Source of the DNA: Escherichia coli
GTDB lineage: Bacteria > Pseudomonadota > Gammaproteobacteria > Enterobacterales > Enterobacteriaceae
Reading direction: 5' to 3' (one strand)
NCBI RefSeq assembly: GCF_003334815.1
Contig: NZ_QOWO01000026.1
DNA length: 62,123 nt
The translations under genes were made by a program, and so were the position numbers. The notes under the pieces were generated by a model. The model had not been told where the DNA came from. It was given only the letters and a program-made list of their open reading frames with translations, and did not search any database. Of this stretch, positions 1 to 62,123 are shown one piece after another. Positions within the stretch are counted from its first letter, which is position 1; every line of letters starts with the position of its first letter.

Positions 1-9692: not shown

Positions 9693-12566
9693 ATGACACA
9701 GACGTTAAGCCAGCTTGAAAACAGCGGCGCTTTTATTGAACGCCATATCGGACCGGACGCCGCGCAACAGCAAGAAATGCTGAATGCCGTTGGTGCACAA
9801 TCGTTAAACGCGCTGACCGGCCAGATTGTGCCGAAAGATATTCAACTTGCGACACCACCGCAGGTTGGCGCACCGGCGACCGAATACGCCGCACTGGCAG
9901 AACTCAAGGCTATTGCCAGTCGCAATAAACGCTTCACGTCTTACATCGGCATGGGTTACACCGCCGTGCAGCTACCGCCGGTTATCCTGCGTAACATGCT
10001 GGAAAATCCGGGCTGGTATACCGCGTACACTCCGTATCAACCTGAAGTCTCCCAGGGCCGCCTTGAAGCACTGCTCAACTTCCAGCAGGTAACGCTGGAT
10101 TTGACTGGACTGGATATGGCCTCTGCTTCTCTTCTGGACGAGGCCACCGCTGCCGCCGAAGCAATGGCGATGGCGAAACGCGTCAGCAAACTGAAAAATG
10201 CCAACCGCTTCTTCGTGGCTTCCGATGTGCATCCGCAAACGCTGGATGTGGTCCGTACTCGTGCCGAAACCTTTGGTTTTGAAGTGATTGTCGATGACGC
10301 GCAAAAAGTGCTCGACCATCAGGACGTCTTCGGCGTGCTGTTACAGCAGGTAGGCACTACCGGTGAAATTCACGACTACACTGCGCTTATTAGCGAACTG
10401 AAATCACGCAAAATTGTGGTCAGCGTTGCCGCCGATATTATGGCGCTGGTGCTGTTAACTGCGCCGGGTAAACAGGGCGCGGATATTGTTTTTGGTTCGG
10501 CGCAACGCTTCGGCGTGCCGATGGGCTACGGTGGCCCACACGCGGCATTCTTTGCGGCGAAAGATGAATACAAACGCTCAATGCCGGGCCGTATTATCGG
10601 TGTATCGAAAGATGCAGCTGGCAATACCGCGCTGCGCATGGCGATGCAGACTCGCGAGCAACATATCCGCCGTGAGAAAGCGAACTCCAACATTTGTACT
10701 TCCCAGGTACTGCTGGCAAACATCGCCAGCCTGTATGCCGTTTATCACGGCCCGGTTGGCCTGAAACGTATCGCTAACCGCATTCACCGTCTGACCGATA
10801 TCCTGGCGGCGGGCCTGCAACAAAAAGGTCTGAAACTGCGCCATGCGCACTATTTCGACACCTTGTGTGTGGAAGTGGCCGACAAAGCGGGCGTACTGAC
10901 GCGTGCCGAAGCGGCTGAAATCAACCTGCGTAGCGATATTCTGAACGCGGTTGGGATCACCCTTGATGAAACAACCACGCGTGAAAACGTAATGCAGCTT
11001 TTCAACGTGCTGCTGGGCGATAACCACGGCCTGGACATCGACACGCTGGACAAAGACGTGGCTCACGACAGCCGCTCTATCCAGCCTGCGATGCTGCGCG
11101 ACGACGAAATCCTCACCCATCCGGTGTTTAATCGCTACCACAGCGAAACCGAAATGATGCGCTATATGCACTCGCTGGAGCGTAAAGATCTGGCGCTGAA
11201 TCAGGCGATGATCCCGCTGGGTTCCTGCACCATGAAACTGAACGCCGCCGCCGAGATGATCCCAATCACCTGGCCGGAATTTGCCGAACTGCACCCGTTC
11301 TGCCCGCCGGAGCAGGCCGAAGGTTATCAGCAGATGATTGCGCAGCTGGCTGACTGGCTGGTGAAACTGACCGGTTACGACGCCGTTTGTATGCAGCCGA
11401 ACTCTGGCGCACAGGGCGAATACGCGGGCCTGCTGGCGATTCGTCATTATCATGAAAGCCGCAACGAAGGGCATCGCGATATCTGCCTGATCCCGGCTTC
11501 TGCGCACGGAACTAACCCCGCTTCTGCACATATGGCAGGAATGCAGGTGGTGGTTGTGGCGTGTGATAAAAACGGCAACATCGATCTGACTGATCTGCGC
11601 GCGAAAGCGGAACAGGCGGGCGATAACCTCTCCTGTATCATGGTGACTTATCCTTCTACCCACGGCGTGTATGAAGAAACGATCCGTGAAGTGTGTGAAG
11701 TCGTGCATCAGTTCGGCGGTCAGGTTTACCTTGATGGCGCGAACATGAACGCCCAGGTTGGCATCACCTCGCCGGGCTTTATTGGTGCGGACGTTTCACA
11801 CCTTAACCTACATAAAACTTTCTGCATTCCGCACGGCGGTGGTGGTCCGGGTATGGGACCGATCGGCGTGAAAGCGCATTTGGCACCGTTTGTACCGGGT
11901 CATAGCGTGGTGCAAATCGAAGGCATGTTAACCCGTCAGGGCGCGGTTTCTGCGGCACCGTTCGGTAGCGCCTCTATCCTGCCAATCAGCTGGATGTACA
12001 TCCGCATGATGGGCGCAGAAGGGCTGAAAAAAGCAAGCCAGGTGGCAATCCTCAACGCCAACTATATTGCCAGCCGCCTGCAGGATGCCTTCCCGGTGCT
12101 GTATACCGGTCGCGACGGTCGCGTGGCGCACGAATGTATTCTCGATATTCGCCCGCTGAAAGAAGAAACCGGCATCAGCGAGCTGGATATTGCCAAGCGC
12201 CTGATCGACTACGGTTTCCACGCGCCGACGATGTCGTTCCCGGTGGCGGGTACGCTGATGGTTGAACCGACTGAATCTGAAAGCAAAGTGGAACTGGATC
12301 GCTTTATCGACGCGATGCTGGCTATCCGCGCAGAAATTGACCAGGTGAAAGCCGGTGTCTGGCCGCTGGAAGATAACCCGCTGGTGAACGCGCCGCACAT
12401 CCAGAGCGAACTGGTCGCCGAGTGGGCGCATCCGTACAGCCGTGAAGTTGCGGTATTCCCGGCAGGTGTGGCAGACAAATACTGGCCGACAGTGAAACGT
12501 CTGGATGATGTTTACGGCGACCGTAACCTGTTCTGCTCCTGCGTACCGATTAGCGAATACCAGTAA
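9693..12566 (+). CDS. gcvP: Glycine dehydrogenase (decarboxylating), glycine cleavage P protein
   Basis: 957-aa [25 protein letters not shown]...; PLP-dependent; operon position. Confidence 0.97.
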
Positions 12567-12588
12567 TTCACTGATTCGACTATTTTCT

Positions 12589-12610
12589 AAAGGCGCTTCG
12601 GCGCCTTTTT
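12589..12610 (+). terminator. Rho-independent terminator after gcvP
   Basis: aaaggcgc-ttcg-gcgccttttt hairpin plus T-run, ~25 nt after the stop. Confidence 0.7.
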
Positions 12611-12645
12611 AGTCAGATGACAAAGTACAAAAGTGCTCAGACAGT

Positions 12646-12747
12646 CCCCTCGCCCCTTTGGGGAGAGGGTTAGGGTGAGGGGAACAGGCCGGCACTGGCG
12701 CGAATATTTACCCTCACCCCGGCCCTCTCCCTGAAAGGGCGAGGGGG
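12646..12747. repeat. ~100-bp GC-rich palindromic intergenic element
   Basis: Left arm cccctcgcccctttggggagagggttagggtgagggg and right arm ccctcaccccggccctctccctgaaagggcgaggggg are near-perfect reverse complements; family name not assigned with confidence. Confidence 0.5.
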
Positions 12748-12832
12748 AAAAGCGTGCCAACATTGAAGATTGAGCCAGTTTGTTAGCAATCTCAAAGATA
12801 CGTCAACGAATTAATTTTTCTCGGAAAAACAA

Positions 12833-13576
12833 ATGGCTATAGCACTTGTGACTGGTGGCAGTCGCGGCATCGGGCGGGCAACTGCATTACTGTTGGCGCA
12901 AGAAGGGTATACGGTGGCGGTTAATTATCAGCAAAACCTCCACGCGGCGCAGGAAGTGATGAACTTAATAACGCAAGCCGGTGGCAAAGCATTCGTGCTC
13001 CAGGCGGATATCAGCGACGAAAACCAGGTCGTTGCGATGTTTACAGCAATCGATCAGCACGATGAACCGCTAGCAGCGCTGGTCAATAACGCCGGGATCT
13101 TGTTTACCCAGTGCACCGTTGAAAACCTTACCGCAGAGCGAATCAACCGAGTACTTTCCACCAACGTGACGGGATATTTTCTCTGCTGCCGCGAGGCGGT
13201 AAAACGCATGGCGCTTAAAAATGGTGGCAGTGGCGGCGCTATCGTCAATGTCTCTTCGGTGGCCTCACGGTTGGGTTCGCCAGGGGAATATGTTGATTAC
13301 GCGGCATCGAAAGGGGCGATTGATACGTTAACCACCGGACTATCGCTGGAAGTCGCCGCGCAGGGGATCCGCGTTAACTGCGTGCGGCCAGGGTTTATTT
13401 ATACCGAAATGCACGCCAGCGGCGGCGAGCCTGGACGCGTCGATCGCGTTAAGTCGAACATCCCCATGCAGCGTGGTGGACAGGCAGAAGAGGTCGCGCA
13501 GGCCATTGTCTGGCTACTAAGTGATAAAGCCTCTTACGTCACGGGAAGTTTTATCGATTTGGCGGGCGGGAAATAA
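12833..13576 (+). CDS. ygfF: Short-chain dehydrogenase/reductase family oxidoreductase
   Basis: 247-aa ORF with SDR cofactor motif TGGSRGIG and YxxxK region (YAASKGA). Confidence 0.9.
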   Translation: MAIALVTGGSRGIGRATALLLAQEGYTVAVNYQQNLHAAQEVMNLITQAGGKAFVLQADISDENQVVAMFTAIDQHDEPLAALVNNAGILFTQCTVENLTAERINRVLSTNVTGYFLCCREAVKRMALKNGGSGGAIVNVSSVASRLGSPGEYVDYAASKGAIDTLTTGLSLEVAAQGIRVNCVRPGFIYTEMHASGGEPGRVDRVKSNIPMQRGGQAEEVAQAIVWLLSDKASYVTGSFIDLAGGK

Positions 13577-13594
13577 AACAGGGAAGTTGTCTGA

Positions 13595-13620
13595 CCGGAT
13601 GCAACAAGTATTGCATCCGG
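13595..13620. terminator. Perfect 10-bp-stem hairpin between convergent ygfF and bglA
   Basis: ccggatgcaa-caagta-ttgcatccgg; no strong U-run on either strand, so terminator function is uncertain. Confidence 0.4.
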
Positions 13621-13632
13621 TACTTCATCGAC

Positions 13633-15093
<1,461 letters not shown>

Positions 15094-15110
15094 TTACAGG
15101 AAATAGTACC

Positions 15111-15422
15111 ATGCAGCCAAACGACATCACTTTTTTTCAACGTTTCCAGGATGACATTCTGGCTGGGCGTAAAACCATCACCATCCGCGACGAGTCTGAA
15201 TCGCACTTCAAAACGGGTGATGTGCTTCGTGTCGGACGTTTTGAAGATGACGGTTATTTTTGCACGATTGAAGTCACCGCAACCTCAACCGTAACGCTGG
15301 ATACGCTGACTGAAAAACATGCAGAGCAGGAAAATATGACCCTGACTGAACTGAAAAAAGTCATTGCTGACATCTATCCCGGTCAGACACAATTTTATGT
15401 GATTGAATTTAAATGTCTTTAA
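15111..15422 (+). CDS. yqfB: ASCH-domain protein YqfB
   Basis: 103-aa [33 protein letters not shown]... Confidence 0.93.
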
Positions 15423-15582
15423 ATTGAACTCACGCCTGTTAGTTGAAATTTCGCATTTAATTTCATGATTTTTAGGAGATTAGTCTCAAATCAGAATTTA
15501 TTTTAGCTAACAGGTGTTCACTGGAACTATTCTCAGTTACGCTGGAGAGGTATACATGTGCGTGTACGTTTCTCCGGAGTAA

Positions 15583-16245
<663 letters not shown>

Positions 16246-16257
16246 TGGGTATGCCTT

Positions 16258-16432
16258 TGTAGGCCTGATAAGACGCGCCAGCGTCGCATCAGGCATCGGA
16301 GCACAACTGCCGGATTCGGCGTGAACGCCTTATCCGATCTACGGGCCTCGTCCCTGTTGTGATAAAGGCATCAAATCCCAGACATGATAAGACGCGCCAG
16401 CGTCGCATCAGGCGATAAATGCCTGATGCGAT
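16258..16432. repeat. REP/BIME cluster (repetitive extragenic palindromes)
   Basis: gcctgataagacgcgccagcgtcgcatcaggc, gccggattcggcgtgaacgccttatccg and gataagacgcgccagcgtcgcatcaggcg match REP consensus types. Confidence 0.8.
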
Positions 16433-16440
16433 AAAGAGAT

Positions 16441-17421
16441 TTACTCTTCGAGCGAATACGGCAGCGGCTCGATATGCAATGTATTCGCATCGTCGCGTAC
16501 GCGGAAGATGCTATCCGGTTCCATATCGTTATTCATGACGACCTGTACCACGACCTGACCATCTTCCAGTTTTACCGCAGCCAGTACCGTACCGGTACGA
16601 CGCCAGTTCTCGCCCATTTTCAGCTCTAAGTCTTCACCAGCTTCCGGCAGTCGGCTGGCGCTACCTGCCAGCAACCAGAGCGCACGTTTATTGGCACCAC
16701 GGAATTTTGCTCGCGCCACCATCTCTTGTCCGGTATAACAGCCTTTCTTAAAGCTGATACCGCCCAGCGCCTGGAGATTGGTCGCCTGTGGGATAAACTG
16801 CCCGCTGTTGGCGGCATCAATCACCGGGAAACCCGCTTCAATGTTTAATGCCAGCCACTGTTGGCTATTGTTCAGTTCCGCTTCACCGCGCAGTTTATCG
16901 GTCAGCATATTAGCAGTAGCTTCATCGGTTACGATCAGGAAACGTTCTGCCGGGTGTTCAAACCATAGCAAAGTGGTCGCGCCTTCTTTGACTACCTGTT
17001 TTTCTTTCGAAGGCAGTTCGCTAAAGAGATTTGCCAGCGCGGCGCGCGCCTGAAAACCGGCAACACCAAGCAGCACACGCTCGTCGTCTGGCGCGATGGT
17101 CACTTTAGAGAATACCGCATATTTTTTCAGTTCAGTCAGCTGCGGTTCACGCACGCTGCGCCGTTCAATCCATGCAAAGCCATCGCCGTCGCGGAACAGA
17201 CGTAAATTGCTCCACATTTTACCTTTGGCGTCGCAATGGGCGGCGAGCAGGTGCTGATCTTCTGCCATCTGGCTGACATCTGCTGTCACCTGACCCTGCA
17301 TATATTTTTCGCTGTCCGCGCCAGTAATGGTGGCAAGCGCCCAGTCATCAAGCGTCATCAGCGTCAGCGGTAAACGGGCAGAAGCCGTAGGCTGACGGGG
17401 AGGAAAAGGTGTAAAAGCCAT
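16441..17421 (-). CDS. ygfZ: Folate-binding tRNA-modifying protein YgfZ
   Basis: 326-aa [37 protein letters not shown]...; GcvT-like fold. Confidence 0.95.
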
Positions 17422-17651
17422 AATAGAGTCCTGAGTTGCTTAACGGCGTATTAATGACTAATGGTAAAAGAGCTATGAGGCAATGCAAGTGCTTTCACTA
17501 CGCGATCTGTGCCTTCTGCGAGGCGACTTCCAAAAAAATGAAGCCATTGAATTGTTGTGAATTAATTTCGCGATCGCGATGGTGTTTACTGATATTCCCG
17601 TAAAAGAAGGCGAAAAACACGTTACAATAGCCGGGTACTGGATTTTCGTGA

Positions 17652-18318
<667 letters not shown>

Positions 18319-18357
18319 AGATGACGGCAAAGCATATGCGCTAAGCCGTCAGTGAGA

Positions 18358-18879
18358 TCAGGCGTAATGCTCTGCCATTTCGTTGAGGATTTGCTCGCAC
18401 CAGCTCTGAATACGCTCGTCGCTAAGGTCATACTGGTTAGTTTCATCCAGCGCCAGACCCACGAACAGTTGCCCGTCAGCAATCACCGGTTTCGGGCTGG
18501 TAAATTCATATCCTTCCGTTGGCCAGTAGCCGACGAACTTCACGCCTTTGGTCGAGAGTTTGTCATGCAGCATACCGAGCGCATCGAGGAACCACTCGCC
18601 GTATCCCAGTTGATCGCCAAGCCCATACAGCGCAACAATTTTACCTTCAAGGTTCAGGTCGTCGAGCTGATCCCAGACGGCTTCCCAGTCTTCCTGGATT
18701 TCACCAAAATCCCAGGTCGGGATACCCAGAATGAGCACATCGTACTGCTCCATTAATTTCGGGGAGTCGTCCTTGAGGTTATGTAAGGTCACCAGTTCTG
18801 GGCCGATAATATCGCGGATTTTTTCTGCCGCCATTTCGGTGTAACAGGTGCTGGAACCGTAAAAAAGACCCATATTCAT
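18358..18879 (-). CDS. fldB: Flavodoxin 2
   Basis: 173-aa [24 protein letters not shown]..., flavodoxin FMN-binding signature. Confidence 0.95.
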
Positions 18880-18990
18880 AACGTAAGCTTCTCGATTCTG
18901 CTGTGGCTTTTGCGGCTAGTGTATCAGAATCGCTTTAGTCACGGCACAATAAGGCATAATGGATCAAATGAGTGACCATAAGGGGCGCAA

Positions 18991-19887
18991 GTGAAACAGG
19001 ATCTGGCACGCATCGAGCAGTTTCTTGATGCTCTGTGGCTGGAAAAAAATCTGGCTGAAAATACGTTGAACGCTTACCGTCGCGATCTGTCAATGATGGT
19101 GGAGTGGTTGCATCACCGCGGGTTGACGCTGGCGACGGCGCAAAGTGACGATTTGCAGGCATTACTGGCAGAACGGCTGGAGGGCGGGTATAAAGCCACC
19201 AGCTCAGCGCGTTTGCTGAGTGCAGTGCGCCGATTGTTCCAGTATCTTTATCGCGAAAAGTTTCGTGAAGACGATCCCAGTGCGCATCTCGCTTCACCGA
19301 AATTGCCCCAGCGTTTGCCAAAAGATTTAAGCGAAGCGCAGGTCGAACGTTTATTACAGGCACCATTAATCGATCAGCCACTGGAGCTACGCGATAAAGC
19401 CATGCTTGAAGTGTTGTATGCTACCGGGCTGCGTGTCTCTGAACTGGTCGGACTGACAATGAGTGATATCAGCCTGCGTCAGGGCGTGGTACGGGTCATT
19501 GGTAAAGGCAACAAAGAGCGTCTGGTGCCGTTAGGTGAAGAGGCGGTTTACTGGCTGGAAACCTATCTGGAACATGGGCGTCCGTGGCTGCTGAATGGTG
19601 TGTCAATTGACGTGTTGTTTCCCAGCCAGCGTGCGCAGCAGATGACGCGACAGACCTTCTGGCACCGTATTAAACATTATGCTGTGCTGGCGGGTATCGA
19701 CAGCGAAAAGCTGTCACCGCATGTGTTGCGTCACGCTTTTGCCACTCATTTATTAAATCATGGTGCGGATTTACGCGTGGTGCAGATGCTACTGGGCCAC
19801 AGCGATCTCTCCACCACGCAAATTTATACGCATGTCGCTACCGAGCGTCTGCGGCAACTTCATCAACAGCATCACCCGCGGGCGTGA
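18991..19887 (+). CDS. xerD: Site-specific tyrosine recombinase XerD
   Basis: 298-aa ORF; catalytic residues in HVLRHAFATHLL...LLGHSDLSTTQIYTHV. Confidence 0.96.
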   Translation: MKQDLARIEQFLDALWLEKNLAENTLNAYRRDLSMMVEWLHHRGLTLATAQSDDLQALLAERLEGGYKATSSARLLSAVRRLFQYLYREKFREDDPSAHLASPKLPQRLPKDLSEAQVERLLQAPLIDQPLELRDKAMLEVLYATGLRVSELVGLTMSDISLRQGVVRVIGKGNKERLVPLGEEAVYWLETYLEHGRPWLLNGVSIDVLFPSQRAQQMTRQTFWHRIKHYAVLAGIDSEKLSPHVLRHAFATHLLNHGADLRVVQMLLGHSDLSTTQIYTHVATERLRQLHQQHHPRA

Positions 19888-19911
19888 TGTCTGAAAAGAA
19901 CGGGAAGATTT

Positions 19912-20622
19912 ATGAAGAAAGGTTTTATGTTGTTTACTTTGTTAGCGGCGTTTTCAGGCTTTGCTCAGGCTGATGACGCGGCAATTCAACAAACGTTAGC
20001 CAAAATGGGCATCAAAAGCAGCGATATTCAGCCCGCGCCTGTAGCTGGCATGAAGACAGTTCTGACTAACAGCGGCGTGTTGTACATCACCGATGATGGT
20101 AAACATATCATTCAGGGGCCAATGTATGACGTTAGTGGCACGGCTCCGGTCAATGTCACCAATAAGATGCTGTTAAAGCAGTTGAATGCGCTTGAAAAAG
20201 AGATGATCGTTTATAAAGCGCCGCAGGAAAAACACGTCATCACCGTGTTTACTGATATTACCTGTGGTTACTGCCACAAACTGCATGAGCAAATGGCAGA
20301 CTACAACGCGCTGGGGATCACCGTGCGTTATCTTGCTTTCCCGCGCCAGGGGCTGGACAGCGATGCAGAGAAAGAAATGAAAGCTATCTGGTGTGCGAAA
20401 GATAAAAACAAAGCGTTTGATGATGTGATGGCAGGTAAAAGCGTCGCACCAGCCAGTTGCGACGTGGATATTGCCGACCATTACGCACTTGGCGTCCAGC
20501 TTGGCGTTAGCGGTACTCCGGCAGTTGTGCTGAGCAATGGCACACTTGTTCCGGGTTACCAGCCGCCGAAAGAGATGAAAGAATTCCTCGACGAACACCA
20601 AAAAATGACCAGCGGTAAATAA
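19912..20622 (+). CDS. dsbC: Periplasmic thiol:disulfide isomerase DsbC
   Basis: 236-aa ORF with signal peptide and CGYC active site. Confidence 0.96.
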   Translation: MKKGFMLFTLLAAFSGFAQADDAAIQQTLAKMGIKSSDIQPAPVAGMKTVLTNSGVLYITDDGKHIIQGPMYDVSGTAPVNVTNKMLLKQLNALEKEMIVYKAPQEKHVITVFTDITCGYCHKLHEQMADYNALGITVRYLAFPRQGLDSDAEKEMKAIWCAKDKNKAFDDVMAGKSVAPASCDVDIADHYALGVQLGVSGTPAVVLSNGTLVPGYQPPKEMKEFLDEHQKMTSGK

Positions 20623-20627
20623 TTCGC

Positions 20628-22361
20628 GTGAAACAACAGATACAACTTCGTCGCCGTGAAGTCGATGAAACGGCAGACTTGCCCGCTGAATTGCCTCCCT
20701 TGCTGCGCCGTTTATACGCCAGCCGGGGAGTACGCAGTGCGCAAGAACTGGAACGCAGTGTTAAAGGTATGCTGCCCTGGCAGCAACTGAGCGGCGTCGA
20801 AAAGGCCGTTGAGATCCTTTACAACGCTTTTCGCGAAGGAACGCGGATTATTGTGGTCGGTGATTTCGACGCCGACGGCGCGACCAGCACGGCTCTAAGC
20901 GTGCTGGCGATGCGCTCGCTTGGTTGCAGCAATATCGACTACCTGGTACCAAACCGTTTCGAAGACGGTTACGGCTTAAGCCCGGAAGTGGTCGATCAGG
21001 CCCATGCCCGTGGCGCGCAGTTAATTGTCACGGTGGATAACGGTATTTCCTCCCATGCGGGGGTTGAGCACGCTCGCTCGTTGGGCATCCCGGTTATTGT
21101 TACCGATCACCATTTGCCAGGCGACACATTACCCGCAGCGGAAGCGATCATTAACCCTAACTTGCGCGACTGTAATTTCCCGTCGAAATCACTGGCAGGC
21201 GTGGGTGTGGCGTTTTATCTGATGCTGGCGCTGCGCACCTTTTTGCGCGATCAGGGCTGGTTTGATGAGCGTAACATCGCAATTCCTAACCTGGCAGAAC
21301 TGCTGGATCTGGTCGCGCTGGGGACAGTGGCGGACGTCGTGCCGCTGGACGCTAATAATCGCATTCTGACCTGGCAGGGGATGAGTCGCATCCGAGCCGG
21401 AAAGTGCCGTCCGGGGATTAAAGCGCTGCTTGAAGTGGCAAACCGTGATGCACAAAAACTCGCCGCCAGCGATTTAGGTTTTGCGCTGGGGCCACGTCTC
21501 AATGCTGCCGGACGACTGGACGATATGTCCGTCGGTGTGGCGCTGTTGTTGTGCGACAACATCGGCGAAGCGCGCGTGCTGGCAAATGAACTCGATGCGC
21601 TAAACCAGACGCGAAAAGAGATCGAACAAGGAATGCAAATTGAAGCCCTGACCCTGTGCGAGAAACTGGAGCGCAGCCGTGACACGCTACCCGGCGGGCT
21701 GGCAATGTATCACCCCGAATGGCATCAGGGCGTTGTCGGTATTCTGGCTTCGCGCATCAAAGAGCGTTTTCACCGTCCGGTTATCGCGTTTGCGCCAGCA
21801 GGTGACGGTACGCTGAAAGGTTCCGGTCGCTCCATTCAGGGGCTGCATATGCGTGATGCGCTGGAGCGATTAGACACACTCTACCCTGGCATGATGCTGA
21901 AGTTTGGCGGTCATGCGATGGCGGCGGGTTTGTCGCTGGAAGAGGATAAATTCAAACTCTTTCAACAACGGTTTGGCGAACTGGTTACTGAGTGGCTGGA
22001 CCCTTCGCTATTGCAAGGCGAAGTGGTATCAGACGGTCCGTTAAGCCCGGCCGAAATGACCATGGAAGTGGCGCAGCTGCTGCGCGATGCTGGCCCGTGG
22101 GGGCAGATGTTCCCGGAGCCGCTGTTTGACGGTCATTTCCGTCTGCTGCAACAGCGGCTGGTGGGCGAACGTCATTTGAAGGTGATGGTCGAACCGGTCG
22201 GCGGCGGTCCACTGCTGGATGGTATTGCTTTTAATGTCGATACCGCCCTCTGGCCGGATAACGGCGTGCGCGAAGTGCAACTGGCTTATAAGCTCGATAT
22301 CAACGAGTTTCGCGGCAACCGCAGCCTGCAAATTATCATCGACAATATCTGGCCAATTTAG
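20628..22361 (+). CDS. recJ: Single-stranded-DNA-specific exonuclease RecJ
   Basis: 577-aa ORF with GTG start; DHH motifs (VVGDFDADG, DHH). Confidence 0.96.
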   Translation: MKQQIQLRRREVDETADLPAELPPLLRRLYASRGVRSAQELERSVKGMLPWQQLSGVEKAVEILYNAFREGTRIIVVGDFDADGATSTALSVLAMRSLGCSNIDYLVPNRFEDGYGLSPEVVDQAHARGAQLIVTVDNGISSHAGVEHARSLGIPVIVTDHHLPGDTLPAAEAIINPNLRDCNFPSKSLAGVGVAFYLMLALRTFLRDQGWFDERNIAIPNLAELLDLVALGTVADVVPLDANNRILTWQGMSRIRAGKCRPGIKALLEVANRDAQKLAASDLGFALGPRLNAAGRLDDMSVGVALLLCDNIGEARVLANELDALNQTRKEIEQGMQIEALTLCEKLERSRDTLPGGLAMYHPEWHQGVVGILASRIKERFHRPVIAFAPAGDGTLKGSGRSIQGLHMRDALERLDTLYPGMMLKFGGHAMAAGLSLEEDKFKLFQQRFGELVTEWLDPSLLQGEVVSDGPLSPAEMTMEVAQLLRDAGPWGQMFPEPLFDGHFRLLQQRLVGERHLKVMVEPVGGGPLLDGIAFNVDTALWPDNGVREVQLAYKLDINEFRGNRSLQIIIDNIWPI

Positions 22362-22451
22362 CGTCATCTTCTCTATAAAAAAGAGCGTGGATTGGGTACA
22401 ATCCCGCTCTTATCACCGCATTTTGACTAGCTCAATAAAAGAAATCAGACC

Positions 22452-23550
22452 ATGTTTGAAATTAATCCGGTAAATAATCGCATTCAGGACCTCACGGAAC
22501 GCTCCGACGTTCTTAGGGGGTATCTTTGACTACGACGCCAAGAAAGAGCGTCTGGAAGAAGTAAACGCCGAGCTGGAACAGCCGGATGTCTGGAACGAAC
22601 CCGAACGCGCACAGGCGCTGGGTAAAGAGCGTTCCTCCCTCGAAGCCGTTGTCGACACCCTCGACCAAATGAAACAGGGGCTGGAAGATGTTTCTGGTCT
22701 GCTGGAACTGGCTGTAGAAGCTGACGACGAAGAAACCTTTAACGAAGCCGTTGCTGAACTCGACGCCCTGGAAGAAAAACTGGCGCAGCTTGAGTTCCGC
22801 CGTATGTTCTCTGGCGAATATGACAGCGCCGACTGCTACCTCGATATTCAGGCGGGGTCTGGCGGTACGGAAGCACAGGACTGGGCGAGCATGCTTGAGC
22901 GTATGTATCTGCGCTGGGCAGAATCGCGTGGTTTCAAAACTGAAATCATCGAAGAGTCGGAAGGTGAAGTGGCGGGTATTAAATCCGTGACGATCAAAAT
23001 CTCCGGCGATTACGCTTACGGCTGGCTGCGTACAGAAACCGGCGTTCACCGCCTGGTGCGTAAAAGCCCGTTTGACTCCGGCGGTCGTCGCCACACGTCG
23101 TTCAGCTCCGCGTTTGTTTATCCGGAAGTTGATGATGATATTGATATCGAAATCAACCCGGCGGATCTGCGCATTGACGTTTATCGCGCGTCCGGCGCGG
23201 GCGGTCAGCACGTTAACCGTACCGAATCTGCGGTGCGTATTACCCACATCCCGACCGGGATCGTGACCCAGTGCCAGAACGACCGTTCCCAGCACAAGAA
23301 CAAAGATCAGGCCATGAAGCAGATGAAAGCGAAGCTTTATGAACTGGAGATGCAGAAGAAAAATGCCGAGAAACAGGCGATGGAAGATAACAAATCCGAC
23401 ATCGGCTGGGGCAGCCAGATTCGTTCTTATGTCCTTGATGACTCCCGCATTAAAGATCTGCGCACCGGGGTAGAAACCCGCAACACGCAGGCCGTGCTGG
23501 ACGGCAGCCTGGATCAATTTATCGAAGCAAGTTTGAAAGCAGGGTTATGA
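22452..23550 (+). CDS. prfB: Peptide chain release factor 2, translated with a programmed +1 frameshift at 22524-22530
   Basis: Frame-0 ATG at 22452 encodes [25 protein letters not shown] and hits in-frame TGA at 22527-22529; the +1 frame continues from GAC (22528) to the stop at 23550 and includes the GGQ motif; 365 aa total. Confidence 0.93.
22515..22530 (+). promoter_or_regulatory. prfB: prfB autoregulatory frameshift site (internal Shine-Dalgarno + CUU UGA C)
   Basis: AGGGGG tat CTT TGA C; classic RF2 frameshift cassette. Confidence 0.9.
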
Positions 23551-23559
23551 GGAACCAAC

Positions 23560-25077
23560 ATGTCTGAACAACACGCACAGGGCGCTGACGCGGTAGTCGA
23601 TCTTAACAATGAACTGAAAACGCGTCGTGAGAAGCTGGCGAACCTGCGCGAGCAGGGGATTGCCTTCCCGAACGATTTCCGTCGCGATCATACCTCTGAC
23701 CAATTGCACGCAGAATTCGACGGCAAAGAGAACGAAGAACTGGAAGCGCTGAACATCGAAGTCGCCGTTGCTGGCCGCATGATGACCCGTCGTATTATGG
23801 GTAAAGCGTCTTTCGTTACCCTGCAGGACGTTGGCGGTCGCATTCAGCTGTACGTTGCCCGTGACGATCTCCCGGAAGGCGTTTATAACGAGCAGTTCAA
23901 AAAATGGGACCTCGGCGACATCCTCGGCGCGAAAGGTAAGCTGTTCAAAACCAAAACCGGCGAACTGTCTATCCACTGCACCGAGTTGCGTCTGCTGACC
24001 AAAGCACTGCGTCCGCTGCCGGATAAATTCCACGGCTTGCAGGATCAGGAAGCGCGCTATCGTCAGCGTTATCTCGATCTCATCTCCAACGATGAATCCC
24101 GCAACACCTTTAAAGTGCGCTCGCAGATCCTCTCTGGTATTCGCCAGTTCATGGTGAACCGCGGCTTTATGGAAGTTGAAACGCCGATGATGCAGGTGAT
24201 CCCTGGCGGTGCCGCTGCGCGTCCGTTTATCACCCACCATAACGCGCTGGATCTCGACATGTACCTGCGTATCGCGCCGGAACTGTACCTCAAGCGTCTG
24301 GTGGTTGGTGGCTTCGAGCGTGTATTCGAAATCAACCGTAACTTCCGTAACGAAGGTATTTCCGTACGTCATAACCCAGAGTTCACCATGATGGAACTCT
24401 ACATGGCTTACGCAGATTACAAAGATCTGATCGAGCTGACCGAATCGCTGTTCCGTACTCTGGCACAGGATATTCTCGGTAAGACGGAAGTGACCTACGG
24501 CGACGTGACGCTGGACTTCGGTAAACCGTTCGAAAAACTGACCATGCGTGAAGCGATCAAGAAATATCGCCCGGAAACCGACATGGCGGATCTGGACAAC
24601 TTCGACTCTGCGAAAGCAATTGCTGAATCTATCGGCATCCACGTTGAGAAGAGCTGGGGTCTGGGCCGTATCGTTACCGAGATCTTCGAAGAAGTGGCAG
24701 AAGCACATCTGATTCAGCCGACCTTCATTACTGAATATCCGGCAGAAGTTTCTCCGCTGGCGCGTCGTAACGACGTTAACCCGGAAATCACAGACCGCTT
24801 TGAGTTCTTCATTGGTGGTCGTGAAATCGGTAACGGCTTTAGCGAGCTGAATGACGCGGAAGATCAGGCGCAACGCTTCCTGGATCAGGTTGCCGCGAAA
24901 GACGCAGGTGACGACGAAGCGATGTTCTACGATGAAGATTACGTCACCGCACTGGAACATGGCTTACCGCCGACAGCAGGTCTGGGAATTGGTATCGACC
25001 GTATGGTAATGCTGTTCACCAACAGCCATACCATCCGCGACGTTATTCTGTTCCCGGCGATGCGTCCGGTAAAATAA
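23560..25077 (+). CDS. lysS: Lysyl-tRNA synthetase (constitutive)
   Basis: 505-aa [29 protein letters not shown]...; class II aaRS motifs; 9 nt after prfB. Confidence 0.97.
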
Positions 25078-25096
25078 GCATTACGTTATGCTCACA

Positions 25097-25123
25097 ACCC
25101 CGGCAAATGTCGGGGTTTTTTTA
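25097..25123 (+). terminator. Rho-independent terminator after lysS
   Basis: ccccggcaaatgtcgggg hairpin followed by 7 T. Confidence 0.7.
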
Positions 25124-25669
25124 TTTAAGCTGGGTAAATGCAGATAATCGTTTTCTGGCTTCGCGATTTGTCGCCTGCATCACCATCCACGGACTGAACG
25201 CCCACGGCGTGGCATCAATACCGTGTAATACATCTGCTAAATCACACCATTGATAATCCATCACTTCATCATCATTGATCTGTAACGCACTAGTGGTGCG
25301 TGCGGCAAATACCGGACACACTTCATTTTCCACAATGCCACTCGGATCGGTGGCGCGGTAGCGAAAGTCAGGATAGATAGATTCAGGAGGCGTAATTTCC
25401 ACGCCAAGCTCATAACGGCAACGGCGGATCACTGCGTCTTCGTTGCTTTCTCCCAGTTGTGGGTGCCCACAAACCGAGTTAGTCCACACGCCAGGCCATG
25501 CTTTTTTGCTCAGTGCGCGGCGGGTAACTAATAATTGTCCTTTGGCATTAAACAGCCAACTGGAGAACGCGAGATGTAAGCGGGTGTCTGCCGTGTGTGC
25601 GGCATACTTTTCCAGCGTACCCGTGGGAACTCCCTGTGCATTCAATAAAATGACGTGTTCCGTTTGCAT
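25121..25669 (-). CDS. idi: Isopentenyl-diphosphate delta-isomerase (type 1, Nudix)
   Basis: 182-aa [44 protein letters not shown]... Confidence 0.93.
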
Positions 25670-25918
25670 AATTTCTCACATGTAATTCTGATCACTCATC
25701 ATTATAGATAATTGAAGAGTGAAATGATTAACCAAGTGAGCGTTTATCGACAACCGCCCGTTTTGAGCGGATGCCGACAGGTAAAAACCATTTAAAAAAG
25801 TAGCATCATATATTTGAAGCGACTTTCAATGGCCATTGCAACACAGTCAGAAATGACAGGAATAGAGAGAGTAAAAAGCAACAACAGACTGAATATAGCG
25901 CGCATTAAAAAATTCATA

Positions 25919-27367
25919 TTATTCTCCATGCTCATTTTTCTTCAGCTTGCGCATCAGAAGCCACATACGTACTGTCCTGACTTTTAAATCTTTATCAGAG
26001 ACGGATTCCTTCACCAGGTCAGCATGATGCTGATAGCCATTAAAGAAGACGTTCAGCACAACGGCGCTAAGGGTTGCGAGCATAATGCCGCTATGTAGCA
26101 GCGGTTGCAGTACGGCCGGTAACTTAGAAAAGAAATCGTGAGAGAGCGTCGGAGTCATGCCAACGCCGAGACTGATCGCCACAATATAGAGGTTGTAACG
26201 GTTGGTGGTGTAGTTACAGCGCGACAGAATTCGAATCCCTGTCGCCAGTACCATGCCGAACATCACTAGACCAGCGCCGCCCAGCACAAATTGCGGAATG
26301 GAGGCTACCAGCACCGCCATTTTTGGCACCATGCCAAACAGGATTAATATAATTCCCGAAGAAATACACACCCAGCGGCTATGAACGCGCGTCACGCTAA
26401 CCAGGCCAACGTTTTGAGAAAATGACGTGTGGGGGAAGCTGTTAAACGTGCCGCCTATCATTGTCCCTACGCCATCGACACGCAGCCCGCGAATAATATC
26501 GTGCGAAGAGAGTTTACGACCGACTATTTCACCCAGTGCCAGGAACATCCCCATCGACTCGATAAACACGATGATTAACACGGCAGTCATGGTCAGAATG
26601 GAAACGGGATCGAAAATCGGCATACCAAACGACATCGGCGTAACAATCGCAAACCATGAAGCATCATGTAGCCCGGATAAATTGACTTCATTCATCATCC
26701 ACGAAAGTAAAAAGCCAAATACAATCCCCAGTAATACGGCGACGTTGGACATAAATCCTTTCGCATAGCGAGTAATGAGCAAGATAAAAATTAAGACGGC
26801 AAAGGAGATACCTAAATAAACGGGATTACCATATTGCGGATTCCCTTTACCTCCGGCGGCCCAGTCAATACCCACCTGAATGATGCTAAGCCCGATAGAA
26901 GTAATAACCACACCGGTAACCAGTGGCGGGAATAAAGGCATCAAGCGACCGATAAGTGGCGCTAATAATGTGGTGATAAAACCCGCGGCGATAGTGGCAC
27001 CAAATATCCCCAGCAGGCCGATATCCGGGTTCATCCCAATGGCTATCATTGGTGTTACAGCAGCAAAGGTCACCGACATAATCACCGGCAGGCGGATCCC
27101 CATAAAGCGGCCGATACCGATACATTGCAATAATGTGACGATCCCGCAGCAAAAGAGATCCGAGCTAATGAGCATCGCAATAGCTTCTTTTGAGAGGCCC
27201 AGTCGGTCACCAATCATAAGAGGAACAGCGACTGCACCTGCGTACATGACAAGGACGTGTTGCAGACCGAGTATGATCAGCTTTCCTGGTGATAATATGC
27301 GGTCAACCTCATCAGTTGGGCGGTCTTGCCCAGAAGATGAGGGAAGTTGGGAATCTATGGCGCTCAT
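25919..27367 (-). CDS. uacT: Uric acid transporter (NCS2/NAT family)
   Basis: ORF track 525 aa; the start I recall is MSAIDSQLPSSSGQ at 27367, preceded by GGAG, giving 482 aa; polytopic membrane protein. Confidence 0.9.
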   Translation of the reverse strand: MSAIDSQLPSSSGQDRPTDEVDRILSPGKLIILGLQHVLVMYAGAVAVPLMIGDRLGLSKEAIAMLISSDLFCCGIVTLLQCIGIGRFMGIRLPVIMSVTFAAVTPMIAIGMNPDIGLLGIFGATIAAGFITTLLAPLIGRLMPLFPPLVTGVVITSIGLSIIQVGIDWAAGGKGNPQYGNPVYLGISFAVLIFILLITRYAKGFMSNVAVLLGIVFGFLLSWMMNEVNLSGLHDASWFAIVTPMSFGMPIFDPVSILTMTAVLIIVFIESMGMFLALGEIVGRKLSSHDIIRGLRVDGVGTMIGGTFNSFPHTSFSQNVGLVSVTRVHSRWVCISSGIILILFGMVPKMAVLVASIPQFVLGGAGLVMFGMVLATGIRILSRCNYTTNRYNLYIVAISLGVGMTPTLSHDFFSKLPAVLQPLLHSGIMLATLSAVVLNVFFNGYQHHADLVKESVSDKDLKVRTVRMWLLMRKLKKNEHGE

Positions 27368-27802
27368 CAGTGTTTCTCCTTTCGCCCGCCAGAGTAAAAA
27401 GCAACCGTTTACGTTAATGAAACTGTCTAAACACATGCTCGTGGAGTGCCAGTTTTTGCGAGGAAGGGGAGTTAGAGACAGGAATTGCGGAGGCAATCAC
27501 ATAATCGTGGTTAAACCACGAAAATGAGAATAGAACCTGACAATGGAATTATCTGTAATTTTCTCATATTGATATTTCATTAATCATTCTGGCATGTCGC
27601 ACTCTCGCATTTAATCGTTTTTATCTGGATAGCGCTCTTTTGATCGGCAATGTTGAAATAATGAAAGCGGCATAGATTGAGGGGCAATAATTTGAACTCA
27701 GTCGCAAAATTATAATTAAAACGGTCATGCTACCTAATATATGCCCGTTTATTGCATCGCGAAATTTGAGAAGACATAACTCATTAAATGAAAGGGATGC
27801 AA

Positions 27803-29722
27803 ATGAATAAGTTTATTGCTGCTGAAGCTGCGGAATGTATAGGCTGTCATGCTTGTGAAATTGCCTGTGCGGTGGCACACAATCAAGAAAACTGGCCGCT
27901 GAGTCACAGTGACTTTCGACCGCGTATCCACGTTGTAGGGAAAGGCCAGGCTGCGAATCCGGTGGCCTGCCATCACTGCAACAATGCCCCTTGCGTTACG
28001 GCTTGTCCGGTTAATGCTCTGACTTTCCAGTCCGATAGCGTACAACTGGACGAGCAAAAATGTATTGGTTGTAAAAGATGCGCAATCGCTTGCCCCTTTG
28101 GCGTCGTTGAGATGGTCGATACGATTGCGCAGAAATGCGACCTTTGTAACCAGCGCAGTTCCGGCACGCAAGCCTGTATTGAAGTTTGCCCAACACAGGC
28201 GTTACGACTGATGGACGATAAAGGGTTGCAGCAGATAAAGGTGGCCCGCCAGCGCAAAACGGCAGCAGGAAAAGCGTCATCAGACGCTCAGCCATCTCGC
28301 AGTGCAGCGTTGCTCCCCGTTAACTCGCGTAAAGGCGCAGATAAAATTTCAGCGAGTGAACGGAAAACCCACTTTGGCGAAATATATTGCGGGCTGGATC
28401 CACAACAAGCGACTTATGAGAGTGACCGCTGTGTTTATTGTGCCGAAAAAGCTAACTGCAACTGGCATTGCCCGCTGCATAACGCTATTCCGGATTACAT
28501 CCGTCTGGTACAGGAAGGAAAGATTATTGAAGCGGCAGAACTTTGCCACCAGACCAGTTCCTTACCAGAAATTTGCGGCAGGGTATGTCCACAGGACCGT
28601 CTTTGTGAAGGCGCATGTACTTTGAAAGATCACTCGGGCGCAGTCTCTATCGGTAATCTGGAACGCTACATCACCGATACCGCGCTGGCGATGGGCTGGC
28701 GTCCCGATGTCAGCAAAGTTGTTCCCCGTAGCGAAAAAGTGGCGGTGATTGGCGCTGGGCCTGCAGGGTTAGGGTGTGCTGATATTCTGGCGCGCGCAGG
28801 AGTTCAGGTCGATGTCTTTGATCGCCATCCAGAAATTGGCGGTATGCTGACTTTTGGCATTCCTCCTTTCAAACTCGATAAAACGGTATTAAGCCAGCGG
28901 CGAGAGATATTCACCGCAATGGGAATCGACTTTCATCTTAACTGTGAAATTGGCCGCGATATTACCTTTAGCGATTTAACTTCTGAATATGATGCAGTTT
29001 TCATCGGCGTGGGGACTTACGGGATGATGCGAGCAGATCTGCCGCATGAAGATGCGCCCGGTGTCATTCAGGCTCTACCGTTCCTGACTGCCCATACCCG
29101 CCAGCTCATGGGATTGCCGGAGTCTGAAGAGTATCCGCTGACGGACGTGGAAGGTAAGCGAGTCGTGGTATTGGGCGGTGGCGATACGACAATGGATTGT
29201 TTGCGGACTTCCATCCGCCTCAATGCCGCCAGCGTGACCTGCGCGTATCGTCGTGATGAAGTCAGTATGCCGGGCTCGCGCAAAGAGGTGGTTAATGCGC
29301 GCGAGGAAGGTGTCGAGTTTCAGTTCAATGTTCAACCGCAATATATCGCTTGTGACGAAGATGGGCGTTTAACTGCGGTGGGCCTGATTCGTACCGCCAT
29401 GGGTGAGCCGGGGCCGGATGGTCGCCGTCGTCCTCGTCCGGTAGCGGGTTCAGAGTTTGAATTGCCCGCCGATGTTCTGATTATGGCCTTTGGTTTCCAG
29501 GCGCATGCCATGCCGTGGTTGCAGGGCAGCGGAATTAAACTCGATAAATGGGGCCTGATTCAAACCGGTGACGTCGGGTATTTACCTACCCAGACGCATC
29601 TGAAAAAAGTCTTTGCTGGTGGTGATGCAGTTCATGGCGCGGATCTGGTTGTCACTGCAATGGCCGCAGGAAGGCAGGCGGCGCGCGATATGTTAACTCT
29701 GTTTGATACGAAGGCATCGTGA
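27803..29722 (+). CDS. ygfT: Fused 4Fe-4S ferredoxin / FAD-NAD(P)-binding oxidoreductase (GltD-like)
   Basis: Start at [22 protein letters not shown] gives 639 aa; multiple CxxCxxCxxxCP clusters then Rossmann motif [11 protein letters not shown]. Confidence 0.9.
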
Positions 29723-30210
29723 TGAAATCGTTAATTATCGTTAATCCGGCTGACTGTATTGGCTGCCGTACTTGTGAAGTAGCCTGTGTGGTCGCTCACC
29801 CTTCAGAACAGGAGTTGAATGCCGATGTCTTTTTACCCCGGCTGAAGGTACAGCGACTGGACAGCATCAGTGCGCCGGTGATGTGCCATCAGTGTGAAAA
29901 CGCCCCTTGTGTTGGCGCTTGCCCCGTGGGGGCGCTGACGATGGGCGAGCAGGTGGTGCAGACCAATTCTGCCCGTTGTATTGGCTGTCAGAGTTGCGTC
30001 AGTGCGTGCCCGTTTGGAATGATCACCATTCAGTCGTTGCCGGGGGATACCCGACAACAAATTGTGAAATGCGATCTCTGTGAACAGCGGGAAGAGGGGC
30101 CAGCCTGCGTTGAATCTTGCCCAACACAGGCGCTGCAGTTGCTTACTGAAAGAGAACTCAGGCGAGTCCGCCAGCAGCGTATTGTTGCCAGCGGTGAGAA
30201 TCCTCTCTGA
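29722..30210 (+). CDS. ygfS: 4Fe-4S ferredoxin-type protein
   Basis: 162 aa from ATG at 29722 (TGATG overlap with ygfT stop); four Cys clusters. Confidence 0.88.
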
Positions 30211-30245
30211 AAGAAATCTCCGCGCTGAAAGGCGCGGAGAATCTA

Positions 30246-31613
30246 TTAGATTGCCCAACCACCCGCGTAAAATGCGACCAGTGCGGCAGTAATGATCACC
30301 GTACCAATATTCAGCTTTTGCCATTCGCGTGCAAAGACGCGGCCTACGACCAGTGTCACAAAGCCCAGCATAATACCGGTAACGATATTACAAGTCAGAA
30401 CGATGAACACGGCACACACCAGGCCAGCCATAGCGTCAATAAAATCATTGAAATCCAGCTTCGAGACGTTACTTAACATCAGCAAACCTACGTACATCAG
30501 AGCGGGTGCAGTGGCGTAACCAGGGATCAAAAATGACAGCGGTGATAAAAACAGAATTAACAGGAATAACGCCCCCACTACGGTTGCGGTTAAACCTGTT
30601 TTACCCCCGGCGGCGGTTCCTGCCGCTGATTCGATATAAACCGCTGCGGGCGCTGCGCCCACCAGGCCGGAGAATATTGAACTTACTGAGTCACTGGTCA
30701 GGGCTTTGCCGCCGTTGATGATCTGGTTGTCTTTATCCAACAAATTCGCCTGACCGGCGACGGCACGGATGGTGCCAGTAGCGTCGAACACTGCGGTCAT
30801 CACCAATGCCAGTACACTCGGAAGTACAGTTGGCTGGAGTGCACCCATAATATCGAGGCTGAAAATCAGAGACTTACCATCTTCGCCAGTCAGGCTTGGC
30901 ATCGCCACCAGACCGTGGTATTTCACCGCTGGGTCAAAGATTAAGCCGATGATCGAAATTGCAATAATCACCAACAAGATCCCGCCGGGTACGCGACACT
31001 TCTCCAGGCCGAAGATGACCGCCAGCCCCAGCAAGCTCATCATCACCGGGAAGGAGGTAAACGCACCGAGCGCCACTGGCAAGCCTTCAATCGGGTTTTT
31101 GATAACCATACCCACACCGTTAGCAGCAATCAGCAGCAGAAACAGCCCGATACCGATACCTGTACCGTGAGCGATACCCATCGGCAAATTACGTAAGATC
31201 CAGGTACGCACACCGGTTACGGAAATGGCGGTGAAGATGACGCCCATCAGAAATACCGCGCCCAGTGCGACAGGAACGCTAATTTGTTGCCCGAGTACCA
31301 GACTGAATGCGGTAAACGCCGTCAAGGAAATCGCGCAACCAATCGCCATTGGCAAATTAGCCCATAATCCCATCAGCAACGAGCCGAAGCCCGCGACCAG
31401 ACAGGTGGCAACAAACACAGCTGCGGGAGGAAAACCTGCTTTGCCCAGCATTCCCGGAACGACGATAACGGAATAAACCATGGCCAGAAAGGTCGTTAAG
31501 CCAGCCAGTACTTCCTGACGAACGGTACTGCCACGAGCGGTAATTTTAAAATAATTATCCAGCGCGCCCTGTGGCTTTGGTGCGTCCGGTGTTTGTAGGA
31601 TGTCTCCAGACAT
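30246..31613 (-). CDS. ghxQ: Guanine/hypoxanthine permease (NCS2 AzgA-like)
   Basis: 455-aa polytopic membrane [48 protein letters not shown]... Confidence 0.93.
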
Positions 31614-31648
31614 AATGATGTCCTCACGAGGATGTTAAAGTTTTATTA

Positions 31649-32968
31649 TTAGTTGCGTTCGTACACCAGACGACCATCAACGTAGGTGCGGTAGATCGAA
31701 CGGTCATCGCCCAACGTCATCATCACGAACAATTTGTCGACTAAAGAAACAGAGTTGTCATAGCGCAGCTGCTGTAGCGGAGTGGCGGTGGGTTCCATCA
31801 CCACGAAATCAGCCTCTTTGCCAGGTAAAAAGTTGCCAATCAAATCGTCAAGGCCCAGAGATTTCGCTCCGCCGAGCGTGGCCAGGTAAAACGCTTCATA
31901 TGCCGAGAGGCGATAGCCTTGTAATTGCAATACTTTGTAGGCTTCGTTCAGCGTTTGCAGCATGTTGAAAGTGGTTCCGGCACCGATATCCGTTCCCATG
32001 CCCACTTTAACTTTCTTCTGCCATGCTTTTTTCAAGTTGAATAAGCCGCTGCCGAGGTAAAGGTTGGAGGTCGGACAGAAAGCAATGCTGGATTTGGTTT
32101 CGCTGAGACGATCCCACTCTTTTTCTTCGAGATGGACGCAGTGAGCAAAGACACAGTTTTTACCGGTCAGGCCGTACTGATGGTAAACATCCAGATAACC
32201 ATCATGGTCAGGATAAAGCGATTTCACCCAGGCAATTTCATCTTTGTTTTCACAGAGATGGGTATGTACCCACGTATCCGGATATTCTTCTTTCAGGCGT
32301 TGCGCCATCGCCATCTGTTCAGGAGATGAGGTCGGGGCGAAGCGTGGCGTAATCGCATATAGCAGACGACCATTTTTGTGCCAGCGTTCGATCAGTTCTT
32401 TGCTTTGGTGATAGCTGCTTTCGGCAGTGTCGAGCAGATAATCCGGTGCGTTGCGGTCCATCATCACCTTACCGGCAATCATACGCATATTGATATGACT
32501 GGCGGCTTCAAACAGCGCATCAACAGATTGCGGATGAACAGTGCCAAACACCAGCGCCGTGGTGGTTCCGTTACGTAAAAGCTGCTTGATGAAGAACGCC
32601 GACATTTCGCGGGCGTACTCTAAATCCTCATAACGACGTTCAGTAGGGAAGGTGTGTTTATTCAACCACTCCAGCAATTGCTCACCATAGGCCCCCACCA
32701 TTTCACTTTGCGGATAATGGATATGTGTATCGACAAAGCCCGGTACTATCAGTTTGCCGCGATAGTCGCGCACGCGAATGGTGTCAGGAATTTGATGCTT
32801 TCCGTTTTCCCATTCGCCAAACCATTCCACTTTTCCCTGTTTAATGAGTAATAAACCATCCTCAATAAACCGCAGCGCAGAGGCAATCTCTTCCGGGTTA
32901 TCGATCGTACGGGTGACATCAATAAAACTGCCTCGTACCGCTTTTAACGTGTGTTCTCCTGACATCAT
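31649..32968 (-). CDS. guaD: Guanine deaminase
   Basis: ORF track 479 aa; the start I recall is MMSGEHTLKAVRGSF giving 439 aa; amidohydrolase metal-binding HxH (DTHIHYPQ). Confidence 0.93.
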   Translation of the reverse strand: MMSGEHTLKAVRGSFIDVTRTIDNPEEIASALRFIEDGLLLIKQGKVEWFGEWENGKHQIPDTIRVRDYRGKLIVPGFVDTHIHYPQSEMVGAYGEQLLEWLNKHTFPTERRYEDLEYAREMSAFFIKQLLRNGTTTALVFGTVHPQSVDALFEAASHINMRMIAGKVMMDRNAPDYLLDTAESSYHQSKELIERWHKNGRLLYAITPRFAPTSSPEQMAMAQRLKEEYPDTWVHTHLCENKDEIAWVKSLYPDHDGYLDVYHQYGLTGKNCVFAHCVHLEEKEWDRLSETKSSIAFCPTSNLYLGSGLFNLKKAWQKKVKVGMGTDIGAGTTFNMLQTLNEAYKVLQLQGYRLSAYEAFYLATLGGAKSLGLDDLIGNFLPGKEADFVVMEPTATPLQQLRYDNSVSLVDKLFVMMTLGDDRSIYRTYVDGRLVYERN

Positions 32969-32982
32969 TGACTCCTTTACTG

Positions 32983-34383
32983 TTAATCCATCTCTTCCGC
33001 TGAGGTAATACCAGGCAGAACGTTTTCCTGTCGGTAGCCACCAGGGAGGATAATATTTAATAAAATCGCAGTTAACCCGCCAGCACAAATAGGGTTTTCA
33101 ACTAATACATAAATAGAGGCTGGCAATATTTTAAAAATTTCGGGATCGTAGGAGACGCCAAGCCCTAAACCTAAAGAAGTGGCGACAATAAGTGTTTCAC
33201 GGCGCTTTAAACCGTTGGTGATGATGATGCGAATCCCTGCGATGGCAATCATGGAAAACATCAACGTCATTGCGCCTCCCAGAACTGCCGAGGGAATGGT
33301 CGTGAAGAAGCCGCCAATCATCGGAAATAAGCCGAGGATAACCAGCATTACCGCGATGGTTCGCCCGACATAACGTGAAGCGACGCCAGTCATCTGAATA
33401 ACCCCATTATTTTGCGCAAACGTGGTTAATGGTAATGAACCGACAGCGGAGGCGATAACAGAAACCAGACCATCTGCCAGCACGCCGCCTTTCAGCCGGG
33501 ACTGATACTCTTCCCCCTGAATGGGGCGGCGGGAAACCATTGCCGTGGCGGTGATATCGCCGACTGCTTCCAGCACGCTAAGCAGATAAATCGTGCCAAC
33601 CACCAGGAACTGATGGAAGCTAAAACTAAAGCCGTATTTGAACGGATGCGGGATGGTGATTAACGGCAAATTGCGCATACTGCTGAAATCCACCATGCCC
33701 AGGCATAACGATGCGATATAGCCGACACATAGCCCAATGGCGATCCCTCCCATGCGTAGCAACGGACTGCGACAGCAGTTAAAGCCGATCACCACAATTA
33801 AAACCAATAAACCAACGCCGAGATGTTCGTAATTGCCGAACGTACCGCTGCTTTTGGCTGCAAATCCTCCACCAAAATCGATAATGCCGACTTTAATCAG
33901 GCTTAAGCCGATCATCAGTACCACAATACCGCTGACGGTAGGCGTAATAACCCGACGTAAATAGGGCAAGATAAATGAAGATCCGACAACCAGAAATGCG
34001 CCAACGAAGGAGACGCCGAGAAGCGACGACATGATTAACTCTTCGTGAAAACCGTCGCTTTTCATGCTGCTGCCCAGCGCAATCATGACCGTAACAAATG
34101 AAAAATTGACTGACTGAATTGAGAGTAGGCCAGAACCGACGATGCCGTAGCGGTTTACTTGTAACCAGGTACCAATACCAGAGGCGATCATCGCCATAGA
34201 AACAAGATAGGCAGTTGTTTCAGCGGAAAGCTGTAAGGCCGCACCCACGATTAACGCGGGGGTTACCATCGGAACGAAAATTGCCAACAGATGGGTAATG
34301 GCACCAACGAGAGCCTGATGAAAGGGAGGGCGATCCTCCAGTTCAAATATAAGGTCAGAACCTGCATGGTTTATATCAGACAT
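32983..34383 (-). CDS. xanQ: Xanthine permease (NCS2/NAT family)
   Basis: ORF track 485 aa; the start I recall is MSDINHAGSDLIFELEDRPP giving 466 aa; preceded by AAGGAG. Confidence 0.93.
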   Translation of the reverse strand: MSDINHAGSDLIFELEDRPPFHQALVGAITHLLAIFVPMVTPALIVGAALQLSAETTAYLVSMAMIASGIGTWLQVNRYGIVGSGLLSIQSVNFSFVTVMIALGSSMKSDGFHEELIMSSLLGVSFVGAFLVVGSSFILPYLRRVITPTVSGIVVLMIGLSLIKVGIIDFGGGFAAKSSGTFGNYEHLGVGLLVLIVVIGFNCCRSPLLRMGGIAIGLCVGYIASLCLGMVDFSSMRNLPLITIPHPFKYGFSFSFHQFLVVGTIYLLSVLEAVGDITATAMVSRRPIQGEEYQSRLKGGVLADGLVSVIASAVGSLPLTTFAQNNGVIQMTGVASRYVGRTIAVMLVILGLFPMIGGFFTTIPSAVLGGAMTLMFSMIAIAGIRIIITNGLKRRETLIVATSLGLGLGVSYDPEIFKILPASIYVLVENPICAGGLTAILLNIILPGGYRQENVLPGITSAEEMD

Positions 34384-34547
34384 CCCTTCACTCCTTTTAA
34401 AGTAAATTTGATCATCTGAATTAGTAAAATAAATTCCCACGAATTTGGGGCGCAGGACGCCTTGAGAACGGCTTATCTCATTTTCGCAGTCACTATTTAG
34501 TCATCGTTCAAACAGAGAAACAGGCCGCCGAAGCGGCCATTTATTAT

Positions 34548-44494: not shown

Positions 44495-46120
44495 ATGAAT
44501 ATTTTCACAGAGGCTGCAAAACTCGAAGAGCAAAATTGTCCGTTTGCTATGGCGCAAATTGTTGATAGCCGAGGCTCGACTCCCCGCCATTCTGCACAAA
44601 TGTTAGTGCGCGCCGATGGTTCTATCGTCGGTACAATTGGTGGCGGAATGGTTGAGCGGAAGGTGATTGAAGAGTCGCTTCAGGCATTGCAGGAACGTAA
44701 GCCGCGATTATTCCATGGACGTATGGCTCGTAACGGTGCGGATGCTGTCGGGTCAGATTGTGGAGGTGCAATGTCAGTATTTATCAGCGCCCATGGTATG
44801 CGTCCACGTCTGGTGTTGATTGGCGCGGGGCATGTCAACCGGGCGATAGCCCAGAGTGCGGCGCTATTAGGATTTGATATTGCCGTTGCTGATATTTATC
44901 GCGAAAGCCTCAATCCTGAACTATTCCCACCATCAACCACGCTTCTCCATGCTGAGTCGTTTGGTGCGGCAGTGGAAGCACTGGATATTCGCCCTGATAA
45001 TTTTGTCCTGATTGCCACGAATAATCAGGATCGTGAAGCCCTCGACAAACTCATTGAACAGCCCATTGCATGGTTGGGGTTGCTGGCAAGTCGTCGCAAG
45101 GTTCAGCTTTTCCTGCGTCAATTGCGTGAGAAAGGCGTGGCTGAAGAACATATTGCCCGTTTACATGCGCCCGTTGGTTACAACATAGGTGCGGAAACGC
45201 CGCAGGAGATCGCCATCAGCGTGCTGGCAGAAATATTACAGGTGAAAAATAACGCGCCGGGTGGGCTGATGATGAAACCTTCTCATCCTTCCGGACACCA
45301 GCTGGTGGTGATTCGCGGTGCGGGAGATATCGCCAGTGGTGTGGCGCTACGTCTGTATCATGCGGGTTTTAAAGTGATCATGCTGGAAGTGGAAAAACCG
45401 ACAGTGATTCGTTGTACCGTGGCGTTTGCCCAGGCCGTGTTCGATGGCGAAATGACGGTCGAAGGCGTCACTGCTCGCCTGGCAACCAGCTCTGCGGAAG
45501 CGATGAAACTTACCGAACGCGGATTCATTCCTGTGATGGTAGATCCCGCCTGTTCATTGCTTGATGAACTGAAACCGCTTTGCGTGGTGGACGCTATTCT
45601 GGCGAAACAGAATTTGGGAACGCGGGCAGATATGGCACCAGTAACAATCGCGCTTGGGCCGGGCTTTACTGCTGGGAAGGATTGTCATGCGGTAATTGAA
45701 ACAAATCGCGGGCACTGGCTCGGTCAGGTGATTTACTCTGGTTGTGCGCAGGAGAATACCGGTGTTCCTGGCAATATTATGGGGCATACCACCCGACGGG
45801 TGATCCGTGCTCCTGCTGCAGGCATTATGCGATCCAACGTGAAATTAGGCGATCTGGTGAAAGAGGGCGATGTGATTGCCTGGATTGGTGAGCATGAAAT
45901 TAAAGCACCGTTGACGGGGATGGTGCGTGGCTTGTTGAACGACGGCCTGGCAGTGGTTGGTGGTTTTAAAATTGGTGATATCGATCCTCGTGGTGAAACC
46001 GCTGATTTCACCAGCGTTTCTGATAAAGCCCGGGCGATTGGCGGCGGCGTACTTGAGGCGTTAATGATGTTGATGCATCAGGGCGTGAAAGCGACAAAAG
46101 AAGTGCTGGAAGTGGCTTAA
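44495..46120 (+). CDS. yqeB: XdhC/CoxI-family molybdenum hydroxylase accessory protein
   Basis: 541-aa ORF; Rossmann-like GAGHVNRAIA and GAGDIASGVA. Confidence 0.92.
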   Translation: MNIFTEAAKLEEQNCPFAMAQIVDSRGSTPRHSAQMLVRADGSIVGTIGGGMVERKVIEESLQALQERKPRLFHGRMARNGADAVGSDCGGAMSVFISAHGMRPRLVLIGAGHVNRAIAQSAALLGFDIAVADIYRESLNPELFPPSTTLLHAESFGAAVEALDIRPDNFVLIATNNQDREALDKLIEQPIAWLGLLASRRKVQLFLRQLREKGVAEEHIARLHAPVGYNIGAETPQEIAISVLAEILQVKNNAPGGLMMKPSHPSGHQLVVIRGAGDIASGVALRLYHAGFKVIMLEVEKPTVIRCTVAFAQAVFDGEMTVEGVTARLATSSAEAMKLTERGFIPVMVDPACSLLDELKPLCVVDAILAKQNLGTRADMAPVTIALGPGFTAGKDCHAVIETNRGHWLGQVIYSGCAQENTGVPGNIMGHTTRRVIRAPAAGIMRSNVKLGDLVKEGDVIAWIGEHEIKAPLTGMVRGLLNDGLAVVGGFKIGDIDPRGETADFTSVSDKARAIGGGVLEALMMLMHQGVKATKEVLEVA

Positions 46121-46127
46121 ATGAAAA

Positions 46128-46334
46128 TGGCCGGATGGTATTACCCACCCGGCCTGAGACTGATGACAAACGCCAAATTGCCTGATGCGCTACGCTTATC
46201 AGGCCTACAAGTGCATTGCAATCTATTGAATTTGCGATGTTTTGTAGGACGGATAAGGCGCTCGCGCCGCATCCGGCATCAACAAAGCGCACTTACTTGA
46301 CAATCTTTGGCCGGATGGTATTACCCACCCGGCC
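46128..46334. repeat. REP/BIME cluster bracketed by a 27-bp direct repeat
   Basis: tggccggatggtattacccacccggcc at 46128-46154 and again at 46308-46334; REP units gcctgatgcgctacgcttatcaggcctac and gtaggacggataaggcgctcgcgccgcatccggca in between. Confidence 0.75.
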
Positions 46335-46340
46335 TTTAAA

Positions 46341-47273
46341 TTACTGACAAATCACCGTTCCTGTTTTGCCTTCAATCCCTTCTTTCGCTTTGCTCAATAC
46401 GGTAATCAGTGCTTCACGACCTGCGCGAGAGCGAGCAAACGAGGCGGCAGCTTCCACTTTAGGCAGCATAGAACCTTTCGCAAAATGACCTTCTTCGATA
46501 AAGCGTTCAGCATCACTTAATGACAGGCGATCGAGCCACTGTTCATTCTCTTTACCGAAGTTAATGGCCACTTTTTCTACCGCAGTCAGAATGATCAGCA
46601 TATCGGCATCAATCATTTCTGCTAAACGGGCGCTGGCCCAGTCTTTATCGATAACCGCGCTGGCACCACGCAGATGGTTACCTTCACGAATAACAGGGAT
46701 ACCACCACCGCCAACGGTGATCACCACCTGACCTGCATCTACCAGAGCTTTAACCGTTTCTTTTTCAATGATATCAACCGGTTTTGGCGAGGCAACAACA
46801 CGGCGATAGCCGCGACCAGCATCTTCTTTCAGAGTGTAACCCTGTTTTGTCAGTTGCTCTGCTTCTTGCTCGGTAAAGAACGAACCGATCGGCTTGGTCG
46901 GGTTGAGGAATGCCGGATCGTTAGCGTCGACTTCGACCTGAGTAACCAGCGTTGCTACAGGTTTATTAATGCCCCGAGAAAGCAGTTCTTCTCTTAAAGC
47001 GTTTTGTAGATCGTAACCAATATAACCCTGGCTTAATGCAACACAGACAGACATCGGCAGCATTGGCGAGTGCGCTTCAGTTTTTGCGGCAGCTTCAAAG
47101 GCCTGGTTAATCATGCCCACCTGCGGCCCGTTACCATGAGTGACGATAACTTCATGTCCCTGGGCAATTAAATCAACAATTGCCTGAGAAGTAATTTTTA
47201 CCGCTTTCATTTGCCCGGCCAGGTCATCGCCCAGCGCATTCCCGCCCAGGGCGAGAACAATTTTCTTACTCAT
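46341..47273 (-). CDS. yqeA: Carbamate kinase-like protein
   Basis: 310-aa ORF MSKKIVLALGGNALG... amino acid kinase family. Confidence 0.93.
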   Translation of the reverse strand: MSKKIVLALGGNALGDDLAGQMKAVKITSQAIVDLIAQGHEVIVTHGNGPQVGMINQAFEAAAKTEAHSPMLPMSVCVALSQGYIGYDLQNALREELLSRGINKPVATLVTQVEVDANDPAFLNPTKPIGSFFTEQEAEQLTKQGYTLKEDAGRGYRRVVASPKPVDIIEKETVKALVDAGQVVITVGGGGIPVIREGNHLRGASAVIDKDWASARLAEMIDADMLIILTAVEKVAINFGKENEQWLDRLSLSDAERFIEEGHFAKGSMLPKVEAAASFARSRAGREALITVLSKAKEGIEGKTGTVICQ

Positions 47274-47320
47274 TTTTCCTCACTCATCATTCTTGATTGT
47301 GTATAGATCCCTGGCAGTGG

Positions 47321-48706
47321 TTAGAGCACGGGAGGGACAAACGGTTTGCGTCGCAGGAAACGACCTCGCCCGGCTTTGCCTGTAAAGGTGCCGTCACAGA
47401 AAATCGTTTCACCACGGGATAAGGTTCTGACAATCGCGCCCTGACAGGTAAAACCCTCCCATGGCGAGTAGTCGGCGTTGTCGTGGAGATGGCGATGCTG
47501 AATTTGTTGGCTCTGACGTGGGTCGATAATCACCACGTCGCCGTCGGAACCGGGCGCTAATAATCCTTTTTGCGGCCACAGGCCAAACAACCTGGCGGGC
47601 ATTGCGCTGGTTAATTCAACAAAGCGTTCCGGTGTTATACGTCCCGTCATCACGCCACTGGAAAACAGTAACTGCATGCGGTTTTCCACACCGGGTAAGC
47701 CATTTGGGCAGCGACTGAAATCGCCTTTAGAAATTTGCAGGCGTTGAGCCATCGAGAAGGTGCAGTGATCGGTTGCCACCACGTCAATCGCACCATCGCT
47801 GATGCCACACCACAGTTTGTCCTGCTCGCGTACGTTACGCAGCGGTGGGCTAAGAATGAACTTCATGCCATCTTCTGTATCGTAACTGCGTTCGTCCAAC
47901 AGGAGATATTGTGGGCAGGTTTCAACCCAGACTGGCTGGTGATTCGCACGGGCAAGACGCAGATAATCCAGACCTAAGCCGTTAGACAGGTGCACGATAT
48001 AGAGCGGGGCGTTACCGGCAATTTGTGCCAGGTTAATCATGCGGGCGATGGCTTCCGCTTCGCATTCCAGAGGGCGACTCAAGGCATGATAGCGCGGCGC
48101 GGTTAACCCTGCGGCGATAAATTCCGCCCGCTTGCTGGCGATAGCCGCATCATTTTCCGGGTGCACGGTGGTCAGCGCGCCGGATTCATGCAAGCGGCGT
48201 AATGCCTGCAAAACCTCGTCATCGTTGAGTTTGTATTGATAGGTTAAATAGAGTTTAAAACTGCTCAGTCCTTCCTCGACCATCATCGGGATTTCGTCGA
48301 GGATTGCGTGATTAATGTGCTGGATCACACCGTGAAAGCTGTAATCGATGACCGCTTTATGGGCGGCATAACCACGATAAACCTCCAGTTGATGGCGTAA
48401 CCGACAGCCGTTTGGGCCAAATCCCATATGGTCAATAATGGTTGTTGTACCGCCACACGCAGCTGCGCGGGTACCGGTAAAAAAATCATCACAACTGCGC
48501 GCGATGCCGACATCAATATTGAAATGCGTATGGACATCCACGCCGCCAGGGAAAACGTAACAGCCAGTGGCATCAATTTCTTCATACGGGAGCTGCGGCG
48601 AAATATTGTTGCCCAACTGGCGAACAATCCCGCTTTCAATCAGCAAATCCTGTTTGGCTTGTCCATCTGCGTTAACGACAGTGCCGTTTTTGATCAATAC
48701 GCGCAT
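47321..48706 (-). CDS. hyuA: D-phenylhydantoinase / dihydropyrimidinase-like cyclic amidohydrolase
   Basis: The start I recall is MRVLIKNGTVVNADG giving 461 aa; HxH metal motif (DVHTHF). Confidence 0.92.
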   Translation of the reverse strand: MRVLIKNGTVVNADGQAKQDLLIESGIVRQLGNNISPQLPYEEIDATGCYVFPGGVDVHTHFNIDVGIARSCDDFFTGTRAAACGGTTTIIDHMGFGPNGCRLRHQLEVYRGYAAHKAVIDYSFHGVIQHINHAILDEIPMMVEEGLSSFKLYLTYQYKLNDDEVLQALRRLHESGALTTVHPENDAAIASKRAEFIAAGLTAPRYHALSRPLECEAEAIARMINLAQIAGNAPLYIVHLSNGLGLDYLRLARANHQPVWVETCPQYLLLDERSYDTEDGMKFILSPPLRNVREQDKLWCGISDGAIDVVATDHCTFSMAQRLQISKGDFSRCPNGLPGVENRMQLLFSSGVMTGRITPERFVELTSAMPARLFGLWPQKGLLAPGSDGDVVIIDPRQSQQIQHRHLHDNADYSPWEGFTCQGAIVRTLSRGETIFCDGTFTGKAGRGRFLRRKPFVPPVL

Positions 48707-48758
48707 AGCAAACTCCAAAAACCCTCCGGCGAACCGGAGGGGAATAAGTGAAGAGTAA

Positions 48759-49970
48759 TTACTCTGTTGCCAGCCAGCTTAACGGGATTGCAGCGTACAT
48801 CGCGGCACAGGTCACCAGGTGAGATTTCCAGGTTTTTTCGTTAGGTGCATGCGCTTCAGGTTCTTTACCCGGGCCAAAGCCGATCACCGGAATGCCGTGA
48901 CGGCCCATGATAGATACGCCGTTAGTTGAGAAGGTCCACTTATCAACAACCGGCGCTTTGCCAAACAGCCCTTCGTAGGCATTCACCAGTGCTTTAACGG
49001 TGAAGTGATCTTCTTCCACTTTCCAGGTCGGGAAGTAGCATTCGGTTGGGTAAACCAGGCCAGTCCAGGACGGACGGTCGTAGTTGTACATAGAAACAAC
49101 CGCGTTAGCTTTCTGTACTGCAGGCAGGGCGCGGATTTCGTCCAGCGCGCCTTCCCAGGTTTCGCCCCAGGTCAGACGACGGTCGATTGAAACTGCGCAG
49201 CTGTCTGCTACAGCGCAACGGCTTGGGGATGTGAAGAAGATTTCAGAAACGGTGAGGGTGCCTTTGCCGAGGAATTCGTCATAACCCAGACGTTGGGAGA
49301 GTTCTTGTAATTCGCCAAGAATCGGACCCATTTTGAAAATGGCGTTATCACCGCGTTCTGGTGCAGAACCGTGGCAGCTAACACCCTGAACATCAATACG
49401 AATTTCCATACGACCGCGCTGACCACGGTATACCTGGCAGTCGGTTGGTTCGGTACTGACCACAAATTCCGGGCGAATGCCGGATTGTTCAATAATGTAC
49501 TGCCAGCACAGACCGTCGCAGTCTTCTTCCTGCACCGTACCGGTAACCAGCAGGGTATATTCATCTTCCAGACCGAGGTCTTTAATGATTTTACCGGCAT
49601 AAACCATAGAGGCCATGCCACCTTCCTGGTCGGAAGTACCGCGACCACCAATCAGTTCATCAGTTTCCATGCCTTCGTACGGATCGAAGTCCCAGTTTTT
49701 GATGTTGCCAATGCCGACGGTATCGATATGAGCGTCCATTGCCACCAGACGCGGGCCGTGGCCGATATAACCGAGAACGTTGCCCATCGGGTCGATTTCA
49801 ACTTTATCGAAGCCGACTTTTTCCATCTCTTCTTTAATACGATGTACTACGCGTTTCTCGTCGCAGCTTTCACTGGGAATAGCAACCATGTCGCGCAGGA
49901 AGCGAGTCATATCCGCCTGGTAATCTTTTGCTTTTTCAAGAATCAGTTTGAATGGAATATTCTTAGCCAT
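48759..49970 (-). CDS. ygeY: M20-family peptidase / amidohydrolase
   Basis: 403-aa [38 protein letters not shown]... (ArgE/DapE-like). Confidence 0.93.
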
Positions 49971-50027
49971 TATTTTTCTCCAGATTTTTTACTCCCCGTT
50001 TTGCAGGGAGCAGTTCCAATAGGGTGA

Positions 50028-51224
50028 TTAAGGTGCTACAGCGTGTTTGCCTTCCCAGACAACTTCGCGGTAGTGCTTCACGTCGGTGTCGCCTTCAGTG
50101 CTGATAACCAGCACCACGGCATCTTTGTTCAGCGCCAGTTTTTCCATCAGGCTTTGACGTTGCGGGTGATAATGAACCGCTGCGAGAACGCCCAAACCGA
50201 CAGCGCCGGATTCACCGGAGATGATGCGCGGGTCGTTGCCGTACGGATTACCCAGCACGCGCATACCTAATGCGGCAACGCTGTCCTGGCAGGAGATGAA
50301 TTGGGTGGCGCAGTTACGTAGGATTTCCCAGCCCAGCGGGTTAGGTTCGCCACAGGCCAGGCCTGCCATGATGGTGGCCATATCACCGCCAACGTTGACG
50401 ATGTCGCCTTTGACGCCGGAGCGATAAATACAGTCAGCTTTGTCAGGTTCAACAATAATGCTGTGCAGATTTTGCGGGCTATAGACGTCGACCAGATAAC
50501 CCAGCACACCACCGGCCATTGCTCCGACACCGGCTTGCAGCAGAACGTGCGTCGGGGTTACGCCCATTTCACGCATTTGCTCGACGGCTTCATCTGCCAG
50601 GGTTGCGTAGCCTTGCATGATCCAGGTTGGGATTTTGGTGTAACCTTCCCATGCCGTGTCCTGTACCACTTCCCAGCCGTGCTGCTGCGCGTGTTGCATG
50701 GTCAGGCGAACGGTATCGTCATAGTTCATATCCGTGACGATGCACTCGGCACCGAGGTTCAGAATGGCGTCAACGCGTTCCTGAGCAGAACCTTTCGGCA
50801 TGTAAATCACCGCATTCTGTCCGAGTTGCTGTGCTGCCCACGCCACACCGCGCCCGTGGTTGCCGTCGGTGGTGGTCGCGAAAGTCATTTTTTCGCCGAT
50901 GGCATTTTTCAGGTGCTCAAATGACAGCGTTTCGATATCAAGATGATATTTTTCACACAATAATTGAGCGATGGCGTACGCACCGCCAAGCATTTTGAAG
51001 GCGTTCAGACCGAATCGTTTTGATTCGTCTTTGACGAGAATTTTCTTCACACCAAAAAGGTTTGCGAGATCGTCCAGCGCACAAAGCGGTGTTGGGCGAT
51101 AACCAGCTATTTTCTGGTGGAACTGGCGCGCCAGTTTGGCCTGGCTTTGCGAAAAGAGCGGTGATGTTTCGCCGTTGAAAAATTTGTTATCGGCGATATC
51201 AATCTTCAATGAGAAAACGGACAT
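50028..51224 (-). CDS. ygeX: Diaminopropionate ammonia-lyase (PLP-dependent)
   Basis: 398-aa ORF; PLP fold-type II. Confidence 0.93.
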   Translation of the reverse strand: MSVFSLKIDIADNKFFNGETSPLFSQSQAKLARQFHQKIAGYRPTPLCALDDLANLFGVKKILVKDESKRFGLNAFKMLGGAYAIAQLLCEKYHLDIETLSFEHLKNAIGEKMTFATTTDGNHGRGVAWAAQQLGQNAVIYMPKGSAQERVDAILNLGAECIVTDMNYDDTVRLTMQHAQQHGWEVVQDTAWEGYTKIPTWIMQGYATLADEAVEQMREMGVTPTHVLLQAGVGAMAGGVLGYLVDVYSPQNLHSIIVEPDKADCIYRSGVKGDIVNVGGDMATIMAGLACGEPNPLGWEILRNCATQFISCQDSVAALGMRVLGNPYGNDPRIISGESGAVGLGVLAAVHYHPQRQSLMEKLALNKDAVVLVISTEGDTDVKHYREVVWEGKHAVAP

Positions 51225-51281
51225 ATCCTATCCTTTTGGCCTCTGGAAATAGAGGGCCGACCAGCTGATCGGCCCGAGGGG

Positions 51282-52472
51282 TTATTTCACGCGTTCTTGC
51301 GCTTCTTTCAGCAGTTGCTCGAGCAGTGCACCTGGTTTGGCGTATTTACGGGACAGGATCATCGCGGCGATGATATAAGGCTTCCAGCTGGCTTCTTTGT
51401 AGGTAGCGATACGGTATTTTTCGAATACGCCTTCAGTCACTTCACCTTCTTTACAGGATACGCCGCTGATATCAGCTGGCAGGCAGTGCATGTACAGGGC
51501 TTCGCCATCACGGGTCAGTTCCATCATCTCTTCAGTACAATGCCAGTCTTTGTGTTGCGCGTTCTGTGCCAGACACTGTTTTTCCAGTGCTTTTAAGCCT
51601 TCGTGATCGTTCGCACGCAGCAATTCAGTACGCTCTTCCATCACTTTGTAAGGTGCCCATGACTTCGGATAAACGATGTCTGCGTCTTTGAAGGCTTCTT
51701 CCATGCTGGTGACCTGACGGAAGCTACCACCGGAGGCTTTAGCATTGTTTTTCGCCACTTCAACCACATCCGGGATCAGGTCGTAGCCTTCCGGATGGGC
51801 CAGGGTGACATCCATACCGAAGCGAGTCATCAGACCGATGATGCCTTGTGGTACAGAGAGCGGTTTGCCATAGCTTGGAGAGTAGGCCCAGGTCATGGCG
51901 ATTTTTTTACCTTTCAGGTTTTCCAGTGAACCAAAGTGTTCACGTAACCACGCGAGGTCAGCCATTGACTGAGTCGGGTGGTCAATATCGCATTGCAGGT
52001 TCACTAAAGCCGGACGCTGTGGCAGTACACCCTGCTTGTAACCGTCATCAAGTGCAGCGCCAACTTCACGCATATAGGCGTTGCCTGCGCCCAGATACAT
52101 ATCGTCGCGAATACCAATAGCGTCGGCGCAGAAGGAGATCATATTGGCGGTTTCACGCACGGTTTCGCCGTGAGCGATTTGTGATTTGCCTTCGTCGAGA
52201 TCTTGTTGTGCAAGGCCGAGCAGGTTAAGCGCGGAAGCATAAGAGAAGCGGGTACGGGTGGAGTTGTCGCGGAATACGGAAATACCTAATCCACTATTAA
52301 AGACTTTGGTTGAGATGTTTTCAGCACGCAGTGCTTTTAATGCTGCGGCAACGTCCAGTACTTGTTTCAGTTCATCTGGCGTCTGTTCCCACGTTAACAA
52401 AAAATCTTTCTCGTGAAGGTGAGAGGTCAGCGAATTGATATCCTTAATCAGCTCATTAACAGTTTTCATCAT
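51282..52472 (-). CDS. ygeW: Ornithine/aspartate carbamoyltransferase-family protein
   Basis: 396-aa ORF; carbamoyl-phosphate binding STRTR motif. Confidence 0.93.
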   Translation of the reverse strand: MMKTVNELIKDINSLTSHLHEKDFLLTWEQTPDELKQVLDVAAALKALRAENISTKVFNSGLGISVFRDNSTRTRFSYASALNLLGLAQQDLDEGKSQIAHGETVRETANMISFCADAIGIRDDMYLGAGNAYMREVGAALDDGYKQGVLPQRPALVNLQCDIDHPTQSMADLAWLREHFGSLENLKGKKIAMTWAYSPSYGKPLSVPQGIIGLMTRFGMDVTLAHPEGYDLIPDVVEVAKNNAKASGGSFRQVTSMEEAFKDADIVYPKSWAPYKVMEERTELLRANDHEGLKALEKQCLAQNAQHKDWHCTEEMMELTRDGEALYMHCLPADISGVSCKEGEVTEGVFEKYRIATYKEASWKPYIIAAMILSRKYAKPGALLEQLLKEAQERVK

Positions 52473-52947
52473 AAAGTCCCGGTAGTGGAATGACAGGCAA
52501 AGTGGTTTATTTCACTGTGACTTGCCAAAGTGATTGGTGTTTTCACAGCTATACCTGGGACTAACAATAAGTGTGCCAGAATTATCCGCGCGGCTGCAAA
52601 AGACTAATTTGACGGATAATGTGTGGGGTTGATCACAAATTGATGCCAGCTTCTGGTTGTTTGTAAAATACGAAAACGTTTGGCTTTTTTTATCGCGTTA
52701 TTTATTTGCTGCTAAGTATCAGAAATAAGATAAAGGGGCAGGCTATCTCTCTTCAGTTTGATAAACTCACCGCCGTAATTCTCATATTGATATAGAAATG
52801 TGATATCTCTTCCATAATTTCATTAGAAAATGATAAAAATCTTATGTTTTTATCAAAGCCAATTTCGCCTGAGTTAATATCATCATGATCTGTGAACCAT
52901 CAACGTCTTCAATGATCGACTTTTAAGTAAGTCTGGAAGGTAAAGCT

Positions 52948-54726
52948 ATGGAGCTTGCTACTACGCAGTCAGTATTGATGCAAATTCAACCGACAATTCA
53001 GCGTTTTGCCAGAATGCTTGCCAGCGTTTTGCAGCTTGAGGTTGAGATCGTTGATGAAAACTTGTGTCGCGTTGCCGGAACGGGCGCGTATGGGAAGTTT
53101 CTTGGTCGCCAGTTGAGCGGCAACTCACGCCTGCTCCGCCACGTCCTGGAAACGAAAACTGAAAAAGTTGTGACACAGTCTCGCTTCGATCCCCTTTGCG
53201 AAGGTTGCGATAGTAAAGAAAATTGCCGCGAAAAAGCATTTCTGGGTACGCCTGTCATTTTACAGGATCGTTGTGTTGGGGTGATAAGTTTGATTGCCGT
53301 TACCCACGAGCAACAAGAGCATATCAGTGATAATTTACGCGAATTTTCTGATTATGTTCGCCATATATCCACCATTTTTGTTTCGAAACTTCTGGAGGAT
53401 CAGGGGCCAGGAGATAACATCAGTAAAATATTTGCGACCATGATCGATAATATGGATCAGGGCGTATTAGTTGTAGATGATGAAAATCGGGTTCAGTTTG
53501 TTAATCAGACTGCCTTAAAAACACTTGGTGTTGTGCAAAATAATATTATTGGGAAACCTATCCGTTTCAGACCATTAACATTTGAGAGTAATTTTACCCA
53601 TGGACATATGCAGCATATTGTTTCATGGGACGATAAAAGTGAATTAATCATTGGTCAATTGCATAACATTCAGGGCCGACAATTATTTTTAATGGCGTTT
53701 CACCAATCGCATACCAGTTTTTCTGTAGCAAATGCACCTGATGAACCGCATATTGAACAATTGGTTGGCGAGTGCCGTGTTATGCGGCAATTAAAACGAC
53801 TCATTAGCCGTATTGCACCCAGCCCATCCAGCGTTATGGTGGTTGGTGAAAGCGGCACGGGTAAAGAAGTCGTCGCCCGTGCAATCCATAAGTTGAGCGG
53901 AAGACGGAATAAACCCTTTATTGCTATCAACTGTGCCGCGATTCCGGAGCAGCTTCTGGAGAGCGAACTGTTCGGTTATGTTAAAGGTGCATTTACTGGC
54001 GCTTCTGCCAACGGTAAAACAGGGTTGATTCAGGCGGCGAATACGGGCACGCTGTTTCTCGATGAAATAGGTGATATGCCATTAATGTTGCAGGCTAAAT
54101 TACTGCGCGCTATTGAGGCACGTGAAATTCTGCCGATTGGTGCCAGTAGCCCAATACAAGTCGACATTCGCATCATTTCTGCAACTAATCAGAATTTGGC
54201 CCAGTTCATTGCCGAAGGTAAATTCCGCGAAGATCTCTTCTACCGACTTAATGTTATCCCGATAACTCTGCCACCGCTGCGTGAACGTCAGGAAGATATT
54301 GAACTATTGGTGCATTACTTTTTACATCTGCATACCCGTCGTCTGGGATCGGTTTATCCTGGCATTGCTCCCGATGTCGTCGAAATATTGCGTAAGCATC
54401 GTTGGCCCGGAAACCTGCGCGAGTTAAGCAATTTGATGGAATATCTGGTTAACGTGGTTCCTTCAGGTGAAGTTATCGACAGCACGCTATTGCCGCCAAA
54501 TCTGCTGAATAATGGCACAACGGAGCAAAGTGATGTAACAGAGGTCAGTGAGGCGCACCTGTCACTCGATGATGCGGGCGGCACGGCGCTGGAGGAGATG
54601 GAAAAGCAAATGATCCGCGAGGCGCTTTCACGTCATAACAGCAAGAAGCAAGTTGCTGATGAACTGGGCATCGGCATTGCTACGCTCTATCGCAAGATTA
54701 AGAAATATGAGTTGTTAAACACATAA
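52948..54726 (+). CDS. ygeV: Sigma-54-dependent transcriptional regulator
   Basis: 592-aa ORF; N-terminal sensor region, AAA+ sigma-54 interaction domain (GESGTGKE, GAFTGA, ESELFGY), C-terminal helix-turn-helix. Confidence 0.93.
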   Translation: MELATTQSVLMQIQPTIQRFARMLASVLQLEVEIVDENLCRVAGTGAYGKFLGRQLSGNSRLLRHVLETKTEKVVTQSRFDPLCEGCDSKENCREKAFLGTPVILQDRCVGVISLIAVTHEQQEHISDNLREFSDYVRHISTIFVSKLLEDQGPGDNISKIFATMIDNMDQGVLVVDDENRVQFVNQTALKTLGVVQNNIIGKPIRFRPLTFESNFTHGHMQHIVSWDDKSELIIGQLHNIQGRQLFLMAFHQSHTSFSVANAPDEPHIEQLVGECRVMRQLKRLISRIAPSPSSVMVVGESGTGKEVVARAIHKLSGRRNKPFIAINCAAIPEQLLESELFGYVKGAFTGASANGKTGLIQAANTGTLFLDEIGDMPLMLQAKLLRAIEAREILPIGASSPIQVDIRIISATNQNLAQFIAEGKFREDLFYRLNVIPITLPPLRERQEDIELLVHYFLHLHTRRLGSVYPGIAPDVVEILRKHRWPGNLRELSNLMEYLVNVVPSGEVIDSTLLPPNLLNNGTTEQSDVTEVSEAHLSLDDAGGTALEEMEKQMIREALSRHNSKKQVADELGIGIATLYRKIKKYELLNT

Positions 54727-54735
54727 CCTCAGTGA

Positions 54736-54766
54736 ATCCGGCCTGAATTCAGGCCGGATATCCTTT
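54736..54766. terminator. Perfect palindromic hairpin between convergent ygeV and xdhC
   Basis: atccggcctg-aatt-caggccggat (10-bp perfect stem) followed by atcctttta. Confidence 0.6.
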
Positions 54767-55245
54767 TACTTCGTTTTCTCGCAATCCAGAACTGTATTTA
54801 CAATCATCTGATACCCCGTGCAGCGACAAAGATTTCCCGCCAGTCCGCGACGAATTTCCGTAATGGTTAATGGCTTCTCGCGTGGTTTCGCCAGCATTGC
54901 CGTGGTAGCCATAATCAGGCCAGGCGTACAAAACCCGCACTGCACTGCGCCGGATTTCGCATAAGCCTGCTGAACATGAGAAAGTTTTCCGCCTTTCGCT
55001 TCACCTTCCAGCGTGCGGATCTCTTTTCCTTCAGCCCAGGCGGCAAGGTATAAGCAACTGTCTATTGCTGTGCCGTCGACCAACACCGTACAGGCACCAC
55101 ATTCACCCACGCAGCACCCTTGTTTGACACTTAGCAGTCCTTGTTCGCGGAGTAATTCCGAGAGCGGCGTGCCTGGTGCGGCGTGAAGCTGAAAAGGCAT
55201 CCCGTTAATGGTGCATTCGATGGTAATTGTTTCGCTGTGATTCAT
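54766..55245 (-). CDS. xdhC: Xanthine dehydrogenase Fe-S subunit ([2Fe-2S])
   Basis: 159-aa ORF with plant-type and second [2Fe-2S] Cys motifs ([11 protein letters not shown]; CGFCTPG). Confidence 0.93.

Positions 55246-62123: not shown

Follow-up and report, generated by a model that had tools for sequence, protein, structure and literature searches.

The prfB locus and its gene neighbourhood

The window, i.e. the whole stretch of 62,123 nucleotides of Escherichia coli DNA that was analysed, encodes release factor 2 (RF2) in the prfB gene at 22452-23550, which lies between recJ and lysS on the plus strand. The upstream neighbour recJ (20628..22361, plus strand) scores 1192 bits on the RecJ model NF008290, and lysS (23560..25077, plus strand), which begins 9 bases past the prfB stop, reaches 1110 bits on the lysine--tRNA ligase model NF009101. 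Both assignments are also found in the RefSeq annotation, and the annotated gene order in the RefSeq relative is xerD-dsbC-recJ-prfB-lysS-idi. On identical DNA, RefSeq describes prfB as a CDS joined from two parts and remarks on a "programmed frameshift"; this CDS corresponds to 22452-23550 of the window. An alignment to annotated prfB had been proposed as a check in the preliminary description of this DNA, and the annotation of the identical DNA bears its reading out. A scan for promoters and terminators between 22200 and 25300 yielded no more than is expected from shuffled sequence; a terminator-like hairpin 3' of lysS (25096-25117) is the one plausible site.

Apart from the protein-coding genes, four RNA features could be identified in the window by Rfam and ARAGORN. 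These are a full-length 6S RNA (ssrS, 2568-2751, minus strand; RF00013, 139.8 bits), a SIB RNA, which is a type I antitoxin sRNA of a Sib/Ibs pair (1769-1919, minus strand; RF00113, 133.8 bits), the nucleoid-associated non-coding RNA 4 (naRNA4, 16262-16339, minus strand; RF02564, 75 bits) and a tRNA-Gly with the anticodon CCC (59677-59750, plus strand, ARAGORN; 59677-59747 with the Rfam tRNA model). The 3' end of the 16S rRNA and tRNA-Leu(GAG) are encoded outside the window. As the DNA stems from E. coli, a matching anti-Shine-Dalgarno sequence and a tRNA-Leu that reads CUU are expected in the host.

Reading frames and the frameshift motif

The initiating ATG of prfB is located at 22452-22454. 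The frame-0 ORF that starts there (22452..22529) consists of 25 sense codons followed by TGA, and its sense part (ORF0, 22452..22526, plus strand) represents RF2 codons 1-25. In the +1 frame a TAA is found at 22471-22473, and from 22474 onwards this frame is open until the TGA at 23548-23550. RF2 codons 26-365 and the terminal TGA are encoded in this frame by 22528..23550 (plus strand). The preliminary description had stated that frame 0 from the ATG at 22452 ends at a UGA after 25 codons, that AGGGGG precedes this stop, and that the long RF2 frame continues in +1. All of this agrees with the sequence in every coordinate. It had also explained by the frameshift why prfB begins in the list of open reading frames only with the ATG at 22669 (22669..23550, 293 aa), and this explanation holds as well, because ATG, GTG and TTG are absent earlier in that frame.

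The motif AGGGGG-TAT-CTT-TGA-C occupies positions 22515-22530 and contains the frame-0 stop. It starts with the internal Shine-Dalgarno-like purine run AGGGGG (22515..22520, plus strand), which covers the codons Arg22-Gly23 and is separated from the CTT codon by 3 nt and from the stop by 6 nt. This arrangement is in agreement with the published consensus of AGGGGG, CTTT, TGA and C, in which the stop is never TAG (PMC12421855). The spacer codon TAT (Tyr24, 22521..22523, plus strand) is the E-site codon when CUU occupies the P site. The slippery CUU U (22524..22527, plus strand), for which slippage is known from the literature, comprises the CTT of Leu25 (22524-22526) and stands directly before the stop, with which it overlaps by its last base. 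The stop itself is an in-frame UGA (22527..22529, plus strand) at codon 26 of frame 0, that is an RF2-specific stop, whose role as a sensor of the RF2 level is again taken from the literature. It is followed by a C at 22530 (plus strand), the third base of the +1 codon GAC (Asp26), and the resulting UGA-C has been described as a context of weak termination.

The 16-mer occurs only once in the window even if up to two mismatches are allowed, while 0.00 occurrences are expected from 100 shuffles. The heptamer CTTTGAC by itself is not enriched (11 found versus 7.7 expected), and among its copies in the window only the one in prfB has a G5 run at the correct spacing. One of the 11 chance heptamers (1898-1904, minus strand) falls within the SIB RNA.

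The joined product

Joining of the frame-0 codons 1-25 with the +1 frame from GAC at 22528 results in a protein of 365 aa, residues 1-365 of which align to residues 1-365 of the solved E. coli RF2 chains 1gqe and 1ml5 as well as of many ribosome complexes. The junction ...LRGYL|DYDAKK... is included in this alignment; the homology runs across it without a break and the remainder of RF2 follows contiguously in the +1 frame. On the NCBIfam model TIGR00020 (prfB) the joined product scores 525.9 bits, for which the cut-off is 370 bits, and on the RF1 models it stays below their cut-offs. The TIGR00020 score and the alignment over the full length of the solved chains identify the joined product as class-I release factor 2.

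In comparison with K-12 BW25113 the window shows a single difference in 1181 bases, which is an exchange of G to A at 23188 and which is seen as the same substitution in the PDB alignment. RF2 codon 246 (23188..23190, plus strand) is accordingly GCG (Ala) in the window and ACG (Thr) in K-12 BW25113. Ala246 is the canonical and more active form of RF2, while Thr246 is a peculiarity of K-12 with reduced activity (PMC5373646). The window therefore originates from a non-K-12 lineage of E. coli or from a strain with a B-type prfB.

The list of open reading frames contains precisely a 25-codon ORF and a 293-codon ORF, which would be expected if the locus comprised two independent genes, one for a leader peptide of 25 codons and one for an N-terminally truncated RF2 starting at the internal ATG 22669 (293 aa). 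However, the start-less +1 stretch 22528-22668 between them encodes RF2 residues 26-72, which are present in the solved structures, and the frame-0 residues 1-25 are part of solved RF2 too. The residues from 26 onwards are moreover conserved in other species, where the alignments begin at residue 26, and the published ribosome occupancy of the second relative to the first ORF is consistent with frameshifting (PMC5373646). An organization as two genes is thus highly improbable. The correct CDS of prfB is join(22452..22526, 22528..23550) and not a 25-codon ORF plus a 293-codon ORF from 22669.

Conservation within E. coli

The region of 1181 bases around prfB (22380-23560) is 100% identical in many complete E. 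coli chromosomes, and each of the 5426 complete E. coli genomes contains exactly one copy of it. In one of these genomes the sole copy is located on a record labelled as plasmid; a wrong replicon label or a fragment of the chromosome is the probable explanation. The 32-base core of the site (22501-22532) is identical to that of the window in 5417 of the 5426 genomes and differs by one base in the other nine. The variants which were inspected over 56 bases leave the 16-base motif untouched (TAC is replaced by TAT at 22533, and GCC by ACC in the codon that starts at 22537), with the exception of a shortening of the G5 run to G4.

This G4 allele is found in three of the 5426 genomes, namely in BH100 substr. 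MG2014, O145 RM8995-C1 and 51008369SK1 (records NZ_CP024650.2, L126:1258-2355; NZ_CP031355.1, L127:102-331; NZ_CP029973.1, 3865823-3865853). The count was obtained with a 31-base query, as the TAC/TAT polymorphism at 22533 interferes with a 46-base query from BH100, and the nine non-identical cores accordingly divide into three with G4 and six with some other single difference. The loss of one G leads to AGGGG and places prfB in a single frame with the product ...LRGIFDYD..., which is annotated without a frameshift as WP_105166511.1. Most likely these alleles are due to a miscalled homopolymer, although a real mutation is also possible. That they represent genuine natural losses of RF2 autoregulation in three unrelated E. 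coli genomes, and not homopolymer errors, is unlikely; if it were true, E. coli would offer a natural case of recurrent frameshift loss. For the window the G4 alleles are without bearing, since its version of the site is the norm.

The lowest whole-gene match in E. coli, with 96.6% identity, is the prfB of NIPH17_0036 (NZ_AP024561.1, L002:1573-2642), which carries the annotation of an incomplete pseudogene with an internal stop ('PCRF domain-containing protein'). It was considered as a candidate for a genome without the frameshift site and could be ruled out, as the motif is intact. The damage consists of a scrambled or deleted stretch in the +1 ORF, equivalent to 22792-22854 of the window, and the match is 26 bases shorter. 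Because prfB is essential, this damage looks like an artefact of the assembly.

The motif in other bacteria

We also looked for the motif in other species, using one genome per species (298 Gb) and the pattern AGGGGGNNTCTTTGAC, in which 14 bases are specified. At least 120 loci were found. In 106 of the 120 matches listed, the +1 ORF beginning with GAC is a homologue of RF2 according to BLASTP, and in 104 of these 106 the alignment opens with RF2 residue 26 opposite the first residue of the ORF. These 106 +1 ORFs are between 26 and 99.7% identical to RF2 (median 63%). An upstream ATG, taken for each locus as the most upstream one 18-30 codons before the stop, is located among the matches listed 24-25 codons before the stop in 72 loci and 18-29 codons before it in 103. 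The spacer codon of the 106 prfB loci among the matches listed is TAT in 62, TCT in 27, TTT in 8 and CAT in 6 cases.

The third codon positions flanking the motif are close to random in the prfB loci among the matches listed, with an information content of 0.01-0.2 bits. These sequences are therefore saturated at silent sites and nevertheless have the motif in common. Within E. coli and in the cross-species set, which was seeded with the motif, the site is thus conserved against a synonymous background and is not a private mutation. The motif-seeded scan shows that the motif occurs at a fixed prfB codon in many phyla, whereas the frequency of prfB genes without it has to be taken from the literature: the frameshift is reported for 64% of 12,753 genomes, and about a third of the species do not have the motif (PMC12421855).

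No RF2 match was obtained for 14 of the 120 matches listed. Four of these are cut by the end of a contig, and the other ten include an archaeal contig (Nitrosarchaeum sp. BD3, L060:1265-1280) besides about nine further loci (L006, L013, L016, L038, L053, L063, L077, L107 and L120). About 10 of the 120 listed matches hence look like chance occurrences of a pattern with 14 specified bases.

Sequencing error and readthrough

The in-frame records described above, 3 of 5426 complete genomes (G4, WP_105166511.1), demonstrate that prfB can be deposited without an internal stop, and the stop at 22527 could in principle stem from an error in sequencing or assembly, or from a mutation that turned an otherwise in-frame gene into a pseudogene. 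The preliminary description had itself named an in-frame version without the stop as the observation that would point to such an error. However, the stop-bearing core of the window is the one shared by 5417 of the 5426 genomes, and the in-frame version is confined to these three. The motif stands at the same prfB codon in the 106 loci from many phyla among the matches listed, and over the junction the encoded protein agrees with RF2 as solved by experiment, from which the in-frame product ...LRGIFDYD... differs at residues 24-25. Because of the match to solved RF2, the motif shared across species and the identity in 5417 of 5426 genomes, the stop is neither a sequencing error nor the mark of a pseudogene, and we assign practically no probability to this explanation.

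Passage of the UGA by readthrough or recoding with an unchanged frame, i.e. by a near-cognate Trp or Cys or by selenocysteine, would be in line with the leaky UGA-C context and with the use of UGA as selenocysteine codon, but its probability is close to nil, since frame 0 continues past the UGA for only 31 codons unlike RF2 until the TAA at 22623-22625, the RF2 sequence goes on in the +1 frame only, and at the gathering thresholds Rfam, run over the whole window, places no RNA family, SECIS included, at the prfB site. While readthrough is rejected as a route to RF2 on account of these 31 unrelated codons, minor and non-functional readthrough products may still be formed.

Mechanism and autoregulation

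The site is thus almost certainly the programmed +1 ribosomal frameshift of E. coli prfB, by which the product RF2 represses its own synthesis, and none of the data speak against this reading. The analysis itself shows how the site is built, what the joined product is and that the site is conserved in E. coli and across bacteria, while the slippage, the pairing of the Shine-Dalgarno-like run with the anti-Shine-Dalgarno sequence and the feedback are adopted from the literature. The competition of RF2-limited termination with slippage of tRNA-Leu, stimulated by an internal Shine-Dalgarno sequence, is the established mechanism, and the SD-like AGGGGG is described to stimulate frameshifting by pairing with the anti-SD (PMC12421855). 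Both frameshifting and its autoregulation, by which the efficiency falls as RF2 rises, have been demonstrated in experiments with the K-12 and B alleles, which are essentially the same as the allele of the window (PMC12421855, PMC5373646).

Applied to the window, ribosomes would start at the ATG at 22452 and arrive after 25 codons at the UGA 22527-22529 in its weak UGA-C context. With plentiful RF2, termination would take place at this UGA and a peptide of 25 residues would be released. If RF2 is scarce, the ribosome is supposed to pause. The AGGGGG, three bases 5' of the P-site codon, could then pair with the 3' end of the 16S rRNA, and the P-site tRNA-Leu would slip from CUU to UUU. GAC at 22528-22530 would be decoded as codon 26, and translation in the +1 frame would yield the RF2 of 365 residues, which in this way would repress its own synthesis. 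The RNA fold of 22500-22600 does not stand out from that of shuffled sequences (z = -1.69), 14 of 200 of which fold equally well or better, and the lack of a significant local fold fits a mechanism in which no downstream structure is required.

The mechanism of the prfB frameshift has been textbook knowledge since 1986. The site in the window is therefore already known and is a textbook case in a non-K-12 E. coli; its practical relevance is restricted to the annotation, and biology gains nothing from it. It can serve as a positive control, as it indicates that recoding signals are recognisable from the raw sequence by a first-stage reader. How the frameshift is distributed over more than 12,000 genomes has been in print since 2025 (PMC12421855).

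Comparison with known systems

The closest known system is the prfB of E. coli K-12, for which Craigen and Caskey reportedly described the +1 programmed ribosomal frameshift in 1986; a review of it is given in PMC12421855. It has the same frameshift cassette, the same recJ-prfB-lysS order and the same UGA at codon 26, and differs from the window in Thr246 (ACG) instead of Ala246 (GCG). The published frameshifting is slightly lower with Ala246, the allele of the window: ribosome profiling of endogenous prfB revealed about 21% frameshifting with this allele and about 28% in K-12 (PMC5373646).

The prfB frameshift sites of other bacteria (among them Bacillota, Bacteroidota and other Pseudomonadota) have the same AGGGGG-NNT-CTT-TGA-C, 20-29 codons into the gene, with RF2 in the +1 frame from GAC. 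They differ in the spacer codon, which varies between TAT, TCT, TTT and CAT, and in the length of ORF0, which is mostly 24-25 codons. An internal SD-like stimulator is also common to prfB and the -1 programmed frameshifts of dnaX and of IS elements. In contrast to prfB, the latter shift into the -1 frame on tandem slippery heptamers and have a downstream structure and a longer SD spacing, while prfB shifts by +1 at a stop codon with an SD spacing of 3 nt and does not require a structure.

Follow-up and report, generated by a model that had tools for sequence, protein, structure and literature searches.

The ygfT (uacF)-ygfS operon belongs to the purine/urate island of Escherichia coli, and the reading that we hold with rather more confidence than doubt is that it supplies NAD(P)H from formate, with electrons passing from FdhF through YgfS and YgfT, under sigma-54/YgeV control. 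According to this mechanism, FdhF (formate dehydrogenase H) would oxidise formate; YgfS, as an adaptor of the HycB/HydN type, together with the matching N-terminal domain of YgfT would pass the electrons along a [4Fe-4S] chain to FAD; and the GltD-like module of YgfT would reduce NAD(P)+. The NAD(P)H would then power two reductive steps, first that of XdhD-YgfM and then that of YgfK, with the net effect that formate electrons would be diverted from H2 production to urate reduction. The partners of YgfT and YgfS, the direction of electron flow and the nucleotide specificity are all what we infer here.

When gut bacteria degrade urate anaerobically, this affects gout and the uric acid level of the host, and the catabolic steps of the anaerobic pathway were worked out in 2025. 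A net four-electron reduction is needed, and ygfT-ygfS is the obvious candidate supply line for these four reducing equivalents in E. coli. The pair itself is already known, as a described and urate-linked gene pair of E. coli K-12, and electron flow from formate dehydrogenase to YgfT is already in the literature; if our reading is true, the novelty would lie in the part played by YgfS, in the conservation of the synteny and in the enzymatic activity. Observed for the first time in this analysis are the adjacency of fdhF (6/9 loci), the overlapping gene junction (7/9) and a predicted canonical sigma-54-type promoter of the divergent gene (10/10). The interpretation of the pair in the sequence-only reading that preceded this work is, as a whole, partly supported.

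The window (the whole stretch of DNA analysed, 62,123 nucleotides) is E. coli K-12, with 100% identity to E. coli K-12 MG1655 over positions 27503-30510, and MG1655 RefSeq features were converted into window coordinates to set the gene boundaries. The boundaries that had been read from the letters for ygfT, ygfS and uacT match these coordinates exactly, and uacT is indeed divergent from ygfT, across a spacer of 435 bp with 39% G+C:

25919..27367, minus strand: uacT (ygfU), urate/proton symporter gene, divergent from ygfT (RefSeq and ORF list).
27803..29722, plus strand: ygfT (alias uacF) coding sequence, 639 aa plus stop (RefSeq of the 100%-identical MG1655; NF009451).
29722..30210, plus strand: ygfS coding sequence, 162 aa, predicted free-standing ferredoxin with 4 x [4Fe-4S], paralogous to the N-terminal domain of YgfT (RefSeq).

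With open reading frames of 639 and 162 aa and HMM E-values down to 0, ygfT-ygfS is not a chance pattern. The ygfT start at 27803 (MNKF...) is preferred over an in-frame ATG further upstream, at 27788; an MN(K/R/H)(F/L/M) N-terminus is found in 12/12 YgfT orthologues and paralogues, and a conserved Shine-Dalgarno sequence, AAAGGGA, lies ahead of the start at 27803.

Judged by its domains and motifs, YgfT is a six-cluster Fe-S flavoprotein in which a 4x[4Fe-4S] domain is joined to a GltD-like module expected to carry 2x[4Fe-4S], FAD and NADPH:

27803..28237, plus strand: YgfT residues 1-145, ferredoxin domain resembling HycB/HydN, with four motifs of the CxxCxxCxxxC type that hold 16 Cys.
28328..29707, plus strand: YgfT residues 176-635, GltD-like module, 8 Cys, FAD and NADPH motifs.

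NCBIfam NF009451 matches residues 1-639 of 639 at the equivalog level (1505.9 bits, cut-off 1154). Pfam places Fer4_11 at 53-137, Fer4_20 at 188-298 and Pyr_redox_2 at 312-623, and the glutamate synthase small-subunit family model TIGR01318 scores 850.7 bits (cut-off 483), so that Pfam, TIGR01318 and the Cys/FAD/NADPH motifs agree on the fusion of poly-ferredoxin clusters to a GltD-like flavoprotein that had been proposed beforehand. The 16 Cys of residues 1-145 would suffice for 4 x [4Fe-4S] and are invariant across 13 YgfT/AegA sequences; among solved structures, the nearest to this domain are the formate hydrogenlyase subunit HycB (7z0s_B, E 1.4e-30) and HycB3/HycB4 of HDCR. In the GltD-like module, Cys 210/213/219/223 and 258/262/268/272 are placed for two [4Fe-4S] clusters, residues 317-322 form the FAD motif GAGPAG, and the NADPH motif GGGDTTMDC (458-466) is followed by YRR (482-484); its PDB relatives, with motifs aligned by residue, are GltD 6s6s_G (E 1.6e-108) and NfnI 5jca_L. 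All 24/24 cluster Cys, GAGPAG and YRR are conserved in the 13 sequences, while among the eight specified residues of GGGDTxMDC five are invariant, two nearly invariant and one variable. This conservation argues for a working pyridine-nucleotide site under selection. One point against our reading is that the YRR motif suggests NADPH, whereas the XdhD-YgfM and YgfK assays used NADH only.

The alignment of residues 176-635 with GltD 6s6s_G runs from end to end, and the two have in common two Cys clusters, GAGPAG, GGGDTxMDC and YRRD..MPGS. In glutamate synthase, NfnI and dihydropyrimidine dehydrogenase (DPD), however, the GltD-like module feeds a catalytic partner (GltB, NfnA and the DPD FMN domain, respectively), whereas YgfT has a 4-cluster ferredoxin domain instead and no fused catalytic partner. 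This bears on the idea that YgfT might carry out a terminal reduction on its own, with urate or some other purine intermediate as its substrate, in the manner of YgfK or dihydropyrimidine dehydrogenase, as YgfT and YgfK have Fer4_20 and Pyr_redox_2 in common and Liu et al. suggest "analogous reactions". The likeness is nevertheless limited to the NADPH/FAD/2x[4Fe-4S] input module, with YgfT 191-627 corresponding to DPD 59-500 and YgfT 216-632 to positions 444-837 of the YgfK model, and the remainder is unmatched (the DPD chain has 1025 aa and the YgfK model 1012 positions); moreover, XdhD and YgfK have already been credited with the reductive steps. We consider a terminal reductase highly improbable and reject it, because YgfT is without a substrate-binding catalytic domain.

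The likeness to NfnI raises a second alternative, a flavin-based bifurcation or confurcation resembling NfnAB, in which YgfT-YgfS would couple NAD(P)H with a low-potential ferredoxin-like carrier and balance redox pools in urate fermentation. The GltD-like module is homologous to NfnI subunit alpha (5jca_L, E 1.3e-85), the review PMC8097209 raises the possibility for AegA, and the solved complexes 8oh5_C and 9bov_A fuse GltD-like modules to formate-dehydrogenase-like domains. Such coupling is still improbable in our judgement, as neither an NfnA-like second flavoprotein nor a second nucleotide site was found in or beside the operon in the loci examined, synteny offers as partners only a formate dehydrogenase and an ordinary ferredoxin, and an experimental hint is absent.

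Among the closest known relatives is the E. coli paralogue AegA (NF009408, "formate-dependent uric acid utilization protein AegA"), which, like YgfT, has a HycB-like 4-cluster domain and a GltD-like module. On the AegA model YgfT reaches 954 bits, below its cut-off of 1003 and above the cut-off of its own model, and is therefore a distinct equivalog; AegA of Brenneria is 56% identical to YgfT. Unlike ygfT, aegA lies outside the purine island without a ygfS-like downstream partner, and it is only modestly urate-induced, whereas ygfT is strongly induced. Against our reading, AegA in two-hybrid experiments showed no interaction with FdhF and interacted with HycB, HydN and YsaA (strongly), and deletion of aegA left the dye-linked activity of FDH-H unchanged.

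For YgfS, the earlier call of a ferredoxin-like protein stands: Pfam finds Fer4_11 and related families, there are 16 Cys in four motifs, the protein is 46% identical to YgfT 1-157 (E 9e-42), and the best solved relative is HycB (7z0s_B, E 8e-32). The HydN equivalog NF007658, with a cut-off of 260 bits, gives 137 bits for YgfS and 121 for the YgfT N-terminal domain; both fall below this cut-off, and therefore they are HydN paralogues and not HydN. Pinske grouped YgfS, YgfT and AegA as paralogues together with HydN, YsaA, HycB and HyfA, but ygfS stands in a purine context and not in a hydrogenase context. Both YgfS and YgfT 1-104 match HycB and HDCR HycB3/4, the ferredoxins that partner FDH-H, at E ~1e-30 and ~1e-28, respectively, and HycB, to which they are nearest, is where FdhF docks within formate hydrogenlyase. 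By this homology, the role that we propose for YgfS in an FdhF-YgfS-YgfT complex would be that of a HycB-like docking adaptor.

The junction and the 3' end of the pair are marked by two features:

29720..29724, plus strand: TGATG junction, 1-nt overlap of the ygfT stop and the ygfS start (sequence).
30217..30240, no strand assigned: GC-rich hairpin in the gap where ygfS and ghxQ converge (terminator scan and sequence).

The junction reads ...GCATCGTGATGAAA, with the ygfT TGA at 29720-29722 and the ygfS ATG at 29722-29724, which is the 1-nt TGATG overlap claimed in the sequence-only reading. An in-frame GTG at 29719 is an alternative ygfS start; orthologues favour the ATG. An overlapping junction (GTGATGA or ATGA) recurs in 7/7 other ygfS-bearing loci, i.e., in 7/9 non-E. 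coli loci overall. The hairpin at 30217-30240 is probably a two-way terminator that ends the ygfT-ygfS transcript, and at the ygfT/ygfS junction the terminator scan found no hairpin comparable to it. By the overlap, the terminator position and the conserved junction, ygfT-ygfS is predicted to be a translationally coupled operon, and PMC12623156 also calls it an operon. The gene ygfS is absent from 2/9 orthologous loci (Atlantibacter and Arsenophonus), it is not among the members of the 13-gene YgeV iModulon list, and the literature searched yielded no phenotype for it; its absence from these loci and from the list means that ygfS is not essential to the module.

As summarised in the papers citing it, the work of Iwadate & Kato (2019) showed that formate, formate dehydrogenase H, aegA, ygfT and ygeV take part when urate is degraded anaerobically, and ygfT is reported, as far as the available accounts go, to be functionally redundant with aegA in formate-dependent urate degradation. 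The role of YgfT in this process, which the sequence-only reading had mentioned, is borne out by these secondary accounts and by the name "formate-dependent uric acid utilization protein" that RefSeq and NCBIfam NF009451 give to YgfT. The genes of the reductive (2,8-dioxopurine) urate cluster, xdhD-ygfM, ygfK, ssnA, hyuA, ygeW, ygeX, ygeY and yqeA, lie in the same island as ygfT-ygfS and have the YgeV iModulon and urate induction in common with ygfT, but the published pathway was reconstituted stepwise without YgfT/YgfS. The core urate cluster is widespread in gut anaerobes, whereas the best 120 organism-named YgfT matches are all from Enterobacterales.

The reductive steps are assigned to XdhD-YgfM (urate to 2,8-dioxopurine) and YgfK (dearomatisation); both run in vitro with NADH and without YgfT/YgfS, and each has its own entry for FAD/NAD(P)H. 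The suggestion that the pair feeds the purine-catabolic hydroxylases therefore survives only as one of two live options, since XdhD-YgfM and YgfK work with NADH alone. In that option, FdhF electrons would travel along the YgfS/YgfT clusters and enter XdhD (or YgfK) directly at its Fe-S centres, without free NAD(P)H in between, which would deliver a reductant below the NAD(P)H potential for urate dehydroxylation and leave the YgfT flavin/NADPH site as a side entry or exit only. The potential of the formate/CO2 couple lies about 100 mV below that of NAD(P)H, which counts for such a route, as does the clostridial 2,8-dioxopurine dehydrogenase, which does not use NAD(P)H and accepts low-potential viologen only. 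In addition, authors summarising Iwadate & Kato allow, in the accounts available, a flow "directly to uric acid". We nevertheless consider the direct route unlikely: NADH alone suffices as reductant for E. coli XdhD-YgfM and YgfK, both of which have FAD entry domains of their own, the NADPH/FAD motifs of YgfT are conserved (GGGDTxMDC mostly) and would be unneeded by a pure Fe-S wire, and the paralogue aegA is unlinked to the purine island. Because XdhD-YgfM and YgfK have their own NAD(P)H entry, an extra NAD(P)H consumer would be redundant, while an NAD(P)H producer, as in the formate-to-NAD(P)H reading, fits.

The gene neighbourhood was compared in nine non-E. coli ygfT loci (ten including E. 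coli for the sigma-54 scan). Linkage of ygfT-ygfS to purine genes is kept in Klebsiella, Salmonella, Mixta, Erwinia and Pantoea: in Mixta, Erwinia and Pantoea its divergent neighbour is an xdhD-like gene, and it adjoins ssnA-ygfK in Klebsiella and Salmonella, positions that speak for direct transfer into XdhD or YgfK. An FdhF-type gene adjoins ygfT in six of the nine loci, where chance would give roughly 0.2%, in three arrangements: Erwinia and Pantoea have an operon ygfT-ygfS-fdhF, Klebsiella (two species) and Salmonella have the fdhF-type gene just past uacT, and in Cedecea it is divergent from ygfT. The Cedecea trio of ygfT-ygfS and fdhF has no purine genes within 10 kb, which argues against a wire dedicated to the purine enzymes. 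The Fdh-alpha equivalog model gives 892 and 1049 bits on the FdhF-type neighbours (cut-off 666). The genomic linkage to an FDH-H gene that an FdhF-partnered formate:NAD(P)+ oxidoreductase calls for is thus observed, although in E. coli K-12 itself fdhF is unlinked to ygfT, elsewhere on the chromosome. To hypothesize further, FDH-H may have a second dedicated partner, with FdhF-YgfS-YgfT forming a soluble formate:NAD(P)+ oxidoreductase and both arms of the spacer being driven by YgeV/sigma-54; this fuller proposal is tentative, and we give it somewhat less than an even chance. If it is true, its genes form an operon in Erwinia and Pantoea and are scattered in E. coli. The fdhF synteny points to a concrete three-protein complex, and beyond the synteny nothing is added to what databases and papers hold.

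A special tie of the pair to uacT is not supported by the same comparison, as the divergent partner in other genera is an xdhD-like gene or fdhF. Co-regulation with uacT, which had been put forward as a check, was found: the YgeV iModulon (13 genes) includes both ygfT and uacT, and ygfT expression is lower in a ygeV mutant. Scanning for the sigma-70 consensus gave nothing promoter-like in the spacer, with a single match inside ygfT and fewer matches than in shuffles. No RNA family came up in an Rfam scan of 27000-30500 with E values of up to 1, and therefore the length of the spacer is not explained by a riboswitch or an sRNA. Three elements were recognised in it:

27436..27451, minus strand: predicted canonical sigma-54-type site TGGCACTCCACGAGCA, TGGCAC-N5-GAGCA, 68 nt upstream of the uacT ATG.
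27691..27706, no strand assigned: predicted CRP-like dyad TTTGA-N6-TCGCA, upstream of the ygfT promoter element.
27741..27756, plus strand: weak sigma-54-type element (-24/-12) ATGCCCGTTTATTGCA, non-canonical, with its end 46 nt ahead of the ygfT ATG.

The predicted uacT site scores 19/21, a value reached by 2/500 shuffles, has the -24 GG and -12 GC at 10-nt spacing and aligns with the K. aerogenes site; it is absent from the main table of PMC4591121. A sigma-54-type site scoring 18-20/21 stands ahead of the divergent gene in 10/10 loci, with 1-17/500 shuffles matching these scores. The element of ygfT is kept as yCGCCy-N5-TTGCA, 38-47 nt 5' of the ATG, in most other loci scanned; its TTGCA at -12 and its spacing are conserved, while the -24 part is TGCCC/CGCCT with a single G, the GG doublet not being kept. 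This element is the sigma-54 ChIP-seq site OS32 of PMC4591121, assigned there to ygfT, with low enrichment and a motif score of 4.5. In the whole window a loose sigma-54 pattern is not enriched (185 observed, 220 expected); the informative evidence for sigma-54 is the weighted score and the conservation only, not the loose pattern search. Most likely, ygfT is transcribed from a weak YgeV-activated sigma-54 promoter, opposite a canonical sigma-54-type promoter of uacT.

Two candidates in the spacer were tried as YgeV sites and rejected. The perfect palindrome CGTGGTTAAACCACG (27506-27520), considered as a shared YgeV enhancer or common upstream activating sequence (UAS), occurs only once in the window, does not recur upstream of the sigma-54 promoters of xdhA, ygeW and ygfK, and lacks conservation in seven other genera. 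The dyad TTTGA-N6-TCGCAAA as a YgeV site has 10 matches in the window where 8.6 are expected, which is not above chance. We read this dyad as CRP-like, since its window matches are not above chance and a near-perfect CRP site (n=1) lies upstream of the ygfK promoter. The purine/urate pathway is glucose-repressed, and a Crp site has been described in the ygeV-ygeW spacer. The dyad is kept in E. coli, Klebsiella and Salmonella, with TCACA in Erwinia and Pantoea.

The region 27503-30510 was 100% identical to E. coli K-12 MG1655 in megablast and, of 5426 complete E. coli genomes, 5323 gave a match, with at least 80% query cover in 5179. Gene boundaries were obtained by transferring MG1655 RefSeq features to window coordinates, and for ygfT and ygfS they are identical to those of the sequence-only reading:

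25919-27367, minus strand, uacT
27803-29722, plus strand, ygfT
29722-30210, plus strand, ygfS
30217-30240, GC-rich hairpin between the convergent ygfS and ghxQ (terminator scan and sequence)
30246-31613, minus strand, ghxQ

The junction sequence, GCATCGTGATGAAA, confirmed the TGATG overlap, where the ygfT TGA (29720-22) and the ygfS ATG (29722-24) have one base in common, and the hairpin probably closes the ygfT-ygfS operon against ghxQ. An ORF listing gives longer forms (ygfT from ATG 27788, ygfS from GTG 29719); the annotated starts are better supported, because the N-terminus MN(K/R/H)(F/L/M) is found in 12 of 12 aligned YgfT relatives, a conserved AAAGGGA ribosome-binding site lies 5' of the annotated ygfT start, and orthologous junctions read GTGATGA or ATGA. 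In E. coli W409 (NZ_CP122499.1 918629-922413) an IS1 transposase gene is listed between ygfT and ygfS under the match, and a truncated YgfT of 394 aa (99% identity) occurs in a cluster of 94 sequences; therefore, the operon is occasionally disrupted in natural isolates.

YgfT (639 aa) contains the Pfam domains Fer4_11 (53-137), Fer4_20 (188-298) and Pyr_redox_2 (312-623). By sequence it belongs fully to the YgfT equivalog family NF009451 of NCBIfam (“formate-dependent uric acid utilization protein YgfT”; 1505.9 bits, cut-off 1154), while it attains 850.7 bits against TIGR01318 (glutamate-synthase small-subunit family) and 954 bits against the NCBIfam model of its paralogue AegA, under the cut-off of 1003. 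Residues 1-129 hold 16 Cys in four cluster motifs and residues 210-272 a further 8, the FAD fold is GAGPAG at 317, and the predicted NADPH site, GGGDTTMDC at 458 followed by YRRD..MPGS, has residue-by-residue counterparts in the NADPH-dependent structures of GltD and NfnI. In 13 YgfT/AegA sequences (56-93% identical), 24 of 24 cluster Cys, the FAD-fold residues G317, A318, G319, P320 and G322, and Y482-R483-R484 are invariant, the NADPH core (G458, G459, D461, T462, M464, D465, C466) is invariant or nearly so, and the linker at about 145-190 is variable.

YgfS (162 aa) has 16 Cys in four motifs as in the N-terminal domain of YgfT, and is 46% identical to YgfT 1-157 (E 9e-42). The closest solved structure for both ferredoxin modules is HycB (7z0s_B, E about 1e-30), the FdhF-binding subunit of formate hydrogenlyase, with HycB3/HycB4 of hydrogen-dependent CO2 reductase also among the closest; YgfS is a paralogue of HydN/HycB, but does not reach the HydN model cut-off. 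The C-terminal module of YgfT is closest to GltD (E 1.6e-108), NfnI subunit alpha (5jca_L) and dihydropyrimidine dehydrogenase, and is of the same kind as GltD-like modules, except that it is joined to a HycB/HydN-type ferredoxin domain. Domains, motifs and structural relatives bear out the description of YgfT as a fusion of poly-ferredoxin clusters with a GltD-like NAD(P)H flavoprotein, and of YgfS as ferredoxin-like. The matches to all three proteins stop where the NADPH/FAD/2x[4Fe-4S] input module does. That YgfT itself is a terminal reductase is less likely, because it lacks a catalytic domain; electron bifurcation by YgfT-YgfS is also less likely, because a second flavoprotein is absent.

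The role of YgfT in formate-dependent urate degradation given in the sequence-only reading is correct and is now standard RefSeq/NCBIfam annotation; the whole description of the pair was right and is already known from databases and papers. Papers citing Iwadate & Kato 2019 summarise it as showing that anaerobic urate consumption by E. coli requires formate and involves aegA, ygfT and ygeV, and PMC8097209 gives AegA as a proposed participant in reductive urate degradation dependent on formate and formate dehydrogenase H (FDH-H, FdhF). PMC12623156 reads “Operon uacF-ygfS ... induced by uric acid”, UacF being a second name of YgfT. Strong induction of ygfT by urate was measured by Liu et al., and its expression is lowered in a ygeV mutant. 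Published data are also positive for co-expression of ygfT with uacT, both being in the 13-gene YgeV iModulon (ygfT, uacT, xdhABC, ygeWXY, hyuA, ygfK, ssnA, ygfM, xdhD). ygfS is not among these genes despite overlapping the ygfT stop codon, which could be an effect of low expression, polarity or thresholding.

The urate catabolic route has been established since 2025: XdhD-YgfM reduces urate to 2,8-dioxopurine, YgfK dearomatises the latter, these enzymes together taking four electrons per urate, and SsnA, HyuA, YgeW, YgeY and YgeX complete degradation to pyruvate and ammonia. E. coli XdhD-YgfM and YgfK were assayed with NADH and in vitro did not need YgfT/YgfS, and the ygfT-ygfS locus is an accessory part of this pathway. 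A literature search for a YgfS phenotype or assay found none.

Among the 120 best YgfT matches, every organism-named one is from Enterobacterales; identity falls from 93% to about 64% among proteins named YgfT, and those named AegA are at most 58% identical. Gene neighbourhoods were read at nine YgfT loci and at one AegA locus, with tblastn as a check. The divergent partner of ygfT is not always uacT: it is a urate-type permease gene in E. coli, Klebsiella (two species), Salmonella diarizonae, Atlantibacter and Arsenophonus, an xdhD-like hydroxylase gene in Mixta, Erwinia and Pantoea, and fdhF in Cedecea. ygfS lies 3' of ygfT with overlapping stop and start in 7/9 loci and is absent there in Atlantibacter and Arsenophonus, where tblastn found no second YgfS-like segment:

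L010 (Atlantibacter metagenome scaffold), 11944-12000, interval without ygfS
L004 (Arsenophonus), 11950-12518, interval without ygfS

The Atlantibacter ygfT and a convergent ghxQ-like gene are only 55 bp apart. An FdhF-type gene adjoins ygfT-ygfS in six of the nine loci, in three arrangements. The order ygfT-ygfS-fdhF, with fdhF of the Cys140 type, is found in Erwinia oleae and Pantoea (overlapping ygfS in Pantoea); K. aerogenes, K. michiganensis and S. diarizonae have fdhF directly past uacT, and here codon 140, within the motif CCARV*HGPS, is an in-frame TGA, which we take to be the selenocysteine position of FdhF; and in Cedecea lapagei fdhF, likewise with an in-frame TGA at position 140 (selenocysteine type), is divergent from ygfT, with no purine gene within 10 kb. 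In the compared loci these genes are:

L005, 12456-14606, FdhF-type gene beside ygfT-ygfS
L007, 12452-14602, the same
L002, 5781-7928, the same
L006, 2538-4685, the same
L008, 7293-9440, the same
L009, 5731-7878, the same

Two FdhF representatives exceed the Fdh-alpha equivalog cut-off of 666 (892 and 1049 bits). The E. coli K-12 window has no fdhF, and both ygfS and fdhF are missing from the one AegA locus. Since chance adjacency is about 0.2% per locus for a gene at one or two copies per 4-5 Mb genome, adjacency in 6/9 is independent evidence, from genomes, for the genetic link to formate dehydrogenase H.

The XdhD-like hydroxylases of Klebsiella, Mixta, Erwinia and Pantoea (about 1000-1070 aa) carry a C-terminally fused YgfM-like FAD_binding_5 domain and have a separate Fer2 subunit, in contrast to E. 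coli, whose XdhD includes the Fer2 domain and whose YgfM is a protein of its own:

L002, 1881-5596, XdhD-like hydroxylase gene
L009, 1310-4993, the same
L003, 5882-9579, the same
L005, 5950-9642, the same
L007, 5969-9655, the same

The architecture, conserved cofactor motifs, operon structure and urate/YgeV regulation are shown, and published genetics implicates ygfT/aegA, formate and FDH-H. We infer, as the likeliest mechanism, that FdhF-YgfS-YgfT would act as a formate:NAD(P)+ oxidoreductase feeding urate reduction. Formate would be oxidised by FdhF; YgfS or the equivalent N-terminal YgfT domain, or both, would dock to FdhF, HycB-like as in formate hydrogenlyase; electrons would pass along a chain of at most ten [4Fe-4S] clusters before reaching the FAD of YgfT, NAD(P)+ would be reduced there, and NAD(P)H would supply XdhD-YgfM and YgfK. 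A caveat of this model is that in two-hybrid assays AegA made no contact with FdhF, although it gave strong signals with HycB, HydN and YsaA; this makes an adaptor role of YgfS attractive.

Alternatively, ygfT-ygfS could feed the purine hydroxylases directly, bypassing free NAD(P)H, as may be argued from the clostridial enzyme, which does not accept NAD(P)H, from the potential of formate, about 100 mV more negative than that of NAD(P)H, and from the divergent xdhD-like genes in three genera. The NAD(P)H route is favoured over this, because XdhD-YgfM and YgfK each possess an FAD/NAD(P)H entry and run on NADH alone, the YgfT NADPH site is conserved, and the Cedecea trio stands without purine genes within 10 kb. 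Further caveats of the FdhF-YgfS-YgfT model are that the YgfT motif suggests NADPH, yet NADH served in the assays of the reductases, and that two lineages can dispense with ygfS. The comparative data sharpen the model and leave the overall picture unchanged; the additions are modest: fdhF recurs beside the pair, the overlapping junction is conserved, ygfS is lacking at two orthologous loci, and a divergent sigma-54 promoter pair is predicted.

The ygfT-uacT spacer (435 bp, 39% G+C) has no Rfam match, and a scan of it found no sigma-70 consensus site. Regulatory elements of the spacer and of related promoters are:

27436-27451, minus strand, predicted near-consensus sigma-54 site TGGCACTCCACGAGCA, 68 nt upstream of the uacT ATG
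27506-27520, perfect 15-bp palindrome CGTGGTTAAACCACG, upstream of this uacT site by about 60 bp
27691-27706, predicted conserved CRP-like dyad TTTGA-N6-TCGCA upstream of ygfT
27741-27756, sigma-54-type element ATGCCCGTTTATTGCA upstream of ygfT (ChIP-seq site, Bonocora et al.)
42747-42762, minus strand, published sigma-54 site of ygfK
42824-42841, minus strand, predicted near-perfect CRP site TGTGAGTTCATTCACA upstream of the ygfK sigma-54 promoter
52563-52578, minus strand, published sigma-54 site of ygeW
58484-58499, minus strand, published sigma-54 site of xdhA

The element ATGCCCGTTTATTGCA was assigned to ygfT by sigma-54 ChIP-seq (low enrichment; motif score 4.5) and is tabulated alongside the sites of xdhA, ygeW and ygfK (PMC4591121). 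It lacks the usual -24 GG, and its form yCGCCy-N5-TTGCA, 38-47 nt 5' of the ATG, is kept in most other loci scanned. PMC4591121 does not list the predicted uacT site in its main table. In 10/10 Enterobacterales loci scanned, the best sigma-54-type site facing the divergent gene (uacT, xdhD-like or fdhF) scored 18-20 of 21; scores of at least 19 occur at 7e-5 per position in the sequence searched, and only 1-17 of 500 shuffles attained the observed scores. The predicted CRP-like dyad and ygfK CRP site would fit the reported glucose repression of urate degradation. The palindrome, which extends to 16-nt arms with 81% complementarity, occurs once in the window and is not conserved at other promoters or in other genera, and a quick search found no common upstream enhancer motif for the sigma-54 purine promoters of the window. 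As the ygfK, ygeW and xdhA sites all lie inside it, the whole YgeV/sigma-54 purine regulon is accessible for study within this one stretch.

What the first reader, a model, noticed from the sequence alone, without database searches (positions are those of the whole stretch)
46128..46334. 27-bp direct repeats bracketing the REP cluster between yqeB and yqeA
tggccggatggtattacccacccggcc occurs twice, 180 bp apart, flanking two REP units. This is the arrangement expected if a REP-containing unit was duplicated or inserted as a small mobile module.
Basis: seen in the sequence. Interest (0 to 1): 0.2.

Follow-up and report, generated by a model that had tools for sequence, protein, structure and literature searches.

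The report
BIME-1 repeat inside duplicated terminator hairpin
The two 28-base repeats are two copies of the local terminator hairpin between yqeB and yqeA, with a known 152-base mobile-looking repeat (BIME-1) between them; the same hairpin-duplication signature flanks about half of the BIME-1 copies I examined, which bears on how these repeats spread.

Summary
An exact 28-nt direct repeat lies at 46128-46155 and 46308-46335, where none is expected by chance. The repeat is not part of the REP/BIME consensus. It is the locus-specific GC-rich hairpin that scores as a two-way intrinsic terminator between the converging genes yqeB and yqeA (arcC). The 152 bp between the copies is a complete BIME-1 (RIP/RIB) element with A motif, Y REP, IHF-type linker, Z REP and B motif.

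The site is polymorphic. Of 5167 E. coli complete genomes that carry the locus, 1648 have hairpin-BIME-hairpin. The rest are 180 bp shorter, and the sampled ones have a single hairpin.

The pattern is general. At uspB-pitA, mog-satP and aspC-gloC, and at 24 of 51 independent BIME-1 loci in Escherichia and Pseudocitrobacter, a different local hairpin of 16-31 nt is directly repeated flush against both element ends.

E. whittamii carries an orthologous, partly decayed copy at the same site. The insertion is therefore old, and most empty E. coli alleles are probably precise deletions between the two hairpin copies.

The element is already known. I found no description of the hairpin-length target duplication in the papers I could read, but three key older papers were not available.

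The parts
44495..46120 (+). yqeB coding sequence (3' end faces the element)
   Evidence: ORF list. RefSeq annotation of identical DNA in K-12: selenium-dependent molybdenum cofactor biosynthesis protein YqeB.
46128..46155 (.). Left copy of the 28-nt direct repeat, a hairpin (stem 46129-46154, loop TATTAC). Read on the - strand it is followed by ATTTTCATTT and looks like the terminator for yqeA.
   Evidence: exact repeat. (terminator-like site on the - strand, 10 pairs). (dG -16.7 on the + strand RNA, -22.6 on the - strand RNA).
46156..46307 (+). Complete BIME-1 (RIP/RIB) element, 152 bp, with imperfect terminal inverted repeats (G-AGACTGATGAC ... GACAATCT-T)
   Evidence: Aligns end to end with BIME-1 copies at uspB-pitA, mog-satP, entD-fepA, aspC-gloC and yajD-tsx. 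Absent as a block, together with one hairpin copy, from the short alleles. Folds at -48.7 kcal/mol, z -3.1.
46156..46179 (+). A motif (left outer arm of BIME-1)
   Evidence: Conserved GAGACTGATGACAAACGC..AAAT block in alignment A2 and in 112 copies from the genome scan.
46180..46208 (+). Y-type REP (palindromic unit)
   Evidence: Exact match to GCCTGATGCGCTACGCTTATCAGGCCTAC; it is the only match in the window.
46209..46243 (.). L linker with an IHF-type site (ATTCAATAGATTG on the - strand, 46219-46231). Its first 9 nt (AAGTGCATT) are a locus-specific signature.
   Evidence: L core TGCAATCTATTGAATTTGC has 1 mismatch to the family consensus. IHF-like pattern. Linker signature unique to this site among 76 copies. 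Rfam ES036 near-threshold match at 46201-46243.
46244..46277 (+). Z-type REP, inverted relative to the Y REP (GTAGGACGGATAAGGCGCTCGCGCCGCATCCGGC)
   Evidence: Sequence. Conserved block in alignment A2. Weak Rfam naRNA4 (REP-derived) match at 46247-46283.
46278..46307 (+). B motif (right outer arm of BIME-1)
   Evidence: Conserved ..AACAAAGCGCAC......ACAATCT block in alignment A2.
46308..46335 (.). Right copy of the 28-nt direct repeat, the same hairpin. On the + strand it is followed by TTAAATTA, so GGCC-TTTAAATT looks like the terminator for yqeB.
   Evidence: In the B2 allele with a perfect stem, the single hairpin scores as terminator-like on both strands.
46341..47273 (-). yqeA (arcC, carbamate kinase) coding sequence (3' end faces the element)
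   Evidence: ORF list. RefSeq annotation.

Best explanation
The converging genes yqeB and yqeA originally shared one GC-rich hairpin with an A-run on one side and a T-run on the other, which is the form of a two-way intrinsic terminator. A 152-bp BIME-1 element (A motif, Y REP, IHF linker, Z REP, B motif) inserted there. The insertion duplicated the whole hairpin, giving A-run, hairpin, BIME-1, hairpin, T-run. Each gene therefore keeps a hairpin plus U-tract, now 180 nt further out, and both 3' untranslated regions contain the BIME-1.

Shown here:
- The element and its boundaries.
- The repeat is locus-specific, and empty alleles with one hairpin exist.
- The same architecture recurs at many independent BIME-1 loci.
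- The duplicated segment is a fully paired hairpin that ends flush with the element.

Inferred:
- The target was cut at the two feet of the hairpin, once on each strand. The stagger therefore equals the hairpin length, and fill-in synthesis produced the duplication.
- The agent is unknown. The REP-associated tyrosine transposase (TnpA-REP/YafM) is the obvious candidate. However, its IS200/IS605 relatives make no target duplication, so this step is speculative.

The insertion at this site is old, because E. whittamii carries an orthologous copy. Afterwards the two 28-nt copies served as substrates for repeated precise deletion of one 180-bp unit. This probably happened by replication slippage or unequal exchange, which produced the majority empty alleles of E. 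coli. In other lineages and loci the same unit was amplified in tandem.
For: - The repeat is exact and not a chance event.
- Short alleles are exactly 180 bp shorter and keep one hairpin. 1648 genomes have the filled form, out of 5167 with the locus.
- The 152-bp core aligns with other BIME-1 copies, but the flanks do not.
- Three further loci (uspB-pitA, mog-satP, aspC-gloC) are polymorphic in the same way. In each, the empty allele has one terminator-like hairpin and the filled allele has hairpin, BIME-1, hairpin.
- Survey of 51 independent loci in Escherichia and Pseudocitrobacter: 24 have left and right flank similarity above the 99th percentile of mismatched-locus controls. In these the repeat abuts the element within 0-3 nt.
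- In those 24 loci the repeat is 16-31 nt (median 21) and is paired end to end. It is preceded by an A-run in 21 and followed by a T-run in 18. The junction rule is DR-G-AGACTGA...CAATCT-G-DR.
- The empty-site hairpin scores as terminator-like on both strands. In the window the left copy scores on the - strand.
- The E. whittamii site reads hairpin, A, Y, L, then GTAG fused to a second, diverged hairpin copy. It shares the unique linker signature. Its identity to the K-12 copy is 91%, the same as the flanking genes.
- Filled and empty states each occur with both variants of the adjacent SNP (TTTAAA and TTAAAA). Strain ET5 is empty on flanks 100% identical to K-12.
- Tandem arrays of hairpin plus BIME-1 units have periods of 169 and 182.
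Against: - No insertion event was observed, so the cut positions and the enzyme are inferred only from the end product.
- TnpA-REP needs a C|T dinucleotide at its cleavage sites (PMC3333891). Some inferred target cuts lie in T|T or A|A runs.
- IS200/IS605-type transposition gives no direct repeats (PMC3333891, PMC2817692).
- About half of the surveyed loci lack a clear hairpin repeat. Some have only 6-7-nt abutting repeats and some have none. Either those repeats have decayed or the rule is not universal.
- The two K-12 copies are identical at 28 of 28 positions, and both carry the derived C that is absent from B2 strains and E. whittamii. An ancient duplication then requires homogenisation between the copies, or else the E. 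coli filled allele is younger than I infer.
- No extant E. coli BIME-1 is more than about 90% identical to this copy, so no source copy can be named.
- Terminator function is predicted from sequence and was not measured.
Confidence: 0.8

Rival explanations
1. Recent gain. The empty site is ancestral throughout E. coli, and the BIME-1 inserted, with its 28-bp duplication, only in the lineage leading to K-12-like strains. The E. whittamii copy would be an independent insertion at the same hairpin, or a transfer between species.
For: - The two hairpin copies in K-12 are identical at 28 of 28 positions, and both carry the derived C (CCCACCC). B2 strains and E. whittamii have T.
- Filled alleles are nearly uniform inside E. 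coli: 1630 of 1648 are at least 99% identical.
- Empty alleles occur in deep lineages such as ST131/B2 and O157:H7.
Against: - E. whittamii has the element at the same site, in the same orientation and with the same left junction. It has the same otherwise unique linker signature (8 of 9 hypervariable positions; none of 76 other copies has it). Its divergence equals that of the flanking genes, about 91%.
- No possible source copy above about 90% identity exists in E. coli genomes.
- Filled and empty states both occur with both alleles of the adjacent SNP, and ET5 is empty on K-12-identical flanks. These point to repeated loss.
Confidence: 0.15
2. No staggered cut. The BIME-1 first inserted at one foot of the hairpin without any duplication, as an IS200/IS605-like element would. 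The second hairpin copy arose afterwards, either by a one-and-a-bit rolling-circle or primer-extension step of the kind proposed for BIME amplification, or by tandem duplication of the hairpin-BIME unit followed by loss of the extra BIME.
For: - Tandem arrays of hairpin plus BIME-1 exist, with periods of 169-182 and more than 5 copies. The unit can therefore be re-replicated.
- Ton-Hoang et al. propose such amplification models for TnpA-REP (PMC3333891).
- Y1 transposases are not known to make target duplications.
Against: - It needs two precise events to give the same hairpin-BIME-hairpin product at more than 24 independent loci.
- The predicted intermediate would have a hairpin on only one side with an intact element end. 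A few loci look like this (L047 and L050), but these are equally explained by decay.
- Several loci have short 6-7-nt abutting repeats without a hairpin, which fits a variable stagger better.
Confidence: 0.2
3. The 27-mer is simply part of a standard BIME, or a chance repeat, and has no bearing on mobility.
For: The hairpin shares the outer stem GCCGGAT...ATCCGGC with Z-type REPs, so at first sight it could pass for REP material.
Against: - No match is expected by chance.
- Five other BIME-1 copies share the 152-bp core but not the 28-mer.
- Among all complete sequences recovered with the hairpin, from genomes and metagenomes, it sits only at yqeB-yqeA.
- Empty alleles retain exactly one copy.
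Confidence: 0.01

Closest known systems
BIME-1 (also called RIP or RIB elements) of Escherichia coli: Y REP, L linker with IHF site, Z1 REP, flanked by A and B motifs (Gilson 1991; Bachellier 1994, 1997; Boccard and Prentki 1993; Oppenheim 1993, recalled from memory and as summarised in PMC3333891, PMC1187871 and PMC2817692)
   Same: - Composition, order and orientation of the motifs, and a size of about 150 bp.
- Extragenic position at the 3' ends of transcription units.
- Single copy per locus.
- Presence or absence among strains. [quoted passage not shown] The Bachellier 1997 abstract, as I recall it, speaks of 'excisions of a whole BIME-1'.
   Different: Nothing differs in the element itself, which is a member of the family. 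What the accessible descriptions do not mention is the direct duplication of the local terminator hairpin flush against both ends.
REPINs mobilised by RAYTs (REP-associated tyrosine transposases, TnpA-REP/YafM), assumed to use an IS200/IS605-like single-strand mechanism (PMC3116915, PMC3337134, PMC3333891, PMC5581495)
   Same: - Two inverted REPs form one long imperfect hairpin.
- The element is non-autonomous, has a very low duplication rate and is vertically persistent.
- The mechanism of spread is stated to be unknown.
   Different: IS200/IS605-type transposition makes no direct target repeats (PMC3333891). Here the element is bracketed by target repeats of 16-31 nt. No RAYT gene lies in the region studied, and no link to RAYT was tested.
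Bacterial MITEs (for example Correia/NEMIS, ERIC/IRU, RUP): short non-autonomous elements with terminal inverted repeats and target site duplications
   Same: Terminal inverted repeats (AGACTGATGAC / GTCAACAATCT type), flanking direct repeats of target DNA, intergenic location, and presence/absence polymorphism.
   Different: MITE duplications have a fixed short length set by a DDE transposase (2-9 bp). Here the length varies from 16 to 31 nt and equals the length of a hairpin in the target. [quoted passage not shown]
Deletion between short direct repeats that flank a palindrome (replication slippage in E. coli; established knowledge, not tested here)
   Same: Two 28-nt direct repeats are 152 bp apart around a quasi-palindrome. 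The loss removes exactly one repeat plus the intervening DNA. It has recurred on different haplotypes.
   Different: This explains the loss and the tandem gain of units, but not the origin of the repeats.

Membership tests
BIME-1 / RIP / RIB | One Y-type and one Z-type REP (palindromic unit) in inverted orientation | tested here: met
   The Y REP matches the consensus exactly at 46180-46208. The Z REP at 46244-46277 aligns with the Z REPs of five other BIME-1 copies. I did not separate the Z1 and Z2 subtypes.
BIME-1 / RIP / RIB | Long L linker between the REPs carrying an IHF consensus site | tested here: met
   TGCAATCTATTGAATTTGC has 1 mismatch to the family core. ATTCAATAGATTG fits WWTCAANNNNTTR on the - strand. 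IHF binding itself cannot be tested with these tools.
BIME-1 / RIP / RIB | Conserved outer motifs (A and B) on either side of the REP pair; total length about 145-150 bp; single unit per locus | tested here: met
   End-to-end alignment of 152 bp with copies at uspB-pitA, mog-satP, entD-fepA and aspC-gloC, and with 67 full-length copies from the genome scan.
BIME-1 / RIP / RIB | [quoted passage not shown] | tested here: met
   It lies between the stop codons of the converging genes yqeB and yqeA.
MITE (DDE-transposase-mobilised miniature element) | Target site duplication of fixed short length typical of one transposase family | tested here: not met
   The flanking repeats vary from 16 to 31 nt and track the hairpin length. 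A few loci have repeats of 6-7 nt.
MITE (DDE-transposase-mobilised miniature element) | Terminal inverted repeats matching those of a resident IS | not tested
   Imperfect terminal inverted repeats are present, but they were not compared with any IS ends.
IS200/IS605-type (Y1/HUH) single-strand transposition product, as assumed for REPIN/RAYT | Insertion without direct repeats of the target | tested here: not met
   Direct repeats of target DNA flank this copy and 24 of 51 surveyed loci.
IS200/IS605-type (Y1/HUH) single-strand transposition product, as assumed for REPIN/RAYT | Cleavage by TnpA-REP at C|T next to REP hairpins; dependence on the RAYT gene | not testable with these tools
   The element's right end is ...AATC|TG, and many left junctions are ...CC|TG, which is compatible. 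Other inferred target cuts fall in A or T runs. No biochemical or genetic test was possible.
Two-way (bidirectional) intrinsic terminator | GC-rich hairpin flanked by an A-run upstream and a T-run downstream, between converging genes | tested here: met
   The empty allele of PA45B scores as terminator-like on both strands with the same 10-pair stem. The window's left copy scores on the - strand. Energies are -16.7, -22.6 and -21.4 kcal/mol. Termination in vivo cannot be tested here.

The most novel reading that the evidence does not exclude
BIME-1 elements, the E. coli counterpart of REPINs, integrate by a structure-directed event. This event cuts an intrinsic-terminator hairpin at its two feet, one cut per strand, and so duplicates the entire hairpin. 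The resulting target duplication has a variable length of 16-31 nt equal to the length of the hairpin. As far as I could check, such a signature has not been described for REP/BIME elements. It conflicts with the assumed IS200/IS605-like mechanism, which gives no duplication. It would also explain why BIME-1 sit at the 3' ends of genes and why insertion does not destroy termination on either side.
Probability: 0.35. Interest if true: 0.7.

Novelty: already known. Interest (0 to 1): 0.5.

Why it matters
REP and BIME sequences have been known for about 40 years and make up a noticeable part of E. coli intergenic DNA. The papers I could read still say that the way they spread is unknown (PMC3333891, PMC3337134). 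A review states that they lack the hallmarks of transposable elements (PMC3184786).

If the hairpin-length duplication is a true footprint of insertion, it has several consequences:
- It gives the target, an intrinsic-terminator hairpin.
- It gives the geometry of the cuts, at the two feet of the stem.
- It gives a concrete in vitro test for the REP-associated transposase.
- It explains how insertion can leave the termination of both neighbouring genes intact.
- It explains why these elements are so easily lost precisely, or amplified in tandem. This accounts for much of the small-scale length variation between E. coli strains.

For this locus alone the practical meaning is modest. K-12-type strains carry yqeB and yqeA 3' untranslated regions that are 180 nt longer than in most other E. 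coli and contain a BIME-1.

Tried and rejected
- Literature. Bachellier 1997 (PMC1207841), Boccard and Prentki 1993 (PMC413762) and Gilson 1991 (PMC333889) are not held, so I could not check whether the flanking repeats were already noted there. Seven full-text searches and reading of nine papers found no description.\n- A query made of the empty ET5 allele, meant to count K-12-haplotype empty sites, was uninformative because filled and empty alleles tie in rank.\n- A BIME-hairpin-BIME junction query, meant to find tandem expansion at this locus, only recovered ordinary filled alleles as two joined pieces. It did confirm the count of 1648.\n- Tandem Repeats Finder reports nothing in the window, as expected for 1.16 copies.\n- Rfam gives only a near-threshold ES036 match and a weak naRNA4 match, both REP/BIME-derived families.\n- The window holds no second BIME-1 for comparison.\n- Ideas considered and dropped: the hairpin is part of the mobile unit (it is locus-specific); the element inserted into a hairpin loop (that would split the arms, not give direct repeats); the element inserted between pre-existing tandem terminators (empty alleles have one hairpin); target-primed reverse transcription or RNA 3'-end-primed models (no evidence either way, too speculative).

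Full report
**1. The observation**

It has no further match with up to three mismatches, and none is expected in shuffled sequence. The identity extends one base further, giving 28 nt with a spacing of 180.

The repeats lie in the 220-bp gap between the stop codon of a + strand ORF (44495-46120) and that of a - strand ORF (46341-47273). RefSeq annotates these genes in identical K-12 DNA as yqeB and arcC (=yqeA).

**2. Anatomy**

Each repeat copy is itself a hairpin, GGCCGGATGG-TATTAC-CCACCCGGCC. The predicted energy is -16.7 kcal/mol for the + strand RNA, which has an A.C mismatch. It is -22.6 kcal/mol for the - strand RNA, where that position is a G.U pair.

Read on the - strand, the left copy is followed by ATTTTCATTT and is picked up by the terminator scan. 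On the + strand, the right copy is followed by TTTAAATT.

The 152 bp between the copies (46156-46307) contains, in order:
- a conserved outer arm (46156-46179);
- a Y-type REP that matches the consensus exactly (46180-46208);
- a linker with the family core TGCAATCTATTGAATTTGC (one mismatch) and an IHF-type site, ATTCAATAGATTG, on the - strand (46219-46231);
- an inverted Z-type REP (46244-46277);
- a second outer arm (46278-46307).

The two outer arms are imperfect inverted repeats of each other. The whole unit folds more stably than shuffled controls (-48.7 kcal/mol, z -3.1).

**3. What the 152 bp is**

Searching the 152 bp alone against 5426 complete E. coli genomes gives matches of at least 95% identity in 1648 genomes. 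Every other genome has only paralogous copies, at about 84-90% identity and covering the whole 150 bp.

I fetched five of these paralogs: uspB-pitA, mog-satP, entD-fepA, aspC-gloC and yajD-tsx. They align with the window over the 152-bp core, from GAGACTGATGAC to ACAATCT. Outside it the similarity stops.

This is the composition described for BIME-1, also called RIP or RIB: Y REP, long IHF linker, Z1 REP and outer A and B motifs. Those descriptions come from PMC3333891, PMC1187871 and PMC2817692, and the motif names from my memory of Gilson 1991 and Bachellier 1994. All the defining features I could test are met, so the element is a member of a known family.

**4. The repeat is target DNA, not BIME**

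The megablast of the whole region shows two size classes, 1101 bp and 921 bp, which differ by exactly 180 bp. Four short alleles were aligned: SCEC020026, ET5, O157:H7 MB41-1 and ST131-type PA45B. They read TAA-ATGAAAA-[one hairpin]-TT(T/A)AAATTA, with one copy of the 28-mer and no BIME-1.

In PA45B the stem is perfect (CCCATCCGGCC). The single hairpin is there called terminator-like on both strands.

A scan of public metagenomes for the hairpin gave 86 contigs. Of these, 75 had both flanking anchors, and all 75 were at this locus:

| State | Number | Variants |
|---|---|---|
| Empty | 56 | 22 T-hairpin with TTTAAA; 18 C-hairpin with TTTAAA; 15 C-hairpin with TTAAAA; 1 other |
| Filled | 19 | 15 K-12 type; 3 with a 1-nt deletion in the left copy; 1 with TTAAAA on the right |

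So the 28-mer is the local two-way terminator hairpin of the converging genes. The K-12 arrangement is hairpin, BIME-1, hairpin.

**5. The same architecture at other BIME-1 loci**

In alignment A2 I noticed that three of the five paralogs are also bracketed by direct repeats, each of a different hairpin. All three loci are polymorphic in E. coli, with size differences of 170-173 bp. In every case the empty allele has one terminator-like hairpin between an A-run and a T-run. The filled allele has that hairpin on both sides of the BIME-1.

| Locus | Hairpin in the empty allele |
|---|---|
| uspB-pitA | AAAAAAA-GCGGGCCAGTAAACTGACCCGCTCG-TTTTGG |
| mog-satP | AAAAAAA-TCCCCCCGAGCGGGGGGA |
| aspC-gloC | AGCCCGCTGAAAAGCGGGCT-TTTTT |

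I then scanned one genome per species (GTDB set) for the A-motif/Y-REP junction. This gave 112 copies, 67 of them full length. They came from E. albertii, E. whittamii, three E. coli-like genomes, two unnamed Escherichia species and three Pseudocitrobacter genomes.

After removing tandem-array members and orthologous duplicates, 51 loci remained. The local-alignment score between the 40 nt to the left and the 40 nt to the right had a median of 11. For mismatched pairs of loci the median was 6 and the 99th percentile was 12. Twenty-four loci exceed that percentile. In all 24 the repeat touches the element, ending at -1 to -3 on the left and starting at 0 to +3 on the right.

In these 24 loci:
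- The repeat is 16-31 nt long (median 21).
- It is base-paired from its first to its last nucleotide, with a mean of 0.4 and 0.7 unpaired nt at the two ends.
- It is preceded by at least 4 A in 8 nt in 21 loci and followed by at least 4 T in 8 nt in 18 loci.
- The junctions follow the rule [repeat]-G-AGACTGA ... CAATCT-G-[repeat].

Some of the remaining loci have diverged hairpin pairs. Some have short abutting repeats of 6-7 nt (ATAGCAT, GGGCTTT, CCATAC). Some have none.

**6. What this implies**

Locus-specific repeats flush against a conserved element at many independent sites are the signature of duplication of the target at insertion. Two features are unusual. The length varies, and it always equals the length of a hairpin. 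This means the two strands were opened at the two feet of the stem.

A simple reading is that a structure-specific activity cuts each strand on the same side of its hairpin. The palindromic target offers the same hairpin on both strands. The element is then joined, and the single-stranded hairpins are filled in. This step is inferred, not shown.

The REP-associated tyrosine transposase is the natural suspect, because it binds REP hairpins and cuts single strands beside them (PMC3333891). However, its relatives make no target repeats, and it requires C|T, which is not present at all inferred cuts. A rolling-circle style re-replication of the hairpin after a simple insertion is a viable rival.

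A consequence that does follow from the sequence is that the duplication leaves an intact hairpin plus U-tract for each gene. A simple insertion beside the hairpin would separate the hairpin from its T-run for one of the two genes. Survivorship may therefore also favour this architecture.

**7. Age and direction of change at yqeB-yqeA**

The genome scan hit the same site in E. whittamii. The full locus reads: hairpin (perfect stem), AG, A motif, Y REP, L linker, then GTAG fused directly to a second hairpin copy with a different loop (GGCCGGATGGTGTCGACATCCGGCC), then TTTAAATTA. The Z REP and B motif have been lost by a deletion at the shared octamer GGCCGGAT.

The first nine bases of the linker differ between paralogous copies. 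They are AAGTGCATT in K-12 and AGGTGCATT in E. whittamii, and none of the 76 other copies examined has this signature. Over the shared 100 nt the two copies are 91% identical. This is the same as the flanking genes between E. whittamii and E. coli (about 91%).

The simplest reading is one insertion before the two species split. The empty alleles that make up about two thirds of E. coli would then be precise deletions of one 180-bp unit between the two hairpin copies.

Supporting observations:
- ET5 is empty on flanks 100% identical to K-12 over 921 bp.
- DG343-1 (filled) and SCEC020026 (empty) encode the same YqeB protein.
- Filled and empty states both occur with TTTAAA and with TTAAAA immediately next to the hairpin.

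A difficulty remains. Both K-12 copies are identical and both carry a C that is T in B2 strains and in E. whittamii. Under the ancient-insertion reading, this needs homogenisation by unequal exchange or conversion.

Unequal exchange of this unit is real. Escherichia sp. MOD1-EC7003 has arrays of hairpin plus BIME-1 with periods of 182 (more than 5.2 copies) and 169 (5.1 copies). I keep recent gain as a rival at about 0.15.

**8. Comparison with what is known**

The element is a textbook BIME-1 in the K-12 genome. Its kind is known to be present or absent among strains (PMC1187871, citing Bachellier 1997). For the element itself the novelty rating is therefore 'already known'.

Within the accessible literature I could not find the hairpin-length direct duplication of the target. 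[quoted passage not shown] PMC3333891 and PMC2817692 stress that the related IS200/IS605 elements make no direct repeats, and PMC3333891 and PMC3337134 say the spreading mechanism is unknown. PMC5581495 describes an IS200-like mechanism as the working assumption.

The three papers most likely to have noticed the duplication are not held. I therefore put the chance that this is both real as an insertion footprint and undescribed at about one in three.

**9. Verdict**

At the level of this locus the finding is ordinary: a catalogued repeat element with a strain polymorphism. The general rule that emerged is robustly supported by sequence. BIME-1 sits between two direct copies of a local terminator hairpin, with empty sites showing one copy. 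This makes the old question of how REP/BIME elements move experimentally approachable. Interest 0.5.

Noticed in passing
L080 11475-12413 (continues in L081); L087 7438-8312; also L088, L090, L102 (Escherichia sp. MOD1-EC7003) and L103: Tandem arrays of the unit hairpin plus BIME-1. L080 has period 182 with at least 5.2 copies at 96% identity. L087 has period 169 with 5.1 copies. This is the same kind of unit as the 180-bp one delimited by the repeats in the window.
   Followed up: partly
L035-L050 and L074-L077 (Pseudocitrobacter faecalis, P. vendiensis and a Pseudocitrobacter MAG): Full-length BIME-1 elements with the Escherichia consensus, and the same hairpin duplications, occur in a second genus. 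BIME-1 is usually described as an E. coli/Shigella element.
   Followed up: partly
L105 4127-4283 (E. whittamii yqeB-yqeA): The Z REP and B motif were lost by a deletion between GGCCGGAT in the Z REP and the same octamer in the second hairpin copy. The yqe terminator hairpin shares its outer stem (GCCGGAT...ATCCGGC) with Z-type REPs, so it may itself be REP-like.
   Followed up: partly
window 46147 and 46327; L004 630-655: The hairpin has a T/C polymorphism. B2-type strains and E. whittamii have a perfect 10-pair stem (CCCATCC). Other E. coli have CCCACCC, which weakens the hairpin only in the yqeB reading direction (-16.7 against -21.4 kcal/mol).
   Followed up: partly
window 46201-46243 (-) and 46247-46283 (+): The Rfam family ES036 (CssrF sRNA) matches the BIME-1 linker at 36.3 bits, just under its gathering score of 37.6. 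naRNA4 matches the Z REP weakly. ES036 therefore matches sequence that is repeated in BIME-1 copies across the genome.
   Followed up: no
L072 (Bacillus coahuilensis m4-4, 184-bp contig NZ_ABFU01000103.1): A 184-bp contig in a Bacillus assembly carries an Escherichia-type BIME-1 end. Its flank is nearly the same as that of the E. coli E69 locus L054. This is most likely contamination of that assembly.
   Followed up: no
L036/L043, L050, L026/L056: Some BIME-1 copies without a duplicated hairpin have short direct repeats flush with the element (ATAGCAT, GGGCTTT, CCATAC). The duplication length may therefore range from about 6 to 31 nt.
   Followed up: partly
E. coli genome hits H241, H265, H266: The K-12-type filled allele, with flanks 100% identical over 921 bp, also occurs in large Shiga-toxin-type genomes (O145 RM9872, 95-3192, 2013C-4991). 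O157:H7 genomes are empty, which hints at recombination across phylogroups at this locus.
   Followed up: no
whole collection: About 259 of 5426 complete E. coli genomes have no yqeB-yqeA region at all. They show only REP-level matches to the query.
   Followed up: no
window 46008-46292 (-): A 94-aa ORF runs through the hairpin and most of the BIME-1. It is an artefact of the repeat sequence and not a likely gene.
   Followed up: no

Follow-up and report, generated by a model that had tools for sequence, protein, structure and literature searches.

The five genes ygeW, ygeX, ygeY, hyuA and yqeA, located at positions 46341–52472 of the 62,123-nt Escherichia coli stretch analysed here (the window), very probably make up the lower branch of E. 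coli's anaerobic reductive uric-acid (2,8-dioxopurine) pathway, together with the regulation proposed for them below. Their reading as an ATP-yielding lower branch, put forward in a first-pass annotation of the sequence, is correct but already known, having been published in 2025 with purified K-12 enzymes. What is new here is minor, and comprises a sigma-54 promoter conserved across enterobacterial genera, palindromes shared between control regions, and GC-rich hairpins, likewise conserved, that follow ygeW and ygeY.

The module consists of ygeW (51282–52472), encoding a catabolic carbamoyltransferase of the knotted family, ygeX/dpaL (50028–51224), a PLP-dependent 2,3-diaminopropionate (DAP) ammonia-lyase, ygeY (48759–49970), an M20 (ArgE/DapE-type) amidohydrolase, hyuA (47321–48706), a cyclic amidohydrolase of the D-hydantoinase type, and yqeA/arcC (46341–47273), a carbamate kinase. 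The open reading frames fit the coordinates of the first-pass annotation exactly and match the co-directional arrangement described there, and all five lie on the minus strand, which that annotation had left out. No internal stop was found in any of them, and the gaps between consecutive genes from ygeW to yqeA are 57, 57, 52 and 47 nt. For ygeW, the RefSeq PGAP start is the second Met (52469) and the K-12 annotation uses the first, while hyuA runs to a TTG at 48718 in the mechanical ORF list but has its annotated ATG at 48706. The same window is annotated with xdhD, ygfM, ssnA, ygfK, uacT and xdhABC, as well as the Se/Mo-cofactor genes yqeB, yqeC and mocA; of these, xdhD-ygfM, ygfK, ssnA and a urate transporter gene lie left of the module at a distance of 4–20 kb, and ygeV (uacR/isrR; 52948–54726, plus strand), annotated as a sigma-54-dependent activator, is divergent from ygeW. 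Among complete E. coli genomes, 5,179 out of 5,426 carry the module stretch, and the copy analysed here differs from K-12 MG1655 (b2870–b2874) by 1 nt in 6,827 bp. The genes are thus the same as those of K-12, with identical non-coding DNA and identical YgeW, YgeX, YgeY and YqeA proteins; I142M in HyuA is the sole difference, with nothing functional attached to it. The enzymatic steps given below come from published experiments on K-12 enzymes whose sequences, HyuA I142M aside, are those encoded here.

Family membership was assessed with NCBIfam profiles, each score being judged against the curated cut-off of its family. All five scores lie above the cut-offs, and the gene names and family calls of the first-pass annotation are all correct. 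YgeW matches NF005538 (825 bits, cut-off 453) and TIGR03316 (675, cut-off 500), aligns with PDB 3Q98, the solved structure of the identical K-12 protein, at 898 bits, and contains the carbamoyl-phosphate motifs S-x-R-T-R and H-P-x-Q, plus H-x-L-P, as STRTR at residue 71, HPTQ at 165 and HCLP at 329. YgeX matches TIGR03528 (651 bits, cut-off 532) and the E. coli enzyme characterised both structurally and enzymatically, PDB 4D9G, with 912 bits over residues 1–398, and has its lysine in an FKMLGG context at residue 77. YgeY matches TIGR03526 (722 bits, cut-off 321.5); a search of solved structures with this protein gave none at E<1e-20. HyuA matches the D-hydantoinase/dihydropyrimidinase model TIGR02033 (675 bits, cut-off 393), carries the metal motif D-x-H-x-H as DVHTH at residue 57, and has the D-hydantoinase 1YNY as its nearest solved structure (370 bits). 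YqeA matches TIGR00746 (385.6 bits, cut-off 358.25), with the Enterococcus faecalis carbamate kinase 1B7B as nearest solved structure (305 bits). The RefSeq product names for the module (including "putative peptidase YgeY", "selenium metabolism-linked hydrolase", "D-phenylhydantoinase" and "putative amino acid kinase YqeA") lag behind the biochemistry. The selenium label of YgeY is explained by its co-occurrence with that pathway's selenium-dependent molybdenum hydroxylase, and selenium chemistry in YgeY itself was rejected.

The pathway has been rebuilt in vitro with K-12 proteins by Liu et al. (bioRxiv 2025.04.24.650524) and Li et al. (Life Metab 2025, PMC12507026). Earlier in the pathway, XdhD-YgfM, YgfK and SsnA convert urate by reduction to 2,8-dioxopurine, remove the aromaticity of this product and break its six-membered ring, leaving 5-ureidomethyl-hydantoin, an intermediate termed provisional by Liu et al. 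HyuA then hydrolyses the hydantoin ring to 2,3-diureidopropionate, a conversion reported in both studies, with the HyuA assays in the figure of Li et al. using the C. difficile enzyme. With phosphate, YgeW cleaves one ureido group from 2,3-diureidopropionate as carbamoyl phosphate, from which YqeA transfers the phosphate to ADP, yielding one ATP per urate, NH3 and CO2; in the 2025 reconstitution work, YgeW and YqeA acting on 2,3-diureidopropionate with ADP and Mg produced ATP. YgeY hydrolyses the second ureido group, and its removal of the remaining group to leave DAP is described by both Liu et al. and Li et al. Finally, YgeX converts DAP to pyruvate and 2 NH3, in line with the 2025 studies, where the recombinant enzyme yielded pyruvate and DAP built up in a ygeX mutant. 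The pyruvate joins central metabolism and mostly leaves the cell as acetate; according to published genetics, urate-to-acetate conversion is lost in E. coli ygeW, ygeX, ygeY and hyuA mutants. The ring opening, carbamoyl phosphate release and ATP yield anticipated in the first-pass annotation have been demonstrated in two studies of K-12 proteins, the mutants lend further support to the urate assignment, and the caveat attached to that annotation, that the substrates followed from family membership only, has been superseded by the 2025 enzymology.

The two studies assign opposite regiochemistry to YgeW (Liu et al., bioRxiv 2025.04.24.650524; Li et al., PMC12507026), a conflict that a commentary confirms. 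In the order of Liu et al., which stands a little short of an even chance, YgeW phosphorolyses the distal 3-ureido group to give 3-amino-2-ureidopropionate, from which YgeY then removes the N-alpha carbamoyl group; it draws on a comparison by MS with synthesised standards. Those standards, however, came from carbamoylation of DAP with urea, which is non-regiospecific. By family analogy, this order would suit YgeY, which is ArgE/DapE-like, a family of N-alpha deacylases, and also the grouping of YgeW with the N-acetyl- and N-succinyl-ornithine transcarbamylases, whose reaction in the arginine pathway takes place at the distal amine of N-alpha-acylated amino acids. The order of Li et al., whose probability we likewise place just under one half, has YgeW phosphorolyse the 2-ureido (N-alpha) group to give albizziin, with YgeY then removing the 3-ureido group. 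Here, the product of YgeW (and of UacY) co-elutes with commercial albizziin, and pyruvate was formed from albizziin with YgeY and YgeX (Li et al., PMC12507026); moreover, in C. difficile a homologue of D-aminoacylase, from a family of N-alpha-acyl hydrolases, stands in for YgeW and YqeA. Against this, Liu et al. assigned the opposite isomer, the YgeW product peak of Li et al. is small, LC co-elution of near positional isomers can mislead, and acceptance of albizziin by YgeY in vitro does not prove it to be an intermediate in vivo.

About 30 gammaproteobacterial loci preserve the order of the five genes. Photobacterium has, at the same position, a carbamate kinase that is a distant paralogue (39–40% identity), which argues for selection on the coupling of YgeW to a kinase. 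The arginine deiminase pathway, with ornithine carbamoyltransferase (OTC) and ArcC, likewise pairs a phosphorolytic transcarbamylase with a carbamate kinase for substrate-level ATP, an analogy also drawn by Liu et al. (bioRxiv 2025.04.24.650524). However, that pathway uses citrulline where the module uses a purine-derived diureido acid, and YgeW belongs to the knotted transcarbamylases, is without the OTC DxxxSMG motif, and scores 133 bits against an OTC cut-off of 281. Reductive pyrimidine degradation by PydA, PydB and PydC follows the same logic as the urate route, in which reduction precedes opening by a cyclic amidohydrolase and removal of the ureido group. PydA is dihydropyrimidine dehydrogenase, PydB dihydropyrimidinase and PydC beta-ureidopropionase; HyuA matches the dihydropyrimidinase equivalog model. 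SsnA has been related to PydB, and YgfK/UacX to PydA (Li et al., PMC12507026). The urate route differs in dealing with two rings and a pair of ureido groups, in saving one of these groups as carbamoyl phosphate instead of hydrolysing it, and in ending with pyruvate via DAP rather than beta-alanine. The C. difficile cluster (UacX, HyuA and UacY) proceeds through the same intermediates with the same HyuA, YgeY and YgeX steps, but UacY, the hydrolytic D-aminoacylase homologue, replaces YgeW and YqeA, so that no ATP is gained at that step.

Two further readings of the module place it outside urate breakdown. It is very improbable that the genes form a general hydantoin-utilisation cassette unrelated to purines, salvaging 5-substituted hydantoins to D-amino acids, in which HyuA would serve as D-phenylhydantoinase and YgeY as N-carbamoyl-amino-acid amidohydrolase. 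HyuA keeps its annotation as D-phenylhydantoinase and comes closest to industrial D-hydantoinases, and its D-stereospecific phenylhydantoinase activity is known (noted by Li et al., PMC12507026), but such a cassette leaves the carbamoyltransferase, the carbamate kinase and the DAP lyase unexplained, the module sits among purine and urate genes and is co-regulated with them, mutants are blocked in urate-to-acetate conversion, and the native hydantoin substrate has already been identified (Liu et al.; Li et al.). Scarcely credible at all are an oxalurate/oxamate branch of the fermentation of allantoin in which YgeW would be the oxamate transcarbamylase, a reading that recalls that YgeW-type proteins were long orphan catabolic transcarbamylases adjoining carbamate kinase, and a guanidine-releasing catabolism of oxidised guanine, speculated on in a 2025 review (PMC12623156), since that review itself gives the E. 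coli oxamate carbamoyltransferase to allFGH/K, its claim of an E. coli-specific island is contradicted by synteny in many genera, and isotope tracing and reconstitution take urate to DAP and pyruvate without any report of oxalurate or guanidine as an intermediate.

Transcription of the urate module would start from a conserved sigma-54-type −24/−12 promoter ~80 nt upstream of ygeW, TGGCAC-N5-TTGTT (52563–52578, minus strand), with a predicted start near 52552 and a leader of ~80 nt as judged from the promoter element. With −24 GG, −12 GC and 10-nt spacing as the criterion, this element has the −24 GG, reads GT where the −12 consensus is GC, and is the only 1-mismatch intergenic match near the module; no sigma-70-like match was observed in any gap of the module. 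The same element is found 81–122 nt from the ATG in 21 of the 30 syntenic loci, and its columns are invariant in an alignment of 13 genera. Across the whole window the sigma-54 pattern is not enriched (43 matches versus 43.1 expected in shuffles). The case for the promoter is consequently made not by the pattern match but by its position, its conservation between genera and the published binding of RpoN, where gSELEX gave a peak in the ygeV/ygeW spacer and the holoenzyme bound in vitro. A CRP-like site, TGTGATCAACCCCACA (52622–52637, minus strand), is centred at ~−77 from the predicted start and its block GTGA-N6-C.CA is conserved in the 13-genus alignment. Li et al. (PMC12507026) describe a native Crp site in the ygeV/ygeW spacer and glucose repression of the pathway; TGTGATCAACCCCACA is presumably that site, through which CRP may modulate the ygeW promoter.

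Further upstream, a cluster of TGATA/TATCA half-sites (52754–52855, no strand assigned), including TGATAAAAA-N7-TTTTTATCA and TATCA-N3-TGAGA, may be the enhancer (UAS) at which the sigma-54 activator YgeV/UacR acts. Six half-sites occur in 150 bp versus 0.4 expected, making this the densest spot of the window, and the half-site core columns do not vary among the 13 genera. Similar palindromes are present upstream of ygfK (42931–42945) and xdhA (58591–58602), such that the TTATCA-N3-TGATAA type is common to the ygeW, ygfK and xdhA control regions. YgeV is probably the regulator of the module: its divergent position is kept in most syntenic loci, the YgeV iModulon places the module under common regulation with purine and urate genes (with yqeA missing from the gene list), and YgeV is needed for the breakdown of urate (Iwadate and Kato 2019, as related in papers citing it). 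Activation would then occur by binding of the divergently encoded YgeV/UacR to the upstream TGATA/TATCA palindromes. A riboswitch-like element in the ygeW leader was considered and rejected; across 16 genera, RNAalifold recovered no more than an invariant closing stem of 4 bp, with no covariation and a consensus energy of −1 kcal/mol, and an Rfam search over 45900–53100 returned REP-derived matches only. Separately, a 22-nt conserved stretch lies ahead of the ygeW ATG, at 52477–52498.

Within the module, a GC-rich hairpin with a 9-bp stem of 7 GC pairs is found right after the ygeW stop codon (51254–51275, minus strand). Almost every syntenic locus has a comparable hairpin, with a median z of −2.2 against shuffles, and RNAalifold finds 5 pairs, 4 with compensatory changes. 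A weaker hairpin in the ygeX-ygeY gap (49992–50010, minus strand) is not conserved, with a z of −2.8 in E. coli but a median of −1.0 in other genera, several of which lack it. Between ygeY and hyuA, CCCTCCGG-TTCG-CCGGAGGG followed by TTTTT (48717–48741, minus strand) forms a terminator- or attenuator-like hairpin adjoining the hyuA Shine-Dalgarno sequence GGAG (48713–48716). Nearly all syntenic loci have a hairpin at this junction, with differing stem sequences, a median z of −2.9 and 78% of loci below −2; the T-tract is kept in few genera only, and the hairpin is terminator-like in E. coli. RNAalifold found 0 pairs here, MAFFT having left the divergent stems out of register, and the claim is therefore limited to the significance of structure in each sequence, with no formal covariation. 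After both ygeW and ygeY, structure is conserved and sequence is variable, and the hairpins may tune the relative levels of the cistrons.

The hyuA and yqeA genes overlap by 4 nt or lie 12 nt apart in many genera. Sources differ on the extent of the operon, with ygeWXY in one and ygeWXY-hyuA-yqeA in PMC12623156. On the co-transcription on which the first-pass annotation had made its reading depend, the picture is mixed: the sequence points to one sigma-54 promoter, yet a hairpin resembling a terminator separates ygeY from hyuA. This hairpin with its U5 and the lack of yqeA in the YgeV iModulon list speak against taking a single five-gene transcript as given. Tentatively, and at appreciably less than an even chance, we propose a regulatory layer not described before, in which a shared YgeV/UacR enhancer of the TTATCA-N3-TGATAA type upstream of the ygeW, ygfK and xdhA sigma-54 promoters defines the urate regulon, and the hairpins that follow ygeW and ygeY, as mRNA-stability or attenuation elements, would adjust the proportions of the enzymes and make hyuA-yqeA partly independent of ygeWXY.

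Gut bacteria with this pathway remove urate excreted into the intestine, and E. coli Nissle overexpressing the cluster has been reported to lower serum urate in uricase-deficient mice; this medical relevance belongs to the published work, and the window contributes no new enzyme or chemistry. The native control region, with its conserved sigma-54 promoter and candidate activator sites, is currently swapped out in engineering. Where engineered strains drive the genes from a promoter upstream of ygeW, the hairpins inside the module could hold down expression of hyuA and yqeA.

At the other end of the module, the convergent yqeA/yqeB 3′ region (46128–46335, no strand assigned) contains a hairpin repeated around a REP/BIME element. 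The 28-nt hairpin AGGCCGGGTGGGTAATACCATCCGGCCA occurs twice, at 46308–46335 and 46128–46155, on either side of the REP/BIME, and a match to ES036, a REP-derived Rfam family, reaches 36.3 bits at 46201–46243, just below that family's gathering score. The distal copy of AGGCCGGGTGGGTAATACCATCCGGCCA, which is followed by a T-tract, is probably the yqeA terminator.

The five genes at 46341-52472 all lie on the minus strand, with open reading frame boundaries exactly as given in the first-pass annotation and family assignments above the curated NCBIfam cut-offs: ygeW (51282-52472; knotted carbamoyltransferase YgeW family), ygeX/dpaL (50028-51224; diaminopropionate ammonia-lyase family), ygeY (48759-49970; YgeY-family M20 hydrolase), hyuA (47321-48706; D-hydantoinase/dihydropyrimidinase family), and yqeA/arcC (46341-47273; carbamate kinase family). 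None of the five contains an internal stop. The signature motifs STRTR, HPTQ, and HCLP were found in YgeW; HyuA has a DVHTH motif, and YgeX has the context of the PLP lysine. From E. coli itself, structures of YgeW (3Q98) and of YgeX (4D9G and related entries) have been solved; HyuA and YqeA are covered by structures of homologues, and for YgeY none was found at E<1e-20.

The DNA of the window is E. coli chromosome. Across the module and its flanking non-coding DNA a single nucleotide in 6,827 differs from K-12 MG1655, and four of the proteins are consequently identical to those of K-12, with HyuA carrying I142M. Among 5,426 complete E. coli genomes, 5,179 carry the interval 46341-52472 (95-100% identity) and 247 do not; one of 5,183 matching places is on a plasmid. 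To the left of the module lie yqeB, yqeC, and mocA (Se/Mo-cofactor genes), followed by ygfK, ssnA, ygfM, and xdhD, as well as xanQ, guaD, ghxQ, ygfS, ygfT, and uacT, and to the right the divergent sigma-54 activator gene ygeV (uacR) and then xdhABC. As purine/urate genes flank both sides, the module is placed centrally within the purine/urate island of E. coli. Several RefSeq names in the matching records (39576-58428) lag behind the 2025 biochemistry, including "putative selenate reductase subunit YgfK", "putative aminohydrolase SsnA", "YgeY family selenium metabolism-linked hydrolase", "D-phenylhydantoinase", and, in K-12, "putative amino acid kinase YqeA".

The proposal that the module is a lower branch of purine/urate catabolism that yields ATP is supported but already known, having since been demonstrated by Liu et al. 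(bioRxiv 2025.04.24.650524) and Li et al. (Life Metab 2025, PMC12507026), who characterised the E. coli cluster independently. In the former study, E. coli YgeW and YqeA generated ATP from ADP in the presence of Mg as 2,3-diureidopropionate was converted, and 2,3-diaminopropionate, which YgeX converts to pyruvate, built up in ygeX mutants. In the latter, XdhD-YgfM converted urate to 2,8-dioxopurine, YgfK and SsnA led on to ureidomethyl-hydantoin, HyuA opened its ring, the mono-ureido acid was formed either by YgeW with phosphate or by the Clostridioides difficile hydrolase UacY, and YgeY and YgeX then yielded pyruvate. Earlier genetics had found urate-to-acetate conversion to be lost in E. coli ygeW, ygeX, ygeY, and hyuA mutants, the ygeW-yqeA syntenic block was marked as a purine-catabolic module already in 2013, and the pathway is cited by 2026 reviews. 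The remaining value of the module lies in the regiochemistry of YgeW and YgeY and in small regulatory observations.

The two studies part ways at the order in which the ureido groups of 2,3-diureidopropionate are removed, as a November 2025 commentary points out, and no later primary paper deciding between them was found in the literature; the two orders are regarded here as equally likely. According to Liu et al., YgeW takes the 3-ureido group and YgeY the 2-ureido group. Family relationships mildly favour this order by analogy, YgeW grouping with the acetyl- and succinyl-ornithine transcarbamylases, enzymes whose target is the distal amine of amino acids acylated at N-alpha, and YgeY being ArgE/DapE-like, that is, of an N-alpha deacylase family. 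Li et al. propose the opposite order, which passes through albizziin; it is favoured by co-elution of the product with a commercial standard and by the replacement of YgeW and YqeA by a D-aminoacylase homologue in C. difficile.

When one genome per species was scanned, 80 loci with YgeW orthologues (68-96% identity) were obtained, and the E. coli cluster proteins were then mapped onto these loci. The ygeW-ygeX-ygeY-hyuA-yqeA order, mostly with a divergent ygeV, is kept in about 30 of these, from Enterobacterales (e.g. Citrobacter, Klebsiella, Edwardsiella, Hafnia, Morganella, and Serratia), Aeromonas, and Photobacterium. Bacteroidota, Riflebacteria, Verrucomicrobiota, and others retain just the ygeW-ygeY pair, close to ssnA and xdh homologues. 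Such synteny and homologues in other taxa contradict the E. coli specificity recently stated for the island (PMC12623156). The Photobacterium loci (L029-L034 and L041) carry, ~5.7 kb downstream of ygeW, a fifth-position kinase only 39-40% identical to YqeA, the other four proteins being 64-84% identical to those of E. coli. This kinase looks like a non-orthologous replacement, a different paralogue inside a conserved operon, and the filling of the same slot by a different paralogue points to selection for the coupling of YgeW to a kinase. A single locus of a Comamonadaceae MAG (L075, 3999-14800) has ygeV and ygeY homologues flanked by two copies of ygeW, whose products are 86 and 83% identical to E. 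coli YgeW.

Transcription of the five genes as one unit is favoured by the short intergenic gaps (57, 57, 52, and 47 nt from ygeW to yqeA), by the lack of sigma-70-like sites in any of the four, and by the 4-nt overlap or 12-nt spacing of hyuA and yqeA in many genera. Against a simple operon, the ygeY-hyuA gap holds a canonical terminator-like hairpin, CCCTCCGG-TTCG-CCGGAGGG followed by TTTTT (48717-48741), the operon is named ygeWXY in one source and ygeWXY-hyuA-yqeA in another (PMC12623156), and the published YgeV iModulon gene list includes hyuA and lacks yqeA. Nearly all syntenic loci have GC-rich hairpins, differing in stem sequence, 3' of ygeW and 3' of ygeY. Scored for each gap over the syntenic loci against dinucleotide shuffles, the median z was -2.9 for ygeY-hyuA (78% of loci below -2), -2.2 for ygeW-ygeX, -1.0 for ygeX-ygeY, and -0.2 for hyuA-yqeA. 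RNAalifold revealed compensatory changes in 4/5 pairs of the ygeW-ygeX hairpin; for ygeY-hyuA it could not align the stems, and conservation of structure rather than formal covariation is therefore claimed. Since the T-tract after the ygeY-hyuA hairpin is kept in a few genera only, a general role in transcript stabilisation or processing is more likely than one in termination, and attenuation by the ygeY hairpin is a further possibility in E. coli.

Upstream of ygeW, a sigma-54-type element, TGGCAC-N5-TTGTT (52563-52578, minus strand), is the putative ygeW promoter, with a transcription start predicted near 52552. It lies 81-122 nt from the ATG in 21/30 syntenic loci, is invariant in a 13-genus alignment, and coincides with a gSELEX peak for RpoN holoenzyme between ygeV and ygeW; at -12 it reads GT instead of GC, and sigma-54-type patterns are not enriched window-wide. 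A CRP-like site suggested by the alignment, TGTGA-N6-CCACA (52622-52637), is in line with the findings of Li et al. (PMC12507026), who describe a Crp site and repression by glucose. The window's densest spot for TGATA/TATCA half-sites, at 52754-52855 (six per 150 bp vs 0.4 expected), is a candidate enhancer. Related palindromes of the TTATCA-N3-TGATAA type lie upstream of ygfK (TTATCATAATGATAA, 42931-42945) and xdhA (TGATACGTATCA, 58591-58602), together with the sigma-54-like elements TGGTGC-N5-TTGCT (42747-42762) and TGGCGT-N5-TTGCC (58484-58499), respectively, and both operons are members of the YgeV iModulon. On motif likeness, the ygeW, ygfK, and xdhA palindromes are proposed as a candidate YgeV/UacR enhancer, and their common occurrence with sigma-54-like elements may be a signature of the YgeV/UacR regulon. 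Just 5' of the ygeW Shine-Dalgarno, a 22-nt leader stretch (52477-52498; GCCTGTCATTCCACTACCGGGA) is strongly conserved in 13 genera, with no conserved secondary structure detected across the genera compared, and could be a putative sRNA or protein binding site.

In the gap separating the convergent genes yqeA and yqeB (46128-46335), two direct copies of a 28-nt hairpin, AGGCCGGGTGGGTAATACCATCCGGCCA, lie on either side of a REP/BIME element, an arrangement resembling a bidirectional terminator that has been duplicated about a REP insertion. At the right edge of the window, the match to strain L73 ends directly after tRNA-Gly(CCC) (59677-59750), beyond which lie a 548-residue tyrosine recombinase/integrase (59865-61511) and a 120-residue open reading frame (61561-61923). 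The segment 59677-62123 is at least 80% covered in only 2/5,426 complete E. coli genomes, at ~94% identity, and resembles one end of an uncommon island that inserted at this tRNA gene.
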